The notes under the pieces are model-generated. The model was not told where the DNA came from, made no database searches, and saw nothing but the letters and a program-made list of their open reading frames with translations. 64,000 nt of DNA from Candidatus Marinacidobacterales bacterium (GTDB taxonomy: Bacteria; Acidobacteriota; Vicinamibacteria; Marinacidobacterales; DATDRI01). The DNA lies in the NCBI GenBank assembly GCA_965219415.1, contig OZ244742.1, positions 1,952,001 to 2,016,000 on the forward strand, written 5' to 3'. The position numbers were made by a program, and so were the translations under genes. Positions within the stretch are counted from its first letter, which is position 1. Every line of letters begins with the position of its first letter. Below, in pieces: positions 1 to 64,000 of this stretch.

Positions 1-191
1 GACGCTCCGCTCATTTCGCGAAACGCTCGGAGCGCATGCAAGTGTTGAGGTGCTAGGCCGGGTGGGCTTCGCCGCGATCGAATCCCACGGATATGGAAGG
101 GACGGCCGGTTATGACAGAGAGGCCCAGCCCGCTCCGAAGCACTTGGCCGCCGCCCTCATCGATTTGAACAAGATCAGCCATTTCTGTTAT

Positions 192-221
192 TTGACGGTC
201 GTTTTAACCGGTGGCTATACT
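192..221 (+). promoter_or_regulatory. putative sigma70 promoter for ruvX-mltG
   Basis: TTGACG (192-197), 18 bp spacer, TATACT (216-221), 24 bp upstream of the ruvX ATG. Confidence 0.55.
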
Positions 222-245
222 GTTTTTTCTAAAAACTCTCACACG

Positions 246-722
246 ATGCGATTCATGGGGCTCGATTTCGGCAGCAAGTACATCGGCATTGCTGTGTCAG
301 ACGAAGCGGGCCTCATCGCCTCGCCGCGCGAGTCGCTACGCCGCACCAACCTCGAAAAAGACATCGAGCACCTCGCTTCGCGGGCTCGGGAAGAAGAGGC
401 CGGAGCATTCGTGGTCGGCATGCCGCTCTCCCTGGACGGAAGCGAAGGGCCGCAGGCGAAGAAAGTGATGGGATTCATCAACAGGCTCGGACAAGTGTCG
501 GGAATCCACGTCACGCCCTGGGACGAACGTCTCACGACAGTCGCGGCCCAGCGATCCTTGATCGAAGCAGATGTGTCCCGCGCTCGCCGCAAGAAAGTCG
601 TCGACAAAGTAGCTGCTGCCATTATGCTCCAAAGCTACTTGGACTACCGTAGTCTCAAGCAGTCCTCGGAAGAGTCGCTGGCCCGTCAAGCCCGACAGGC
701 CCAGCCGGGCGAAGAATCCTAA
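246..722 (+). CDS. ruvX: YqgF/RuvX family nuclease (pre-16S rRNA nuclease / HJ resolvase-like)
   Basis: MGLDFGSKYIGIAVSD, VVGMP, WDERLTT and VDKVAAAIMLQSYLD motifs; upstream of mltG. Confidence 0.95.
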   Translation: MRFMGLDFGSKYIGIAVSDEAGLIASPRESLRRTNLEKDIEHLASRAREEEAGAFVVGMPLSLDGSEGPQAKKVMGFINRLGQVSGIHVTPWDERLTTVAAQRSLIEADVSRARRKKVVDKVAAAIMLQSYLDYRSLKQSSEESLARQARQAQPGEES

Positions 723-735
723 CATTGTTGATTCG

Positions 736-1800
736 ATGAAGCGCGTCCTGGGGCTCCTTGTAATCCTTGTCCTTCTCGTCTGCGCTGCGGCAGGGGTCGG
801 AGTGTATACCGTTTGCCAAAAGGCGACCGAAGCCTATAAAGGATACCCTGGAGACGAGATTTTTTTCATGGTCCAACCGGGGCAAGCGGGCGTATCCATT
901 GCCCGGGCGCTCGAAGCCGAGGGAGTTGCACGCGACCACCGATTGTTTGTCGCTGCACTTTGGCTCAAGAAAGCGACCGGCCGCCTACAAGCCGGTGAAT
1001 ACCGATTCGCAAAACCGGCCTCCACCATGGATGTCATCGACCGGCTGGTCAACGGCGACATCTATTTGTTGTCGGTAACGATACCGGAGGGATTGACCGT
1101 TTCCGAGACCGCCGACCACCTGGCGAGAAAGGGCATCGGCGACGCCGACGCTTTTCGTGGCGTCTTCGGCCGGGGCGAGCTCATCGCATCGCTCGATCCC
1201 GAGGCCCGAGACCTCGAGGGCTACCTTTTCCCCGAGACCTATCGATTCCCACGCCAGCCCGCACCGGAGGAAGTGGCCCGCGCCTTGACCGATCGCTTCA
1301 TTCAGCTGTTCGATGAAAAACGCCTAGCGAAGGCGGCCAGTCTTGAGTTAGATGTCCGCGAAGTCGTGACCTTGGCATCGATCGTGGAAAAAGAAACGGG
1401 CCGGGCCGAAGAGAGGCCTCTCATTGCCTCGGTGTTCTGGAACCGGCTAAAACGCCCCATGGCGTTGCAGTCGGATCCCACGATCATCTACGAGTTGAAG
1501 CGGCAGGGTCGCTACGACGGAAATCTCCGCGGGAACGATCTCAAATTGGACTCTCCCTACAACACCTATCGTTTTCCCGGGCTTCCTCCCGGTCCGATCG
1601 CGTCGCCCGGCCTGGCAGCCATCGACGCGGTGCTGTCGCCTGCGGAGACTAGGTATTTCTACTTCGTATCCAAGAACGATGGCTCACACCATTTCTCGCG
1701 CACTCTGAGAGAACATTCGAACGCGGTGAGGAAGTACCAGATCGAGTATTTCCGTCAGAAGCGCCGCGAAAGACAAAAGAAGAAGGCAGGCGTTTCGTGA
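736..1800 (+). CDS. mltG: endolytic transglycosylase MltG
   Basis: N-terminal TM, LEGYLFPETY, LASIVEKET, LQSDPT, SPYNTY..GLPPGPI. Confidence 0.95.
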   Translation: MKRVLGLLVILVLLVCAAAGVGVYTVCQKATEAYKGYPGDEIFFMVQPGQAGVSIARALEAEGVARDHRLFVAALWLKKATGRLQAGEYRFAKPASTMDVIDRLVNGDIYLLSVTIPEGLTVSETADHLARKGIGDADAFRGVFGRGELIASLDPEARDLEGYLFPETYRFPRQPAPEEVARALTDRFIQLFDEKRLAKAASLELDVREVVTLASIVEKETGRAEERPLIASVFWNRLKRPMALQSDPTIIYELKRQGRYDGNLRGNDLKLDSPYNTYRFPGLPPGPIASPGLAAIDAVLSPAETRYFYFVSKNDGSHHFSRTLREHSNAVRKYQIEYFRQKRRERQKKKAGVS

Positions 1801-3905
1801 TCGGGAAGAGGGCGAGCCTCAGCCTCTCCCTCGTCCTTATCTACGCCGGACTCACCGTCCTCTTTACTTATCCCCTGGTCTGGTTCCTCACCACCCATCA
1901 TGCCGGGGAGGCCGGCGGCGACGCGCGCGTCTACCTGTGGAACATGTGGTGGGTCGACAAAGCGCTGACCGATCTCCACACCAACCCCTTCGAGACTGAT
2001 TTCATTTTTTATCCTCTAGGCATCGGCCTTTCGCTGCACACCCTCGGACTCTCGCAAGGCCTGCTCTTCATTCCCTTGAAGGCCTTGCTCGGTGAAGTCG
2101 CTGCGGCCAACTCGATCCTGTTGTTCACCTTCGTTGCCTCGGCCCTGGGAATGTATGCGCTCGCCCGGTATCTCGGCGCGTCGAGACTGGGCGCCTTCCT
2201 TGCCGGAATCGTCTTCGCTTTTTGCCCGTATCGGCTGGCTCGGCTGGCCGGACACTACGACCTTCTTGGCACCGAATGGATTCCTTTCTATACCCTCTTT
2301 TTCTTCAAGGCGCTCGGCGAAAAAAGCCTCGACGTGAGGCTCCTACTTGCTACGGGAGCTCTGGCAGCACTCTGCGGCTACACGACGCCCACCTATCTCG
2401 TTTTTCTCGCGTTGCTTAGTGGCCTTTATGTGCTCTGGCGGCTCATCCTTGACTGGCGTGACCGGCGCGACTTGGCGCCGATCGGGCGCTCGGCACTCAT
2501 TGGCCTGGTGGCGACGGTGTTACTTCTCCCTCTCTTGATCCAGGTGAATCAAGATTTGTCGTCGTGGCGTTACCCCGCCTATCCCGGCTCCGATCGCTAC
2601 GGCGCGGACGTTGCCGCCTACGCCGTGCCTGGCCCCCAGCAGAATCTATTGGGCGATTCGCTGGGGCGAAGCTTCGACTCGAACTTAACCGAGGCCACCA
2701 TCTTCCCGGGCTACGTCCTGCTGCTGGTGCTGGTCGGAGCCTTGTCAACGCCCCACGTGCGTCGCGACTACGTGTTCTGGTTCGTCGCGGCGGGCGTCTT
2801 TTTTCTATTGAGTCTAGGAAGTTCACTCAAGATCGCGGGCTGGGAATCGGGGATCCCACTCCCCTTCGCGCTGTTTCAGGAGCTCCCTTTGCTCGAGCAT
2901 TTGCGTGCCCCCTCCCGGCTTTCCATCGTGTTCATGCTATGTGCCGCGGTCTTGCTCGGCGCGAGCTGGAGTCTTTGGATGGAGCGCGTCCGAAAGCCAT
3001 TATTACGGGTGTTTCTGACCGGCTTGTTGGCTATCGGTCTCGTCGCCGAATACCTGGCGATCCCGGTCCCCGTCTTCACCGCCGAGGTAGCTCCCATCCA
3101 TCGGCAGCTCGCCGAGGAACAGGAACAGTTCACGGTGATGGAAATCCCTGGCATCGAACAAGTGCCGGAGCGCTTGATGTATCACCAGACAGTGCACGGC
3201 AAGAACATTTTCATTGGAACCGCGGCACGCGTCCCTCCCGAAAAGACGGCGTACTATTTCGGCCTACCGCTCGTCCGCCCTCTGGTCGACCTTCGCAAGG
3301 GGAAGATCGCTTTGAGCGCCGAGCTTATCAGCGAGCAAAGTGAGTTGGCGCCCGGCGTGGCCGCGTTTCTCGGCCTTCGCTACCTCATCGTGGAGAAGGC
3401 CTACGCCAAACGAGGCGTCCTGGAGTTTCTTGAGAAGACTCTGCCGCTGGATCGCACCTACGAGGACGAAGAGAGGATTGGGTTGCGCGTCCGCGAGGAG
3501 GAGCTCCCCGACGCGCCGCGATCGATCGATCCGGGAGCGCCGGACTCCCGTATGTATTTCGCGACCGGCTGGTCGAGGGCGGAGCGAGCGGAAGGGAGGA
3601 GCTTCCGGTGGGCCAGCGAGACTCAAACGACCCTTTTGCTAAGGCGCCCGGACGATAGCGTGACTGCGGTGGTGGTCGAAATCTCCCCGCTCGAAGGCAA
3701 CGACCAGAGCGTGACGGCGCGATTAGATGGAACGCTCTTGGGAGAAGCTACCCTCTCGCCCGGCTGGAGCGAGGTTCGATGGACGCTTCCGTCCCGCACG
3801 CGCCGGGTCGAAAAGCTCGTCTTTCGGTGGAAGGTGCTGCGCCAGGCCTCCGAAGCGGACCCTAGACGACTAGCGGCAAGAGTGTCCTCCGTCCGCTTCG
3901 AGTAG
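1797..3905 (+). CDS. polytopic membrane protein, GT-C/YfhO-like glycosyltransferase candidate
   Basis: 702 aa, many TM segments, 'GDARVYLWNMWW', 'AFCPYR', 'RAPSR', soluble C-terminal domain. Confidence 0.6.
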   Translation: MIGKRASLSLSLVLIYAGLTVLFTYPLVWFLTTHHAGEAGGDARVYLWNMWWVDKALTDLHTNPFETDFIFYPLGIGLSLHTLGLSQGLLFIPLKALLGEVAAANSILLFTFVASALGMYALARYLGASRLGAFLAGIVFAFCPYRLARLAGHYDLLGTEWIPFYTLFFFKALGEKSLDVRLLLATGALAALCGYTTPTYLVFLALLSGLYVLWRLILDWRDRRDLAPIGRSALIGLVATVLLLPLLIQVNQDLSSWRYPAYPGSDRYGADVAAYAVPGPQQNLLGDSLGRSFDSNLTEATIFPGYVLLLVLVGALSTPHVRRDYVFWFVAAGVFFLLSLGSSLKIAGWESGIPLPFALFQELPLLEHLRAPSRLSIVFMLCAAVLLGASWSLWMERVRKPLLRVFLTGLLAIGLVAEYLAIPVPVFTAEVAPIHRQLAEEQEQFTVMEIPGIEQVPERLMYHQTVHGKNIFIGTAARVPPEKTAYYFGLPLVRPLVDLRKGKIALSAELISEQSELAPGVAAFLGLRYLIVEKAYAKRGVLEFLEKTLPLDRTYEDEERIGLRVREEELPDAPRSIDPGAPDSRMYFATGWSRAERAEGRSFRWASETQTTLLLRRPDDSVTAVVVEISPLEGNDQSVTARLDGTLLGEATLSPGWSEVRWTLPSRTRRVEKLVFRWKVLRQASEADPRRLAARVSSVRFE

Positions 3906-3943
3906 AAAAGTAACGAAATGCACAAAACTAGATCCGACCCCGC

Positions 3944-5086
3944 CTAGCTGTTGAAGATTTCGCGGGCGATGATCACGCGTTGGATCTGGCTGGTTCCTTC
4001 GTAGATTTGATAAATCTTCGCGTCGCGGTAGAGCTTCTCCACCGGGTACTCCTTGTTGAAACCGTTTCCGCCGAACACCTGGACGGCGTCGGTGGCGACT
4101 TTGACCGCGGTGTCGGCGGCGAAGAGCTTGGCGAAGGCAGCTTCCTTCGTGTTACGGCGACCCTGGTCGATGGCCCAACCGGACTGCCAAACGAGAAGCC
4201 TCGCTGCTTCAATGGCGCAGGCCATGTCGGCGATCATGAAGCCGATCCCCTGGTGCTTGTAGATCGGAACCCCGAACGTCTCTCTCTCTTTGGCGTAGTT
4301 CACGGCGTGCTCGTAGGCCGATCGGGCGAGCCCCACCGCAGCGGCGGCGACCACCGGTCGCGAGTGATCGAAAGCGGCCATCGCCACTTTCCAACCCGCA
4401 CCCTCTTCGCCCAATCGATTAACAGCCGGTACCTTGACGTCCTCGAAACTGACCGCGCGGGTGTCGGAACAACGCTGGCCCATGTTGTTCTCCTTCTTGC
4501 CCAATACGACGCCGTCTGAATCGCGGGGCACCACGAAGGCGCTCATGCCCCGGTAACCCTTCTCCGGATCGGTGTAGGCCAGCACGAAATACCAATTGGC
4601 GACACCGCCATTGGTAATCCACATCTTGCTGCCGTTCAGGACGTAGTCGTCCCCGTGTCGTTTGGCGGTGGTGCGGATGCCCTGAACGTCCGACCCCGCC
4701 CCCGGCTCAGTAACACAGTAGGCGGTGAAGAGGAATTCCTCAATCATCGGCGCGAGCCACTTCTTTTTTTGCTCCTCGCTCCCCGCAACGATGACCGGGC
4801 ACTCCGCGAGAGTATTCGCCTCCATGGCGGTGCTGACTCCGGTGCAAGCCCAGGCCGTCTCCTCGGCGATGAGACATCCCTCGAGGACTCCCAGACCCAA
4901 TCCCCCGTACTCCTCGGGGATGTGCGTGTTCATGAGTCCCAACTCCCAGGCCTTCTGACATATCTCGCGCGGGTACTCGGCCGTCTCATCGAGACGCGCG
5001 GCATGGGGAGCGATCTCTTTTTCGGCGAACTCATGGGCGAGATCGCGAAGCTGCTTCTGTTCCTCACTGAGCCTAAAGTCGATCAT
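3944..5086 (-). CDS. acyl-CoA dehydrogenase
   Basis: [41 protein letters not shown]. Confidence 0.95.
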
Positions 5087-5114
5087 GGTGCCTCTCTAAC
5101 GGATAGTCTGGTTC

Positions 5115-5908
5115 TCATTTTCCCTTGAACCGAGGGGGGCGCTTTTCTGCGAAAGCGGTGAGCCCTTCGAGAGAGTCCTCGGACTCGAAGCAAGCCGCTT
5201 GCGCCTCCTCCTCATAATCTAGCATCTGATCGAGGGAGGCCCCTATCGCATCGTAGATAGCCTCCTTGGCGAACCGGACCGCCTGAGGTGGTGTTGCGGC
5301 CAGCTCACGCGCCAGTTCCAAAACCCGATCGGGAAACTCGTCGGCCTCGACCACTCGATTGACTAGTCCCACGCGCTGGGCTTCATCGGCGCTCAGCATG
5401 CGCCCGGTGAAGATCATCTCGCAGGCCATGCCGGTGCCAACCAAACGAGGGAGGAAAAAGCTGCCGCCCCAATCGGGGTGCAGTCCTACACGGGAAAAGG
5501 TAGCGCCGAGCCGTGCTTCGCTTGACGCGATACGGAGATCGCAGGCAAGGGCGAGACTCAAACCCGCGCCCGCGGCAACCCCGTTGATGACCGCCACCGT
5601 CGGAAGCGGTAACTCACGCAGGAGCTCGACGACGCGGCGTCCGGACTCCATGAGCTGTCTCAGCGTCTCGGCGTCTCGGCGTCGCCCTCGCGCCGAAGCT
5701 CCGCCATGTACTTCACGTCGCCTCCGCTACAAAATGCTTTCCCGGCGCCGGTGATGACCAGGACGCGGGCCCGGCCGAGTGCCATGGCGATGGCCTGATG
5801 GAGATCGCCGCGCATGGTTCCGGAGAGGGCGTTCAGTTGCTCGGGACGATCGAGGGTGACGGTGGCGACATCGTCCGAGACCGCGAACTTGACGTGCTCC
5901 CAGCTCAT
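5115..5908 (-). CDS. enoyl-CoA hydratase/isomerase (PaaG-like), frameshifted near 5665
   Basis: 5660..5908 has TLDRPEQLNAL and GKAFCSGGD; 5115..5651 has AVINGVAAGAG and VGLHPDWG; together one crotonase. Confidence 0.85.
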
Positions 5909-5915
5909 CGCGATG

Positions 5916-7100
5916 TCAAACCTTCTCTACCAGCAAAGCGAGGCCCAAGCCGCCACTGATGCAGAGCGTCGCCAGGCCTCGCCGTGCGTCGCGCTTCTTC
6001 ATTTCATGGAGCAGTGTGACGACAATCCTTGTTCCGGTGGCGCCAATTGGGTGTCCGAGGGAAATGGCCCCGCCGTTAACGTTCACTCGCTCAAGATCAA
6101 AGTCCAGCTCTTTGTGGCAGGCCAGCACTTGGCTCGCAAACGCTTCGTTCAGTTCGATGAGATCGATGTCGTTGAGCGTGAGGCCTGTTTTGTCGAGAAG
6201 CTTTTTGACCGCGGGTACCGGGCCAATGCCCATGATCGCCGGATCCACGCCCGCCGAGGCATAGCCCACGATACGGGCCATCGGCTCGACTCCGAGCTGC
6301 CGAGCCTTCTCTTCACTCAAGACAACCAGCGCCGCCGCGCCGTCGGTGATCCCGGAAGAGTTCCCTGCGTGAACCGTTCCGTCCTTCCGAAAGACGGGCG
6401 GAAGCTTGGCGAGGCTCTCCGATGTCACTCCGTCCCGCGGATGCTCGTCTTCCGCGATCGTCAACACCTGCCCTTTGCGACCGGGCACTTCCACCGGGAC
6501 GATCTCGTCTTTGAATCGACCCGACTTCCGAGCCGTCTCGGAGCGCTGCTGGCTTTGAGAAGCGTACCGATCGCTCTCTTCTCTGGAGATTCCGTACTTG
6601 TCCACCAGATTCTCGGCGGTGTCTCCCATCAGTTGATCACACAACGGACAACGGAACCCGTCTCGGTACATGCCGTCGACTATTTCGGAATGCCCCAAGC
6701 GGTAACCCCACCTGGCCCCGAGCATCAGATAGGGCGTGTTGCTCATGCTTTCGGTCCCGCCGGCAAGCACCACGTCGGCGTCTCCCAGGGCGATCGCCCC
6801 ATAGGCATTCATGATGGCCTTCAGACTGGATCCACACGCCTTATTGATGGTGTAGGCGGGAGTCGTCTCTGGCACGCCGGCGCGGTAAGCGATCTGCCGT
6901 GCCACGTTGGGCCGAACACCAGCCTGCCGGCCGTTTCCGAAAATGGCTTCATCGACCGAGTCCGCGGGCGTCCCGCTACGCTCGAGGGCGGCCTTCGCGG
7001 CGGCCGCACCCAGGTCGGCGGCTTGGAGCGGAGTCAGCACCCCACCGAACTTCCCGATGGGAGTCCTCACCGCGCCGGCTAGGAAGATGTTCTTCGCCAT
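5916..7100 (-). CDS. acetyl-CoA C-acyltransferase (thiolase)
   Basis: RTPIGKFGG, INKACGSS, ELNEAF, GHPIGATG, LCISGG. Confidence 0.95.
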   Translation of the reverse strand: MAKNIFLAGAVRTPIGKFGGVLTPLQAADLGAAAAKAALERSGTPADSVDEAIFGNGRQAGVRPNVARQIAYRAGVPETTPAYTINKACGSSLKAIMNAYGAIALGDADVVLAGGTESMSNTPYLMLGARWGYRLGHSEIVDGMYRDGFRCPLCDQLMGDTAENLVDKYGISREESDRYASQSQQRSETARKSGRFKDEIVPVEVPGRKGQVLTIAEDEHPRDGVTSESLAKLPPVFRKDGTVHAGNSSGITDGAAALVVLSEEKARQLGVEPMARIVGYASAGVDPAIMGIGPVPAVKKLLDKTGLTLNDIDLIELNEAFASQVLACHKELDFDLERVNVNGGAISLGHPIGATGTRIVVTLLHEMKKRDARRGLATLCISGGLGLALLVEKV

Positions 7101-7102
7101 GC

Positions 7103-7897
7103 TCACTTGCCCTTGAACACGGGCTTTCTCTTTTCGAGATGGGCGTCGAGGCCTTCTTTCGCGTCCTCGGAAATGAAGAGCTGTTGCTGAAGCTCTCGTT
7201 CCAGAGCCAGTCCTTCGGAGAACGGAACCTCGAGACCGGAGCAAACAGCCCGCTTGATTCGCCCAACCGCCTTCGAGGCCTTGGCGGGAGGCACGAACTG
7301 CGAGGCATACTCCATCACGCGCTCCTTAAAATCCTCCGCCGGCCAGACGTGATTCACCAAACCGAGCTTTTCCGCGTCGTCGAAGGTGAGGAGTCTGCCC
7401 GTTGCCATCAGCTCGATGGCCTTGGACTTACCCAGCAAACGCGCCAGGCGCTGGGTTCCGCCCGTTCCGGGCAGGACGCCGAGAGATACCTCGGGCAGAC
7501 CGATCTTGCCGCCGTCTTTCTTGGCCAGGCGTATGTCAGCCGCAAGGGCAACTTCTAGCCCGCCGCCAACGGTGTGTCCATTCAACGCCGCAATCACCAG
7601 CTTCGACGTCTGCTCCAAGCGATTCAAGGTCTCGTTGGCATGCAGGCAGAAGTAGTACTTGAATTCCGGATCGGCTTCGGTGAGCATCTTGATGTTGGCC
7701 CCCGCGCAGAAGAACTTATCTCCCTTGGCGGTAATGACGAGCACGTGGACACTCTGATCCATGCGCGCCTCGAGGATCGCACCATCCAATTGCCGCATCA
7801 TCTCGTAGCTGTAGGTGTTGGCCGGCGGATCGTTCAACTCGAGAATAGCGACGCCGTTTTCGTTTCGGTAGTCAACCAGGCGTGTATCAGAAGACAT
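7103..7897 (-). CDS. enoyl-CoA hydratase/isomerase family protein (box-associated)
   Basis: FFCAGANI, GHTVGGGLE, GLPEVSLGVLPGTGGTQRL. Confidence 0.9.
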   Translation of the reverse strand: MSSDTRLVDYRNENGVAILELNDPPANTYSYEMMRQLDGAILEARMDQSVHVLVITAKGDKFFCAGANIKMLTEADPEFKYYFCLHANETLNRLEQTSKLVIAALNGHTVGGGLEVALAADIRLAKKDGGKIGLPEVSLGVLPGTGGTQRLARLLGKSKAIELMATGRLLTFDDAEKLGLVNHVWPAEDFKERVMEYASQFVPPAKASKAVGRIKRAVCSGLEVPFSEGLALERELQQQLFISEDAKEGLDAHLEKRKPVFKGK

Positions 7898-7944
7898 GAT
7901 TTCCCTCTCGTGAAAACTCATCGACAACTACGAGGTCCAACACT

Positions 7945-9351
7945 TCAGGCCCTTCTCACGTAGTCGAAATCGAACGGTTTTCCTTTGACCCCAGATTGCG
8001 GGGGAGCGATCCAGTTGGCGATCTTGCCTGGCTCGTGGACCGGCTTCATCAGGCTTGCCACAAAGGCTTCGTCTTCCTTCGAGGGCAACCATTCGTCCCT
8101 TCGGGCGTTCCACTGATCCTCGGAAAGCATCTCTCCCTTCGGATCGAAGTAGTAGCCTGCAAAGGCTCCGATCTGTCGATTGAACCGCCGGTGGGGTAAC
8201 GCCAGGCGATCGGAGATCCCGTGCTGCTCCAAGATTCGGTTCCACCGATCCACGCCCCTCTGAGCGTCTGCAACGTAGGCGTCACGGAGGATCTCGTTCA
8301 TCGCGTTGCGAAGCGGCACTTCGGCGCGCGCAAGCTTCCCGTTCTCGATCACGTCCATCTCGTACGCACCCTCGAGGGCTTTGTGGTCAGAGTAGCCTTC
8401 CTCTTTGTGGCGTCCCTTTAGGCCCGCCGCGAAGAACTGCGCTGCGTTCGTCGAGACTTCCCCGCCGAAGAGATCGAGAGAGATGGTAAACCAGAAGTTG
8501 AGATACCTTTGAATCGTCTGCAGGTCGAACGCTCCCTCGCATCGAACATCGTCTTTTCCATCGCGCATCAACTGGGCGGCGCGCTCCACCATGCGTCCCA
8601 CTCCGGTCTCTCCGACCGACATATGGAAGGCCTCCTCGGTCAACATGAACCGGCAGGTACGAGCCAGCGGTTCGAAACCGCTTTCGGCAAGCGCCAGCAA
8701 CTGGAACTTCCCATCGCGGTCGGTGAACATCGTGAACATAAAGAAGTTGAGCCAGTCTCCACAGGGCGCGTTGAAGGCGCCGAGCAAACGGGGCTTGTCC
8801 GGATTGCCGCTACGTCGCTCTAACAAACCCTCCGCCTCTTCACGCCCGTCGCGGCCGAAGTATGAGTGCAGCAGGTAGACCATCGCCCAAAGGTGACGTC
8901 CCTCCTCCACGTTTACTTGGAAGAGATTCCGCATATCGTAGATGCTCGGAGCGGTCTTCCCGAGCTCACGTTGTTGCTCGACACTCGCCGGCTCGGTATC
9001 TCCCTGAGTGACGATGAGGCGACGAAGCTGCGTCCGAAACTCACCGGGTACACTCTGCCAAGCCGGCTGGCCTTCGAAATCACCGAACCCGATTTTCCGA
9101 TCGGCCTCGCCCGGAGTCAGAAAGATGCCCCAGCGATAGTCCGGCATTTTCGTGAAATCGAAATGCGCCCAACCGCTCGCCTCCACCGAAATGGCGGTGC
9201 GGAGATAAACCTCGTCCGCCTGGAAACCATCCGGGCCCATATCCTTCCACCATTCGATGAAGTTGGGCTGCCATTTCTCGAGCGCCCGCTTCAGTTTCGG
9301 GTCTTGGGAAAGGTTGACGTTGTTTGGAATCTTTTCGTCGAGCTCCGACAC
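7945..9351 (-). CDS. boxB: benzoyl-CoA 2,3-epoxidase subunit BoxB
   Basis: KIPNNVNL, YLRTAISV, TQGDTEPASVEQQR; di-iron ExxH motifs EEGRH and EEAFH. Confidence 0.95.
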   Translation of the reverse strand: MSELDEKIPNNVNLSQDPKLKRALEKWQPNFIEWWKDMGPDGFQADEVYLRTAISVEASGWAHFDFTKMPDYRWGIFLTPGEADRKIGFGDFEGQPAWQSVPGEFRTQLRRLIVTQGDTEPASVEQQRELGKTAPSIYDMRNLFQVNVEEGRHLWAMVYLLHSYFGRDGREEAEGLLERRSGNPDKPRLLGAFNAPCGDWLNFFMFTMFTDRDGKFQLLALAESGFEPLARTCRFMLTEEAFHMSVGETGVGRMVERAAQLMRDGKDDVRCEGAFDLQTIQRYLNFWFTISLDLFGGEVSTNAAQFFAAGLKGRHKEEGYSDHKALEGAYEMDVIENGKLARAEVPLRNAMNEILRDAYVADAQRGVDRWNRILEQHGISDRLALPHRRFNRQIGAFAGYYFDPKGEMLSEDQWNARRDEWLPSKEDEAFVASLMKPVHEPGKIANWIAPPQSGVKGKPFDFDYVRRA

Positions 9352-9352
9352 T

Positions 9353-11005
9353 TTATGTTTTCCTCCAGTCAAACTCGGGCAAGCTTTGCTTGCCGTATAA
9401 GGTGAGCGCCCCTTTTTCTCCCACCGCGTTGGGACGCTGGAATATCCAGTTCTGCCAGGCCGTCAAGCGTCCGAATATTTTGGTTTCCATGGTCTCGGGG
9501 CCTGGGAAACGAAGCGAGGCCTCCATCCCGGTCATGGCGTCTGGGGAAAAACCCGCTCGTTCTTCGATCGCGATACGTACCTCGTCGTCCCAATCGAGCT
9601 CATCCGGCCTAAACGTGACGAGACCGTATTCTTCCGCCTCTTCGGCGTCGAAGAGTTCTTTGTGCTCCAGGGCTCGCTGGACTTTCGTGGGGTGTCCCAA
9701 GAATCGGGTTTCCAAGCGAGACAACCCATTACTCATCGGCCAGAGTCCGCCGTTCAAGGGTCCAAGACCGACCCTAACCGGCGGATCGGCTCCATCGAGC
9801 ATGTAGCTTCGGTCCGCGGCGAGCGCGAGCTCCAAGAGACTCCCCGCAAAACACGAGCCCGGCTCGATGAGGGCGAAGAGACTTCTCGCCGTCAGATCGA
9901 CCCGCTTGAGCGCTCGCCGAAGCTTCAGAATGATCTCGCGCGCTAGCCAATTGTCGGCGAGGCGAGCCAGGGCACGATCGAACGCCAGGGCTTGCTCGGG
10001 GTCACCGACTGTCTTTAGTATCACGAGCCCCACCGTCTCGTAGTTGAATCGTAATTGGCAAAACGCATCGTCGAGCTCGCGCGCCATGGCCAGTGTCCAG
10101 AAGTCACAGCCTGCTGCGTGCAATGCTTCCACGGACTCGGGAGGTTCTCCTTCCGGTCCGCGAACCACTAGCTCTGCGGTGCGTCGTTCCCGATCGATCG
10201 TCACGGTGACGTGCCGGTACGCCAGGCGGTTCTCGGTGCGCTCCGCATCCAGTGGTTTGAGCTCGATGCCCTTTTCTCCCGAGCCTCCACGACGCGAGGC
10301 TGGGGTCGCCGCCTCCACCATCGCTCGAGCCCGTTCCTGAACAATGGTGTCGAACTGGCTGCGGGGTGCAATGCGATCGACCAAACCCCACTCTACGGCA
10401 CGCTTGCCTTTGATCCCTTCCACTAAGGTGGAGAAAACGTCGGCCCGATCGCGACGAACCTTTCGCTTGTCGACGAGTCGAGTCAGTCCTCCCGTTCCCG
10501 GCAACACACCTAGCAGGGGTACTTCTGGCAACGCGACCGCGGCGTTGCCATCATCGACTAGAATGATTTCCTCTGCGGCGAGGGCCAACTCGTAGCCCCC
10601 TCCCGAGCAGACGCCGTTGACGGCGGCAATATAGCGCTGACCGCTTTCGCGGCTTGCTTCCTCCATGGCCAAACGCGTCTCGTTCGTGAACTTACAAAAG
10701 TTGACCTTGAAAGGATGGGAGGAGCTCGCCAGCATATAGATGTTCGCACCCGCCGAGAAGATCCGATCCTTGCCGCTCTGCACCACAACCGCCTTGACCT
10801 CGGGATGCTCGAAGCGGAGACGCTCAATCGCGTCGGCCAACTCGATGTCGACACCGAGATCATAGCTATTGAGCTTCAACTGATAGCCCGGCCTGAGACC
10901 GCCGTCTTCTCGAATGTCGAGGGTCAGGGTGGCCACCGCTCCGTCGAACGTCAGCTTCAGATGGCGGTACGCGCCAGGGTTTGTCTCACAATCAATTGTT
11001 TTCAT
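9353..11005 (-). CDS. boxC: 2,3-epoxybenzoyl-CoA dihydrolase BoxC
   Basis: YQLKLNSYDLGVDIELADA, VNFCKFTNETR, TKIFGRLTAWQNWIFQRPNA. Confidence 0.95.
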   Translation of the reverse strand: MKTIDCETNPGAYRHLKLTFDGAVATLTLDIREDGGLRPGYQLKLNSYDLGVDIELADAIERLRFEHPEVKAVVVQSGKDRIFSAGANIYMLASSSHPFKVNFCKFTNETRLAMEEASRESGQRYIAAVNGVCSGGGYELALAAEEIILVDDGNAAVALPEVPLLGVLPGTGGLTRLVDKRKVRRDRADVFSTLVEGIKGKRAVEWGLVDRIAPRSQFDTIVQERARAMVEAATPASRRGGSGEKGIELKPLDAERTENRLAYRHVTVTIDRERRTAELVVRGPEGEPPESVEALHAAGCDFWTLAMARELDDAFCQLRFNYETVGLVILKTVGDPEQALAFDRALARLADNWLAREIILKLRRALKRVDLTARSLFALIEPGSCFAGSLLELALAADRSYMLDGADPPVRVGLGPLNGGLWPMSNGLSRLETRFLGHPTKVQRALEHKELFDAEEAEEYGLVTFRPDELDWDDEVRIAIEERAGFSPDAMTGMEASLRFPGPETMETKIFGRLTAWQNWIFQRPNAVGEKGALTLYGKQSLPEFDWRKT

Positions 11006-11102
11006 GGGCCATCAAGCATACTTGCCAGCCTGCCTGGCTGCAAGGGATACCCAGCATTATACTACTTGTTATTACATATATACTAGTACTATAATTCCAA
11101 CA

Positions 11103-11843
11103 ATGAATTCGTCGGATTCTTCGGATTTCCTTGTCCGATTGGGACGGCGGCTTCGCGAGTATCGGAACGGCCGGGGACTCAGTCAGATCCGACTCGCCGA
11201 GCTGGCCCGGCTGTCACCTCGTTACGTCTCACAGCTCGAGTCGGGCCGAGGCAACATCTCCATCCTTCGCCTGTGGGAGCTAGCACGGGCTCTGGGGGTA
11301 CCGGTCGACGAGCTCGTGCGCCTCGATGAAGGCGAGAAAACCATTGCTCTCATCGGCCTGCGAGGCGCCGGAAAGTCGACCATCGGAAAGAAACTGGCTC
11401 GGGCTCTCAAGAGACCTTTCTATGAGCTCGACCGTTTGATCGAACAAGAGGCGGGCCTCCGCCTGGGCGAGATCTTCGCTTTGCACGGAGAGACTTATTA
11501 CCGACGCCTCGAGAGAGAAGTGTTATCGCGGTTCCTGTCCTCGAGCCAGCCGGCGGTTCTCACGACGGGAGGAGGATTGGTCACCGATCGGACGACCTAT
11601 GAAACTCTGAAGCGACGAGCGTTTGCCGTGTGGCTGAAGGCTAGACCAGAGGATCATCTCGATCGCGTCGTCGCGCAAGGAGATCGGCGGCCGATGGCCG
11701 GGGCCGCGGACCCCCTGGCAGAGCTTCGCGCTTTGCTTCGAGACCGTGGACCCCTCTACGCGGAGGCGGATCTTACCGTCGACACCTCCGCCTGGAGTCC
11801 CGAGGAAGTGACGCGCGCGATAGTGGAAAAAACCGTGGCTTAG
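11103..11843 (+). CDS. boxR: BzdR/BoxR family regulator (XRE HTH + shikimate-kinase-like domain)
   Basis: SPRYVSQLESGRGNISI HTH, IALIGLRGAGKST P-loop; divergent from boxC. Confidence 0.9.
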   Translation: MNSSDSSDFLVRLGRRLREYRNGRGLSQIRLAELARLSPRYVSQLESGRGNISILRLWELARALGVPVDELVRLDEGEKTIALIGLRGAGKSTIGKKLARALKRPFYELDRLIEQEAGLRLGEIFALHGETYYRRLEREVLSRFLSSSQPAVLTTGGGLVTDRTTYETLKRRAFAVWLKARPEDHLDRVVAQGDRRPMAGAADPLAELRALLRDRGPLYAEADLTVDTSAWSPEEVTRAIVEKTVA

Positions 11844-11879
11844 ACACGGGCTTACCAGTGTGCGTGCTAGGATGCGGAT

Positions 11880-13829
11880 ATGCGCTGGCTGCCTATCGCG
11901 CTCGGATCGCTATCGGCGATCGCCCTCGCAGGGGCTTCACCACAAAAAACCGAACCTACCAACCCACTCACTATCGAAGAAATCCTTCGCGTTCCCCGGA
12001 TGCACGAATTCGATCTGGCACTCGACGGCGGGCGGGTGGCGGCCGCCATTTCGATTCTCGGCTTGGAGAAGATTTGGGTCATCGCCGATCCCGAAACAGT
12101 CGGCGTGCCGGTAGCGCACGGCGAAGGCGGCGATCGCGAGCCGGATTGGTCACCGGACGGTAAGGAAATCGCCTTCGCTTCCAATCGCACCGGAAGCTGG
12201 CATGTGTTCGTGACCGCCCCCGGGGACGAGGGAGCGCGACAGATCACGAGCCGGGATGACGGCGATGACCGCAGACCCCGCTGGTCCCCCGACGGACGGC
12301 GAATCGCTTTCCTGTCTCGCGCCGCGAATAGCAGCACCGGCTGGGATGTCTGGGTAAAACCGATCTCGGGTGGTGAACCGCTTCGACTGACGCGAGATCC
12401 CCTGGATGAACAGGATCCGCGGTGGTCTCCAGACGGAAAGTGGATTGCGTTTACGTTTCGGGGTGGCCGACACGTGAATCGGCGCATCGCGGTCGTTGCC
12501 GCTGCCGGCGGCAAATTACGCGAGCTCCTACCTCAGAAGTGGAGCGGCGACAGCCACTCCGCCCGCTGGTCGCCGGATGGAAAGCGCCTGGCCTTCGTGT
12601 CTGATGAAGGTGGCTTGAAATCCATTTTCATCGTTTCCATCAACGGAGGCGAGGGAGGCGAGCCCGAGAGATTCACGAATTCCAAGCACGAGCAGACCGA
12701 ACCCGCCTGGAGTCCCGATGGAGATGTGATCGCGCACGTTTCAAATCGCGATGGAACCCAACGCCTCATGGTGACCTCGCTCGCCGATCGCAATAGCAGG
12801 ACCTTCACGCTCGGTACCGGCGTCTACCAAAGCCCTCAATGGACCTCCGACGGCGAGACTCTGGCTAGCTTGTTCTCGGGCCCGGTTTACCCCCCGGACG
12901 TGTGGCTCTTCGAGAAAAATGCCGGGCGACGGAGACTAAGCGACACCCTCCCCTCGAACCTCGACGTCCGGAAGATGGTTCGACCGGAGTTGGTGCGTTA
13001 TCCGAGCTTCGATGGCCGGACCATCACCGGCTACCTTTACTTGCCGGCCACCGCCAGCGCGGGAGAACCGGCTCCACTCGTCGCACACCCCCACGGAGGG
13101 CCGACCTCGCAGTGGTTGAACGGCTGGCATCCGTTCGTTCAACTTCTTGTGCAACATGGTTACGCGATTTTCGCACCCAACGTGCGTGGCAGCTCGGGTT
13201 TCGGCGTCGAGTTCGAGAAGCTCAACAACGGCGACTGGGGGAGAGGCGACCTCAAAGATCTCGTGGCCGGCGTGCAAGAGCTTATCCAGCGGCCCGAGAT
13301 CCGCGACGACCGCCTGGGCATCTGGGGTGTGAGCTACGGCGGTTTTCTCACCCTCGCCGCAATCGGTCAGTATCCGGACCTATTCCACTGCGCGGTGGAA
13401 GCGGTAGGAATGCCCGACCTCGAGATGCTATACCGAGAGACGAACACCGACGGCTTGACCTACTTGGAAAGAGAGCTCGGCTCTCTTCGCGGTCACCAAG
13501 ATCTCTATCGGGAGCTTTCGCCGGTCCGCCTGGTCGACGAAATGAAAACCCCTTTACTCACGTTTCACGGCGAGGATTACCAACTGGTTCCCTACTCGAC
13601 CAAGGTGGGTATGTTGAAATCCCTTTCCGAGCGGAAATATCCCCTCGAAGAGTTCGTTTTCAAGGGCGATCAGGGCTGTGGTGTGTACCGATTCGATCTC
13701 TACCCGCAGGCCAGCGGCTTTTACATGGAAAAGATACTAGAAGTCTTCCGGGAGGAACTTACTGAACGTCCGGCGGTCCCGGCGGCGGAATCGGCGGCGC
13801 TTGCCTCCAAGCCCGGAAGCGGCCGTTGA
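11880..13829 (+). CDS. S9 family peptidase-like protein with PD40/TolB beta-propeller
   Basis: signal peptide, repeated P.WSPDG motifs, HGGP, GVSYGG. Confidence 0.85.
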   Translation: MRWLPIALGSLSAIALAGASPQKTEPTNPLTIEEILRVPRMHEFDLALDGGRVAAAISILGLEKIWVIADPETVGVPVAHGEGGDREPDWSPDGKEIAFASNRTGSWHVFVTAPGDEGARQITSRDDGDDRRPRWSPDGRRIAFLSRAANSSTGWDVWVKPISGGEPLRLTRDPLDEQDPRWSPDGKWIAFTFRGGRHVNRRIAVVAAAGGKLRELLPQKWSGDSHSARWSPDGKRLAFVSDEGGLKSIFIVSINGGEGGEPERFTNSKHEQTEPAWSPDGDVIAHVSNRDGTQRLMVTSLADRNSRTFTLGTGVYQSPQWTSDGETLASLFSGPVYPPDVWLFEKNAGRRRLSDTLPSNLDVRKMVRPELVRYPSFDGRTITGYLYLPATASAGEPAPLVAHPHGGPTSQWLNGWHPFVQLLVQHGYAIFAPNVRGSSGFGVEFEKLNNGDWGRGDLKDLVAGVQELIQRPEIRDDRLGIWGVSYGGFLTLAAIGQYPDLFHCAVEAVGMPDLEMLYRETNTDGLTYLERELGSLRGHQDLYRELSPVRLVDEMKTPLLTFHGEDYQLVPYSTKVGMLKSLSERKYPLEEFVFKGDQGCGVYRFDLYPQASGFYMEKILEVFREELTERPAVPAAESAALASKPGSGR

Positions 13830-15716
13830 GGTATTGGGCCTCGTAGACCAACCAGGTTCCCTCGAGCCGGTTTCCTACCAGCTCGGCATCGAGATGAATA
13901 TTGAGTTTCTCGTCGTAAGTGACGCGGGCAACCAGGGATTCACCGATGGGGCTCACCCGCGTGAAAAGCCCCTCCAGCGATTGGGCACCGCCCTCGTTTA
14001 GAACGACCTTCCCGGCGAGAGATCCATCGGCCCCATCAGCCCCGCCAGATTGTTCGGTGATGGAAAAACTCACCGGATACCCCTGGGGCAACACGTAGCC
14101 ATGCCAATCTCCGACTAGAGATATGGGCTCGTCCTCGTCGCCGGCTTCTTACAAGGTCGATGAGAACTCGACCAGGCACCGATTCCTTGGGCAGCACGCG
14201 AAAGAAATGGCCTTCGGGAACGAAGTGGTGGGTTTCTAGAAGCCCTTCCACAATCGGATTGGGCGGATGGAGACCGACCAAGAAAAGAGGAAGGTCTTCG
14301 TCGGCGACCCATTCTTGGAGCTGGCTTTCGTCTCTCGGGGTCAACCTTTCGTAAATCACCTCGGGTCCGGCCTTCTCCACCTCGGACATGTAGCGCAACG
14401 GAGCAAGAAACAACTCTCCATGCCTTGAAACGGCCGTGATGCGGGCGCGGTCCGGAAGCGACCGGAGCGCTTCCCTCGCGAAGGCGCGGGCATCGGGGCT
14501 CTCGCGGCGATCGGGATTGAGCAGATGGGCCAGAGGATCGAACGGCACCTCGAACTCCAAGGCCAGAAAAGATCCCGCCCGCGGCTTTTGTTCCAGGCGG
14601 TCGAGCGCCCAAGGTGCGGCGTGATAGAGAAGCACCGGCGATAGACTCAACACCAGGGCAAACACGTAGTCTCGCCATCCTCCATCGGCAAGTAGCTTCC
14701 ACCAGCCGTAGCCAACCGCGATCGAGATGACCACCCAAGCCGGTACATAGGCGTTCATCGGGTCCGGCAACTTCAGGCTGATCGCCAAGGCCGAATACAC
14801 CGCGAACAATGGAAACAGGAGCCCGAAAACGTATTTCTGCCTGCGGAAGAGCTCCAGCATCCCGAGGAGCCCGATGAAGAGGGTCCACGGAGGAAAGCTG
14901 TATAGCAGGGTCACACCAAAGCGAATGGCCGATGCCTTCAGGGGCTCGTCCCACGACAGCATCGTGTTGTCGCGCCAAAAAGTGACCCAGGCCCACTGTT
15001 CCGTTGGAATCTCGAAACCGGCCCTCGCCCAGTGAGACGCGGTAACCGCCAGGGCCACACCGGAGCTCACCAGCAACACGCCCAAACCGCGGGCCCTCAC
15101 CTTTCCTATTTCCCGCACCAAAGGCGGGCGCACCACCCGTACCCAGATCGCAAAGACCGGGAGCAGAAAAACCATCATCAGGTTATTCGACAGCGACAGT
15201 CCGAGGATCCCCATCGCCAGATAGAAAAAGGGAGTCCGTCCCTCGTTAGCAAAACGCAACAGATAATAGAGGAGGGCGGCGAGCAAAAGAGCATCCAGCG
15301 CTTCCGGCCCCGGCGTCACGGCGCGTAGCCAAAACGTGTGCGCCACCGCGAGCGCGATCGCTCCCACGATACCCACTCGGCGCGCAACGAATTGCGGGGC
15401 GATCTGTAGCAAGAATTTCAAAAGAAGATAGACGTAGAGACAAGCCCCGGCCGCAAAGGCGGCGGACGCAACATTCGTCCGTCGAGGAAGCGAATCCCTC
15501 GGAATCATCAAGAAGGGCTGCGAGACCAGCACGTACAGGGGACGATCCCAGGGACCCTCTCCGATCTCTGCCAAGGCGACGCGACGCTGGTAGCTTGCCC
15601 CTTCGCCCCAAGCGATGTCCGGAGGACCGGTAAAAACGTAAAAGGCGAAGCAGCCGACGAAGACCGCTAGGGCCACGCCGGTATTGACCCAGACCGCGAT
15701 ACCAGTTCGGTCTCAT
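13759..15716 (-). CDS. DUF2723/TMEM260-like membrane protein (GT-C fold candidate), frameshifted
   Basis: main ORF 14036..15676 has many TMs; continues in the 13759..14094 frame; likely ATG at 15716 is out of frame. Confidence 0.55.
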
Positions 15717-15788
15717 AGCGGGGCCTTTTATAACACGCTTAGCTTAATTCGGGGAGAGCCGAGGGGGATCGCGGTAAAATGCGCGGCG

Positions 15789-16541
15789 GTGGATAAAGAC
15801 CAATATCAAAGACTCTTCGAGCTGGAGGACCGATTGTGGTGGTTCGTCGGCATGAGGAAATTGAGTTTCGCACTCATCGACCGATTCGTGCGTGCGTCCC
15901 CACCCCTTTTCATCCTCGATGCCGGCTGCGGAACGGGAGGCATGATCCCGCATCTTCAATCGTACGGCTCGGTGGTGGGGGCCGATCTTTCCGGCGAAGC
16001 CCTCGCTTTCGCCCGGCGACGGCAAGAGGGGCACCTCGTCAAGAGCTCCCTTCCAAACCTTCCTTTCAGCTCTGGTGCTTTCGATCTCGTCACGTCCTTC
16101 GACGTCATCTATCACCAAGCGGTTGCCGACGACGAGGTCGCGCTTCGCGAAATGGCGAGGGTCCTCCGGCCGGGCGGTACCTTATTAATGAGGGTACCGG
16201 CTCACGACCGTCTGAGGAGCCGCCACGACATCGCGGTCCACACCCGCCACCGATACGGGAAACGTGAGCTCGAGGACAAGCTCGAACGTGCGGGCCTGGA
16301 GCCGGTCTACTTGTCCTACGTGAACTGCTTTCTCTTCCCCGTCGCCGTCGTCTCGAGACTCGCAGATAAGATCTTGCCGGGAGACCAGGACGCTTCCCAG
16401 CTGAGGGATGTACCTGCCTTACTCAACCGGGTGCTGACGGCGGTTCTCGGGCTCGAAGCCTCTGTCATCCGCCGCAGGCGGCCCGGGAGGCTTCCTTTCG
16501 GATTGTCCTTGGTTGCGGTGGCAGGCCGTAAGGGCGAGTGA
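15789..16541 (+). CDS. class I SAM-dependent methyltransferase
   Basis: LWWF, ILDAGCGTG, LPFSSGAFDLV, RVLRPGG. Confidence 0.9.
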   Translation: MDKDQYQRLFELEDRLWWFVGMRKLSFALIDRFVRASPPLFILDAGCGTGGMIPHLQSYGSVVGADLSGEALAFARRRQEGHLVKSSLPNLPFSSGAFDLVTSFDVIYHQAVADDEVALREMARVLRPGGTLLMRVPAHDRLRSRHDIAVHTRHRYGKRELEDKLERAGLEPVYLSYVNCFLFPVAVVSRLADKILPGDQDASQLRDVPALLNRVLTAVLGLEASVIRRRRPGRLPFGLSLVAVAGRKGE

Positions 16542-16563
16542 AGACTGAAGAGTGAAGAGTGAG

Positions 16564-18431
16564 CTAGCGATGCGCGGCGAACGCGCTCTCGCCGACGGAG
16601 CCGGCTTCCATCGCGACACGGGCACCCGAGACACCGGGGCGATTGACGTGCACGCGGAGCACCAGATCCATTTCGGTAGCCCCGAGATAGAGAGAGCCCG
16701 AGGGATCGAAGGATAGAAAGTCCAAACTCTCGGGCATCAGCTCATCCGGAAGGCTCACCGAGCGTGATCGCGGCGCCTCATCACGCTGCCGCCACCAATC
16801 GGAAAGGCGAAATAACTCCAGCGGCATCTGCGACGGATCGCCCGACCACTGCGGCGAGACCTCCACGATGACCACGTCCCCCAAGCCTCCTCGAACCAAA
16901 GCGTAGAGAGAACTTCCTTTAGGATCCCAGGCCAGAGATAGACCTTGCCCCGGCAGCGGACCTATACGGGCCGCCACGCCCGCGGAGGCGGTTTCGTCAA
17001 AGGGTAGCTTCCACAGAGTTCCGCCGCCGTACTCATCCATCAAGAAGTAGATGTTTTGGTCTCGCCCGAGGATCATGCGGCCCGAACTGCCTGGGAGGGT
17101 GGCCACTTCTTCTGGATGCCCCTTCGGGTCACCGTTCGAATCGAAGCGGTACCGAAGGATAGCCCCATACTCGCGACGAGATAAGTATAGAGAGCCATCT
17201 GGGCCAAACGTCATACCACCGATCGGATCGAGTATCTCGGTGTTCGTTAATGTCAGCTGGCGAGCCTGCGGCGAAAGCCCACCGCCATTTTCGGGCAGCA
17301 CGCGCACCAAGTGACCGGGCCCGGCCCCGAGAACGCGGCAACGAAGATGGAGCCCGCGAGGGGCCCGTTTTCCGGCCCGAGACACATTGCAATCGGCCCG
17401 CGAACACCGGGAAGAAGAACGACGCTTCCCCTCGCGTCGCCACCGCCTTGCCCCTCCATGGGAAATACCTGAAGCGACGCCGCGTCTTGGTCATTGGACA
17501 AGACCACGCGCTCGCCGGTCCGACTGCGGCCAACGAAGTCTGTGGGATTGGCGATCGGATGGACGATATGTGTGAGTCGTAGTCGCGGCAGACGCCCCGT
17601 CTCTAAACCCAAAACCACCGAGTGACGGCCAAGTGCGATGGCTGTCGTGAGTGACGAGGTCGACGTTTCAGCCTCGGCTGAAGGCAACGCGAGATGGACG
17701 CGAACCAGAGCTACACGCTCGCCGGCACCTACGCGAGCAGGCGCGATGTTCTCACCGCGCCCATCGAGGTAATCGAATTTCAATTCACGCACCCCGCGAG
17801 CCAACATGCGCGGCGTACCGCCGGAGACTTCCTTGACTAAGACGCTCCCTGCTTCACTGGGCCGGGGCTCGAGACGAAACCGAACCTCGCGAAGTTTCAA
17901 AACCCTCGCTCGCCGATAGGGCGAGTAAGTTTCGAGCAACTCACCGTCAGTGGAGTCGAGGGAGCGAAAAGCCAGAGCCTCGCGGGTGGCGATGACGACT
18001 TCGGCGCTCTCCGAGTTGCCGCCTCGGTCGATGAGAAGCACCCAGTCACCGACCTTAAAAAAATCGGCCCCGTCAACACGTACTTCCGCGTCGCTCGAAA
18101 CGAGATCCTCCAGCAACACGCCGACCAATCCCTCTGGATTGGACCGGAGTGTAATGACATCCGAAGTGGCGGTAGGATCCTCGGCGAGAAAAGGTAAGAC
18201 CTCGGTCACGCCCTCCATGCCATACCCAGCCCTCCCGATTTCGCGTACGATTTCATCGAAGGCCCAGGTCGCCGTTGCCGCTTCGGCGTCGTTGCGAACA
18301 TCTATCCCGTTTAGAGACTCGACCATGCGGCTGCTGTGTAGGAAGAAGCCCACAACGACGAGTGTGATCGAAAGACTAATTGTCGCCTCGATGAGGCTGT
18401 ACCCGTTAGTTACTCGCCTGCGTGTCAACAT
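16564..18431 (-). CDS. PilW-like prepilin-type protein with C-terminal beta-propeller-like region, frameshifted near 17330
   Basis: G|YSLIE type III signal, EIGRAGYG; 16564..17385 frame has GMTFGPDGSLY and FDPSGSLYL repeats. Confidence 0.6.
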
Positions 18432-18544
18432 GGGGCGGGCATTTTACTTCAATGTTGACCCCCTGATGCAAGTCCGGCATCAGCGACAACGGTCCGAGCG
18501 TGGTCGCTCCCGCGGGCGGGTTCGACCAGTCTCTTCGCGGTCGG

Positions 18545-18860
18545 ATTCGATGCCACATGGGAGATCGATGTCTTCGGGGGCATCAGGCGCGACATCCAAT
18601 CGGCCGCCGCTGACGTCGGCGCCTCGGTCGAGAACTACCGTGACGTCCTGGTGACACTCCTCGCCGAAGTGGCACTCAGCTACGTGGACGCAAGAACGTT
18701 CCACCAGCGCATCGTCTACGCGCGCGGCAACGCGGAGACCCAAGAACGGGCGCTGCGGCTCGTTCGCGCCCGCTATGAGACCGGGATCAGTCCGGCCTTG
18801 GATGTCGCCCAGGCGGAGTACAACTTGGCCGTTACTGAGGCGTCCATACCTCTCCTCGAG
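18545..18860 (+). pseudogene. internal fragment of a NodT/OprM outer-membrane efflux lipoprotein
   Basis: frame reads FDATWEIDVFGGIRR...LLAEVALSY...LDVAQAE; N- and C-termini absent. Confidence 0.7.
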
Positions 18861-19316
18861 ATGGCGGCTCGCTGGTTCGCGTCCCATGTCGTCGACTCCC
18901 TGGTCGCCGACGTCGCGGCCTACGCGATGCTGGCCTGTTTCTTCGTCTATGTGACGACTCGAATCCTACGCTACGTGCTGACCGAGCGGCGGGTTACGTT
19001 CGAGACCGTATCGGCAGCGCTTTGTGCCTATCTCTTCCTGGGCTTCATCTGGGCAACGATCTATGCGATCCTCGAGAGCGTCCAACCCGGCAGTTTGAAC
19101 CTGACCCCGGCGGAGACGGTGTCTCTTTTTCCCTCATCCATCTACTACAGCTTCGTCACCCTGATGACCCTCGGCTATGGAGACGTGACGCCGCGAACGA
19201 TGCCCGCCCAGTATTTATCGTTCGTGGAGGCCGTTCTCGGCCAGCTCTACCTCGCCGTCCTGGTGGTCCGGCTGGTCGGACTGCACATCGCCCGCTCCAT
19301 GAACGAGAAGTGTTGA
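18861..19316 (+). CDS. two-TM potassium channel family protein (Ion_trans_2), probably 5'-truncated
   Basis: YYSFVTLMTLGYGDVTP filter, EAVLGQLYLAVLVVRLVG. Confidence 0.8.
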   Translation: MAARWFASHVVDSLVADVAAYAMLACFFVYVTTRILRYVLTERRVTFETVSAALCAYLFLGFIWATIYAILESVQPGSLNLTPAETVSLFPSSIYYSFVTLMTLGYGDVTPRTMPAQYLSFVEAVLGQLYLAVLVVRLVGLHIARSMNEKC

Positions 19317-19368
19317 CATGCACCGGCGAGAATGGAAGCCAGAAGCGGCGTCCACTCGGGACAAATCC

Positions 19369-19803
19369 TCAGGAGAAAGGGTTCTCGACTCGAATGAAGT
19401 CGAACTTCTTGAAATCGGGATCGTTCGTATAGATCGTGCCGACTCCGTGCTGTCGGAGGAGGCCCGCGAGGTGCGCGTCGGGAACCAAGTTACCTCGTAC
19501 CGGAAAGTGACTAGTGATCTCCCGATAGATTTCCAGGAAACCGTCTTCTTCCGAAATAAAGCGGACCTGCGGCAGGCTGGCCAGCATCTGCACGTTCTCC
19601 ATGGCTTCCTTGGGAGACAGGGGATTCGTGAAGATCCTCGGATGAGTTGCGATACGGAGATAGGACATCAAAGTCATGAAGGCGAGGCATAAGATATCTC
19701 CATCGGAGAAGCACTCCCTCAGAAAGTCCGACGCCGTTTCGTGAAACGGGCTCGACCGGTCGGAGGCGTAGAGAAGGACGTTTACATCGACCGAGTAGCT
19801 CAA
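19369..19803 (-). CDS. vapC: VapC/PIN toxin
   Basis: VDVNVLLYA, GNLVPDAHLA, TNDPDF. Confidence 0.9.
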   Translation of the reverse strand: MSYSVDVNVLLYASDRSSPFHETASDFLRECFSDGDILCLAFMTLMSYLRIATHPRIFTNPLSPKEAMENVQMLASLPQVRFISEEDGFLEIYREITSHFPVRGNLVPDAHLAGLLRQHGVGTIYTNDPDFKKFDFIRVENPFS

Positions 19804-20066
19804 GACTCGCCCGAACGTGATGGCGTTTCCCCGCCGCCGTCAAGCACTGCGTAAAGCGCGTCCTTGTCAGCAATGTCGATGAGCGGTTTCATCGCCCCAG
19901 AGTTCCACTTGAAGGAGGGTAGCTTCCGTTTGCCCTGGCGCCTCCGGCTCAGGGATTCACTCAGGAGCTCGGTCACGAGCCTTCCGAGGGATTTGCCCTC
20001 TTTCTTCTGGAGGAGCTTCAGTTCCTTCAGAATCGGCTTCTCGATATCGACGGTCGTACGCGGCAT
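19800..20066 (-). CDS. VapB-type (RHH) antitoxin
   Basis: MPRTTVDIE..SLGRLVTELL, DIADKDAL; 4-bp overlap with the toxin. Confidence 0.85.
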   Translation of the reverse strand: MPRTTVDIEKPILKELKLLQKKEGKSLGRLVTELLSESLSRRRQGKRKLPSFKWNSGAMKPLIDIADKDALYAVLDGGGETPSRSGES

Positions 20067-20069
20067 GAT

Positions 20070-20104
20070 CATCTGATGATACTTATCTATGCATCAGATG
20101 TCAA
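20070..20104 (-). promoter_or_regulatory. TA promoter with overlapping inverted-repeat operator
   Basis: minus-strand TTGACA-17-TATCAT; CATCTGATG (20070-78) and CATCAGATG (20092-100) inverted repeat. Confidence 0.7.
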
Positions 20105-20220
20105 ACTTCCGTCCGGCGCTGGCGGAGAACGACCTGGCATGCTGGCTGGCTGCGGATCCAACGGTACGGTAGCGAGACTTCGTGGCAGTCTGAGTACATT
20201 GCTCTTGTCCTGTGATAGAT

Positions 20221-20250
20221 TTGACACGATGATATTGATCTTGCTAGGAT
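20221..20250 (+). promoter_or_regulatory. putative promoter of the second TA module
   Basis: TTGACA-18-TAGGAT, 6 bp before the ATG (near-leaderless). Confidence 0.5.
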
Positions 20251-20256
20251 GAGGTT

Positions 20257-20553
20257 ATGAAGTCACGAGTGGCTGAGCCTGAGCTCGTCGATGTAGCGGA
20301 AGCGGGTCGTACTCTAGGGGTTTCGGTGGCGACAGTTTGGAGAATGATTCGAAGCGGCAGACTTACTAGCGTCCGGAAACAAGGCCGTCGGCTCATTCCC
20401 CGGGTGGCTCTACAGGCCCGGGTCCTTGAGCGACAAGCGGAGCAAGTTCCACCTTTTCGGAGAGACCATCCGATATTCCGTCTCGCCGGAGCCGGTCGAA
20501 GTGGCGGCGAGGCACCAGGAGCTAGGGATAAACACGCGATACTCGACCGATGA
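20257..20553 (+). CDS. HTH_17/excisionase-like putative antitoxin
   Basis: VAEAGRTLGVSVATVWRMIRSGRL; tail ARDKHAIL; overlaps the PIN gene. Confidence 0.75.
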   Translation: MKSRVAEPELVDVAEAGRTLGVSVATVWRMIRSGRLTSVRKQGRRLIPRVALQARVLERQAEQVPPFRRDHPIFRLAGAGRSGGEAPGARDKHAILDR

Positions 20554-20960
20554 GACGGGCGGTACTTTGGGACTCGAGTGCGATCCTCGCCTTGCTCGAT
20601 GCGGATGACGCAGACCATAAGCGCTCGGTTTCGGTAGCTGAGCGGATAGCGGAAGAAGAACAGCCCAGTTTCATTACCAACTACGTTGAAGTGGAGACGC
20701 ACGCACTTCTATTGCGCAAGCTCGGTCGGGCCTTGGCGCGAGAGTGGCTCTTGAGCGGCGGCCTGCCGGTCGTCCGGGTTCTTCCCAAAGAGGAAGAGCT
20801 CGCCAAAGAGCTACTAGCGCGATACCAGGACAAAGACTGGAGTCTATGCGATGCGATGTCGTTCGCCGTTCTGGAAAGGCGCGGAGTCGGTTTCGCCTTC
20901 AGTTTCGATAGTCACTTTCGCCAATATGGCCGTTTCGAGCTATTTGGCCTTACCAGGTAG
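20550..20960 (+). CDS. vapC: VapC/PIN toxin
   Basis: WDSSAILAL, WSLCDAMSF, AFSFDSHF. Confidence 0.9.
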   Translation: MRRAVLWDSSAILALLDADDADHKRSVSVAERIAEEEQPSFITNYVEVETHALLLRKLGRALAREWLLSGGLPVVRVLPKEEELAKELLARYQDKDWSLCDAMSFAVLERRGVGFAFSFDSHFRQYGRFELFGLTR

Positions 20961-21130
20961 TCGGGCTGTGCGACGAACGGTTGTGAAGGATGGGGAGTTT
21001 CAAGTGCGTCAATCAATCGGCTCGTGAGCGTGTTGTACTCCCGATGTGTCTTCTTGGCCCCTAGGTCGTCGAGCCGCGTCCGGCCCCTTTGGGCCGCACG
21101 GCGTGAGACGACGCTGCGCCCACCCCGTTA

Positions 21131-21219
21131 AGCTGTTCTTGGCCAGCTTTACCTTGCTGTCTGGTGGCCCGGCTGGTCGGATTGCACATCTCGCCCGATC
21201 GTTGCAGGACGAGCCCTGA
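21131..21219 (+). repeat. diverged direct copy of the K+ channel gene 3' end (other copy about 19229-19316)
   Basis: gctgttcttggccagctttaccttgctgt..ggctggtcggattgcacatc vs gccgttctcggccagctctacctcgccgt..ggctggtcggactgcacatc. Confidence 0.8.
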
Positions 21220-21220
21220 C

Positions 21221-22975
21221 CTACAGAGGCCAGACCGTGACCAGCAGGGGGAGTGAGATCACAACGATGAGAATTTCGAGAGGCAAGCCCATTCGCCAGT
21301 AATCACCAAAGTGATAGCCGCCGGGCCCCATGACCAAAACGTTATTCTGATGCCCGATGGGCGTGAGGAAAGCACACGAGGCCCCGATGGCGGTAGCCAT
21401 CAGAAATGGGTCGGAGTTGACGTCGAGCGCCGTGGCGAGGCTCGCTGCGATGGGGGCCATGATGACGGCCGTCGCCGCGTTGTTCATGAGATCGGAAAGG
21501 GTCATCGTGATAATCATGATCGCCGCAAGAACGGCGATTGGATGAACGGCCGTGCCGAGCCGAGCAATGACGCCCGCAATCCACTCCGTGCCTCCGGTCG
21601 CTTGGAGAGCCTGCCCGACGGGAATCATGGAGGCCAAGAGAATAATGACCGGCCAATCGATCGTCTCGTAGACCTGGCGCGGCGTGAGGACGTTGAAGAC
21701 GACAAGCGCAGCGACGGCAGCTCCGAACGCGATCTCCACCGGCAGAACGCCTGCAGCAGTCACACCGATGGCCCCGAGGAATATGGCGACGGGCAAGAGG
21801 GTCTCCCGACGCTTTCCGAGCTGGAGCCCGCGCTCCGCCAGCGGGAGAACGTCGAGCGACACCACAGTGTCTGCGAGGGTCTCAGACTCCCCTTGAAGAA
21901 GCAGTACGTCTCCGGCGCGCAACTTGACCTTGCGGAGCCTGGTTTTAATGGGTCTCCCCTCTCGGGATATGGCAAGTAGGTTTGCGTTATAGCGGGATCG
22001 TAGTCTCAGGCTTCCGCACGTTCGACCTTCGATTCTGGCTCCGCCAGGGATGACGGCTTCTATCAAGGCCATCTCGTCGGGGCGCGGGGCCTCTTCGCCG
22101 TCGGCCTTCTTTCCCGCCAACTCGAGCCCAGCGGCTTTCATCAACTTGTTTAGATCTCCCGGATCCGCCTCCATCAATAGGATGTCGCCCTCTTCCAGCA
22201 TCTCGTGCCTCGGTGTTCCGGGCAGGCGCTTTCGGCGGCGGATCAGGGAAACGGCCGTAACCTCCCCCTCTGACATTTTCTCTAGCTCCTCCACCTCCTT
22301 CCCCACCGACTTCGACCCCTTCGGCACTTTCACCTCAACGACATAGTTTGCAATCTCGAACAGATCCTGTGGCGGCTTCTGGCCACGGCGCTCTTTCGGG
22401 ATGAACCTCCATCCAAGAAACGTGATGTAGAGAACGCCGACGATCGCCAGCGGCACGCCGACCGGAGAAAAGTCGAAGAGCCCGAACGCGGAGCCCGTGG
22501 CGTCCGCCCGGTAGGAACCGATGATGATGTTGGGAGGCGTCCCGATGAGCGAGGTGAGACCACCGAGAATCGAACCGAAGGAAAGCGGCATCAAGATCTG
22601 TGCCGGGGGCAAACCCGATTGCAGCGCCAACGGCATTAGAAGCGCGAGCGCGGCGACATTATTCATGAAGGCGGAGAGAAAGGCGGCCAAGACGGTGAGC
22701 GCTCCGATCATCAGAAGCGGACGCTGCTTGAACACGGTGAGACCTCGAGCCAGTCGATCGATGAGGCCCGAGCTCTGCAAACCGCGGCTAAGCACCAACG
22801 CCGCGGCGACTGTGATGACGGCCGGGTGGCCCAAGCCGGAGTATGCATCTTCAAACGGCACAACGCCGACCAATACCCCGGCCGTAAGGCAAACGAAGGC
22901 GACCACGTCATAGCGCCATCGTCCCCAGATGAAGAGAACGAGTGCAGCAGCGAGAATGGTGAAGGTGATTAGCAT
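21221..22975 (-). CDS. SLC13 family permease with TrkA-C domains
   Basis: SAFMNN, GTPPNIII, two RCK-C domains, AFLTPIGHQNN, DYWRMGLPL. Confidence 0.9.
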   Translation of the reverse strand: MLITFTILAAALVLFIWGRWRYDVVAFVCLTAGVLVGVVPFEDAYSGLGHPAVITVAAALVLSRGLQSSGLIDRLARGLTVFKQRPLLMIGALTVLAAFLSAFMNNVAALALLMPLALQSGLPPAQILMPLSFGSILGGLTSLIGTPPNIIIGSYRADATGSAFGLFDFSPVGVPLAIVGVLYITFLGWRFIPKERRGQKPPQDLFEIANYVVEVKVPKGSKSVGKEVEELEKMSEGEVTAVSLIRRRKRLPGTPRHEMLEEGDILLMEADPGDLNKLMKAAGLELAGKKADGEEAPRPDEMALIEAVIPGGARIEGRTCGSLRLRSRYNANLLAISREGRPIKTRLRKVKLRAGDVLLLQGESETLADTVVSLDVLPLAERGLQLGKRRETLLPVAIFLGAIGVTAAGVLPVEIAFGAAVAALVVFNVLTPRQVYETIDWPVIILLASMIPVGQALQATGGTEWIAGVIARLGTAVHPIAVLAAIMIITMTLSDLMNNAATAVIMAPIAASLATALDVNSDPFLMATAIGASCAFLTPIGHQNNVLVMGPGGYHFGDYWRMGLPLEILIVVISLPLLVTVWPL

Positions 22976-22988
22976 AGATCGGTGGTTG

Positions 22989-24992
22989 TCACCAGATGTA
23001 GTTTTTGGCGATTTCTCGCTTGTCACGCCCGGCCAAGAGATGCACGACGCGGATCCTTTTCACAGTGACCGGCGACATCGCGCCGAGAGGGATGTGGATG
23101 ATCCGCTTCTTCTGTGAAGCGGCGTAACGGTGCATCACGGGTGATGGCGCATCTTTGGCCAGATGGACGACAAATTTTTCTTCACTATAATCCACCGCCG
23201 ACATCAGCAGCACTTCCGCCTTCTCCTTGGCAAGACGATACTCCCGATCCTGCCAGACATCGAAGACTCGGCGTGGTGGGTACGTCATCATGAATCCACC
23301 GTATGTCGCGCGCATGATGCCGGGCCCTACAACCTGCCCCCCTGGATCGGTGGAGTAAAACGCCATGTCCGACTCTTGCTCGTCTTCACCGAGCCACGTC
23401 ATACAGTAAGGAAACCGATCGCCCTCGCGGTCTCGGTCGAAGATCACCACCACCGATCCTGCATCCCCCAACGAGCGGCCCAGCTCCTGAACGTAGACGC
23501 GACCTTCGTGCAGGTTGCGAAGTGTTTCCCGCATATCGATGCCGTCGAGCATGGTGCTGGTAAAGGGCTCGGTACGTTTGCGCTCCGCGGAGAGAATGGC
23601 GACCGCCTTGCTCTGAAGGTATCGAGCGTAATCTTCAATCACGATGTCCTCGGGGCGATGAGAGCAAAGGCCCGTCGGGTCGAAGGCATCGAGCCACTTT
23701 TGCGGATCATCCGTCGTCGGTCTTTCCCGCACCGGGACACGGGTCGGACGTTGCTTGACGCGAAAGAAACGCTTGCGAAACGTGATCTTCCGCGTGCCGA
23801 GGTCGAGCTCATCCCCATCGATGCGCACCGTGGCCAGCTCCGCGGTCTCCTTTTGCCAGGGGTAGGTGCGCGCCACATCGAAAACCTCCCAAGCCAAGTT
23901 GTCGTCTCCAACCCCCCGCGCGGCGACCGCCCATTCGTAGAGCCCAGGGACCAAGACACCTTGAAGCCGAGCATAACGACTTCCAAAGTCCAAGAACGTT
24001 TTTCGCTGCCAAGGTTGAACGTTCTCGCGGGTCTGCCCCTCGTACGATGAAGCCCCGATGCGCCAAACGACACTTTGCAGTGCCCGACGATCCGCGAACC
24101 TCTTTTTCGTGAATGCGGTCCGATGTCCGTGGTGCGCGGCGTACCGGGCGACATTCATCGGCCGCTCCTTCGCTTGCTCGTCCTTCTCTCCGGTAATGAC
24201 TCTAAGTCCGTATTGGACCCACGAGACCTGGCGCGAGCGTGTCGACTGCAGGTCGACCTCTTTGGGCGCTTCTCCATCCCGTAAGAGCTCGAAGACAGAA
24301 TGAGCCAGCGGCGGATCGGGTAGGATCGCCGTGAGACTGTCCGGATGGAGGTGACGAATCTCGGCGTGGCTGCGTTTGGCGCGCACGAAAGGCTCGGCAG
24401 TCGGCTTCTCGAGAAGACGACCCACCGCGCGCACGTGCGCCGCACCGAGCAACGAAAGCAGTGATCCGGGGGGGCAAATCCCTCTCGCTTGCTTGATGCG
24501 GTGGGCGATGCCTGCCTCGCGCTGCCTATCCGCTTCGCTCGATGGCGCGTCCCTACTCTGCTCGACCAGCAGCTCGAAGTACTTTTGCGGTCCAAGGTTC
24601 CAGATCGCGTAGGGGTCGGGTACCGGATCCCTTCGACGCTCCTCGTACGGAATATCCGGATCTACGAAGAAGACTGATTTTTCGCGCTCGTTCGCCCATC
24701 GGAGCGCTTCGGCAAACGGATCGCCGGGAATAGAGACCCAAACGAGCGCGTCTTCTCCGCTTCGCTCGGAGAGGACGAGCGAGATTTTGGGCAGACGCCT
24801 GATCGCCTTGAGAACGATCTCGGTCAAGCTGGTTGGGAGCTCGACGGCGATGCCGGCGGGGTTCAGCTCGTCCAACACCGCCCGTACAACCGAGGCAACG
24901 TCGAGACGGTCGTGCACTACTGGAAGTACGTGAACGCCGGGAACAACCTCCGGAGCTAAAGACTTCAGGCTGGTCTTTTTCTTCCGGCCCAT
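22989..24992 (-). CDS. conserved hypothetical protein (667 aa) next to the AAA+ ATPase
   Basis: long intact ORF; LPVVH, IAVELP, ADRQRE and LGAAH resemble TraB/GumN-like motifs. Confidence 0.75.
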   Translation of the reverse strand: MGRKKKTSLKSLAPEVVPGVHVLPVVHDRLDVASVVRAVLDELNPAGIAVELPTSLTEIVLKAIRRLPKISLVLSERSGEDALVWVSIPGDPFAEALRWANEREKSVFFVDPDIPYEERRRDPVPDPYAIWNLGPQKYFELLVEQSRDAPSSEADRQREAGIAHRIKQARGICPPGSLLSLLGAAHVRAVGRLLEKPTAEPFVRAKRSHAEIRHLHPDSLTAILPDPPLAHSVFELLRDGEAPKEVDLQSTRSRQVSWVQYGLRVITGEKDEQAKERPMNVARYAAHHGHRTAFTKKRFADRRALQSVVWRIGASSYEGQTRENVQPWQRKTFLDFGSRYARLQGVLVPGLYEWAVAARGVGDDNLAWEVFDVARTYPWQKETAELATVRIDGDELDLGTRKITFRKRFFRVKQRPTRVPVRERPTTDDPQKWLDAFDPTGLCSHRPEDIVIEDYARYLQSKAVAILSAERKRTEPFTSTMLDGIDMRETLRNLHEGRVYVQELGRSLGDAGSVVVIFDRDREGDRFPYCMTWLGEDEQESDMAFYSTDPGGQVVGPGIMRATYGGFMMTYPPRRVFDVWQDREYRLAKEKAEVLLMSAVDYSEEKFVVHLAKDAPSPVMHRYAASQKKRIIHIPLGAMSPVTVKRIRVVHLLAGRDKREIAKNYIW

Positions 24993-25002
24993 GTCGACAG
25001 CG

Positions 25003-25839
25003 TCAAAATATGTCGAACTGCTTGGCCTCCTCGGCTCCAATTGCCAGCTCGAGGGCTTTGCCTACGGCGGACTTGGCGTCCAGCGCGCGTTTTGTGTGCA
25101 ACATCTTCATCGCGTAGCGCACGACGTTCATCCCGTCCCTGACGGTGTAGCGCAGATCGGCTTGGTGGGCGGCCTGCAGGTAGGTAAGGACGTAGTTCAA
25201 CACATCGTCGTCGGCGAAAGGAATCTGTTCCTTCAGAATCGCGCGCTCTTCGTCTTCTTCGGGGAAGTCCACATAGATTTGCGGCATCAGGCGCGAATGG
25301 ATGTACTCTGGAACCTCGTAGGTCGAAGCGTCTTCGTTCATGGTAGTGACGAAGCGAAACTCGTCATGAGCCGAGACTTTGACGCCGGCGACAAGACTCT
25401 CCGCGTAACGACGATGATCGAGAAGTGGAGCCAGAGAGGCCCAAGACTTCTCGCTCATGCGATTAGCTTCGTCGAGAACGCAAGCTCCGCCGCGAACCAT
25501 GGCGCTTACCAGGGGGGATGCCATGTAGCGCACACCGCCGGTGGGATCGAGAACTGGTGAAACCAAAAGATCCTCGGGGCGCGTATCCATCGTCGCCTGC
25601 ATGATATAGACGCCGAGGCCTAGCTCCCGCGCGGCGGCGCACCCCAGGGTCGTCTTGCCGACGCCGGGTTTTCCGAGAAGACGCGGATGAAGAGGTAGGT
25701 CCTTCTCATCCACGCGCGTCCAGGCCGCCAGAAGCTGCAACAAGACCTCGCGCTGCCCCACCCACGTCGTAACCTTCTTTTCCGGCGAAGTGAGGTGGAG
25801 AGTGACTCCTTCGATGTCGATGGTTTTCTTTCGCGCCAT
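25003..25839 (-). CDS. MoxR/CbbQ-type AAA+ ATPase (AAA_5)
   Basis: Walker A GKPGVGKT, Walker B CVLDE, sensor TTMN, SRL Arg finger, TVRD. Confidence 0.9.
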   Translation of the reverse strand: MARKKTIDIEGVTLHLTSPEKKVTTWVGQREVLLQLLAAWTRVDEKDLPLHPRLLGKPGVGKTTLGCAAARELGLGVYIMQATMDTRPEDLLVSPVLDPTGGVRYMASPLVSAMVRGGACVLDEANRMSEKSWASLAPLLDHRRYAESLVAGVKVSAHDEFRFVTTMNEDASTYEVPEYIHSRLMPQIYVDFPEEDEERAILKEQIPFADDDVLNYVLTYLQAAHQADLRYTVRDGMNVVRYAMKMLHTKRALDAKSAVGKALELAIGAEEAKQFDIF

Positions 25840-25859
25840 CGGTGGTCTGCCGTAGGTTA

Positions 25860-26720
25860 TTAGTGGGGAACTTGGCCTGCGGCGTGATAGGAGCTTCGAA
25901 CCAAAGGCCCGGATTCGACGTGGCGAAAGCCAGTCGCCTCCCCCACGCGCTTCAGCTCGCGAAACTCGTCGGGATGATAAAAACGTTCGACCGCCAAGTG
26001 CTTCTTGGTCGGCTGGAGATACTGGCCGATCGTGAACACCTCGACTCGTGCCGGTACCAGTTCCTTCATGACATCCACGATCTCGTCGAAGTCCTCTCCG
26101 AGTCCGACCATGATTCCCGTCTTGCTCACGACTCCTGGAGACAGCGTCTTGGTGCGCTGGAGCAGTTCTATCGACTGCGAGTAGTTCGCGCCCGGTCGGA
26201 CTCGCTTATAGAGACGGGGCACCGTCTCGATGTTGTGGTTGAGGATTTGGGGTCGAGCCGCCAGGACTGCTTCTAGAGCCGCCTTCGAACCTTTGAAGTC
26301 GGGTATCAAGACCTCGATGGTAGTATCGGGATTGTCCCGTCTCACTGCTTCGATGGTACGGGCAAAGAGGGTCGCGCCCCCGTCGGGTAGCTCATCGCGA
26401 TTGACCGAGGTGATCACCACGTGTCGCAAACCCATCGCCTTCACCGCCGCGGCAACGCGTGACGGCTCGGCCAAATCAAGCGTGGTCGGCAGCCCAGTTG
26501 TCACGGCGCAGAAGCCGCAAGCCCGAGTGCAGATGTCGCCCAAGATCATGAAAGTCGCGGTTCCCTGCCCCCAGCATTCGGCCACATTGGGACATCGAGC
26601 CTCTTCACAAACGGTGTGGAGATTGTGCTCCCGCATCACCGACTTGAGGCGGGTGTAGTTCTCGCCACCGGGAAGGCGGACGCGAAGCCAATCCGGCCGC
26701 GGTGATCTTGTAGCTACCAT
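25860..26720 (-). CDS. lipA: lipoyl synthase
   Basis: CEEARCPNVAEC, CTRACGFC, RSSYHA. Confidence 0.97.
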   Translation of the reverse strand: MVATRSPRPDWLRVRLPGGENYTRLKSVMREHNLHTVCEEARCPNVAECWGQGTATFMILGDICTRACGFCAVTTGLPTTLDLAEPSRVAAAVKAMGLRHVVITSVNRDELPDGGATLFARTIEAVRRDNPDTTIEVLIPDFKGSKAALEAVLAARPQILNHNIETVPRLYKRVRPGANYSQSIELLQRTKTLSPGVVSKTGIMVGLGEDFDEIVDVMKELVPARVEVFTIGQYLQPTKKHLAVERFYHPDEFRELKRVGEATGFRHVESGPLVRSSYHAAGQVPH

Positions 26721-26791
26721 GGCTTCATATTCTACAAACAATTAGACGGGATTGACAGGCTGGCTTTCTCACCCTTGATAGCGAGCGGCCG

Positions 26792-29342
26792 CTATGGAGC
26801 TCGAGGCAGCGGTGACCTGGGCTCCGGCACCTCCCGACGCCCCCGCCTTTCATCAATCTTCCGCCTCTTATCGATCTTCCGTTGGATGAATTCCGCCCCG
26901 TAGACATGTTCGGCCGCCAATCGGTTGTGGGGCGGGCATAAAAGGCGAAGAAATCGCTCATCGTGGCTGCGAAAGATGGCAAACGGCCGCTCGTGTTCCA
27001 CCTGAAGACCAGTCCGCGACCGACATCGCCTCCCATCAACGCTTTTGTATTCACATTGGTTGTTCCCACGAGCGTGGACCCGCTCGATGGCCTCAGAAGG
27101 AATGTATCGCGACCTGGCCGGCTGGTCTTCCACACCTGGCGCGACATCTCCCGACACCTGACCCGGACGAGCAAGGCCGCCGGCTGAGGCCGGCCCTATC
27201 AGGCGAGAAACTACCTGAGCTGATAAAAGGGTTGTCGGTGAAGGCCCCGGCAGCTAAACCCCGTAGCACCACTGGTGCACTAATGCCCCAGGACGAGCTT
27301 GGGTCCGAGCCGGCTCCCTATCATTGGCGAGGCTTTGAACGGAAGCACTCCCCAACGACACCGTCTTTGAATCAAATGGGGGATTGGCTCATCGAGCAAG
27401 GAGTCGAATCGGTTGCGATGGAAAGCACCTACGTCTATTGGATTCCGATTTATGAGTTGCTTGAATCGCGGGGTCTTGAAGTGGTGCTGGTAAATGCTCG
27501 ACAGTTAAAAAACGTCCCCGGGCGTAAAACCGATATGCATGACTGTCAGTGGCTGCAGCTGTTACACAGCTGTGGTCTGTTGCGAGGCTCGTTTCGTCCT
27601 GGTGAGTCGATCTGCCGCCTACGCTCGCTTCACCGACAGCGTTGCAGCCTCATCGAGCAGTGTAGTCGAGCTATTCAATGGATACAGAAATCTCTGGACC
27701 AAATGAACGTTCAGGTCCATCGTGCAGTGACCGACATCACCGGCGTCACAGGCATGCTCATCGTGCGCGCCATCGTTGATGGTGAGCGTGACCCGTCAAA
27801 GCTGGCTGCATTTCGTGACCAACGCTTGCAAGAAGAGCGAAGAGGAGATCGCCGAGCATCTTACCGGCACTTGGCGTGACGAGCATCTTTTCAACCTCGC
27901 ATCGGCTCTGCGTCTCTACGATGCGCTACAAGCCGAAGTCGAACTGTTCGACCAGCGTATCCTTGAAGTGCTCATCGAACTCCAGCCGCCACAACGCGGA
28001 CACCACAACGTGCCAGCTCATCCAAATCCGCAAAAACGATACGACATGCAGCATCGGGGCGAGAGCGAACTGCGCAACGAGCTGTGGCGTTTTGCTGGAT
28101 GCGACCTCACCAGGATCGACGGAATCAGTCCAACCACCGCCGCCATTGTCCTCACCGAGATCGGATTCGACCTCTCTGATTTCCCTTTCGAAAAATTCTT
28201 CGTCTCATGGCTACATCTCGCCCCACGTCGCCCTATCTCCGGCGGTAAACAACTCTCCAAACGCCGCAACGGCACCGGCTCCAATCGCATCGCCGGTGCC
28301 TTACGTATGGCCGCTGTATCTCTCTCCCGCTCCAAGACGCCCTAGGCGCTTACTATCGCCGCACTGCTCGCCGTAAAGATGGCAAAACCGCCGTCTTTGC
28401 TACAGCACGCAAGCTCGCCCAGCTCGTCTTCCGCATGCTCAAATATGGCCACGATTACATCGATATCGGCGAACGCGCCTTCGAAGACCGTTTTCGCCAA
28501 AACCACATCAACGGTTTACAAAAGGCAGCCGAAGCTCTCGGATACACCCTCACTCCCCAGGCTTCCGGAGGGTAGTTTCGGGTCAGGTGTGGTTTTGGTG
28601 GCCTTTTGCCTCGCCCTTCGCCGCTCGAGCTTCCTCTTGGGGTCTTTCTTATCGAGGGCAACGTCCAGAGCCTGCTCCAAGATCTCCGCCATATGCTTTT
28701 GAGCATTCTCGACGCCCATGACTTCAGCCAGTCGCTCGAACTTCTCTTTGAAGCTCCGGTCGGCCGAGAATCTGAAGTTAAACACGGCGGGGCGGGCTGG
28801 CTGGAGGATGTTGGCCGAGCTCGGTGACCGCTGCTGCGTCCTCATCGTCAACTCGCGCGGAGGGGGCGCTGGTCTTTCCGCTGGCGCTGCCTCCACCGGC
28901 AGCGGCCGGGCGGGGCGTCTTCGGATCGACGGCTCGAACACCGGTTTGGGCTCGATATGAACGAGATACTCTAGTACCTCCTTCTTGGTCATCCCGGCGC
29001 AGTCCGCAAGGAGCTTGTCGACATTACCCTCACTCAGATGAGGGGCCAGAAATCCCGCAACCGTGAGACTGATACGGTTCTCGGCCAGCGCGACGAGGAG
29101 CTGAGGGAAGCGAATGGAAACATTGGCCACGTGTATTCGCGATGCGACCGAGCCTTCGCTCAGATGAAGCCGTTCGACGCAGTAGTGAAACGTACTCTTG
29201 TAACCGAGCTCGAGCGCGACCTTTCTCCTGGACATCTCGGCGATATGGGCCATGAGCTGGGCAACGTTTTGTTTCTCGGCGCAGACCAATTTCTCGGCCG
29301 AACGATCCAGCTCGCCGTCAGACAGACGTTCAAGCTTTCCGA
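26792..29342 (-). pseudogene. DUF222-like/HNH endonuclease gene, interrupted by IS110 and 5'-truncated by IS256
   Basis: N-part LSDGEL..AHIAEM..GYKSTFHYC..LHLSEG; C-part RYIP..CEY..C..EH..LLCPPHN; the parts rejoin in frame when IS110 is removed. Confidence 0.85.
27172..28586 (+). mobile_element. IS110 family element with defective transposase
   Basis: VAMEST.VYW, GRKTD, RIDGIS, ISGGK motifs; frameshifts near 27825 and 28340; AG at 27170-71 and 28585-86; inverted GAAACTACC/GGTAGTTTC. Confidence 0.9.
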
Positions 29343-30711
29343 GGATCCGTCCCGCTTCCCGTGGAAATAAGAATGGCGTAACCTCCGGTTAAGCAAAACG
29401 AAACCGCGCCTGGAAAGGCGAGGAGGAGGATTACGCCATGAAGAAGCCTACCACCATATTGAAGGAGTCTGTAAGCGAGTACCGGGAGTTCGTCCAACTT
29501 CGGCTGCGCATGCGGGTACTGGAGGCGATCGAGGTTGTGCTCGAGGAAGAAGTCGACCAAGCGCTGGGGTGTTGTAGCTACGAGCGTGCGGAAGACCGCC
29601 GTGGATATCGCAACGGAGCCGAAACCCGTCGCGTGACGACGTCGGTGGGAACTCGCGAGCTCCGGGTGCCACGAGCCCGCGTGCGAGACGAGGAAACGGG
29701 AGAAACGACAGAGTTCAGGAGCGAGCTGTTGCCCCGGTACGCGCGCCGGACTCGTGAGATCGACGAGGCGCTCTTGGGGACGTACTTGTCGGGCGCGAAT
29801 AGCCGCCGGGTCCGCAAAGCGCTGAAACCACTGCTCGGTGAGGAGCACCTATCGAAGAGCGCGGTGTCTCGCGTGGTTAGCCGGCTGAAGGAGCGCTTCG
29901 AGGAATGGCAGAACCGTGCTCTCAGCGAGGAGGTCTACGCGATCGTTTACCTGGACGGCTTCCACCTGAAAGTGCGGATGGCGAAACGTGTGATCAGCGT
30001 ACCCGTACTGGCCGCGCTCGGGGTCGCGCCAGACGGGCACAAACGTCTGTTGTCATTGCGTCTGGCGGTGAGCGAAGCCTCGACGCATTGGGGCTCCGTA
30101 CTGGAGGGACTCCAGGCTCGAGGACTCCGGGCTCCCAAGCTAGTGATCAGCGACGGCCACAAGGGGCTGACGAAAGCGCTGGAGAAGTGGCCGGGGTGCC
30201 GGTTGCAGCGATGTACCGAGCACAAGCGCGCCAACTTGCTCCAACATTGCCCGGCGCACGCACGCCGTGAGCTCCGGCGTGACTACAACCGGATCGTCTA
30301 CGCCAAGAACGGGATCGATGCTCGCAAAGCCTATGACGAGCTCGTCGCCAAGTGGACGCCTCTCGCGCCGGCCGTCGTCCGAAGCCTAGAGGAGGCCGGT
30401 AATCAGCTGGGCTGACCTTCTACGAATTCCCTCGTGCCATGTGGAAATCGATTCGAACGACCAATGCTCTGGAGAATCTCAACCGCGAGTTTCGACGCCG
30501 GACGAAAACCCAAGCGTCATTCTCCAGCGAGGAGTCTGCGGTCGCTTTGCTGTTTGGGCTTATCGCCTCTGGCCAGATTCAACTACGACGCATCGACGGC
30601 TACCAACGTCTGAGCGAGGTTCTCGAACACGCGAAGGTTGCCGCCTGATATGATACTCTGATGACGGAGTGGAGGGCGCCGTTCTTTTTCCACGGACCTC
30701 GGGACACATCC
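29343..30711 (+). mobile_element. IS256 family element, copy 1 (transposase 29438-30648, frameshift at ~30410)
   Basis: ~35-bp imperfect terminal IRs GGATCCGTCCCG.../...CGGGACACATCC; YLDG, SDG, QRC, RTTNALE. Confidence 0.92.
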
Positions 30712-30806
30712 GGCTCCAGCCGCTGGCGTGGCTTGTCCGGCCTAGATTCTTCCCTCGTAGTTTCGCCTCTCCGCTTGGCCTCGTGGATTCGGCTAGGCCC
30801 CGAACC

Positions 30807-32120
30807 CTAAAGAATCTTCTCATCCCAGGTTTCGAGCTTCTTCTTCACTTCGGCCATGAACTGGTCCCCGACCGCACCATCGATGACGCGATGATCAAAG
30901 GTCAGCGACAAGTACAGCATCGAACGGACCGCGATGGCGTCGTTCACGACGACGGGACGTTTGTGGATCGCGCCGAGGCCCAGAATTGCAACCTCGGGCT
31001 GATTGATGATCGGCGTGCCGTAGAGGGCTCCGAAGGGGCCAGGATTCGTAATCGTGAATGTCCCACCCTGAACCTCTTCGGGCTTTAGCTTCTTCTCCCG
31101 GGCCCGCGTCGCCAGATCGTTGACCGTACGCTGCAAACCGAGAAAGCTCTTCTCGTCGGCGCGATGAAGGACGGGCACGATGAGTCCCCAATCGAGGGCG
31201 ACGGCGATGCCGATATTGAGATCCTTCTTATAAATGATGTTGCTTCCATCCAAGGAGGAGTTCACGATCGGAAACGACTTCAGACCGTGGAGCACGGCGC
31301 GGATGAAAAACGGCATGTAGGTAAGCTTCACGCCTTCTTCCTGCTCGAAGCGACCTCGTTTCTCCTGGCGCAGCTTCACGATTCGCGTCATGTCTGCTTC
31401 CCAGACGGTCGAGACATGCGCCGATGTCCGTCGCGACATGACCATATGCTCAGCGATGGACTTGCGCATCACGCTCATCGGCTCCGAGTGCACACGACCC
31501 GCATAACCAGCGGTGGGAGAAGGTACAGGGGCGGCGGCCAGAGGTGCGGCTCCGGTAGGCGCAGGAAGCGTTGGCGCGCTGGGTGCGGCGGCAGCAGGGG
31601 GCGCGCCCTTCTCCAAGAAACTCGCCATGTCCTGCTTGCTGATTCGTCCTCCGGCACCGGTTCCTGGCACCTGCGACAAATTGACGTTGTGCTCCCGCGC
31701 CATCCGTCGGACTAGGGGAGACGAGCGTTGGCGCTCACCGCCAACCCCTTGGGCGGGCGTTGGCTCTGGAGCCTCCTCTCGAACCGACGCGACGGGGGCG
31801 GTCACTTCCTTCGGCACCTCGACCGTTGGCTGCGTGGTAGCCAAAGAAGGCTCGGCGGCCGCAGGTTCTACGGCCCCCCCGCTTCCACCACCGATGACCC
31901 CCACCACGGTATTGATGGGCACGGTCTCGCCTTCTCCAACCTTGATCTCAGTCAGCACTCCTGCCGCCGGCGAAGGGATCTCGGTGTCGACTTTGTCGGT
32001 TGAGATTTCGAACAGCGGCTCATCTCGTTCCACTTGATCGCCGGGCTTCTTGTACCATTTGGTGATCGTTCCCTCGGCGATGCTTTCGCCCATTTGAGGC
32101 ATGATGATCGGTGTCGCCAT
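30807..32120 (-). CDS. 2-oxoacid dehydrogenase E2 (dihydrolipoyl acyltransferase)
   Basis: lipoyl domain EISTDKV, SPLVRR binding domain, GGTFTITN, FDHRVIDG. Confidence 0.95.
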   Translation of the reverse strand: MATPIIMPQMGESIAEGTITKWYKKPGDQVERDEPLFEISTDKVDTEIPSPAAGVLTEIKVGEGETVPINTVVGVIGGGSGGAVEPAAAEPSLATTQPTVEVPKEVTAPVASVREEAPEPTPAQGVGGERQRSSPLVRRMAREHNVNLSQVPGTGAGGRISKQDMASFLEKGAPPAAAAPSAPTLPAPTGAAPLAAAPVPSPTAGYAGRVHSEPMSVMRKSIAEHMVMSRRTSAHVSTVWEADMTRIVKLRQEKRGRFEQEEGVKLTYMPFFIRAVLHGLKSFPIVNSSLDGSNIIYKKDLNIGIAVALDWGLIVPVLHRADEKSFLGLQRTVNDLATRAREKKLKPEEVQGGTFTITNPGPFGALYGTPIINQPEVAILGLGAIHKRPVVVNDAIAVRSMLYLSLTFDHRVIDGAVGDQFMAEVKKKLETWDEKIL

Positions 32121-32152
32121 CGGTCCTGTTCCTCGCTTATTGTTTAGTAGGT

Positions 32153-33127
32153 TTAGTAGGCCGCCAGTTTGCGGGCCGCCTCGACCACGTCAGTCACTTG
32201 CGGGATAAACGCATCCTCGAGCTCGGCGCTATAGGGGACCGGCGTATCCGGTGCGGTGATCCTAAGGATCGGACCATCCAGATCCTCGAAGACCTCTTCG
32301 GAAATGACTGCGGAGATCTCGCCCGCCATCCCGCCGGTGCGGGTGTCTTCGTGGAGGATCATGGCTTTGTTGATCCGGCGTACCGATTCCAGGATCGTCT
32401 CCCGATCGAGCGGCACCAAGCTCCTGAGGTCAATGACCTCGAGGTCGACTCCTTCTTTCTCCAAGACCTCTGCTGCCTCGAGGGCGACGTGCACCATCGC
32501 TCCGTAGGTGATGAGGACGATGTCCTTGCCCACGCGGCGTACCGCCGCCTTTCCGATGGGCACCGTGAAATCGTCGCTCGGTAGCTCTTCCTTTATCCTC
32601 CGATAAAGATACTTATGCTCCAGGTACAGTACCGGATCCTCGTCCCGCACCGCAGACTTCATCAACCCCTTCGCATCGTGCACGGTGGCCGGCGCCACTA
32701 CCTTCAGCCCGGGTGTGTGAACGAAGTGCATCTCGGGATTCTGAGAGTGAAACGGTCCCGCTCGCACGCCGCCACCCGCCGGACCACGTAGCACGATAGG
32801 AACACCCGCTCCCCAACGGTATCGACTCTTGGCGGCAAAATTAGTGATCATGTTGAAGGCATTGGCGATGAAATCGATGAACTGAAACTCTACGATCGGT
32901 CGCAAACCCATGTAGGCGGCGCCAATCGCAACGCCGGTGTACCCTTCTTCACTAATCGGTGTGTCGATCACCCGATCTCCACCGAACTTGTCGAGAAAAC
33001 CCTTGGTCACCTTGAACGCACCACCGTAGACCCCGATGTCTTCACCTAGAATGAGAACGCGCTCGTCGCGCTCCATCTCCTCCCACATCGCTTGACGGAT
33101 CGCTTCGAGGTACGTGATTTCGGCCAT
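32153..33127 (-). CDS. 2-oxoacid dehydrogenase E1 beta subunit
   Basis: GEDIG..GG, DTPISE, EFQFIDF, GPFHSQ. Confidence 0.95.
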   Translation of the reverse strand: MAEITYLEAIRQAMWEEMERDERVLILGEDIGVYGGAFKVTKGFLDKFGGDRVIDTPISEEGYTGVAIGAAYMGLRPIVEFQFIDFIANAFNMITNFAAKSRYRWGAGVPIVLRGPAGGGVRAGPFHSQNPEMHFVHTPGLKVVAPATVHDAKGLMKSAVRDEDPVLYLEHKYLYRRIKEELPSDDFTVPIGKAAVRRVGKDIVLITYGAMVHVALEAAEVLEKEGVDLEVIDLRSLVPLDRETILESVRRINKAMILHEDTRTGGMAGEISAVISEEVFEDLDGPILRITAPDTPVPYSAELEDAFIPQVTDVVEAARKLAAY

Positions 33128-33130
33128 GAT

Positions 33131-34174
33131 CTAGTTGGAACTGCTTTCTACCGAAGTCGACGTGTGATGAAAGACCTGGTCACTTCCCGGCGCACCCCCC
33201 GTAAGCATTGACGCGGGCTCCTGCTCGGCCCGGGCGACATCCTCCGCAATGACACTCGCGACCCGCGCGAGAATGACCTCTTGCTCCTCGCGTTGGATTT
33301 GAGCGTGCTCGCCGAGAAAGGCCTCAAACTGCTCCACCGGATCGCTCAATTCGTCATCCTCCGGCGCCATTTTCTGCTCGTCGTCATCGTCGTTAGCGGC
33401 GCCAGCTTCGCCCTGCAGGGGAAAGACATCCTCGCGCATGCTGAATCGGGATCGACCGGCTGTGCTAGCTTCGATCAGAGACGGCCCCTTTCCGGATCGC
33501 CCGCGTTCCACCGCTGCGTCTACGACCTGTAACACCTGCAGCACGTCGTTTCCGTCTACCATGACCGTGGGTAGGCCGTAAGCCTTTAGCCGCTCGTAGT
33601 GGTTCCGACCGGCAGGTGCGTGAGTGGCCGGTGCACGCAAACCGACAGGTTTTTTTTCGACCACCACCACCAGCGGAACCTCATGCACCGCCGCGAAATT
33701 GAGACCCTCGTGAAAATCACCGGTGGCCACCGCCCGGTCGCTCACCATCGCAAGTGCTACCGAATCCTTCTTCTGCATCTTGGCGGCATAGCCTATACCG
33801 GCCATGCCCCCCAAGTGCGTGGCCAGGTGTCCGCTCGGCCCTACCAGTCCCCGCTCCAAGTCCCCAAACTGTATCGAGCCATCGCGACCATGTGTCGGAC
33901 TCGACTGCTTCCCCATGAAGTGCGAAAGGATCTCGTAAGGACGAACTCCACGCGCGAGCAGGGCGCCATTAGTGGGAATCGCGGAGGAGAAGAAGTCACG
34001 GGCCTCCAAAGGGTAGGCTGCTCCTAAACCGAGAGCCTCCTGTCCGGTGCTAATGGGAAGCGTGCCCACCAGTTTCCCGGCGCGGAAGAGTCGAACCAGC
34101 TCTTCCTCGAGGCTGCGATTGAGCTTCAGGAAATAGTAAAGCTCATGAAGTTGTTGCTTTCCAAACCTCGACAT
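33131..34174 (-). CDS. E1 alpha-like subunit with degenerate ThDP-binding motifs
   Basis: GQEA, THGRDG, GDFHEGLNFAAV, VDGNDV, GPSLIEA present; GDG->SDR, NN->KK. Confidence 0.85.
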   Translation of the reverse strand: MSRFGKQQLHELYYFLKLNRSLEEELVRLFRAGKLVGTLPISTGQEALGLGAAYPLEARDFFSSAIPTNGALLARGVRPYEILSHFMGKQSSPTHGRDGSIQFGDLERGLVGPSGHLATHLGGMAGIGYAAKMQKKDSVALAMVSDRAVATGDFHEGLNFAAVHEVPLVVVVEKKPVGLRAPATHAPAGRNHYERLKAYGLPTVMVDGNDVLQVLQVVDAAVERGRSGKGPSLIEASTAGRSRFSMREDVFPLQGEAGAANDDDDEQKMAPEDDELSDPVEQFEAFLGEHAQIQREEQEVILARVASVIAEDVARAEQEPASMLTGGAPGSDQVFHHTSTSVESSSN

Positions 34175-34853
34175 GAGATTCCTGGAGAAGGTTCTCGGAC
34201 GTGCCGGCGAGCATCATTCTGTCGAAGACCCGCCCGAAATCGGAGCACAGTGCATCGGCCACCTCAAGGGCTGGCACCGTACCCCCCAGCACACTTTGCA
34301 TCGAAGCGACTTCGCGGCCGACGATACCACACGGGACGATGCGATTGAAGTAGCTGAGATCGGTGGTGACGTTGAGAGCGAAACCATGGGATGTCACCCA
34401 TCGCGAAACCCGCACGCCGATAGCGGCGAGCTTTCCTTGCTCGTGCCAAACGCCGGTTAAGCCCTGTTGACGCCGTCCCTCGATCCCGAAGCGGGCGACG
34501 GTGCGGATGAGCACTTCCTCGAGCCGCCTCAAATAGACATGGGCGTCGGGCTGGGACTCCTTGAGATCCAGGATCGGGTAGCCCACGAGCTGACCATGAC
34601 CGTGGAACGTGATATCGCCTCCCCGGTCGGTGAGGACGAACGTGGCGCCCAGCCGCTCTAGCTCGCGCTCGTCTGCGAGCAGGTGCTCTCTCTTTCCGCC
34701 CCGCCCCAGGGTGTACGTGGGCGGATGCTCGACGAGAAGAAGAACATCTGGAATATCGCCAGTCTGGCGGCGTTTTACGAATTGGCGCTGAAGGTCCCAG
34801 ACCTCGTGATAACTCCGACGGCCTAGATCGATCCGCCAACAGAGCTTAGGCAT
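34143..34853 (-). CDS. lipB: lipoyl(octanoyl) transferase
   Basis: EHPPTYTLG, RGGDITFHG, KLAAIG, HGFALNV, PCGI. Confidence 0.95.
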   Translation of the reverse strand: MPKLCWRIDLGRRSYHEVWDLQRQFVKRRQTGDIPDVLLLVEHPPTYTLGRGGKREHLLADERELERLGATFVLTDRGGDITFHGHGQLVGYPILDLKESQPDAHVYLRRLEEVLIRTVARFGIEGRRQQGLTGVWHEQGKLAAIGVRVSRWVTSHGFALNVTTDLSYFNRIVPCGIVGREVASMQSVLGGTVPALEVADALCSDFGRVFDRMMLAGTSENLLQESHVEVWKATTS

Positions 34854-36249
34854 GAATCGGCAGATCCTCAGCAGCGTGCGCCGCTTCCATGACGGACTCC
34901 GAAAGCGTCGGGTGTGCGTGAACCGCGCGCATCAGCGACTCGGCGGTGGCTTCGTGCTCGAGGGCCACCACCGCCTCCGCAATGAGATCTGTGGCGTGTG
35001 GCCCAATGATGTGAACTCCGAGCAGCTCGTCGTATTTCGCTTCGCTGACGATCTTCACGAACCCTTCACGTTCTTCCAAGATGCTGGCCTTGCTGTTGGC
35101 GGCAAAAGGAAACCGACCGACTCGGACGTCGTAACCTCTTTCTTGGGCGGTGGCCTCGGTGATCCCGACACTCGCCACCTCAGGCGAACAGTAGGTGGCG
35201 CTCGGCATGTGCCCGTAGTTCATGGGCCGCACCTCGCGGCCGGCGATCTTCTCGACCGCGAGAATGCCTTCCGCCGAACCCACATGCGCCAGTTGTTGCG
35301 ATGGAACAATGTCGCCGATGGCGAACACGTGTCTCGCAGACGTCTCCATGAAACCATTGACCGGAATAAAGTCTCTTTCCGTTTCGATGCCGACCCGCTC
35401 CAATCCGATCCCTTCGGTTCTCGGCTTCCGACCGACGGCCACGAGAAGCTTCTCGACGGTGCGGACCCCTGCCTTCCCGTCCGGTCCGGTGAAGCTGACG
35501 GTCACTGCGTTTCCTTCGTTCTTGACGGATTCCACCGTTGTTCCGGCAAGTGTCTCGATGCCCCGTTTCTTGAAGGACTCTGCCAAAGCGTCCGAGATCT
35601 CCTCGTCTTCGACCGGCAAGATGCGCGGCAACATCTCGATCAGCGTCACCTCGGTGCCGAAGCTAGAGAACATCGAAGCAAACTCAACGCCTACCGCTCC
35701 GGCGCCGATGACCGCGAGCGACTTCGGCTGTGCCGGTAGGGACAGTATTTCGGTATTGGTAAGAATGTTCTGGCCGTCGATCTCCATGCCAGGGAGACTT
35801 CGAGCTTCGGATCCGGTCGCAACAATAATGTTGCGCGCGTAGACCGTCTGGACGCCCTCGGCTCCTTTGATCTCAACCTTGCCCGCACCGGCAATTGCGC
35901 CAAAGCCCTTGACCGTCTCGACCTTGTTCTTCTTTAGAAGGAAACCAACTCCTCCGGAGAGCCTCTTGACGACTCTCTCCTTGCGTTTCTGGAGCGCCGC
36001 CCAATCGAGGCGAACATTCTCCACCACCACACCGAAATCCCGCGCGCGCTTGAGCTGGTCCAAAAGGTCCGCGGTATGAAGGAGCGCCTTGGTGGGTATG
36101 CAACCCACGTGAAGACAGGTCCCTCCGAAGACACCGTCCTTCTCCACCACCATCGTTTTGAGACCCAGCTGTCCGGCCCGAATCGCAGCCACGTAGCCGC
36201 CGGGGCCGCTCCCGATCACCACCACGTCGATCACTGTTTCTTGCGCCAT
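34846..36249 (-). CDS. lpdA: dihydrolipoyl dehydrogenase
   Basis: GSGPGGY, GGTCLHVGCIPTK, HAHPTLSE. Confidence 0.97.
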   Translation of the reverse strand: MAQETVIDVVVIGSGPGGYVAAIRAGQLGLKTMVVEKDGVFGGTCLHVGCIPTKALLHTADLLDQLKRARDFGVVVENVRLDWAALQKRKERVVKRLSGGVGFLLKKNKVETVKGFGAIAGAGKVEIKGAEGVQTVYARNIIVATGSEARSLPGMEIDGQNILTNTEILSLPAQPKSLAVIGAGAVGVEFASMFSSFGTEVTLIEMLPRILPVEDEEISDALAESFKKRGIETLAGTTVESVKNEGNAVTVSFTGPDGKAGVRTVEKLLVAVGRKPRTEGIGLERVGIETERDFIPVNGFMETSARHVFAIGDIVPSQQLAHVGSAEGILAVEKIAGREVRPMNYGHMPSATYCSPEVASVGITEATAQERGYDVRVGRFPFAANSKASILEEREGFVKIVSEAKYDELLGVHIIGPHATDLIAEAVVALEHEATAESLMRAVHAHPTLSESVMEAAHAAEDLPIHA

Positions 36250-36811
36250 ACTACTCGTCCTTATCTTAGTGCTCGCTCGCTGGCCCTCGCTCTTCCATCA
36301 ATGGCGCGGGGCCTCACCGCTGCCTGGCGAAGTCGACTAGTGGCACCGACCTCTTTGGGCAGCCGACACGAGCGAGCCGGCGGCCCTCACGGGCCGCTCC
36401 TCTCCTGCTCACTTGCGGGCCTATTTCTCTTTTTGTTCTTTTCAGAGTTGGGCTTTTTTCGCCCTAGCACCCTTCGATACGCCGGATCCCTCCAAGGACC
36501 TGACAGGGTTGATCTTTTGGCGCCCGGCGGGCAGTTTACCCCCGCCTGGCGGCTCCAGGCAACAGAAAAGCGGCTTTTTGGAGGGACACGGTCGGTATTT
36601 AAGAAATCCATTGCACCGACCGGCCCCTGTGTTAAACTACCACTTAGCCTGTCCGTGGGCATCTACGCCGTTTTGCTGGGCTTATACGACTCACTCGCCC
36701 CTAAGACCAGACTAGAGCCGGATGGAGATAGACCTCGAAGTGATACCTGCTTTTCCATCCTTCGAAGTTGCCCGAGAACGAGCGGTCGACGGACCCGAAA
36801 CAAGTGAAATC

Positions 36812-38290
36812 ATGAGGACCTATAAGAACTTCGTTGGGGGAAAGTTTGTGCCCTCCGAAAGCACGAAAAAAGTGCCCAACGAAAACCCTTCCGACACGAC
36901 CGACGTGCTCGGGGAGGTAGTCCTCTCTACTCGCGAGGAAGCGCGTCGAGCCATCGAAGTGGCGGCGGAAGCCTATCCGGAGTGGCGGGCGACCCCGGCT
37001 CCGGTTCGCGGCAGGATGGTATCGCGTGCCGGCCAGATTCTGAGAGACAGCAAAGATTCCATGGCAGAGCTCATTTGCCGCGAAGAGGGCAAGACCGTGG
37101 CGGAGGCCGGAGGAGAGATCCTGCGCTCCATCAACGTGTTGGAGTTCAACGGCAGTCAGGCCGCCCGGATGAGCGGTGAGACCATCCCCTCGGAACTTCC
37201 GAACAATCTCATTTACACCATGCGTCAGCCACTCGGGGTCGTGGGAACCATCACGCCCTGGAACTTTCCGCTCGCGATTCCGGCCTGGAAGATCGCTCCG
37301 GCCCTTGTCGCGGGCAACACCGTGGTCTTCAAGCCGGCCACCTTGACGGTAGAAACGGCGACGCGATTGGTGGAGATCTTGACCGAGGCGGGAATCCCTC
37401 CCGGCGTTCTAAATATGGTCATCGGGTCAGGGAGCGATGTCGGCGACGAAATCGTCATGAATCCGTCCGTCCGCGCGGTCTCGTTCACGGGATCGAATCC
37501 GGTGGGTGTGAAGCTTTATGAGCAGGGCAGCCGGCGCGGACTGCGCGTCCAGTGCGAGATGGGCGGAAAGAACCCGATCGTAGTGCTCGAGGACGCCGAC
37601 CTCGATCTAGCCGTTGCCTGCGCTGCCAGCGGGGCCTTTGGCTCCTCCGGCCAGCGGTGCACTGCCACCAGTCGGGCGGTGGTCGTCGAGAAGATTGCCG
37701 ACGCCTTTGTCGAAAAGCTGGTGGAGAAAACCAAGACCCTCCGCGTCGGCCGTAGCGACGACGCCGCGACCGGCGTCGGACCTTTGGTGGACAAGCATCA
37801 GTATGATTCGGTACTCGGCTACATCCGTAGCGGCCGCGAAGAAGGCGCCGAGCTCGTATATGGCGGTGGTAAGGCCGGCGGACCCGGCCTCGAAAACGGT
37901 TTCTACGTCGAGCCCACTATCTTCGACAAGACGACCCCCGAGATGAAGATCATCCAGGAAGAAATTTTCGGGCCGGTGCTCTCGATTCAGCGAGTAAAGA
38001 ACTTCGATGAAGCCCTTGAAGTAGCGAACTCGGTTCCCTTCGGTTTGGCCTCCTCGATTTTCACCAGTGACACGTCGAAGAGTCTCCGTTTCGTGGATGC
38101 AATCGGAACGGGTATCACCCACGTCAATTCTCCCACCACCGGTGGCGAGGCCCAGGTGCCGTTCGGCGGTATCAAGGCCACGGGAATCGGCGACCGAGAG
38201 CAAGGTTCCACTACTCTTGATTTCTACACTGAGGTCAAGGTGGTTTACGTTGACTATACCGGTACCAAGCGTACCGGCCATTTGTACTGA
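36812..38290 (+). CDS. aldehyde dehydrogenase family protein
   Basis: ITPWNFP, FTGS, EMGGKN, GQRCTA, EEIFGP, PFGG. Confidence 0.95.
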   Translation: MRTYKNFVGGKFVPSESTKKVPNENPSDTTDVLGEVVLSTREEARRAIEVAAEAYPEWRATPAPVRGRMVSRAGQILRDSKDSMAELICREEGKTVAEAGGEILRSINVLEFNGSQAARMSGETIPSELPNNLIYTMRQPLGVVGTITPWNFPLAIPAWKIAPALVAGNTVVFKPATLTVETATRLVEILTEAGIPPGVLNMVIGSGSDVGDEIVMNPSVRAVSFTGSNPVGVKLYEQGSRRGLRVQCEMGGKNPIVVLEDADLDLAVACAASGAFGSSGQRCTATSRAVVVEKIADAFVEKLVEKTKTLRVGRSDDAATGVGPLVDKHQYDSVLGYIRSGREEGAELVYGGGKAGGPGLENGFYVEPTIFDKTTPEMKIIQEEIFGPVLSIQRVKNFDEALEVANSVPFGLASSIFTSDTSKSLRFVDAIGTGITHVNSPTTGGEAQVPFGGIKATGIGDREQGSTTLDFYTEVKVVYVDYTGTKRTGHLY

Positions 38291-38297
38291 GGTTGGA

Positions 38298-38972
38298 TTG
38301 GGAAGCAGGAGAGAACTAAAGAAATCGAAACCGCGGGTCGCGTCGGGTCGAACGAGAACCACCGCATCGAGTCGAACGAGGTCCAAGTCGAAAACCAAGT
38401 CCGCGACGGCGCTACGGCGAACCCGCACCAAGCGGGTGCGCCCCAAGCATTTGAAGGCGGTCCAGGCGGTGAAGAGTGCGCCCAAGAGCGCCTCGGCTCC
38501 GCCCCCGAAGCTTGTGCCCGTCCCCTTCCCTGAGGGGTTTCGTCCCCAGAAGGCGCCAGAGTCGAACGAGAAATCGGCTCACCTGGAGAAGCTGAAGCAA
38601 CTTTTCGAGGGCGCCCCGATCAGCCATGCCCTGGGCATGACGCTCGGGTACTGCGAAAACGGCGTAGCACGGGTCCGTTTGCCGTTCCGCAAGGAGTTCG
38701 AAGAGGGCCACGGGGTCATACACGGTGGCTTGATCGGTCTACTGGCAGACACCGCCGGCAATTACGCGGTCGGCTCGGTGTCCCCGGGCTCCACCGTCAA
38801 GACGGTCGAGTTCAAGATAAGCCTCTTGGCCGGAGTTCAGGGCGATCTCTTGGCCATCGGGGAAGTCGTCCGCAAGGGAAGAACGCTGGCCACTTGCCGG
38901 TTGGAAGTCGTGGAAGGAAATGATCGCGTCGTGGCGATCGGCTTGGCCACCTACGCACTCCAAGCGGTGTAG
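38298..38972 (+). CDS. PaaI family thioesterase with basic N-terminal extension
   Basis: GVIHGG...ADTA hotdog motif; K/R/S/T-rich N-terminus; start uncertain. Confidence 0.75.
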   Translation: MGSRRELKKSKPRVASGRTRTTASSRTRSKSKTKSATALRRTRTKRVRPKHLKAVQAVKSAPKSASAPPPKLVPVPFPEGFRPQKAPESNEKSAHLEKLKQLFEGAPISHALGMTLGYCENGVARVRLPFRKEFEEGHGVIHGGLIGLLADTAGNYAVGSVSPGSTVKTVEFKISLLAGVQGDLLAIGEVVRKGRTLATCRLEVVEGNDRVVAIGLATYALQAV

Positions 38973-39022
38973 ACGCCGCGGAGACTCTTTCTTCGCGGTG
39001 CCGTACGTAGGTGGGGACCCGC

Positions 39023-39814
39023 CTACGGCTTCTCCAGCGTGCCCACGAATTCCCACATCTCCTCGAACAACATTTCTTTGTGATCGGTCAACCGATGATC
39101 TCCTTCGTCGATGAGTGTGAGCCTCGATACCTCGACCTTCTGAGTGAAGTTTTTGGAGAGTCGATGGGGGACAGCTTCATCATGAGTGCCGTGTAGAATG
39201 AGTGTCGGCGTCTTGAGCTTCCTCACTAGGGTCGCAATGGGATAGTGGGCTTCGTCTTCGACGAACCCATAACCCAAGTCGAACTCGGCGCTCTCGGTGA
39301 CCAAATGGGTCTTCCCCTCCTCCCGCCACTTCTGCGCCTTGCCGCGCCCTAGAGCCAAGAGGAGACGACCGGCCATTTCGAACGCGGGGGCCACCACGAG
39401 GTTGGCGGCGATCTTCCCCGGGTTGAGCGCCGAGTACCAAAGTGCAGTGAGCCCGCCCATCGAGGATCCGACGAGACACACCGAAGCGAACGGGCCTTCT
39501 TGTTCGACGAAACGAAGTCCCCGCTCGATATCGTGCAGGTTTCGGCTCAGGGACAAGCCAAGGAGCCCGCCTTCCGAGTCACCGTGTCCCGTGAGGTCCA
39601 GGCTGGCGAATGCCTCTCCTCGCCGCGCTACTTGGCGGGCGAAATACAGGGCCTTCTCGCCTCGTCGATTGGAGTTGAGCCCATGGACGAAGAACCAAAG
39701 CCGGGATGACTTGCTGGCCGCGGGAACGAAATCAAGGGCAAGCCTCGCCTCGTCGTCCCTATCGGGCTCGACCCAGCGAGGCGGGCTCTCCTTCATGGTC
39801 GGTTCAACGTCCAC
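39023..39814 (-). CDS. alpha/beta hydrolase
   Basis: HG, GHGDS, GSSMGG, HGTHD, GDHRL. Confidence 0.9.
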   Translation of the reverse strand: MDVEPTMKESPPRWVEPDRDDEARLALDFVPAASKSSRLWFFVHGLNSNRRGEKALYFARQVARRGEAFASLDLTGHGDSEGGLLGLSLSRNLHDIERGLRFVEQEGPFASVCLVGSSMGGLTALWYSALNPGKIAANLVVAPAFEMAGRLLLALGRGKAQKWREEGKTHLVTESAEFDLGYGFVEDEAHYPIATLVRKLKTPTLILHGTHDEAVPHRLSKNFTQKVEVSRLTLIDEGDHRLTDHKEMLFEEMWEFVGTLEKP

Positions 39815-40029
39815 TTCGACTCCTTGAACTCACACGTTTCTAGTAGAAGACCAGAGTATCGGCACTTTGGAAACGGAACGACGGCACACGGAAAAGAAAC
39901 CGGATAACCTATTTGTAACGTGAGCTCTTGGCGGGGGTCAACGATCCCCGACTCGCCTTCGAAAACCTGCCGCGTCGAGCTCGTTCCTCAAACGATGTGG
40001 TTGCCTGGTAAGCGGGTCTCGCGTTGCGC

Positions 40030-40555
40030 CTACGCCTGCGGTGGGTCGGGTGGTGGCACTCTATCTCTCCGGCGGTTCCACCACCTTGCGACGACCGGCA
40101 AGAAGATGAGAATTAGAAGCCATCGCGAATGCTGCATCAGGGTTCTGCCGAAACCCACCGCGCTGGTCTTGACGTATTCCTGAGCTTCGGCGTCATTGGC
40201 GTGCTCGGCGATGGCGTGTCCCCCTAGCGCGTACTCTTTCGCGTAAGCTAGCACCGCCGAGCGCGCACTTCCAGCCAATGGCCATACCACCCATCGCGAG
40301 GTACCCGATCGCGAGCCCCCCAATCGCATAGCCTCCGATCGAGACACCCGCGAGCGAGATCAGGCCGAGACCGAACCCACCCAGAGCGATCCCACCGAAG
40401 GCAAGGCCCCCGACGGAGACGACACCGAAGGCGATGTCCCCGATGGCGATCCAGCCTCGCGCGACACCCCGCCGCACACGCCCGTCCACCATCTGTGCGG
40501 TACTCACATGGATAATCGGCAGACCGAGTATCGAGGCATTCGAGCGGTATTGCAT
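40030..40555 (-). CDS. Gly-rich membrane protein, frameshifted near 40255
   Basis: GLPIIHV, ARGWIAIGD, repeated A(I/V)GG units. Confidence 0.6.
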
Positions 40556-40579
40556 CGGTTCCTCCTCTTTAAGACTTCA

Positions 40580-43338
40580 GGGTCTACGCGGATTCGTGTG
40601 GGTTGGAAACTGCATTTCTGGGTAATGGCGGAAGGAAAGTCGCCACGATCTTCAGCTTGAGATATTCCTCGTCGCGATAGCCGTAGGCGCGTCGTTGCAG
40701 AACACGGATTTTGTTGTTGACCCCTTCAACTAGGCCGAGACTGACTTTGTTCTCCGGATGACAGTAGGAGGCGATACCATCCCAATGGGACTCAATCATA
40801 CCGGCGAACTTCTGGTACGGATGCAGGCGTTGCCATTTGAGGCTGTCTTTCCAACGAGTGAAAAAGGCGCGAGCGCCGCGTTCGGTGCGGTAACCCCAGA
40901 GTTGCCCGAAGGCCTCCTTCAAAATATAGGCGGTGTTCAGGCGCCGGTTGGCCTGGAGCAACTTTTTGAGTGCGCGGCGACCGTCTAGGCTCAGGTTCTC
41001 CCGCCGGGAAAGCAAAGTGTAACGCTGCCCCTTGATGTACGACCGGTCCTTGCCGCTGAGGCGTTTGTACTCACCGCGCCGGACCTCATCGAGGGCCTTT
41101 GACAGATGACGCATGATATGAAACTTGTCGGAGATGATCCGCGCATTAGGCGCGTTGTGAATCACCGAGTTCCGGAAGGGCTTCCACATATCCATGGCGG
41201 CCAGCTTGATACGGGCGCTTTTCTTTCCGCCCAGCGCCTTGAAGAACAAATCGATGTCGGTTTCTTTGCGACCCTCACCGCCCACCCAGATGGGACGCGC
41301 CCGCTCCAGGTCGCTGACAATGACGCGATAGTTATGTCCCTTGCGGATGGAGATCTCATCGACACCGATGGCCCGAGGCGCCGGTAGCCCCGCCCGGTCG
41401 ACCTGCTCTTGCATGTAGAGCGTATCCAGAGCCTTCACCGTACCGTGGTGCAGACGTTCCATCTCGGCCACCGCCTTGTTCGGCATATCCCGGCACAGCT
41501 TGCCCACATGCGTCGCAAAACGCTGGGTGTAGCGCGAGTTGTTCGCCAGCCAGTCTAGGTGTTCTACATGCACACCGCCGCACCCAGAACAGTTGACGCG
41601 CCAACGCTCGTATTCCAGATAGATCCGCCAGCCTGCCAACGACAGGTCGCGGACCCGGCACACTTGCTTGTCATAGCGCCCCCGGCACCGTTGCCCACAG
41701 TAAGAGCACACAGCTGTTTTTTTCGCCTCTTGAGCTGGATGACACGGGCGTATCGGTCACCGAATAGACCCTTCAATCCGGCACCAACCACGAAACCTGG
41801 CAGCGCAAACAGCGAGCGGATCGACTGGGAATTTTTCACTCGGTTAGCCTATCCTAAAAATGGACCACTTTTCAGCACCTGATGAAGTACTCGATACCTT
41901 TTCCACACAATGAGTTACACTGTTTTTCCGTCAGAACTTACCCACACGAAGTCGGGATCCGTCCCGCTTCCCGTGGAAATAAGAATGGCGTAACCTCCGG
42001 TTAAGCAAAACGAAACCGCGCCTGGAAAGGCAGGAGGAGGATTACGCCATGAAGAAGCCTACCACCATATTGAAGGAGTCTGTAAGCGAGTACCGGGAGT
42101 TCGTCCAACTTCGGCTGCGTATGCGGGTACTGGAGGCGATCGAGGTTGTGCTCGAGGAAGAAGTCGACCAAGCGCTGGGGTGTTGTAGCTACGAGCGTGC
42201 GAAAGACCGCCGTGGATATCGCAACGGAGCCGAAACCCGTCGCGTGACGACGTCGGTGGGAACTCGCGAGCTCCGGGTGCCACGAGCCCGCGTGCGAGAC
42301 GAGGAAACGGGAGAAACGACAGAGTTCAGGAGCGATCTGTTGCCCCGGTACGCGCGCCGGACTCGTGAGGTCGACGAGGCGCTCTTGGGGACGTACTTGT
42401 CGGGCGCGAATAGCCGCCGGGTCCGCAAAGCGCTGAAACCACTGCTCGGTGAGGAGCACCTATCGAAGAGCGCGGTGTCTCGCGTGGTTAGCCGGCTGAA
42501 GGAGCGCTTCGAGGAATGGCAGAACCGTGCTCTCAGCGAGGAGGTCTACGCGATCGTTTACCTGGACGGCTTCCACCTGAAAGTGCGGATGGCGAAACGT
42601 GTGATCAGCGTACCCGTACTGGCCGCGCTCGGGGTCGCGCCAGACGGGCACAAACGTCTGTTGTCATTGCGTCTGGCGGTGAGCGAAGCCTCGACGCATT
42701 GGGGCTCCGTACTGGAGGGACTCCAGGCTCGAGGACTCCGGGCTCCCAAGCTAGTGATCAGCGACGGCCACAAGGGGCTGACGAAAGCGCTGGAGAAGTG
42801 GCCGGGGTGCCGGTTGCAGCGATGTACCGAGCACAAGCGCGCCAACTTGCTCCAACATTGCCCGGCGCACGCACGCCGTGAGCTCCGGCGTGACTACAAC
42901 CGGATCGTCTACGCCAAGAACGGGTTCGATGCTCGCAAAGCCTATGACGAGCTCGTCGCCAAGTGGACGCCTCTCGCGCCGGCCGTCGTCCGAAGCCTAG
43001 AGGAGGCCGGTAATCAGCTGCTGACCTTCTACGAATTCCCTCGTGCCATGTGGAAATCGTTTCGAACGACCAAAGCTCTGGAGAATCTCAACCGCGAGTT
43101 TCGACGCCGGACGAAAACCCAAGCGTCGTTCTCCAGCGAGGAGTCCGCGGTCGCTTTGCTGTTTGGGCTTATCGCCTCTGGCCAGATTCAACTACGACGC
43201 ATCGACGGCTACCAACGTCTGAGCGAGGTTCTCGAACACGCGAAGGTTGCCGCCTGATATGACACTCTGATGACGGGAGTGGAGGGTGCCGTTCTTTTTC
43301 CACGGACCTCGGGACACATCCCGAATCCGCGTAAACCC
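40580..43338 (-). mobile_element. ISL3 family element (transposase 40584-41839, A7 frameshift site) with IS256 nested in its IR
   Basis: IR GGGTCTACGCGGATTCGTGTGGGT vs split ACCCACACGAA..TCCGCGTAAACCC; flanks AGACTTCA/AGGCTTCA; GVDE, AMDMW, DKFH, EGVNNKI. Confidence 0.9.
41955..43321 (+). mobile_element. IS256 family element, copy 2 (intact 402-aa transposase 42049-43257)
   Basis: nearly identical to 29343-30711; flanks CGAAGTCG/CGAATCCG. Confidence 0.93.
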
Positions 43339-43359
43339 AGGCTTCATACTATAGCTCCG

Positions 43360-44046
43360 CTAGGCCAAGGTCTTGCGCGCCTTTCGAAACACGCGGTGAA
43401 ACATCGCTCGGGTGAGCTTTCCGGTGAACGTGTTTTGTTGGCTCGGATGGTAGCTTCCGAGGAGCAAGATCCCACCTTCCAGCGTGGTTGCGCTACCGTG
43501 ACCGAACTGCGGCCTCGGCTTCATCGCCGGGTGTCCCGCCTCTTGCCAAGCAGCGAGAAACGCGTCGAAACCAATTCGGCCGAGCGCGATGACCACCCGC
43601 ACTCGTGTGAGCAGAGCGAGCTCCGCGACCAGATAGGGCCGGCAGCGGATGAACTCTTCTCGCGTAGGCCTGTTGGCCGGAGGAGCACATCGTACCGCCG
43701 CGGAAATGAACGTGTCACGGAGCTCGAGCCCATCGTTCCGTTCGATCGAGCTCGCTTGACTGGCGAAACCGAAACGATGCAAGGCCTCATAGAGCCAGTC
43801 GCCACTTCTATCACCGGTGAACATTCTTCCGGTTCGATTCGCCCCGTGGGCCGCCGGAGCCAGCCCGACAATGAGAAGCCGCGCGCGCGCATCTCCGAAA
43901 CTGGGCACCGGTTTGCCCCAGTAGTCCTGGGTGGCGAAACGGCGCGTCTTGACACGCGCAATGTGCTCACGGTGATCCACCAGTCGGGGGCAGAGTCGGC
44001 AGTCGACGATCCTTCGTTCCACCGTGGCGAGAGATTCTTTCTTCAT
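43360..44046 (-). CDS. uracil-DNA glycosylase (family 5, UDGb-like)
   Basis: CRLCPRL, GLAPAAHGANRTGRMFTGDRSG, YHPSQQNTFTG. Confidence 0.92.
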   Translation of the reverse strand: MKKESLATVERRIVDCRLCPRLVDHREHIARVKTRRFATQDYWGKPVPSFGDARARLLIVGLAPAAHGANRTGRMFTGDRSGDWLYEALHRFGFASQASSIERNDGLELRDTFISAAVRCAPPANRPTREEFIRCRPYLVAELALLTRVRVVIALGRIGFDAFLAAWQEAGHPAMKPRPQFGHGSATTLEGGILLLGSYHPSQQNTFTGKLTRAMFHRVFRKARKTLA

Positions 44047-44122
44047 AGGTCAGCGTTATCTTAGCGCCGGGCAACGACCAGTTGAAGTACGAGGCCATTT
44101 TAGGCGAAGCTGGCCAAAGCAG

Positions 44123-46363
44123 ATGAGCGACTCTTCCGATAGATGGAGCGAAGACGACTCGGCGCTTTACCGAGAGCTCTCTTCCGTCGCCGTTCCCGAA
44201 AGTGTGCCAATCTTAGTTGGGAATTGAAACGGTTCCAAACCCCGTGGTTTGATGGCGTTGGACAAAACAAAATCAAGCCGCGAAGAAAGGAGCCGAGATG
44301 GGAAGTCTGCTACGTTCGGTCAAGAAACGCAAGAAGTCGCGTCGTTTGGGTGAGGTCGAGATGGTGAGGCACGAGGATTACGGGGAACTCGTGCTGGACG
44401 CCAAGGTAGAGATGATCCGTTGGTTGGTCCCCCTTGGTCTAATGCACGTTCACGAGTTGCTCGACGACGAAGTGAAGGCGTTGGCGGGAGAGCGATACTC
44501 TCGCAAGGACGAGCTGGAGCGCGGTCGCCGTCCCGGAAGCAACCCGGGCACGGTAGGGCTTGGCGGCCAGCGGGTACCGATCCGTGTGCCACGGGTTCGG
44601 AGCATCGAGGGAGGAGAGATTCCGCTTCGCTGCTACGAGGCGGTGAGCCACGGCGGTGAGGTGAATGATCTTCTGCTGAAACGAGTTCTCTACGGAATCT
44701 CTTGTCGCAACTACGAGGCGGCAGCGGAAGCGATTCCGGGCGCCATCGGGCTGTCGAGCTCAACGGTGTCCCGAGGGTTCGTGCAAGCGAGCGCTGCGAA
44801 GCTGCGGGAGATGCAGGAACGGGATCTGACCGGCGAGGATGTGGTGGCGCTGTTTCTGGATGGGAAGACATTCGCCGAGGCAACGATGGTCGTGGCTCTG
44901 GCCATCACGCTTTGCGGGGAAAAACGCTTCTTGGGCTTCGTGGAGACGGACACGGAGAACGCGCAGGTGTTGACGCCGTTCCTGCGTTCACTGCTCGAGC
45001 GGGGACTCGATATCTCCCAGGGTCTGCTGGTGATCATCGACGGCGGCAAGGGTCTCCAAGCGGCAGTCAAGAAGGCATTCCGTAAGCGGGCCCTGATACA
45101 ACGCTGCCAGTGGCACAAACGTGAAAACGTAGTGAGCTACCTGTCCAAGGGCGAGCAGGCGTCATGGCGCAAGCGGCTCCAGTGGGCCTACAACAGGCCG
45201 GAGTACGAAGAGGCCCTCACTGCGCTCGAGCAACTCCACGGTGAGTTAGAAGAGCGGAACCAATCCGCAGCTGGCAGCCTGGAGGAAGGCCTCGAGGAGA
45301 CGCTGACGTTGCATCGACTCGGCGTGCACGCGGTGCTGGGCCGTTCGTTCAAGACGACGAACTGCCTTGAGTCCGTCAATGCTCTCGTCGAGGAACGCTG
45401 CGCGAAGGTCGACCACTGGAAGAACTCGAGCCAACGCCAGCGCTGGTTGGCAACGGCGCTCGTAGACATCGAACCGCGCTTGAGGAAGGTGGTGGGCTAC
45501 CGCCATCTTCCCAAGCTTCGCGAAGCTCTCAAGCGGGAACTGAAGATCGAGGCGAAGACGTCAACCGTATCGAAGAAGAAGGTCGCTTAAACGTGAGCCG
45601 TGGAGAGTTTCAACTAAGAATGGGCTTGACTCCCGTTCCCGCACGTGAGGAGCAAATCGCGACGGTCTTGACGCTCTTGCCGTTCACACCCGCAGACAAG
45701 TTCCGTGCGGTGGAGATCGGCTCGGGGTCGGGAACGCTGAGTCATGCGCTGCTCGACTGTTTTCCCGAGGCAACGCTGGTTGCACTCGACGGCTCGGAAA
45801 GCATGCGCTCCCACGCAACGACGCGGCTCAGTTCATTCGGTGACCGGTTTTCGGTCCAAGCGTTCGAGCTCGGCGCCAGCGATTGGCATCCTTCCCTGGA
45901 CTCCGCGGACGCGGTCGTCTCTTCTCTATGCATCCATCACCTTTCCGGAGAAGACAAGCGGCGCCTTTACGCAGCAATCTCCCAGCGAATCTCGCCGAGA
46001 GGAGCGCTCGTCATAGCCGACCTCGTGGAGCCTCAACGACCCCAGGGCCGTGAGGTCTTCGCCGCAGGTTGGGACCGCGCCGTGAAGGAAAGTGCCGCTG
46101 GGCGATCTGGAGCGCTCTTCGAGCGCTTCGTGACCGAGGAGTGGAACTACTACCGGTTCCCTGATGCGAGCGATCAACCCTCGTCCCTGATCGACCAGTT
46201 GACATGGCTGAAGCAGGCGGGATTCGAGGTGGTCGATTGCTTCTGGCTCCAGGCTGGCCATGCCATCTTCGGCGGCTACAAGTCCCGCTCCGGCGCCGAC
46301 TCGTCCCTGGAGTTTTCCGCGGCACTCCGCTCCGCTCGAAAGGCCTCCAACAAAACAACTTAA
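44123..46363 (+). pseudogene. class I SAM methyltransferase interrupted by IS256
   Basis: MSDSS..SVAVP joins AREEQ.. in frame across the duplicated CCGTTCCC; VEIGSGSG, SLCIHHL. Confidence 0.85.
44198..45632 (+). mobile_element. second IS256-family type (transposase 44298-45590)
   Basis: FLDGK, IIDGGKGL, QRCQWHK, TTNCLES; TCTTAGTTG/CAACTAAGA IRs; 8-9 bp duplication CCGTTCCC(G). Confidence 0.9.
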
Positions 46364-46366
46364 CCC

Positions 46367-46488
46367 GGGGTCAGATCGGCGCCTGGCCACGTTGATTGGT
46401 AGCACCTCCGTGTCTTGGCGCCCCCACGGCAGGGTCTGGCGCCCCCACGGCAGGGTCGGATCCAAAAATGTGACACGGGTCTGACCCC
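46367..46488. repeat. REP/MITE-like element containing a 21-bp tandem duplication
   Basis: GGGGTCAGA...TCTGACCCC ends; TGGCGCCCCCACGGCAGGGTC x2 at 46416-46457. Confidence 0.55.
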
Positions 46489-46610
46489 GTTTGCGGACGC
46501 CCATTTGCGTTTTCGCCTTCGGCTGCTTAATCTGGTGGCAAGTAATCAGCGCGCCCCAAAGGTCGGGCCTAACCCGCCTGTAACTGCCCTCTTCCGGGAG
46601 AAGAAGTCTC

Positions 46611-48097
46611 GTGGATCTCGTAGGTCAATTATTGGGGTCGTATCGCCTCCAAGCGCTGATCGGTCAAGGCGGCACCGCGGAAGTCTATTCCGCCCAACAC
46701 CCCTCCCTACACCGCCAGGTCGCCATCAAGGTACTGGCTAAGGAAATCAGCGAAGACCCCGACTGGGTGCGTAGATTTCGCCAAGAAGTCAACCCTTCTG
46801 GAACGCCTCGACCATCCGAACATCCTCCCGATCTACGACACCGGAGAGTTCGACGGACGCCCGTTTTTTGTCATGAAGTACATCGAGAACAGCGAGACGT
46901 TGCGCCAGCAACTCGACGGCGCTCCGTGGCCTCTCGACCGGGCGGTCAGGGTACTCCCGCAGGTTGCGGAAGCACTCCATGCGGACCACGAAGCGGGCGT
47001 CGTGCACCGGGACGTCAAACCCTCGAACATCCTAGTGACCCCAGAGCTACAAGTGCCTGGTCTTCGATTTCGGGATTGCGAAACCGATGGAGCGACGGGA
47101 TCCTGTGACCGGAAAGGGCCTCATCATCGGCACGCCGGAGTACATGTCACCCGAGCAGTGCCAGGGAAGCCGAATCGATCACCGTACCGATATCTACTCA
47201 TTGGGTATCTTGGCCTACGAGTTGTTCACCGGCGATGTTCCCTTCACCGGAGAGACCGCGGTGAGCATTCTGATGAGACACGTCACCGAGCCGCTACCCC
47301 CGCCAAGCGAGGAGCTGGCCTTACCGCCGGCTCTCATTCGTGTCATTCGGCGCGCAACGGCTCCGTCCCCCGACGATCGCTATTCATCTGCTCGAGAGAT
47401 GGGCCGGGCCATCCTTCGTGCGGCGGAAGGTTCCCCCACCGTCACGGTCCGCGCGAAGTCACTCGTGGGAACGATGGCGCGGTGGCGAAGACGCGCCCCT
47501 CGGATCAGCGGCCGTGCAGCACTTTTCTTCTTCTCCGCCCTCGCGCTGGGTGTTGTGGGGACGATCGTAGTCGAAAGCCGATTGCCCGCTCCGCCCGAAC
47601 CACCGCCGACGAGACAGACCCCGGCGCAGTCCGGCACCGATCTTTCGGTGAAGCGGACCCACCCTGCGGAAAGTCATCGGCCAGCAGAAAAACCCTTCAT
47701 CCCTCCACGCGAGAATCGGGTCTTCAACAAAAGTACCGAACCGGGCTCGGGCTCGAACGGCCCCACGCGGGAAGCCCAAAGGCAGCGCAGAGCCGGGGTC
47801 GGCGCCCCGGTTTTCGAGTCCACCGCCACAAACACCATCAATTTGGAGCCACCGCGACGATGGCAAGGTTTCCTAACCGACAGCAACTGCGCCGAGAAGG
47901 GGGGGCAGCAAGGCGCGCTACACGTGAGGTGCGCCGAACGCTGCGTTCGCGAAGGCGCGCAACCGATGCTCTACTCTCGCGGAAAACTCTACAAGATTGA
48001 AGGATTCTCGAACATCACCGTCCGCTGTGGAGAACCGTTATCCTTCAAAGGTTGGTTGACTCCCGAAACCAACACCATTATCGCAGCTCCCGATTAG
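46611..48097 (+). CDS. Ser/Thr protein kinase with TM and C-terminal Cys-containing domain (two frameshifts)
   Basis: IGQGG, VAIK, HRDVKPSN, DFG, GTPEYMSPEQ, DIYSLG across three frames. Confidence 0.85.
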
Positions 48098-48103
48098 CCA
48101 CAC

Positions 48104-49340
48104 CTAGAACGCGACCTCCGCCTGCAGCCCGACCAGGTTCGGGCGGCCGCGGTTTCGAAATCCAAGCTCCAACGTCAGTTTGAAGTTGGAGTGGATCCAT
48201 ATCATGCCCCCCGGGAACACACCGACGAAAGTCTCGTTGGGCAATGCCGTTTGGCCGGGCGGCCGGCTAACCAGATCGACCCGGGTAGAGAGATTCAGGA
48301 AATCGCGGACAAAGTAGTTTGCCTGCAGGAATCCCCCGGTGAAGCTGAGAGTTTCGCCGGTTCCATCGGGGCTAGCCGCATCGGCGATGGAGTTGGAGTT
48401 GCTGCCGTACATGAAGACCCCATACAGGTTCCAGTCACCGAAGTAGAAGGAACCGTCTAAACCAAGCCTCAGCAGATCGTCCTCCCAAACAGCCACCTGA
48501 TTCGGGATTTCGCGAGCCAGAGTATTGCCGGCAAGATATGCAAACAGCCCCACCCGGTTCTCGCCGAGATAATGAGCGAAACGACCAAAGGCGGCCGGAT
48601 CGAATCCGTCGCTCTCACCGGCGAATTCCTCCGCGCTCCGGGCGTCGACCACGCTCACCGACCAGTGAGTCTCATCGTCGACGAAGCCGCCGACTTCGGC
48701 TCCGTCGTGATGCTCACCGACGTTATCGACTTCGAACCCGGTGTTAGCCAAATAGATGTCGTATCCGAAAAGGTTGGGCGTCCGGGCCTGCGAGAAGGGG
48801 AGATCGAACTCTATCCTCCCTCCTCGGACGTACAGATCCTCCGGTAGGACATCGACGCGCACCCAGGCGTTGTCCATCCCCACGCTGTGGAATCCATCTC
48901 CATCCACCGCTCAGATGTAATCGACCCAGTATGCGATGTGGGAACCCATGCTGCCGGCGGCGCTTACCACGTCGATGAACCCGTCGGTCGTTGCGTCCCC
49001 ATCCTCGACGAATGTCTGATTCGCCCCGGCCCTCAAACTGACCGGTACCGACTTCAGCCAGTCGTTGACGGTATTCGTTTCGTCCTCCAGCCGGAAGCCC
49101 CGATCACGGAAACGCTGACCGATCGGACTCAACCGGGGGTAGCCGTCGTGACAAAAGTGACAGGGCAAGCCGTATTGACGCGCAAAGGCGGGTATCGCCC
49201 CGACCGGCGGAGCTTCCGACCAAACCAACCGGGATTATGCACTTGAAGCAAATTAATTTGCTTCAAGTGCATAATCCTGAAACCAACAGCGCCAGCAGCA
49301 CCACCCGAAGAATGGTCCAGCGGTTCCTGGTTGGAAGGTT
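48104..49340 (-). pseudogene. outer-membrane beta-barrel protein with N-terminal CxxCH motif, disrupted
   Basis: AIPAFARQYGLPCHFCH..PRL..G..F; terminal Phe; in-frame TGA at 48911-13; palindrome inside the signal peptide; start uncertain. Confidence 0.75.
49230..49279. mobile_element. 50-bp palindromic insertion with 8-bp flanking direct repeats
   Basis: 49232-49277 is a perfect palindrome; AAACCAAC at 49222-29 and 49280-87. Confidence 0.8.
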
Positions 49341-49556
49341 GAGAGCCTCCCCCTCGGAGGCCGCGCTCCGCCCCTGCAATTTTCTCTGTCTATTCACGCG
49401 ATCCTTCTCAAAAGAAGGAAGTTGTCAGGTTAATTTTGACTGGAGATCACGCTACGATTATAGCAGGTCAGGCGCCCGACGCCATCTCGGTCGGGCCATT
49501 TGCAGAGGGAGGCCCACGTAAGACACAATGCCCTCACAGAATAACCGGAGGGTGCC

Positions 49557-49991
49557 ATGAGTTTATTGAAAATCGCGAGTGTACCCGCAGCTACTGTGTC
49601 CCCCCAATCGACGGTCACCGAGGCCGTCCAAATGATGAACGACAAAAGGGTTGGCGCGGTGGCAGTGGTCGATAACGACAAGCTCGTAGGGATATTCACC
49701 GAACGGGACGTCATGATCCGCGTCGTCCTCGCTAGCAAGGATCCCAAGGCAACCGTCATGTCAGACGTCATGACGCGGGAAGTAGAGACCGCGGCGGCAG
49801 ACATGCCGTATGGGGATTGTTTGCGTGTCATGGTAGAGCGACATTTCCGGCACTTGCCGGTCATCGACTCGGGCAACCGCGTTGGCGGGATCCTGTCGGT
49901 GCGGGATCTACTCCAGCACGCGGTCGAGGATCTGAGTGAACAGCTCGATTCGATGGTGAAGTACTTTAGCGCCGACGGCGCGGGAGGCTAA
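49557..49991 (+). CDS. CBS domain protein
   Basis: LVGIFTERD, FRHLPV, GILSVRDL. Confidence 0.92.
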   Translation: MSLLKIASVPAATVSPQSTVTEAVQMMNDKRVGAVAVVDNDKLVGIFTERDVMIRVVLASKDPKATVMSDVMTREVETAAADMPYGDCLRVMVERHFRHLPVIDSGNRVGGILSVRDLLQHAVEDLSEQLDSMVKYFSADGAGG

Positions 49992-50081
49992 CGACGGGAT
50001 AAGCACGATCCGATCGTAGCCTCGCCCCTTCCCCCGTCCCGCCCGTTTGCACGATCGCTTTGCCCAATTGGAGGTGTTCGC

Positions 50082-50504
50082 TTGAAAAGCCACACAACCC
50101 ATCTCACTATGAATGTTCCGGCTCGCATGGACTTCGTCAACATCACAAGAGATGTGGAGAATGCCGTCACGGAGAGCGGCGTTCAGGAAGGTCTGTGCCT
50201 AGTCAACGCCATGCATGTAACGGCGTCGGTCTTCATCAACGACGACGAGCCCGGCCTGCACGAAGATTACAAACGTTGGCTCGAGTGGCTCGCTCCTTTC
50301 GACGCGAGCCCCGAGAAGTACCATCACAACCGTACCGGCGAGGACAACGGCGATGCTCACCACAAGCGTCAGGTCATGGGCAGAGAAGTGGTGGTAGCGA
50401 TCACCGAAGGCAAGCTCGATTTCGGCCCGTGGGAACAGATCTTTTACGGTGAGTTCGACGGCCGCAGACCGAAGCGACTGCTCGTCAAGATCCTTGGCGA
50501 GTGA
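50082..50504 (+). CDS. yjbQ: YjbQ/UPF0047 family protein
   Basis: [30 protein letters not shown]. Confidence 0.92.
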
Positions 50505-50515
50505 GGCGTAAACAC

Positions 50516-50556
50516 AAAGGGCGCACGACCCTCGGCCGTGCGCCCTCTTTTACTTT
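50516..50556 (+). terminator. intrinsic terminator
   Basis: AGGGCGCACG/CGTGCGCCCT stem followed by a T-rich tail. Confidence 0.75.
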
Positions 50557-50577
50557 GTAGTTGGCTGAACCGCTATC

Positions 50578-51168
50578 TCAAGCCTTGCGTAGCTGTTTTA
50601 CCGCCAGCACGACAAGAACCAACGCTAGAATTAAGAGACCTACCATGAGGCCCGGGCTCATGCCGGTCTCCGCAGCCGCCGCTTCAGCAGTTTCAGCCGC
50701 GGACTCTGCCATCTCTCCCGCGGACTCCGCCATCTCTCCGGCGGTTTCAGCCACGGCATCTGCCATCTCCCCGGCCGCTTCCGCGACGTCCTCTGCTGCC
50801 CCGCTCATCGCTTCCGCAGCCGCGGCCGGCGCCTCGGCTACCTCGGCCATGATCTTGTCTATATCTTCCTCGGCGACTGACGTGGCACCGCCCGTGGTGC
50901 GGATCCTCACACCTGTGAGCTGGTGGCCGGGGCGGAGATCGGCCACGGTGATCTCTTGTCCCTCATGTTGGAATTTGAAGTCACTCGGTACGACGAACGT
51001 TTTGACTCCCTCACCTTCGACGCGCACGACGACCGTGTTGTTGAGAACGCGCAACACTTCACCCTTCTTGATCTCGACGACTTCTGTATCCTGCGCTGCG
51101 ATGGTGTGGGTGAAACCCACCACTAGTACAATCGCAACTACCGCAGCGAAACTGGCTGTTTGTTTCGT
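50578..51168 (-). CDS. exported protein with acidic Ala-rich 7-aa repeats and C-terminal anchor
   Basis: signal peptide, AGEMAES-like repeats, C-terminal TM + KQLRKA; ACG where the start is expected. Confidence 0.7.
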   Translation of the reverse strand, partial: TKQTASFAAVVAIVLVVGFTHTIAAQDTEVVEIKKGEVLRVLNNTVVVRVEGEGVKTFVVPSDFKFQHEGQEITVADLRPGHQLTGVRIRTTGGATSVAEEDIDKIMAEVAEAPAAAAEAMSGAAEDVAEAAGEMADAVAETAGEMAESAGEMAESAAETAEAAAAETGMSPGLMVGLLILALVLVVLAVKQLRKA

Positions 51169-51297
51169 CGCTTCCTCCTATAGAAACCCCCGTGTGAATA
51201 TACCAATTGCGACGTCGATGCAAGCGCCAAGGAATCGCGGCTAGGGCAAGGGCTATGCGACTTTCCCCTCAGGGTCTGATGTGCTAGTTTCACCGCG

Positions 51298-52485
51298 TCA
51301 TTTCTCAATCCTCTCGTTTTCGACAGTGTGAACCTTTGGTTGCCGTGAAAAAAAAGGGAGTCCCAATAGGTCCTGCGGCACTTGTGTGTCTGGCATCGAC
51401 TTGAAATGGTGGAATTCAATGGGAATGACTTCCGCTTCCACGACCACAGGCTCCCCGATTGACTCCGAAAGGTACTGGCGCAGTACGTCTGCCATTCTCT
51501 GCATGTCGGGAATCTCTTCCTTGGGTATCACACCGTCGATACCCACGTGCAACAGGCCGTCCCGGTATGTCACATGGAGCGAATCGATCCGACCTGCTCG
51601 AGAAAATAGATCGGGGCGTTGCACGGGAAGCGTTGAGATCAGCCTCATCGTCCTGCTCTTCACACGAAGTCTGTGTAGGGATTCTCCCAACGGCTCGAGC
51701 AGCAAGGCTGAACAGGCGGCGACGACCACGATCCCCACGCTTGCCTTCTTCCAGTGTCCATAGCCTTGCGACAGAAGGACTGCACCGGCGACCACGACGA
51801 TGCCCGCCAAGTTGGCCAGGAAAAGAACGAAGGCGCCCCTCGCAATATCGCTTCCTCCGGAATAAAGCCCTAGCTCAGAAAGGGAGAGCCCGACATCCGC
51901 GGTTGCCTTGCGACCCAATGCCAAGCCGACGCCGCATACCGCAAGGGGCGGTACGAGTGCCACGGCGATGGCAACGCCGGCGATGGAGTTCATGATGCTC
52001 CGGTGGCTGTACGCGAAGGCGGCGGCGCCGGCGGCCATGGCTACGCCAAGGTCGAGGAGCGTCGGCATGGTTCGGCTAAGGATCTCCGAGCCGGCGATCC
52101 TCCAGCCGATCCATTCTGTCGTGAGATAGGCGAACAGGACGACAAGAGCGGCCCCGGAGGTCACGGTCAAAATCGAGCGACTGATCTGGCCCCATCTGAA
52201 AATGACGATTCCGTAGGCGAGCCCCATAATCGGCCCCATGAGGGGCGCGATGATCATCGCTCCAATGATCGCGGGGGCACTGTTAGAAAGCAGTCCGAAG
52301 GTCGCGATGGCGCTCGAGAGAATGAGCATGAAGAAGAAGCCCCACGAGGGAATCGAAGCCTGCTGCATCACAGCGTCGAGCTCGTCGGCCGGAAGTGGTT
52401 TCTCCACGAAGGGCTCCCAACCCCCGGTGAGACGCCGCCATTTCTCGAAGAAGTAATCCCAACTCTTGCGCAAAAAGTCTTTCAT
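51298..52485 (-). CDS. DUF389 domain membrane protein
   Basis: IATFGLLSNSAPAIIGAMIIAPLMGPI, EILSRT.P, GVAIAVALVPPL. Confidence 0.9.
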   Translation of the reverse strand: MKDFLRKSWDYFFEKWRRLTGGWEPFVEKPLPADELDAVMQQASIPSWGFFFMLILSSAIATFGLLSNSAPAIIGAMIIAPLMGPIMGLAYGIVIFRWGQISRSILTVTSGAALVVLFAYLTTEWIGWRIAGSEILSRTMPTLLDLGVAMAAGAAAFAYSHRSIMNSIAGVAIAVALVPPLAVCGVGLALGRKATADVGLSLSELGLYSGGSDIARGAFVLFLANLAGIVVVAGAVLLSQGYGHWKKASVGIVVVAACSALLLEPLGESLHRLRVKSRTMRLISTLPVQRPDLFSRAGRIDSLHVTYRDGLLHVGIDGVIPKEEIPDMQRMADVLRQYLSESIGEPVVVEAEVIPIEFHHFKSMPDTQVPQDLLGLPFFSRQPKVHTVENERIEK

Positions 52486-52504
52486 GAGTCAAAGCCTCTG
52501 ATCA

Positions 52505-52548
52505 ATAAAAAAGAAAAACCCACCGGCGCTCAACGCGCCCGTGGGCTA
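52505..52548 (-). terminator. intrinsic terminator
   Basis: minus strand GCCCACGGGCGC..GCGCCGGTGGGT followed by a T-tract. Confidence 0.65.
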
Positions 52549-52570
52549 GTCCATAACTTCGACGGTCTGT

Positions 52571-52762
52571 TTACTCGCTGCTTGTTGAGGACGGCGCGTC
52601 GCGGCTGAGGTCGGGACGGCCCGCGATGACGAAGAGCTCCCGGCTTTGGTAGCAGTTCCGCAGAGTCTCCCGGAGGGCCTGCGCCTTGGCTTCTCCGTGG
52701 TGCTTGGCCACGTTCCCCCAGACATCGCTCGCCTCTTCAAGAATGCTTCTCGACGCCTTCAT
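52571..52762 (-). CDS. small hypothetical protein (63 aa)
   Basis: AGGAGGT SD before ATG; terminator downstream. Confidence 0.55.
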   Translation of the reverse strand: MKASRSILEEASDVWGNVAKHHGEAKAQALRETLRNCYQSRELFVIAGRPDLSRDAPSSTSSE

Positions 52763-52840
52763 AACTACCTCCTGGGTTGGAGAAAGGGAGGTCAAGCTAT
52801 GCCCGACCCGCCGGGTTGTCAAACGGGCCGATCGTATCTG

Positions 52841-53314
52841 CTAGTGGTAAACGACGGGTTGCTCGACTCGGAGGGGCCCCAAGCCGGCGGTGGCCGCGGC
52901 GATGCCCTCGGCAAGCTCGGGATAGTGGGACGACGTCCATGGATTTGTATCACGCCAAGCCTCGACGAAGTCACCGGCTTCCATGAGCGAATAGATCGGA
53001 AGCATTGTGTCGGATAGATCTTTCTCGTAGGAGGCGAGCAGCTCCGGCTCCTCCTTGCAGAGCACGTCGAGGGCCAGCGCAACGGGGGCCACGTCTTCAG
53101 GGAGAATCGAAAAAGGCGCCGCTATCGCGAGGTAAACGAAATCCGGTCTTCCCGCCCAGCGAGCACGTGACTCGAGCGTTCCCGCGAGCCAAGCGTTAGG
53201 GTCACGCCCCGGCCACAGGGTCTTATTAAAGGTGAAGCCAACTTCGGTCTGCGAAACGGACAAGGCCCCTTCCGCACCCTTCAAGATTCGATTCTTGTCT
53301 CGGGTGGATATCAA
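52841..53314 (-). CDS. hypothetical protein
   Basis: 157-aa ORF with GGAGG SD and a sigma54-type promoter upstream. Confidence 0.65.
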   Translation of the reverse strand: MISTRDKNRILKGAEGALSVSQTEVGFTFNKTLWPGRDPNAWLAGTLESRARWAGRPDFVYLAIAAPFSILPEDVAPVALALDVLCKEEPELLASYEKDLSDTMLPIYSLMEAGDFVEAWRDTNPWTSSHYPELAEGIAAATAGLGPLRVEQPVVYH

Positions 53315-53343
53315 TGGTGCCTACCTCCTCGGTGGCGTAGGAG

Positions 53344-53360
53344 AGCAAGTCACGTGCCAA
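53344..53360 (-). promoter_or_regulatory. sigma54 (-24/-12) promoter
   Basis: minus strand TTGGCACG-TGAC-TTGCT matches TGGCACG-N4-TTGCW. Confidence 0.75.
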
Positions 53361-53552
53361 ACGCGGACTCGAGTATTTCCAGACAGTTAGCGCATTCCGA
53401 TTCGCTCGTAACTAACCGATGAGATAGCCCGGTCTATCCTTTTGGAGAGCCTAGGAAGAGAGTTGCCTCCGCCGGGACTTTGCTGCAAGCTATGATGGCG
53501 GGTGCCGATAGCCCGATCTTCCATCATCAACGTCAAAGAGGTGCGCACCGAA

Positions 53553-55103
53553 ATGCAGGTCCGTGAGCTTGTCCATCCACATCGCCGAAACGGGATCCAC
53601 TTAGTTTTCACACTGTCTCTTGGGGTGGCGTTGGCCGCCTGTGGAGGAAAAAAAGAGGTCGCCGCTCCCTCGCCGACCCCCACTTCGCAGGCTGCCAAGA
53701 CGCCTCAGCGGAGCTCAGAAACCTCACCGCCACCGCCCTCGGAAGAAGTGCAAACGCTCTACAGAGGGCTCGACCAGGTAGAGGATGAGTTCGGAGCGAT
53801 CCTCGAGCGGCTGTCTGCCGGCGAGACGGTCGGGGACGAGGAGCTCGTAGCGCTCGGGCAGCGTCTGCAAGCGGGCGCGCGCCTGTGCGCGGAGACGCAA
53901 GGCTGCGACACGCTTCGCTTCCTCGACGTCATGGGCAGTCTCGTCGAGGAACAAACCGTGGCCCTCACCGACCAGGCTTCTCAACTCGAGGCTCTGAGCA
54001 ACGAGGCCGACACGATCGACGAAGAGCTTTCGCTAGAGTCTGGAAGTTCTTCCATCGTGAATGCGATGCCGGAGCTCGGCGACACCGTGTCGCTCCTGCG
54101 CGGCAACGACCTTCGCGAGATGATCCATCTCAACGGACCGGTCAAGGCCGCCCTCGACGATTGGCTCACTTGGAACCGCCCCATGCTCATGAACTCCTAC
54201 GAGCACTACCAATATCTCAGCGACAAGATCGCGCCCATCTATGAAGAGGCGGGGCTCCCGGAAGCGTTGCTCTTCGCGATGATCGCCACCGAGACCGGTG
54301 GAAGAGTCCATTCCTATTCTCACGCCGGTGCGGCGGGCCTTCTCCAATTCATCCGCTCGACGGGAAGGCGCTACGGGCTCCGAGAAGTGGACGGTTTCGA
54401 CATGCGGCTGGATCCCGAGGCCGCCACGCGTGCCAACGTCGCCTACCTGAACGATCAGTTCGAAGTTCTCAATGACAGCCTCGAGTTGACCCTCGCCGCA
54501 TACAACGGGGGCGAGTATCGCATGAAGCGTCTACAACGGCGGTACAAGACGGGCTTTTGGGATCAGCGGGTTTACTATCGCGTGCCCAGGGAAACACGCG
54601 AGTATGTACCTCGTATTCTTGCCGCGGCATGGCTTTTTCTTCACCCCGAAGACTACAACCTCGAGTTCCCGGCCCTCGAAAATGAGCTGGCCGAGCTCGC
54701 CTTGAAAAACGATGCCTCACTCGGGGAGCTCACGATCTGCTTGGGTCAAGTCGAGAGCCACAACGGTTGGTTTCGTACCCTTCGAAACCTTAACCCTCGC
54801 CTCAGCCCGGGGGAACGGGCCGAGGCCGGCGATACCATCACCATCCCGAAACTGCTCGTGCCTTACTACGAGGAGCGATGCGTTGAAGGGAGTTTGGTCG
54901 AGACGGCGTTCGAGCTCCACGAAGCCAACTATCCATACGGCAAGATGGACGTCTACGTCGTCCGCAAGGGTGACACGTTGGGACGTATCGCCTCCCGCTA
55001 CCGGTGTGTCACCACTCGGGAGCTCGCCGAAACCAACAACGTGCGTGCCCCCCGCTACCTTATTAGGGTGGGACAACAACTGAGGATCCCAGGCTGCCCC
55101 TAG
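53553..55103 (+). CDS. lytic transglycosylase (SLT + LysM) lipoprotein, MltD-like
   Basis: LAAC lipobox, TET, AGAAGLLQF, AAYNGG, ETREYV, C-terminal LysM. Confidence 0.9.
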   Translation: MQVRELVHPHRRNGIHLVFTLSLGVALAACGGKKEVAAPSPTPTSQAAKTPQRSSETSPPPPSEEVQTLYRGLDQVEDEFGAILERLSAGETVGDEELVALGQRLQAGARLCAETQGCDTLRFLDVMGSLVEEQTVALTDQASQLEALSNEADTIDEELSLESGSSSIVNAMPELGDTVSLLRGNDLREMIHLNGPVKAALDDWLTWNRPMLMNSYEHYQYLSDKIAPIYEEAGLPEALLFAMIATETGGRVHSYSHAGAAGLLQFIRSTGRRYGLREVDGFDMRLDPEAATRANVAYLNDQFEVLNDSLELTLAAYNGGEYRMKRLQRRYKTGFWDQRVYYRVPRETREYVPRILAAAWLFLHPEDYNLEFPALENELAELALKNDASLGELTICLGQVESHNGWFRTLRNLNPRLSPGERAEAGDTITIPKLLVPYYEERCVEGSLVETAFELHEANYPYGKMDVYVVRKGDTLGRIASRYRCVTTRELAETNNVRAPRYLIRVGQQLRIPGCP

Positions 55104-55391
55104 AGCGGTAAGTGCCCGGACCCGACTCGAGCCTCCCCCGCGGCTCCGCGTTTCTTTCGAAAAAACCCTCGACAAAACAGAAATTTTCGGTACAATCTGG
55201 GGCCATCCAATGAATTATTAGCTCCCTGAGCGGGAGCCTGTGTGGGGTTTGGGGGGTACGCCGATGCCCAAACTGGCCCAGGTGCCGAAAGTTGCGCCAT
55301 GAAACCGTGTCCACTCGTCCTGCCGGCGTGGCCGGCATGAGTGGAGCCGCCTGCCGGCCCGGTCCCATCCCCTACGTTTCAAGGGGGCTTC

Positions 55392-56983
55392 GTGTCCGAC
55401 TCTGAGAACAAAACCCCGGGGTCAGATCGATTCAACGAGTTACCCGATCGGGACGGCGAGCTCTTCGACTGGGGAGTCTGGAGCTCTTCCGATGAGGCTC
55501 CAGAAGCGTTGCTGCCTGGCGAGAGCGAGCAAGCGGAAGAATCGTGTCCACCGCGTCGGCCTCGACCTTCGAGATCCCCCCATCCACCGCAACCGCGGTG
55601 GATGGGTCGCACTTCGCAGCGAGGATTTGGGCGGACGATCCACTGATGGCGGTGACCGTGTACTTTCGTAAGAAGGGAGACGGACTCCAACTGGTAGGCC
55701 TCGAGCGGCACTGGCCGGGAAAGGTCATCGCTACTCCGGAATTTGAGATCGACACCGGGCGAAGCCGCTATACCGACCTTCAGGACCGGCAAACAGAGCT
55801 CTTCGACGTTTTCACGAAGAATTACAACGAAGAAACGGAAAAGAACTTGACCGGGCAGGAGCATTTCGACTCTTTACCCATCTCCTACCGCACGACCTAC
55901 GATGCGGTCACCCACGCATTGATGAACTCCCAGTTAACGGACGAGGAGGGGAACTCACTGGACACTGCGATCGATCTGGTCGAGCGTGTCGATCGGATCG
56001 CCGGTCAATACTACGGAAGATCCGGGGACGAGCAATTCCGCATCTACGCAGATCTCGTCCCGAACGCCAGGGAGACCCTCGACGAGTCCCAGGAGTTCTT
56101 CCGCGACAAGGAGAACACCGTCTACCACGTTGGGTACCCCACTAGTTTCCGTCAGATCGGGAGGGTTCCGAACATTCAATTCTCGGTTTCTGGCAACGGC
56201 ACTCGGGCCGATATCGATGTCGACTACCGCTCGAGCAAGATGCCGCAGGCCATGTTCAACGGTCACCTCACCTCGGCCAATTCGGATGTTCGGGCGGGCG
56301 ACAACTCTGTCCGCCACGCCGCCCGGTGGGAAGGTTTCGTCGCTTGGTGGAGAGAGGTCTTCGGCGGCCTGAAGAAAAGGAAAGACTCGCGCGGTACGGA
56401 CATCCTGGCCCAGGAGCTTCCGGAGCCCCCCACGCCACTACCCGCCGATCGACCCCGAGACGCCGAGCCCGCCGAGATCCATGAAGCGGCGCAGGAGTTC
56501 CTCACCGATTGGTTGGTGCGGAGAAAACCCGAGGAAGCGCTCAAGTTTCTCTCGGATCGCGCGTTGGCCTGTTTGAACACGGACGATGACGTAACGCTCG
56601 AGCTTCTTCGAGAGAACCAGGCTCGCGATGTCGTTCGGACGCTCATGGAGTACACCAATGACGAGTTGGGGGACCGCGACAATTTGACGGAAGCCATCGA
56701 CATCATCCTTCCCTGGGATCCGACATCGCTGGTGGTCGGCCAGCCCTACGAGGAAGACTTCGCGCTCGTTGAAATGCCCGATGAGAAAGCCGTTCAATAT
56801 CTCTGCGACCGCAAGCCTACCCGTCAAGAGGCGGAATCGACTGAGGCGGGCAACCTGACCTACGGCACTTACTACGCAGTCGTGTTTCGCTTCAAGGCCG
56901 AGGGGGGCGGCGTCCTAGGGCTCCTTTGGGAACGCGAGGGTCGCGGTTGGCGTATCGTGTCCTATCGAAGCTTTCAGCAATGA
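55392..56983 (+). CDS. hypothetical protein (probable frameshift near 55545)
   Basis: 479-aa ORF 55544..56983 plus an upstream in-register N-terminal piece; DIDVDYRSS, NGHLTSANSDVRAG. Confidence 0.65.
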
Positions 56984-57043
56984 GCTAGAGCTCCGACCTC
57001 TGCGCGGGCAGGCATCCGGATCCCAAGGTTGCAATCACCGTAA

Positions 57044-58756
57044 TCAAGGTTGAGAAGCGAGGGCGGAGAGGTCACTATACACTTCCTCCCCACCGACTAG
57101 AGTGAGAAGAACGTGAGCGTCCTTGATCTGTCCCGGCGGGATCTGGAAGAGGTTATCCGACATCATGACGAGGTCGGCGTACTTCCCTACCTCGATTGAA
57201 CCGCGGTTTTCCTCGAGGAAATTCGCGTAGGCGCCACCCAACGTGTAGGCCTCGACCGCCGTCTCTACGTTCACCCGTTGCTCCGGGATCCAACCGTCGG
57301 GAGGTTCGTTGTCCAGACCACGACGCGTTACCGCGGTGAAAATCCCTACCACCGGCTCCATCTCCGACACGTCCCAGTCGCTGGCGAAAGCAAGCCGAGC
57401 ACCCGCATCATCCAGGCTCCGCAGAGCCCAAGCGTATTCCGATCGCTGCGGCCCGATGCTGGCGGCCCAATACTCGCTGATGTCGGGTGCGCAGTGTCGG
57501 GGCTGCATGCAGGCGGTCACATCGAGCTCCTTGAAGCGCGGAATGTCTTCCGGAGACAGGATCTCCACGTGCACGAGCTGGTGACGGCTGTCTCGTGGTC
57601 CGTTGGCGCGGCGCGCGTGTTCCAAAGCGTCGAGTGCGACTCGAATTCCCCGGTCACCGATGGCGTGAATGAAGAGCTGAAAACCCCGCCCGTCCAGCCG
57701 GGTGACGGCCTCATTGAAGGTCTCCGGGGCATAGAACGTGTCTCCTCGCTCCCCGGGAAGATCGGCATAGGGCTCGAGCAGCGCCGCGGTGCGTGGCTCG
57801 ATCACATCGTCGATGTAGAGCTTGATGGCGGATACGCGGATGCGCTCATCGTCGTAATCTCGCCTCGCTTCGACAAAGCGGTCGACTTCCTCCTCGGTCG
57901 TTCCCGGCGGGTGATAGAGCGCGATTTGAAGTCGACTCTTCAAGTGTCCTTCTTCCAAAGCCTTCTCGTACATCGAGAGCCGCCGGACGGAAGCCTGCGG
58001 CTCGACGATGGTCGTGATCCCGTATCTGATCGCATCGGAGAGGTTCTTCTTCAAACTCGCGTAGCGATCTTCTCGGTCGCGACTCGGGACGTGCTGCCAC
58101 AGGCTCTCCTCGGCCTCGCCGGTGATCCCCATCGTGCCTCTGAGTATTCCGGTCGGCTTACCTTGCCCATCTAGAACAAGCTCCCCGAAAGGAACTCTTT
58201 CCGTGTCCGGCGTGATGCCCACGCTGTCCATCGCCGCGCGGTTGAGCCAGATGGTGTGGGCGTCGTAAGAAATGAACAAAGCGGGACGGCCTCCGGTCAG
58301 CCCAGCGAGGTCGTCCGCCGTCGGGAGTCCCCCATCAGGAAACAGGTTGTACTCCCAGCCGTCGCCCTGAATCCACTCTAGATCGGGTCGCTCCTCGGAA
58401 AACGCGCGGACTGCTTCTTGAAGCTCGGTCAGGCTTCCAAATCCAAAGAGGCTGACCGCGTCGGGGTTCGAACCGGCCCATATGTGGTTATGGCTGTCTA
58501 TGAAACCAGGTAGAACGAGCCGGCCCCCTGCGTCGATGACTCGAGTGCTCTCACCCACGTACCCTTCCGCACCATCGTTGGATCCGACATAGGAGATCTG
58601 CTCCCCTTTCACTGCAACCGACTCCGCCCAGGGTCGATCGGAATCCACCGTATAGACCCGGGCGTTTCGGATGACGAGGTCAGCAGACTTATCTGTCGTC
58701 TCTTGACAGGACCAGCAGATCCCAGAAAGAAGAAGTGAGATTACTATTTTCCGCAT
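57044..58756 (-). CDS. amidohydrolase (YtcJ-like, Amidohydro_3)
   Basis: PGFIDSHNH, HAIGDRG, ASDW, GSIEVGKYAD. Confidence 0.92.
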   Translation of the reverse strand: MRKIVISLLLSGICWSCQETTDKSADLVIRNARVYTVDSDRPWAESVAVKGEQISYVGSNDGAEGYVGESTRVIDAGGRLVLPGFIDSHNHIWAGSNPDAVSLFGFGSLTELQEAVRAFSEERPDLEWIQGDGWEYNLFPDGGLPTADDLAGLTGGRPALFISYDAHTIWLNRAAMDSVGITPDTERVPFGELVLDGQGKPTGILRGTMGITGEAEESLWQHVPSRDREDRYASLKKNLSDAIRYGITTIVEPQASVRRLSMYEKALEEGHLKSRLQIALYHPPGTTEEEVDRFVEARRDYDDERIRVSAIKLYIDDVIEPRTAALLEPYADLPGERGDTFYAPETFNEAVTRLDGRGFQLFIHAIGDRGIRVALDALEHARRANGPRDSRHQLVHVEILSPEDIPRFKELDVTACMQPRHCAPDISEYWAASIGPQRSEYAWALRSLDDAGARLAFASDWDVSEMEPVVGIFTAVTRRGLDNEPPDGWIPEQRVNVETAVEAYTLGGAYANFLEENRGSIEVGKYADLVMMSDNLFQIPPGQIKDAHVLLTLVGGEEVYSDLSALASQP

Positions 58757-58933
58757 TGGACCCTTTCTTCGGATCCGTGAAGAAGTTCCACCGCACGTGG
58801 CCGCCCTGCCCTCGCTTCACTCGAGTCAATTCGCGCCGGAACCGCAGAAGAACTGCGGCCTCAAGTCGTCGAAGAGAGTCATTTCCTGTGGCTAACTGTT
58901 TTCCATCGGGTTATCTCGAGAACGCTTTGGCGC

Positions 58934-59572
58934 TCAGCTGTGGTCAGCGTAGCTGGGCGTCAGTTGCAGTTCCTTCCGAGGCGCCGCGTCCAGCTCCGCC
59001 CCAGTTTCGAGCACGAATGTTGACCGAATGCTGTCCTTGGGAGCCGGCGCGGGCCAAATCGGGAGGCGCTCGCCAAGCCAGTGCGACAAGACGCAAACGC
59101 GGAAGTACTTCTCGTGCTCCCACTCCACCTCGGCCATGGTGAGGAGGCAGTCCACCCATTCTCGCCGCCCACAAGCCCACGCGTATCGCGCGGCGTCCTC
59201 ATATTCCCGAACGTTCCGGCTCTCGAGTTTTCCGGCTCCATACATCGGAGCGAGCCAACCCGAGATGTGGCAGAGAAGGCCGAGGGTTCGACCGATGAGA
59301 AAAGCCCTTGCCTCGCGGAACTTGCTCGGCGAGGCGCCCATGGCCCGCAGCATCTCCCCCACCTGGCGCCGATGCTGCCACTCTTCTTCCTCGATTTCCT
59401 TGATGTGAGCTCGCTCCGCCGGGTTCGAGACGGAACGCCAGTGCCCGCGGTAAGCGTGTGCGGCTACGAGTTCGCCCGAGTAAGCGAGCCTCAGAATTGC
59501 TGCGAGATTTCGTGAACTGTTTGTCCTGTCACTTTCCACGAACTCGCGCTCCACGATCAGCATTGTAGACAA
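58934..59572 (-). CDS. ferritin-like di-iron protein (COQ7-like)
   Basis: SGE, EEWQH, LE...Y, EWEH ligand pattern. Confidence 0.75.
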   Translation of the reverse strand: MSTMLIVEREFVESDRTNSSRNLAAILRLAYSGELVAAHAYRGHWRSVSNPAERAHIKEIEEEEWQHRRQVGEMLRAMGASPSKFREARAFLIGRTLGLLCHISGWLAPMYGAGKLESRNVREYEDAARYAWACGRREWVDCLLTMAEVEWEHEKYFRVCVLSHWLGERLPIWPAPAPKDSIRSTFVLETGAELDAAPRKELQLTPSYADHS

Positions 59573-59726
59573 GAAGCGCTTCGATTTTCAATTAGTCAAC
59601 GACGATTGGATCGAACGGAAGTCCTGGAGCCGCGACAATGTCAGACAAAAGTCTTGCCTGGGCAAGATTCTTTGCTAAGTCGCTTACACTCCTTCAACGG
59701 AAGTTCGTTTCTCGGGGGAACCCTTC

Positions 59727-60074
59727 TCACGCCCGCGGACCCCAAAGAATGACGGCGGCACCGATCAGACAGATGAGCGCCCCCGCAATGTCCCAAATGT
59801 CGGGCCAGATGCCTTCCACGATCCACAGCCACAGGAGGGAGCTGGCAATGTAGACACCTCCATACGCCGCGAACGCCCTTCCTGCATAAGCCGAGTCCAC
59901 CCTCGTCAGACAAACGGCAAAAAGCACCAGGCTCCCAATTCCAGCAACGGTCCACCAAGGCGTGCGCCCAAGGCGAAGCCAAGCCCAAAACGCGAAGCAC
60001 CCAGCGATCTCGAAGAAAGCGGCGAGCACGAAAAAACCGTTGGCGGGAAGCAGCACTGTAGGCGAGGATACCAT
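59727..60074 (-). CDS. YnfA/UPF0060 family SMR-like membrane protein
   Basis: [23 protein letters not shown]. Confidence 0.85.
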
Positions 60075-60150
60075 ACGGTTATCCTCACCTGGCGTCCCCA
60101 CCAACCTCGCGCATGCTGCGGTGAGCTCATCACCGAGCGTTCTAATTCGG

Positions 60151-61503
60151 CTAGGTCGTCCCTTCCATCCGCTGCAGCACGTGCTCCCGCACCCACTTGG
60201 GGTCCCACCATTCGAGTGGAGTCACCTGAACACCCCGGAGCAAGATCGAAAAGTGCAGGTGGTCTCCCACGGCAAGGCCAGTTGTCCCGGTCCGGCCCAG
60301 CGTCTGACCTTTCGACACGGACTGGCCGTTCTTCACGTCGATGCTACTGAGATGTCCGTAGAGCGAGAAAAGCCCTAGCCCGTGATCCAGGATGACGCAG
60401 TTCCCGTAGATGCCCAGATAGTCCGCAAAGACTACGTCTCCGCCGTTGGCTGCCTCCACCGGACTGCGGGCGAGCGACGCCAGATCGAACCCCAAGTGGG
60501 TCTGCTGGTCGACCTTCTCACCATGGTAGTAGTAGCTGCGACGATCGGCGAACGAAGACTCCACTTGAGAGTTGCTGAGCTGCTGGAAAGGTTCGTTCCA
60601 CAGGCGGGTCGATTTTGAGGTCGAGGTTATCTCGCCGATGCGCTCCTGTGTGATCGAGCGCAGCTCGCTGTTGATGGCCAGGAAGGTCTCGCGCGGCGTC
60701 TCACCGTGTTCGATATCCTTCGTGTGAGAAAGGATCTTTGGCGCGATGTCTTCAATGAGGCGATCGCTCACTTCGATACGGCGCTGGCGGAACTCGCGCG
60801 GAAACGTCTTGATCCAAAAGCCTGTCTCACTGCCGTTTCCGGCACGGTCTTCGGCCCATGCCACGATGGGGACGTCGGGTGACTCGTCGTAGGGCAAACC
60901 AAAGAGGCACACATGAGTGCCTTCGGGTTGACCACCGAGGGGAAATCCCGAGAAAACACGATTCCCGACCCGAACCCCCGAGGCTCCATCGCCCTCCGAT
61001 ACGTGGTAAATCACGGCCTCGGAGCCCCCTTGTCGCAGGTAGTGTTGACTCGAGAGCACTTCGATGCGCGGCGGCGTCAGGTCGAGGGTGAGAGCGCGCA
61101 CGTCCACCACCCGCCTGCGGAAGAACCAGAGGTTCGCTTGATCGGCGACCGCCACCGCGACCTCGAACTCCCCTTCTTGCAGTGAGGCCTTCTCCCTCAG
61201 GTCCTTGGCATCGATGACAATCTCCTCCCGCCCCGGGCGTTGCTGCCAGGGAAGCCAGCTCGTCGAGTACACACGGGAGAACACGGTCTCGACGTTTCCA
61301 TTCTGCCTCACCTCGACCAAGATGCTCCGCAGTCCCCTCCCCTCGTCTTGCACGGTGAGCCCCAGCTCGGAGCCCTCTCCGAGAAACTCCGGACCGATCC
61401 AGTTGACCGTCGGCGGCGAAACATCCCAGAACCAGATGCTCACAAGCAGCAGAATCAAGGCGGCGGCAAATCCGAAATATTTCATTACTCTCCAGAACCT
61501 CAC
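60151..61503 (-). CDS. M23 family metallopeptidase
   Basis: HLGFD, YGN, LYGHL, GDHLHF. Confidence 0.92.
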
Positions 61504-62667
61504 TTCACGAGGTGACCGTCTCTTACCCAGATTTCACCGTCGACGGTCACCGTCGTATCGGTGAAGAAATTCCAACGCACGTAGCCGCCCCCAACGTTGC
61601 CGCCGAGCTCGGTGTTGTCGCCCAGAGACAGCCGCACGACTCCGGCTCCATATCCGTAATAGGGGATCCAAGGGGAGCGTTCCGGCACCGCCAGCTCGGG
61701 ATTGAAGCCCAGTGCGAACTCACGAAAGGCCCGCCCGGCATTTCCAGCTTGGCTCATCTCGGCCTCCACTACTTCGCGACCGCTGTCGGCGTCGATGCTG
61801 ACAACTTTGCCTTTCTCGAAGCGGAGCTTCAAACCTGTAACCGCCCGTCCATCCCACTGTGGGGGTGGAAACGCGATCGTGCCTTCCACCGTTTCCTCGA
61901 GTGGCGCTACGCGAACCGCACCCGAAGGGAGCTCGATCTCGCGATCGATGAGAATGACCGCCCGGCTCGCGCGCTCACGGGAAGCATCACCGTTCTGAAG
62001 ACTGACCGGACGTTGGCCAATACGAAACCTCAGATCGGTCCCGAGCGGTGACGTCACGCGCACTTCCCCGGAACGCATGGCGGCCTCGAAGCGTTGTTGA
62101 TTTTCGTCCAACGCTCGATAGTCCACATTCAGCAGCGCATTCTGGTACGTCTCTTCCATGGTCCAGCGCCGTGGAAGCGGCTGGCCTGGTATCGCGACGG
62201 CACTGCGATTCTGAAGCCAATGGAAGTGGGATGGTTCGGCCTCTGCCCTCCTGAAGCAGATCCTGAATGGCGGCGTAAGCGGGTTGAGTGGGGATGGCTC
62301 CCGGGAGCATGACCGAGGCGTCGACCTCGCGAAACATATCACGGTAAGCTTCCCTGGCCGACCGAAGAGCGGGAGTCAACAGGCTTAGATCCCAGTCAGA
62401 GGGTATGGGTTGTTCTAGTGCATCTACGATACCCAAATCGATCGCTCCGGACTTCATGACGGCATAGCGGAAGTGGGGGATCACTTCGCGAAACGTCCCG
62501 GGGTGGGCAAGCGCAACAACCTTCTCACCCGGCTGAAGATCTAGCCGTTCGACGATCTGCTCACCAATCGCCTTCCAGTCCAGGGTGAGCTCGAGAGGAG
62601 GAGCCTGCGCAAACGTTGACGAGGTCGAAACGGCAAGCACGGTTAGAAGAAATACTTGGAGGCGCAT
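61500..62667 (-). CDS. M29-like aminopeptidase homologue, frameshifted near 62230
   Basis: signal peptide, GTDLRF, ELPSG, EFALGFNP, LSLGDN..LGG. Confidence 0.65.
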
Positions 62668-62676
62668 GGGGGCTCC

Positions 62677-62883
62677 TTACTCTGGTTTCTTGAGGGCGAT
62701 TAGCCAGCCGACAACGAAAGCGAGGGCCCCCGTACCGGTCATACCGAGCATCGCTTTCATCTCCGCGCTCCCAAAGAAGAGGAACGCCGAGGCCGTTACC
62801 AGGAATAGCCCGAAGAGCTGGAAGCCCCGACCGATGTAGTAGCGGGACCAACCCAGATAATTGACTTCTTTTCTGACCACCAA
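62677..62883 (-). CDS. small membrane protein
   Basis: two hydrophobic helices, directly downstream of mutL. Confidence 0.55.
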   Translation of the reverse strand: MVVRKEVNYLGWSRYYIGRGFQLFGLFLVTASAFLFFGSAEMKAMLGMTGTGALAFVVGWLIALKKPE

Positions 62884-62885
62884 CG

Positions 62886-64000
62886 CTACCTTCCGAAATT
62901 TTTCTCGATTTGCTCGCGATCGAGCCTGAGGGTGGTGGGTCGACCGTGGGGGCACACGGTTGGCTGCCTGGCTCTCCATAGCCGATCGAGGATGAAACGA
63001 ATCTTCTCCTGGGCGAGCGGGTTGTTGACTTTGATCGCAGCGTGGCATGCGATGCGAGCGGCGATTCTTCCCTCCGCTTCGGCGATCGAAGACCCTCGGC
63101 AATCCTGTTCTCGCTCCGCGAGGGCGGAGCGTATGAGCTTGCCGGCATCCAAGCCGGAAAGGGGCGCGGGAACCGCTCGGACGACATAGCTTCTGCCACC
63201 GAAGTGCTCGATATCGAAACCGTAGGATTGAATCCGAATCATCTCTTCATCGAGCGTAATCTGCTCGGCCACCGAGAACTCGAGCTGCAGTGGAGTGAGA
63301 AGAAGTTGTTGTTGCGGCCGCTCCTGGTCCGGTCGTGCCAGAAGCTCCTCGTAGAGAATGCGCTCGTGGGCTGCGTGCTGGTCGACGAGCCATACGCTTT
63401 CGTCATCGATCGCCAGGATAAAGCTTTCTCGGAACTGACCGAGTGGCATCGGGGGCACATCGGCAAACTCCGTGAATGTCTGCGGCGTGGCCTGCTGAGC
63501 TTTACGAGCTTGGTCTGCCCCGAGAACGGCCTCCGCGAGTGCCATTCCCCCCATGTAAGGTGTTCCCCGATCCGCGACCTGCGTCGTCCGCCCCGGCCAC
63601 CCACCGATTTCCGTAGGCGCTATCGGTGCGGTCGTCGGCGCCCAATCTCGGCCTACCGCCAGCTCTGGTGCCCTTCCCTCCGCGTGGAGCACGTTTCGCA
63701 CCACCGAGAACACTGAATCGTGCACGAACTGCTGGTCGACGAAGCGGACTTCCGTCTTCCCCGGGTGCACGTTCACGTCCAGCTTATCGGGCGGGAGCTC
63801 CAGGAAAAGATAGAGCAACGGCGTGCCCTGTTTAGTCGATACCTGCCGATAGGCCTCGAGCACGGCGTGTGTGAGGATTCGATCCTTGACGGGTCGCCCG
63901 TTGACAAAAACATGAAGGCGGCTCGCGGCCCCCCGCGCTTCGGCAGGTGGAGAAAGCCATGCGGTCAAGTGAAGTCCTCCTACGGACTCATCGAGAGACA
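62886..64000 (-). CDS. mutL: DNA mismatch repair protein MutL (5' part outside the window)
   Basis: FVNGR, DVNVHPGKTEVRF, DQHAAHERILYE, ACHAAIK, CPHGRP. Confidence 0.97.
   Translation of the reverse strand, partial: SLDESVGGLHLTAWLSPPAEARGAASRLHVFVNGRPVKDRILTHAVLEAYRQVSTKQGTPLLYLFLELPPDKLDVNVHPGKTEVRFVDQQFVHDSVFSVVRNVLHAEGRAPELAVGRDWAPTTAPIAPTEIGGWPGRTTQVADRGTPYMGGMALAEAVLGADQARKAQQATPQTFTEFADVPPMPLGQFRESFILAIDDESVWLVDQHAAHERILYEELLARPDQERPQQQLLLTPLQLEFSVAEQITLDEEMIRIQSYGFDIEHFGGRSYVVRAVPAPLSGLDAGKLIRSALAEREQDCRGSSIAEAEGRIAARIACHAAIKVNNPLAQEKIRFILDRLWRARQPTVCPHGRPTTLRLDREQIEKNFGR

Follow-up and report, generated by a model that had tools for sequence, protein, structure and literature searches.

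A conserved, probably non-catalytic E1-alpha subunit with a likely trans-encoded catalytic partner in Marinacidobacterales

The E1 component of 2-oxoacid dehydrogenases is a textbook symmetric enzyme, and engineered mutants have been the basis of the debate on whether its two active sites must communicate (proton wire, half-of-the-sites reactivity). The 64,000-nucleotide stretch of Candidatus Marinacidobacterales DNA analysed here (the window) holds an E1 operon in which an intact beta subunit is encoded beside an alpha subunit, termed alpha-star, with altered cofactor-binding residues. From the sequence alone, the original prediction had proposed a maintained non-catalytic alpha, acting as a regulator, a scaffold or half of an asymmetric tetramer with a second alpha encoded elsewhere. 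Is alpha-star a genuine and conserved protein, which alpha would then serve the beta, and what would an alpha without a working site contribute?

The operon and the cofactor site of alpha-star

The operon runs in the order E3-lipB-alpha-star-beta-E2, and lipA follows after about 4 kb. The alpha-star reading frame shares 32 nt with the end of lipB and stops 3 nt short of the beta ATG, bearing out the earlier description of a full-length 347-aa E1-alpha packed between lipB and E1-beta. Profile searches match the E2, E3, lipB and lipA of the window to their families, although the E2 exceeds the TIGR02927 (SucB_Actino) cut-off only narrowly; with the catalytic residues of beta kept, E1-beta, E2 and E3 look as normal as first described. 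The features are listed below, with positions in the window unless another contig is named.

33131..34174, (-): alpha-star (P0001), candidate E1-alpha pseudoenzyme, 347 aa; PF00676, E=1.4e-44
33974..33979, (-): I66-P67, replacing the diphosphate-contacting (Y/I)R; Arg in 0/37 orthologues
33734..33742, (-): S145-D146-R147, replacing GDG; G[DE]G in 0/37 orthologues
33692..33721, (-): interface helix G152-D-F-H-E156-G-L-N159-F-A161, carrying the counterparts of the proton-wire acids D180/E183; D, E, N, F and A in 37/37
33650..33655, (-): K174-K175, replacing the Mg-binding NN and lying within the T8 run; N175 in 1/37
33440..33454, (-): R241-S-R-F-S245, replacing the RxxGH loop; predicted to be disordered past 245
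32153..33127, (-): E1-beta, catalytic residues E60 and H127 intact; S61E variant common to the whole order
30807..32120, (-): E2 acyltransferase, one lipoyl domain; TIGR02927 SucB_Actino 429.3 versus a cut-off of 423.45
34143..34853, (-): lipB octanoyltransferase; family match
34846..36249, (-): E3 dihydrolipoamide dehydrogenase; family match
25860..26741, (-): lipA lipoyl synthase; IS-like ORFs in the roughly 4 kb separating it from E2
G000:C3:103579-104703, (-): alphaD, proposed partner, outside the window; stand-alone PF00676 gene

At 26792-30415 and 40584-43257, several ORFs resembling transposases and one split ORF resembling HNH, all named by eye, separate lipA from E2; in family f3 of the order, unlike the window, lipA is close to E2. 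The genome of the window (G000) is IS-rich, with one IS copy directly downstream of alphaD. Rfam searches of the window and six alphaD regions returned 0 matches, a promoter scan returned 0 sites, predicted terminators did not rise above chance, and plasmid searches yielded only distant matches at 29.5%. In runs X20 and X24 no RNA contig covers the alpha-star gene; one exact 191-nt piece falls in lipB only.

Independent contigs support the sequence as read. A contig of run X2 covers 32900-34377 with 0 differences and X1 is identical over 30700-36312, one or other of the two possibly being the source of the window itself; contigs of X7 and X12, from two other studies, read through both the T8 run and the SDR codons without any indel. 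The T8 run at 33650-33657 is thus real, and the contigs do not restore the motifs. A frameshift at the T8 run or miscalled motifs are excluded by X2, X7 and X12.

We compared alpha-star with the solved Geobacillus (1W85) and Thermus (1UM9) enzymes and with 45 non-redundant canonical relatives. Its PF00676 score of 152.7 bits lies far above the curated cut-off of 22, and the alignment reproduces each of the four replaced motifs that had been noticed (GDG reading SDR, NN reading KK, (H/Y)R reading IP and RxxGH reading RSRFS). Y102-R103 of the solved E1 corresponds to I66-P67, G172-D173-G174 to S145-D146-R147 and Q200-N201-N202 to E173-K174-K175, while the loop bearing H271 reads G240-R-S-R-F-S245, with no His in either register. 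R103 of E1-alpha we take to be the diphosphate contact. Gone from alpha-star are this Arg, both GDG glycines, the Mg-binding Asn and the loop His; the proposed loss of ThDP, Mg and catalytic residues needs amending at one point, the Mg-binding Asp, which is still present as D146 (D or E in 28/37 orthologues). Roles for D173, N202, Y102 and H271 of alpha and E59 and H128 of beta are given in PMC2663715.

The same residues are missing across the family. In a 37-row alignment of orthologues the diphosphate Arg occurs in 0/37, versus 45/45 canonical alphas, G[DE]G in 0/37 and Asn at 175 in 1/37; an RxxSH-like string occurs in 1/37, the RxxGH His being absent from P0001. The interface helix behaves in the opposite way, with D153, E156, N159, F160 and A161 present in 37/37. 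D153 and E156 are the counterparts of D180 and E183. These two are altered in 1W88, and a preprint assigns them to the proton wire and places their helix at the interface of the heterotetramer (bioRxiv 2022.05.17.492373). After redundancy filtering (28 alpha-star and 45 canonical sequences, with the interface taken from an alpha-star-beta model), alpha-star retains 1/11 canonical-invariant cofactor sites, 16/20 predicted beta-interface sites and 47/64 others, and conservation is higher at the interface (0.72 versus 0.64, p=0.016). With its catalytic residues lost, its fold kept and purifying selection acting on it, a reading of alpha-star as a non-catalytic E1-alpha pseudoenzyme is supported at the sequence level.

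A remodelled pocket that binds another ligand, or ThDP in a non-canonical manner, would be a different outcome of the same losses. S64 and H116 are invariant among the orthologues, H120 is nearly so and position 146 is acidic in 28/37, as a new site might require. We consider this improbable, since the replacements at 145, 147, 175 and in the loop differ among sub-lineages in the manner of release from selection, and His at 116 is found in canonical alphas too.

The window beta retains E60, F83/F86 and H127, and E60 and H127 are invariant in 34/34 betas; because beta is intact, a working alpha is expected somewhere. The residue after the catalytic Glu is itself Glu (E61, window 32945-32947; ISEEG[FY]TG) in 20/20 sampled betas of the order. 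Outside the order this position, which falls in the predicted interface, is S, A, T, N or G in 45/46 betas where readable.

Conservation, selection and predicted docking

Among 40 relatives, strong orthologues of alpha-star (E<=4e-65) were present in 7/7 genomes of family f1, 16/17 of f2 and 0/16 of f3, the single f2 genome lacking one being 84% complete. The order E3-lipB-alpha-star-beta holds in 23/23 alpha-star-bearing relatives, none of whose translations contains GDG, and E2 is visible in 21/23 of these loci, the other two being cut by contig ends. A profile built from the 37 orthologues and run against 201 genomes of the class gave E<1e-116 only in f1 (5/5), f2 (15/15) and the window's own genome; its best match beyond f1 and f2 was 2e-80. 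Family members that carry a name belong to Vicinamibacteria, the class to which the window is accordingly assigned. Pairwise dN/dS for alpha-star was 0.04-0.29 with a median of 0.12 (NG86, 15 non-independent pairs), compared with 0.09-0.22 for alphaD and 0.11-0.29 for lipB by the same method. Single frameshifts in conserved genes of G002 (alpha-star and alphaD) and G012 (beta) are probably assembly indels.

Neutral decay or sequencing error could in principle yield such a gene, and alpha-star does diverge faster than its neighbour (orthologue identity 40-86% versus 75-97% for beta) and is frameshifted in G002, where alphaD is frameshifted too. A dN/dS of about 0.12, an open frame in 22/23 relatives and independent contigs identical at the motifs leave this explanation barely credible. 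Judged by its sequences, alpha-star is confirmed as a conserved family under purifying selection and not a decaying copy. The expectation that orthologues would share the substitutions with dN/dS below 1 held, none of the 37 being canonical, and the original idea of a maintained non-catalytic alpha finds sequence support in orthologues from two families, a dN/dS far below 1 and a selective loss of the cofactor site.

AlphaFold 2 (AF2) predicts alpha-star to adopt the E1-alpha fold (pLDDT 78.4), with both active-site loops at low confidence and predicted to be disordered. The best PDB matches of this model by Foldseek are all E1-alpha, the top ten at TM 0.70-0.78. A model of alpha-star with two betas reached an ipSAE of 0.92, versus 0.01 for the best of 3 controls, a value that may reflect recall from solved complexes of this textbook pair; the ipSAE mark was reached by 116/157 solved and 2/215 mismatched pairs. 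Runs of the alpha-star-beta2 model share at least 69% of contacts, with partner pLDDT at least 79. The alpha-star-beta2 model predicts that alpha-star still docks on beta, but what it documents is resemblance to solved E1 complexes and not binding itself. E1 active sites sit between alpha and beta', according to the PDB title of entry 1OLX.

AlphaD as a candidate catalytic partner

G000 contains three further PF00676 genes. One belongs to a canonical operon of alpha, beta and E2; another, adjoining an acyl-CoA dehydrogenase-like ORF, encodes alpha and beta as a fusion (G000:C1:499088-501253); the third is the stand-alone alphaD, 29% identical to alpha-star. Motif-intact and unlinked to the operon (G000:C3:103579-104703), alphaD answers to the second alpha that had been postulated. 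It occurs in 37/40 relatives, the three without it being 83-84% complete, and in 21/23 of those bearing alpha-star (not found in G007 and G036, 83% complete). In a survey of the class it was present in 47/47 genomes of the order and in no other order; in the wider phylum it occurs in 20/400 other genomes. The loci read show alphaD with complete motifs, the GDG triplet appearing as GEG twice and as GNG once. G001 and other genomes assembled as a single contig carry both alphaD and alpha-star, and the contamination of G000 (8.45%) therefore cannot account for their co-occurrence.

A free beta adjoins alphaD in 0/30 order, 0/19 other-class and 0/80 metagenome loci. In G003 and G005 (96% complete) the complement found comprises alpha-star, alphaD, the fused gene and one free beta, making alphaD the sole intact free alpha found there. 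The second alpha-beta-E2 operon, whose alpha is another possible server, is present in G000 and many relatives and missing from G003 and G005. In family f3, the operon reads E3-lipB-beta without an alpha in 16/16 loci, with beta and alphaD retained; the presence of alphaD and beta without alpha-star makes it very likely that the operon beta is served in trans by alphaD. Overall, alphaD is probably the catalytic partner of the operon beta.

A trace of contact between the two alphas may be preserved in alphaD. At the position equivalent to A162 of alpha-star, alphaD carries K or R in 20/21 alpha-star-bearing genomes, 0/12 f3 genomes and 0/19 genomes of the other class, a co-variation that amounts to one or two evolutionary events only. 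Canonical alphas, like alpha-star, carry A162. The alphaD of the order has also lost N159 and F160 of the interface helix, both of which alpha-star keeps. Position 162 is not among the beta contacts of the alpha-star-beta2 model, and an alpha-alpha contact would fit. The contact of the A162 equivalent is not stated in the consulted parts of two MSUD papers (PMC5388912, PMC6140420). A comparable association in the other class, between N159 of alphaD and an intact operon alpha (N in 11/12 with, 1/6 without), was dropped, as only about 2/3 lineage contrasts agree.

These observations lead us to favour an asymmetric 2-oxoacid decarboxylase, alpha-star-alphaD-beta2, with one active site and alpha-star as its non-catalytic half, because K/R162 in alphaD tracks alpha-star and alphaD of the order has lost N159/F160; we give this reading a probability of about 0.5. 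AlphaD would supply the single working site and alpha-star an empty one. That the two alphas share one tetramer is held with moderate confidence. Geobacillus E1p has two communicating sites, whereas human E1b sites are reported to be independent (PMC2663715); given the communication in Geobacillus, a one-site tetramer may work poorly. The persistence of alphaD and beta without alpha-star in f3 and other lineages means that alpha-star is not generally required.

The same interface could serve a dominant-negative throttle, in which alpha-star, co-translated with beta, would sequester it in dead complexes, possibly occupying E2 sites, so that the amount of alphaD sets the flux. Such a device would suit a gene 3 nt from beta with alphaD unlinked, a beta interface that the models predict to be retained, and absence from the small f3 genomes (2.7-4.9 Mb), as for an optional regulator. 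It leaves unexplained the alphaD interface change that tracks alpha-star, and searches revealed neither a riboswitch nor a sensing domain or new conserved pocket; we regard it as unlikely, if worth keeping in view.

Alternatively, alpha-star might act as a placeholder or assembly chaperone that holds newly made beta folded and is later swapped for alphaD, the mature enzyme being alphaD2-beta2. Its adjacency to beta in the operon, the persistence of alphaD and beta without it in f3 and the predicted disorder of both its active-site loops agree with this proposal. Invariance of the interface helix in 37/37 orthologues goes beyond the apparent need of transient holding, and f3 betas manage without alpha-star, so we find the proposal doubtful.

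The genes that adjoin alphaD elsewhere hint at another partner, against the asymmetric reading. AlphaD (of an N-terminal DPPEY-type clade) lies directly beside the fused alpha-beta E1 in 12/19 other-class genome loci and 17/80 metagenome loci (L223-L242, L243-L322). AlphaD might thus pair with the fused E1 (G000:C1:499088-501253), with alpha-star-beta joining the fused protein or the second-operon alpha in a hybrid E1 that shares an E2. Adjacency at those 12/19 loci, a fused-type match in every one of the 21 sampled phylum genomes that carry alphaD, and a single E2 serving several E1 genes in G003 and G025 all speak for this pairing, which we nevertheless rate a shade below doubtful: the fused protein occurs in 183/401 genomes (one unpublished, on which the comparison does not depend) versus 21 with alphaD and so does not need it, 0/30 alphaD loci of the order have a fused-gene match within 1.5 kb, and the second operon is missing from G003 and G005.

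Substrate clues are mixed as far as sequence models go. Neither alpha passes a PDH E1-alpha equivalog (alpha-star scores 171 versus 411 for TIGR03181 and 160 versus 394 for TIGR03182, and alphaD likewise falls under both cut-offs), the E2 barely passes SucB_Actino, and no SucA turned up in G000. Among the neighbours of alphaD (24 proteins, including a dacB-like peptidase, GNAT, thioredoxin-TPR and aminotransferase V) we found no substrate clue. SucA-type E1o (PF16870) was found in 1/5 genomes searched and not in G000, G001, G003 or G025, each of which has 2-3 matches to 2-oxoacid:ferredoxin oxidoreductase.

Origin of the dead subunit and comparison with known systems

All trees were built in 'quick' mode. 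Alpha-star nests with the canonical alpha1-type proteins P0017, P0031 and P0039 (support 100), and a clade uniting alpha-star with alphaD is disfavoured (p-AU 0.027, 26 rows); these two results exclude an origin of alpha-star by recent duplication of alphaD. A close genome for P0017, P0031 or P0039 was not found among 400, the best match being 54%. Moderate support (84-86) places the f3 betas within the alpha-star-linked betas, suggesting that f3 lost alpha-star secondarily. The E2-lipA block of f3 occurs in either orientation relative to E3-lipB-beta (L065-L080), which suggests repeated inversion.

Among alphaD genomes of the other class, twelve have an intact operon-type alpha and five read E3-beta-E2 without one; by their betas, the alpha-less operons of alphaD-bearing genomes belong to at least three separate lineages. 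In sister orders each locus fetched holds a single intact operon alpha, the loci having been located through their alpha. In a control that started from beta, an intact alpha lay within about 2 kb at 17/20 beta loci (19 genomes without alphaD; 20/24 matches fetched). The three exceptions (L358, L359 and L365, f64) pair beta with E2 but have no alpha next to them, an alpha1-like gene lying elsewhere in these alphaD-free genomes; one is at a contig edge. At nine loci (L081, L087, L088, L097, L323, L326, L329, L333 and L346) two different motif-intact alphas accompany one beta, and where alphaD is present as well, as in some of these genomes, the free alphas number three.

The ancestor may have had two live alphas sharing one beta, a state still present in another Acidobacteriota class. 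The presence of alphaD would have freed the operon copy to lose catalysis or be deleted, and the dead copy would then have been kept as a fitted structural partner in f1 and f2 or removed in f3. Such graded states would offer a clean case of obligate asymmetry, or a regulator, arising from a duplicated subunit.

Loss of cofactor sites extends beyond alpha-star: 21/148 new 50%-representatives have lost at least two of six sites. Eight of these, each with at least three cofactor sites lost, fall into three clades apart from alpha-star (P0298, P0299, P0338 and P0414; P0317 and P0384; P0328 and P0342), the last of which traces back to the alpha2 type found in two-alpha operons. Three further dead-alpha clades indicate that the outcome recurs. 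We tentatively propose that bacteria have repeatedly evolved a one-site, three-protein E1 (alpha-star-alpha-beta2), in which the dead alpha would be a co-adapted scaffold bearing the proton-wire acids. Within that proposal, and as tentatively for the two parts taken jointly, the order would display the full path from two live alphas through a dead fitted alpha to deletion, and at least three other dead clades would be independent repeats.

What is likely to be new is a conserved dead E1-alpha with a probable trans-encoded catalytic partner. Our search of the open-access literature found no dead E1-alpha subunit; one match that connects pseudoenzymes with thiamine diphosphate, Jhc1, was rejected as a thiamine triphosphatase relative. 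If the asymmetric reading is correct, a natural tetramer with one empty site and wire residues in its dead subunit would provide a direct test of site communication. Operon-based annotation misleads at such loci, as databases call alpha-star a normal TPP-dependent alpha subunit and leave the motif-intact alphaD an unlinked orphan.

The closest known systems are the alpha2-beta2 E1 enzymes of pyruvate and branched-chain 2-oxoacid dehydrogenases (Geobacillus 1W85/3DV0, Thermus 1UM9, human 1DTW/2BFF/1NI4; PF00676 with PF02779). Alpha-star shares their fold, interface helix and D180/E183 equivalents, likewise shares its operon with genes for beta, E2, E3 and lip functions, and is predicted to dock on beta. 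The known enzymes are symmetric with two equal sites, whereas the operon alpha-star lacks equivalents of R103, G172/G174, N202 and H271 and an intact alpha is encoded elsewhere. Actinobacteria share one E2 among E1s. The window E2 passes the cut-off for this DlaT/AceF-type shared E2 (TIGR02927), and one E2 is available to several E1 genes in G003 and G025; unlike the alpha-star system, actinobacterial E1p and OdhA are homodimers without a dead subunit. In the two-alpha, one-beta operons of Acidobacteriota (L081, L087, L097, L323, L326, L329, L333 and L346; L088), which are known from sequences alone, there are also two alphas per beta, and the alpha1 type is the canonical group ancestral to alpha-star, but both alphas keep all motifs. 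In the PDH core of mammals, the E3-binding protein (E3BP) is catalytically inactive. Like alpha-star it is a paralogue employed as a structural subunit of a 2-oxoacid dehydrogenase complex (core role described in PMC466950), E3BP being a paralogue of E2 and alpha-star one of E1-alpha.
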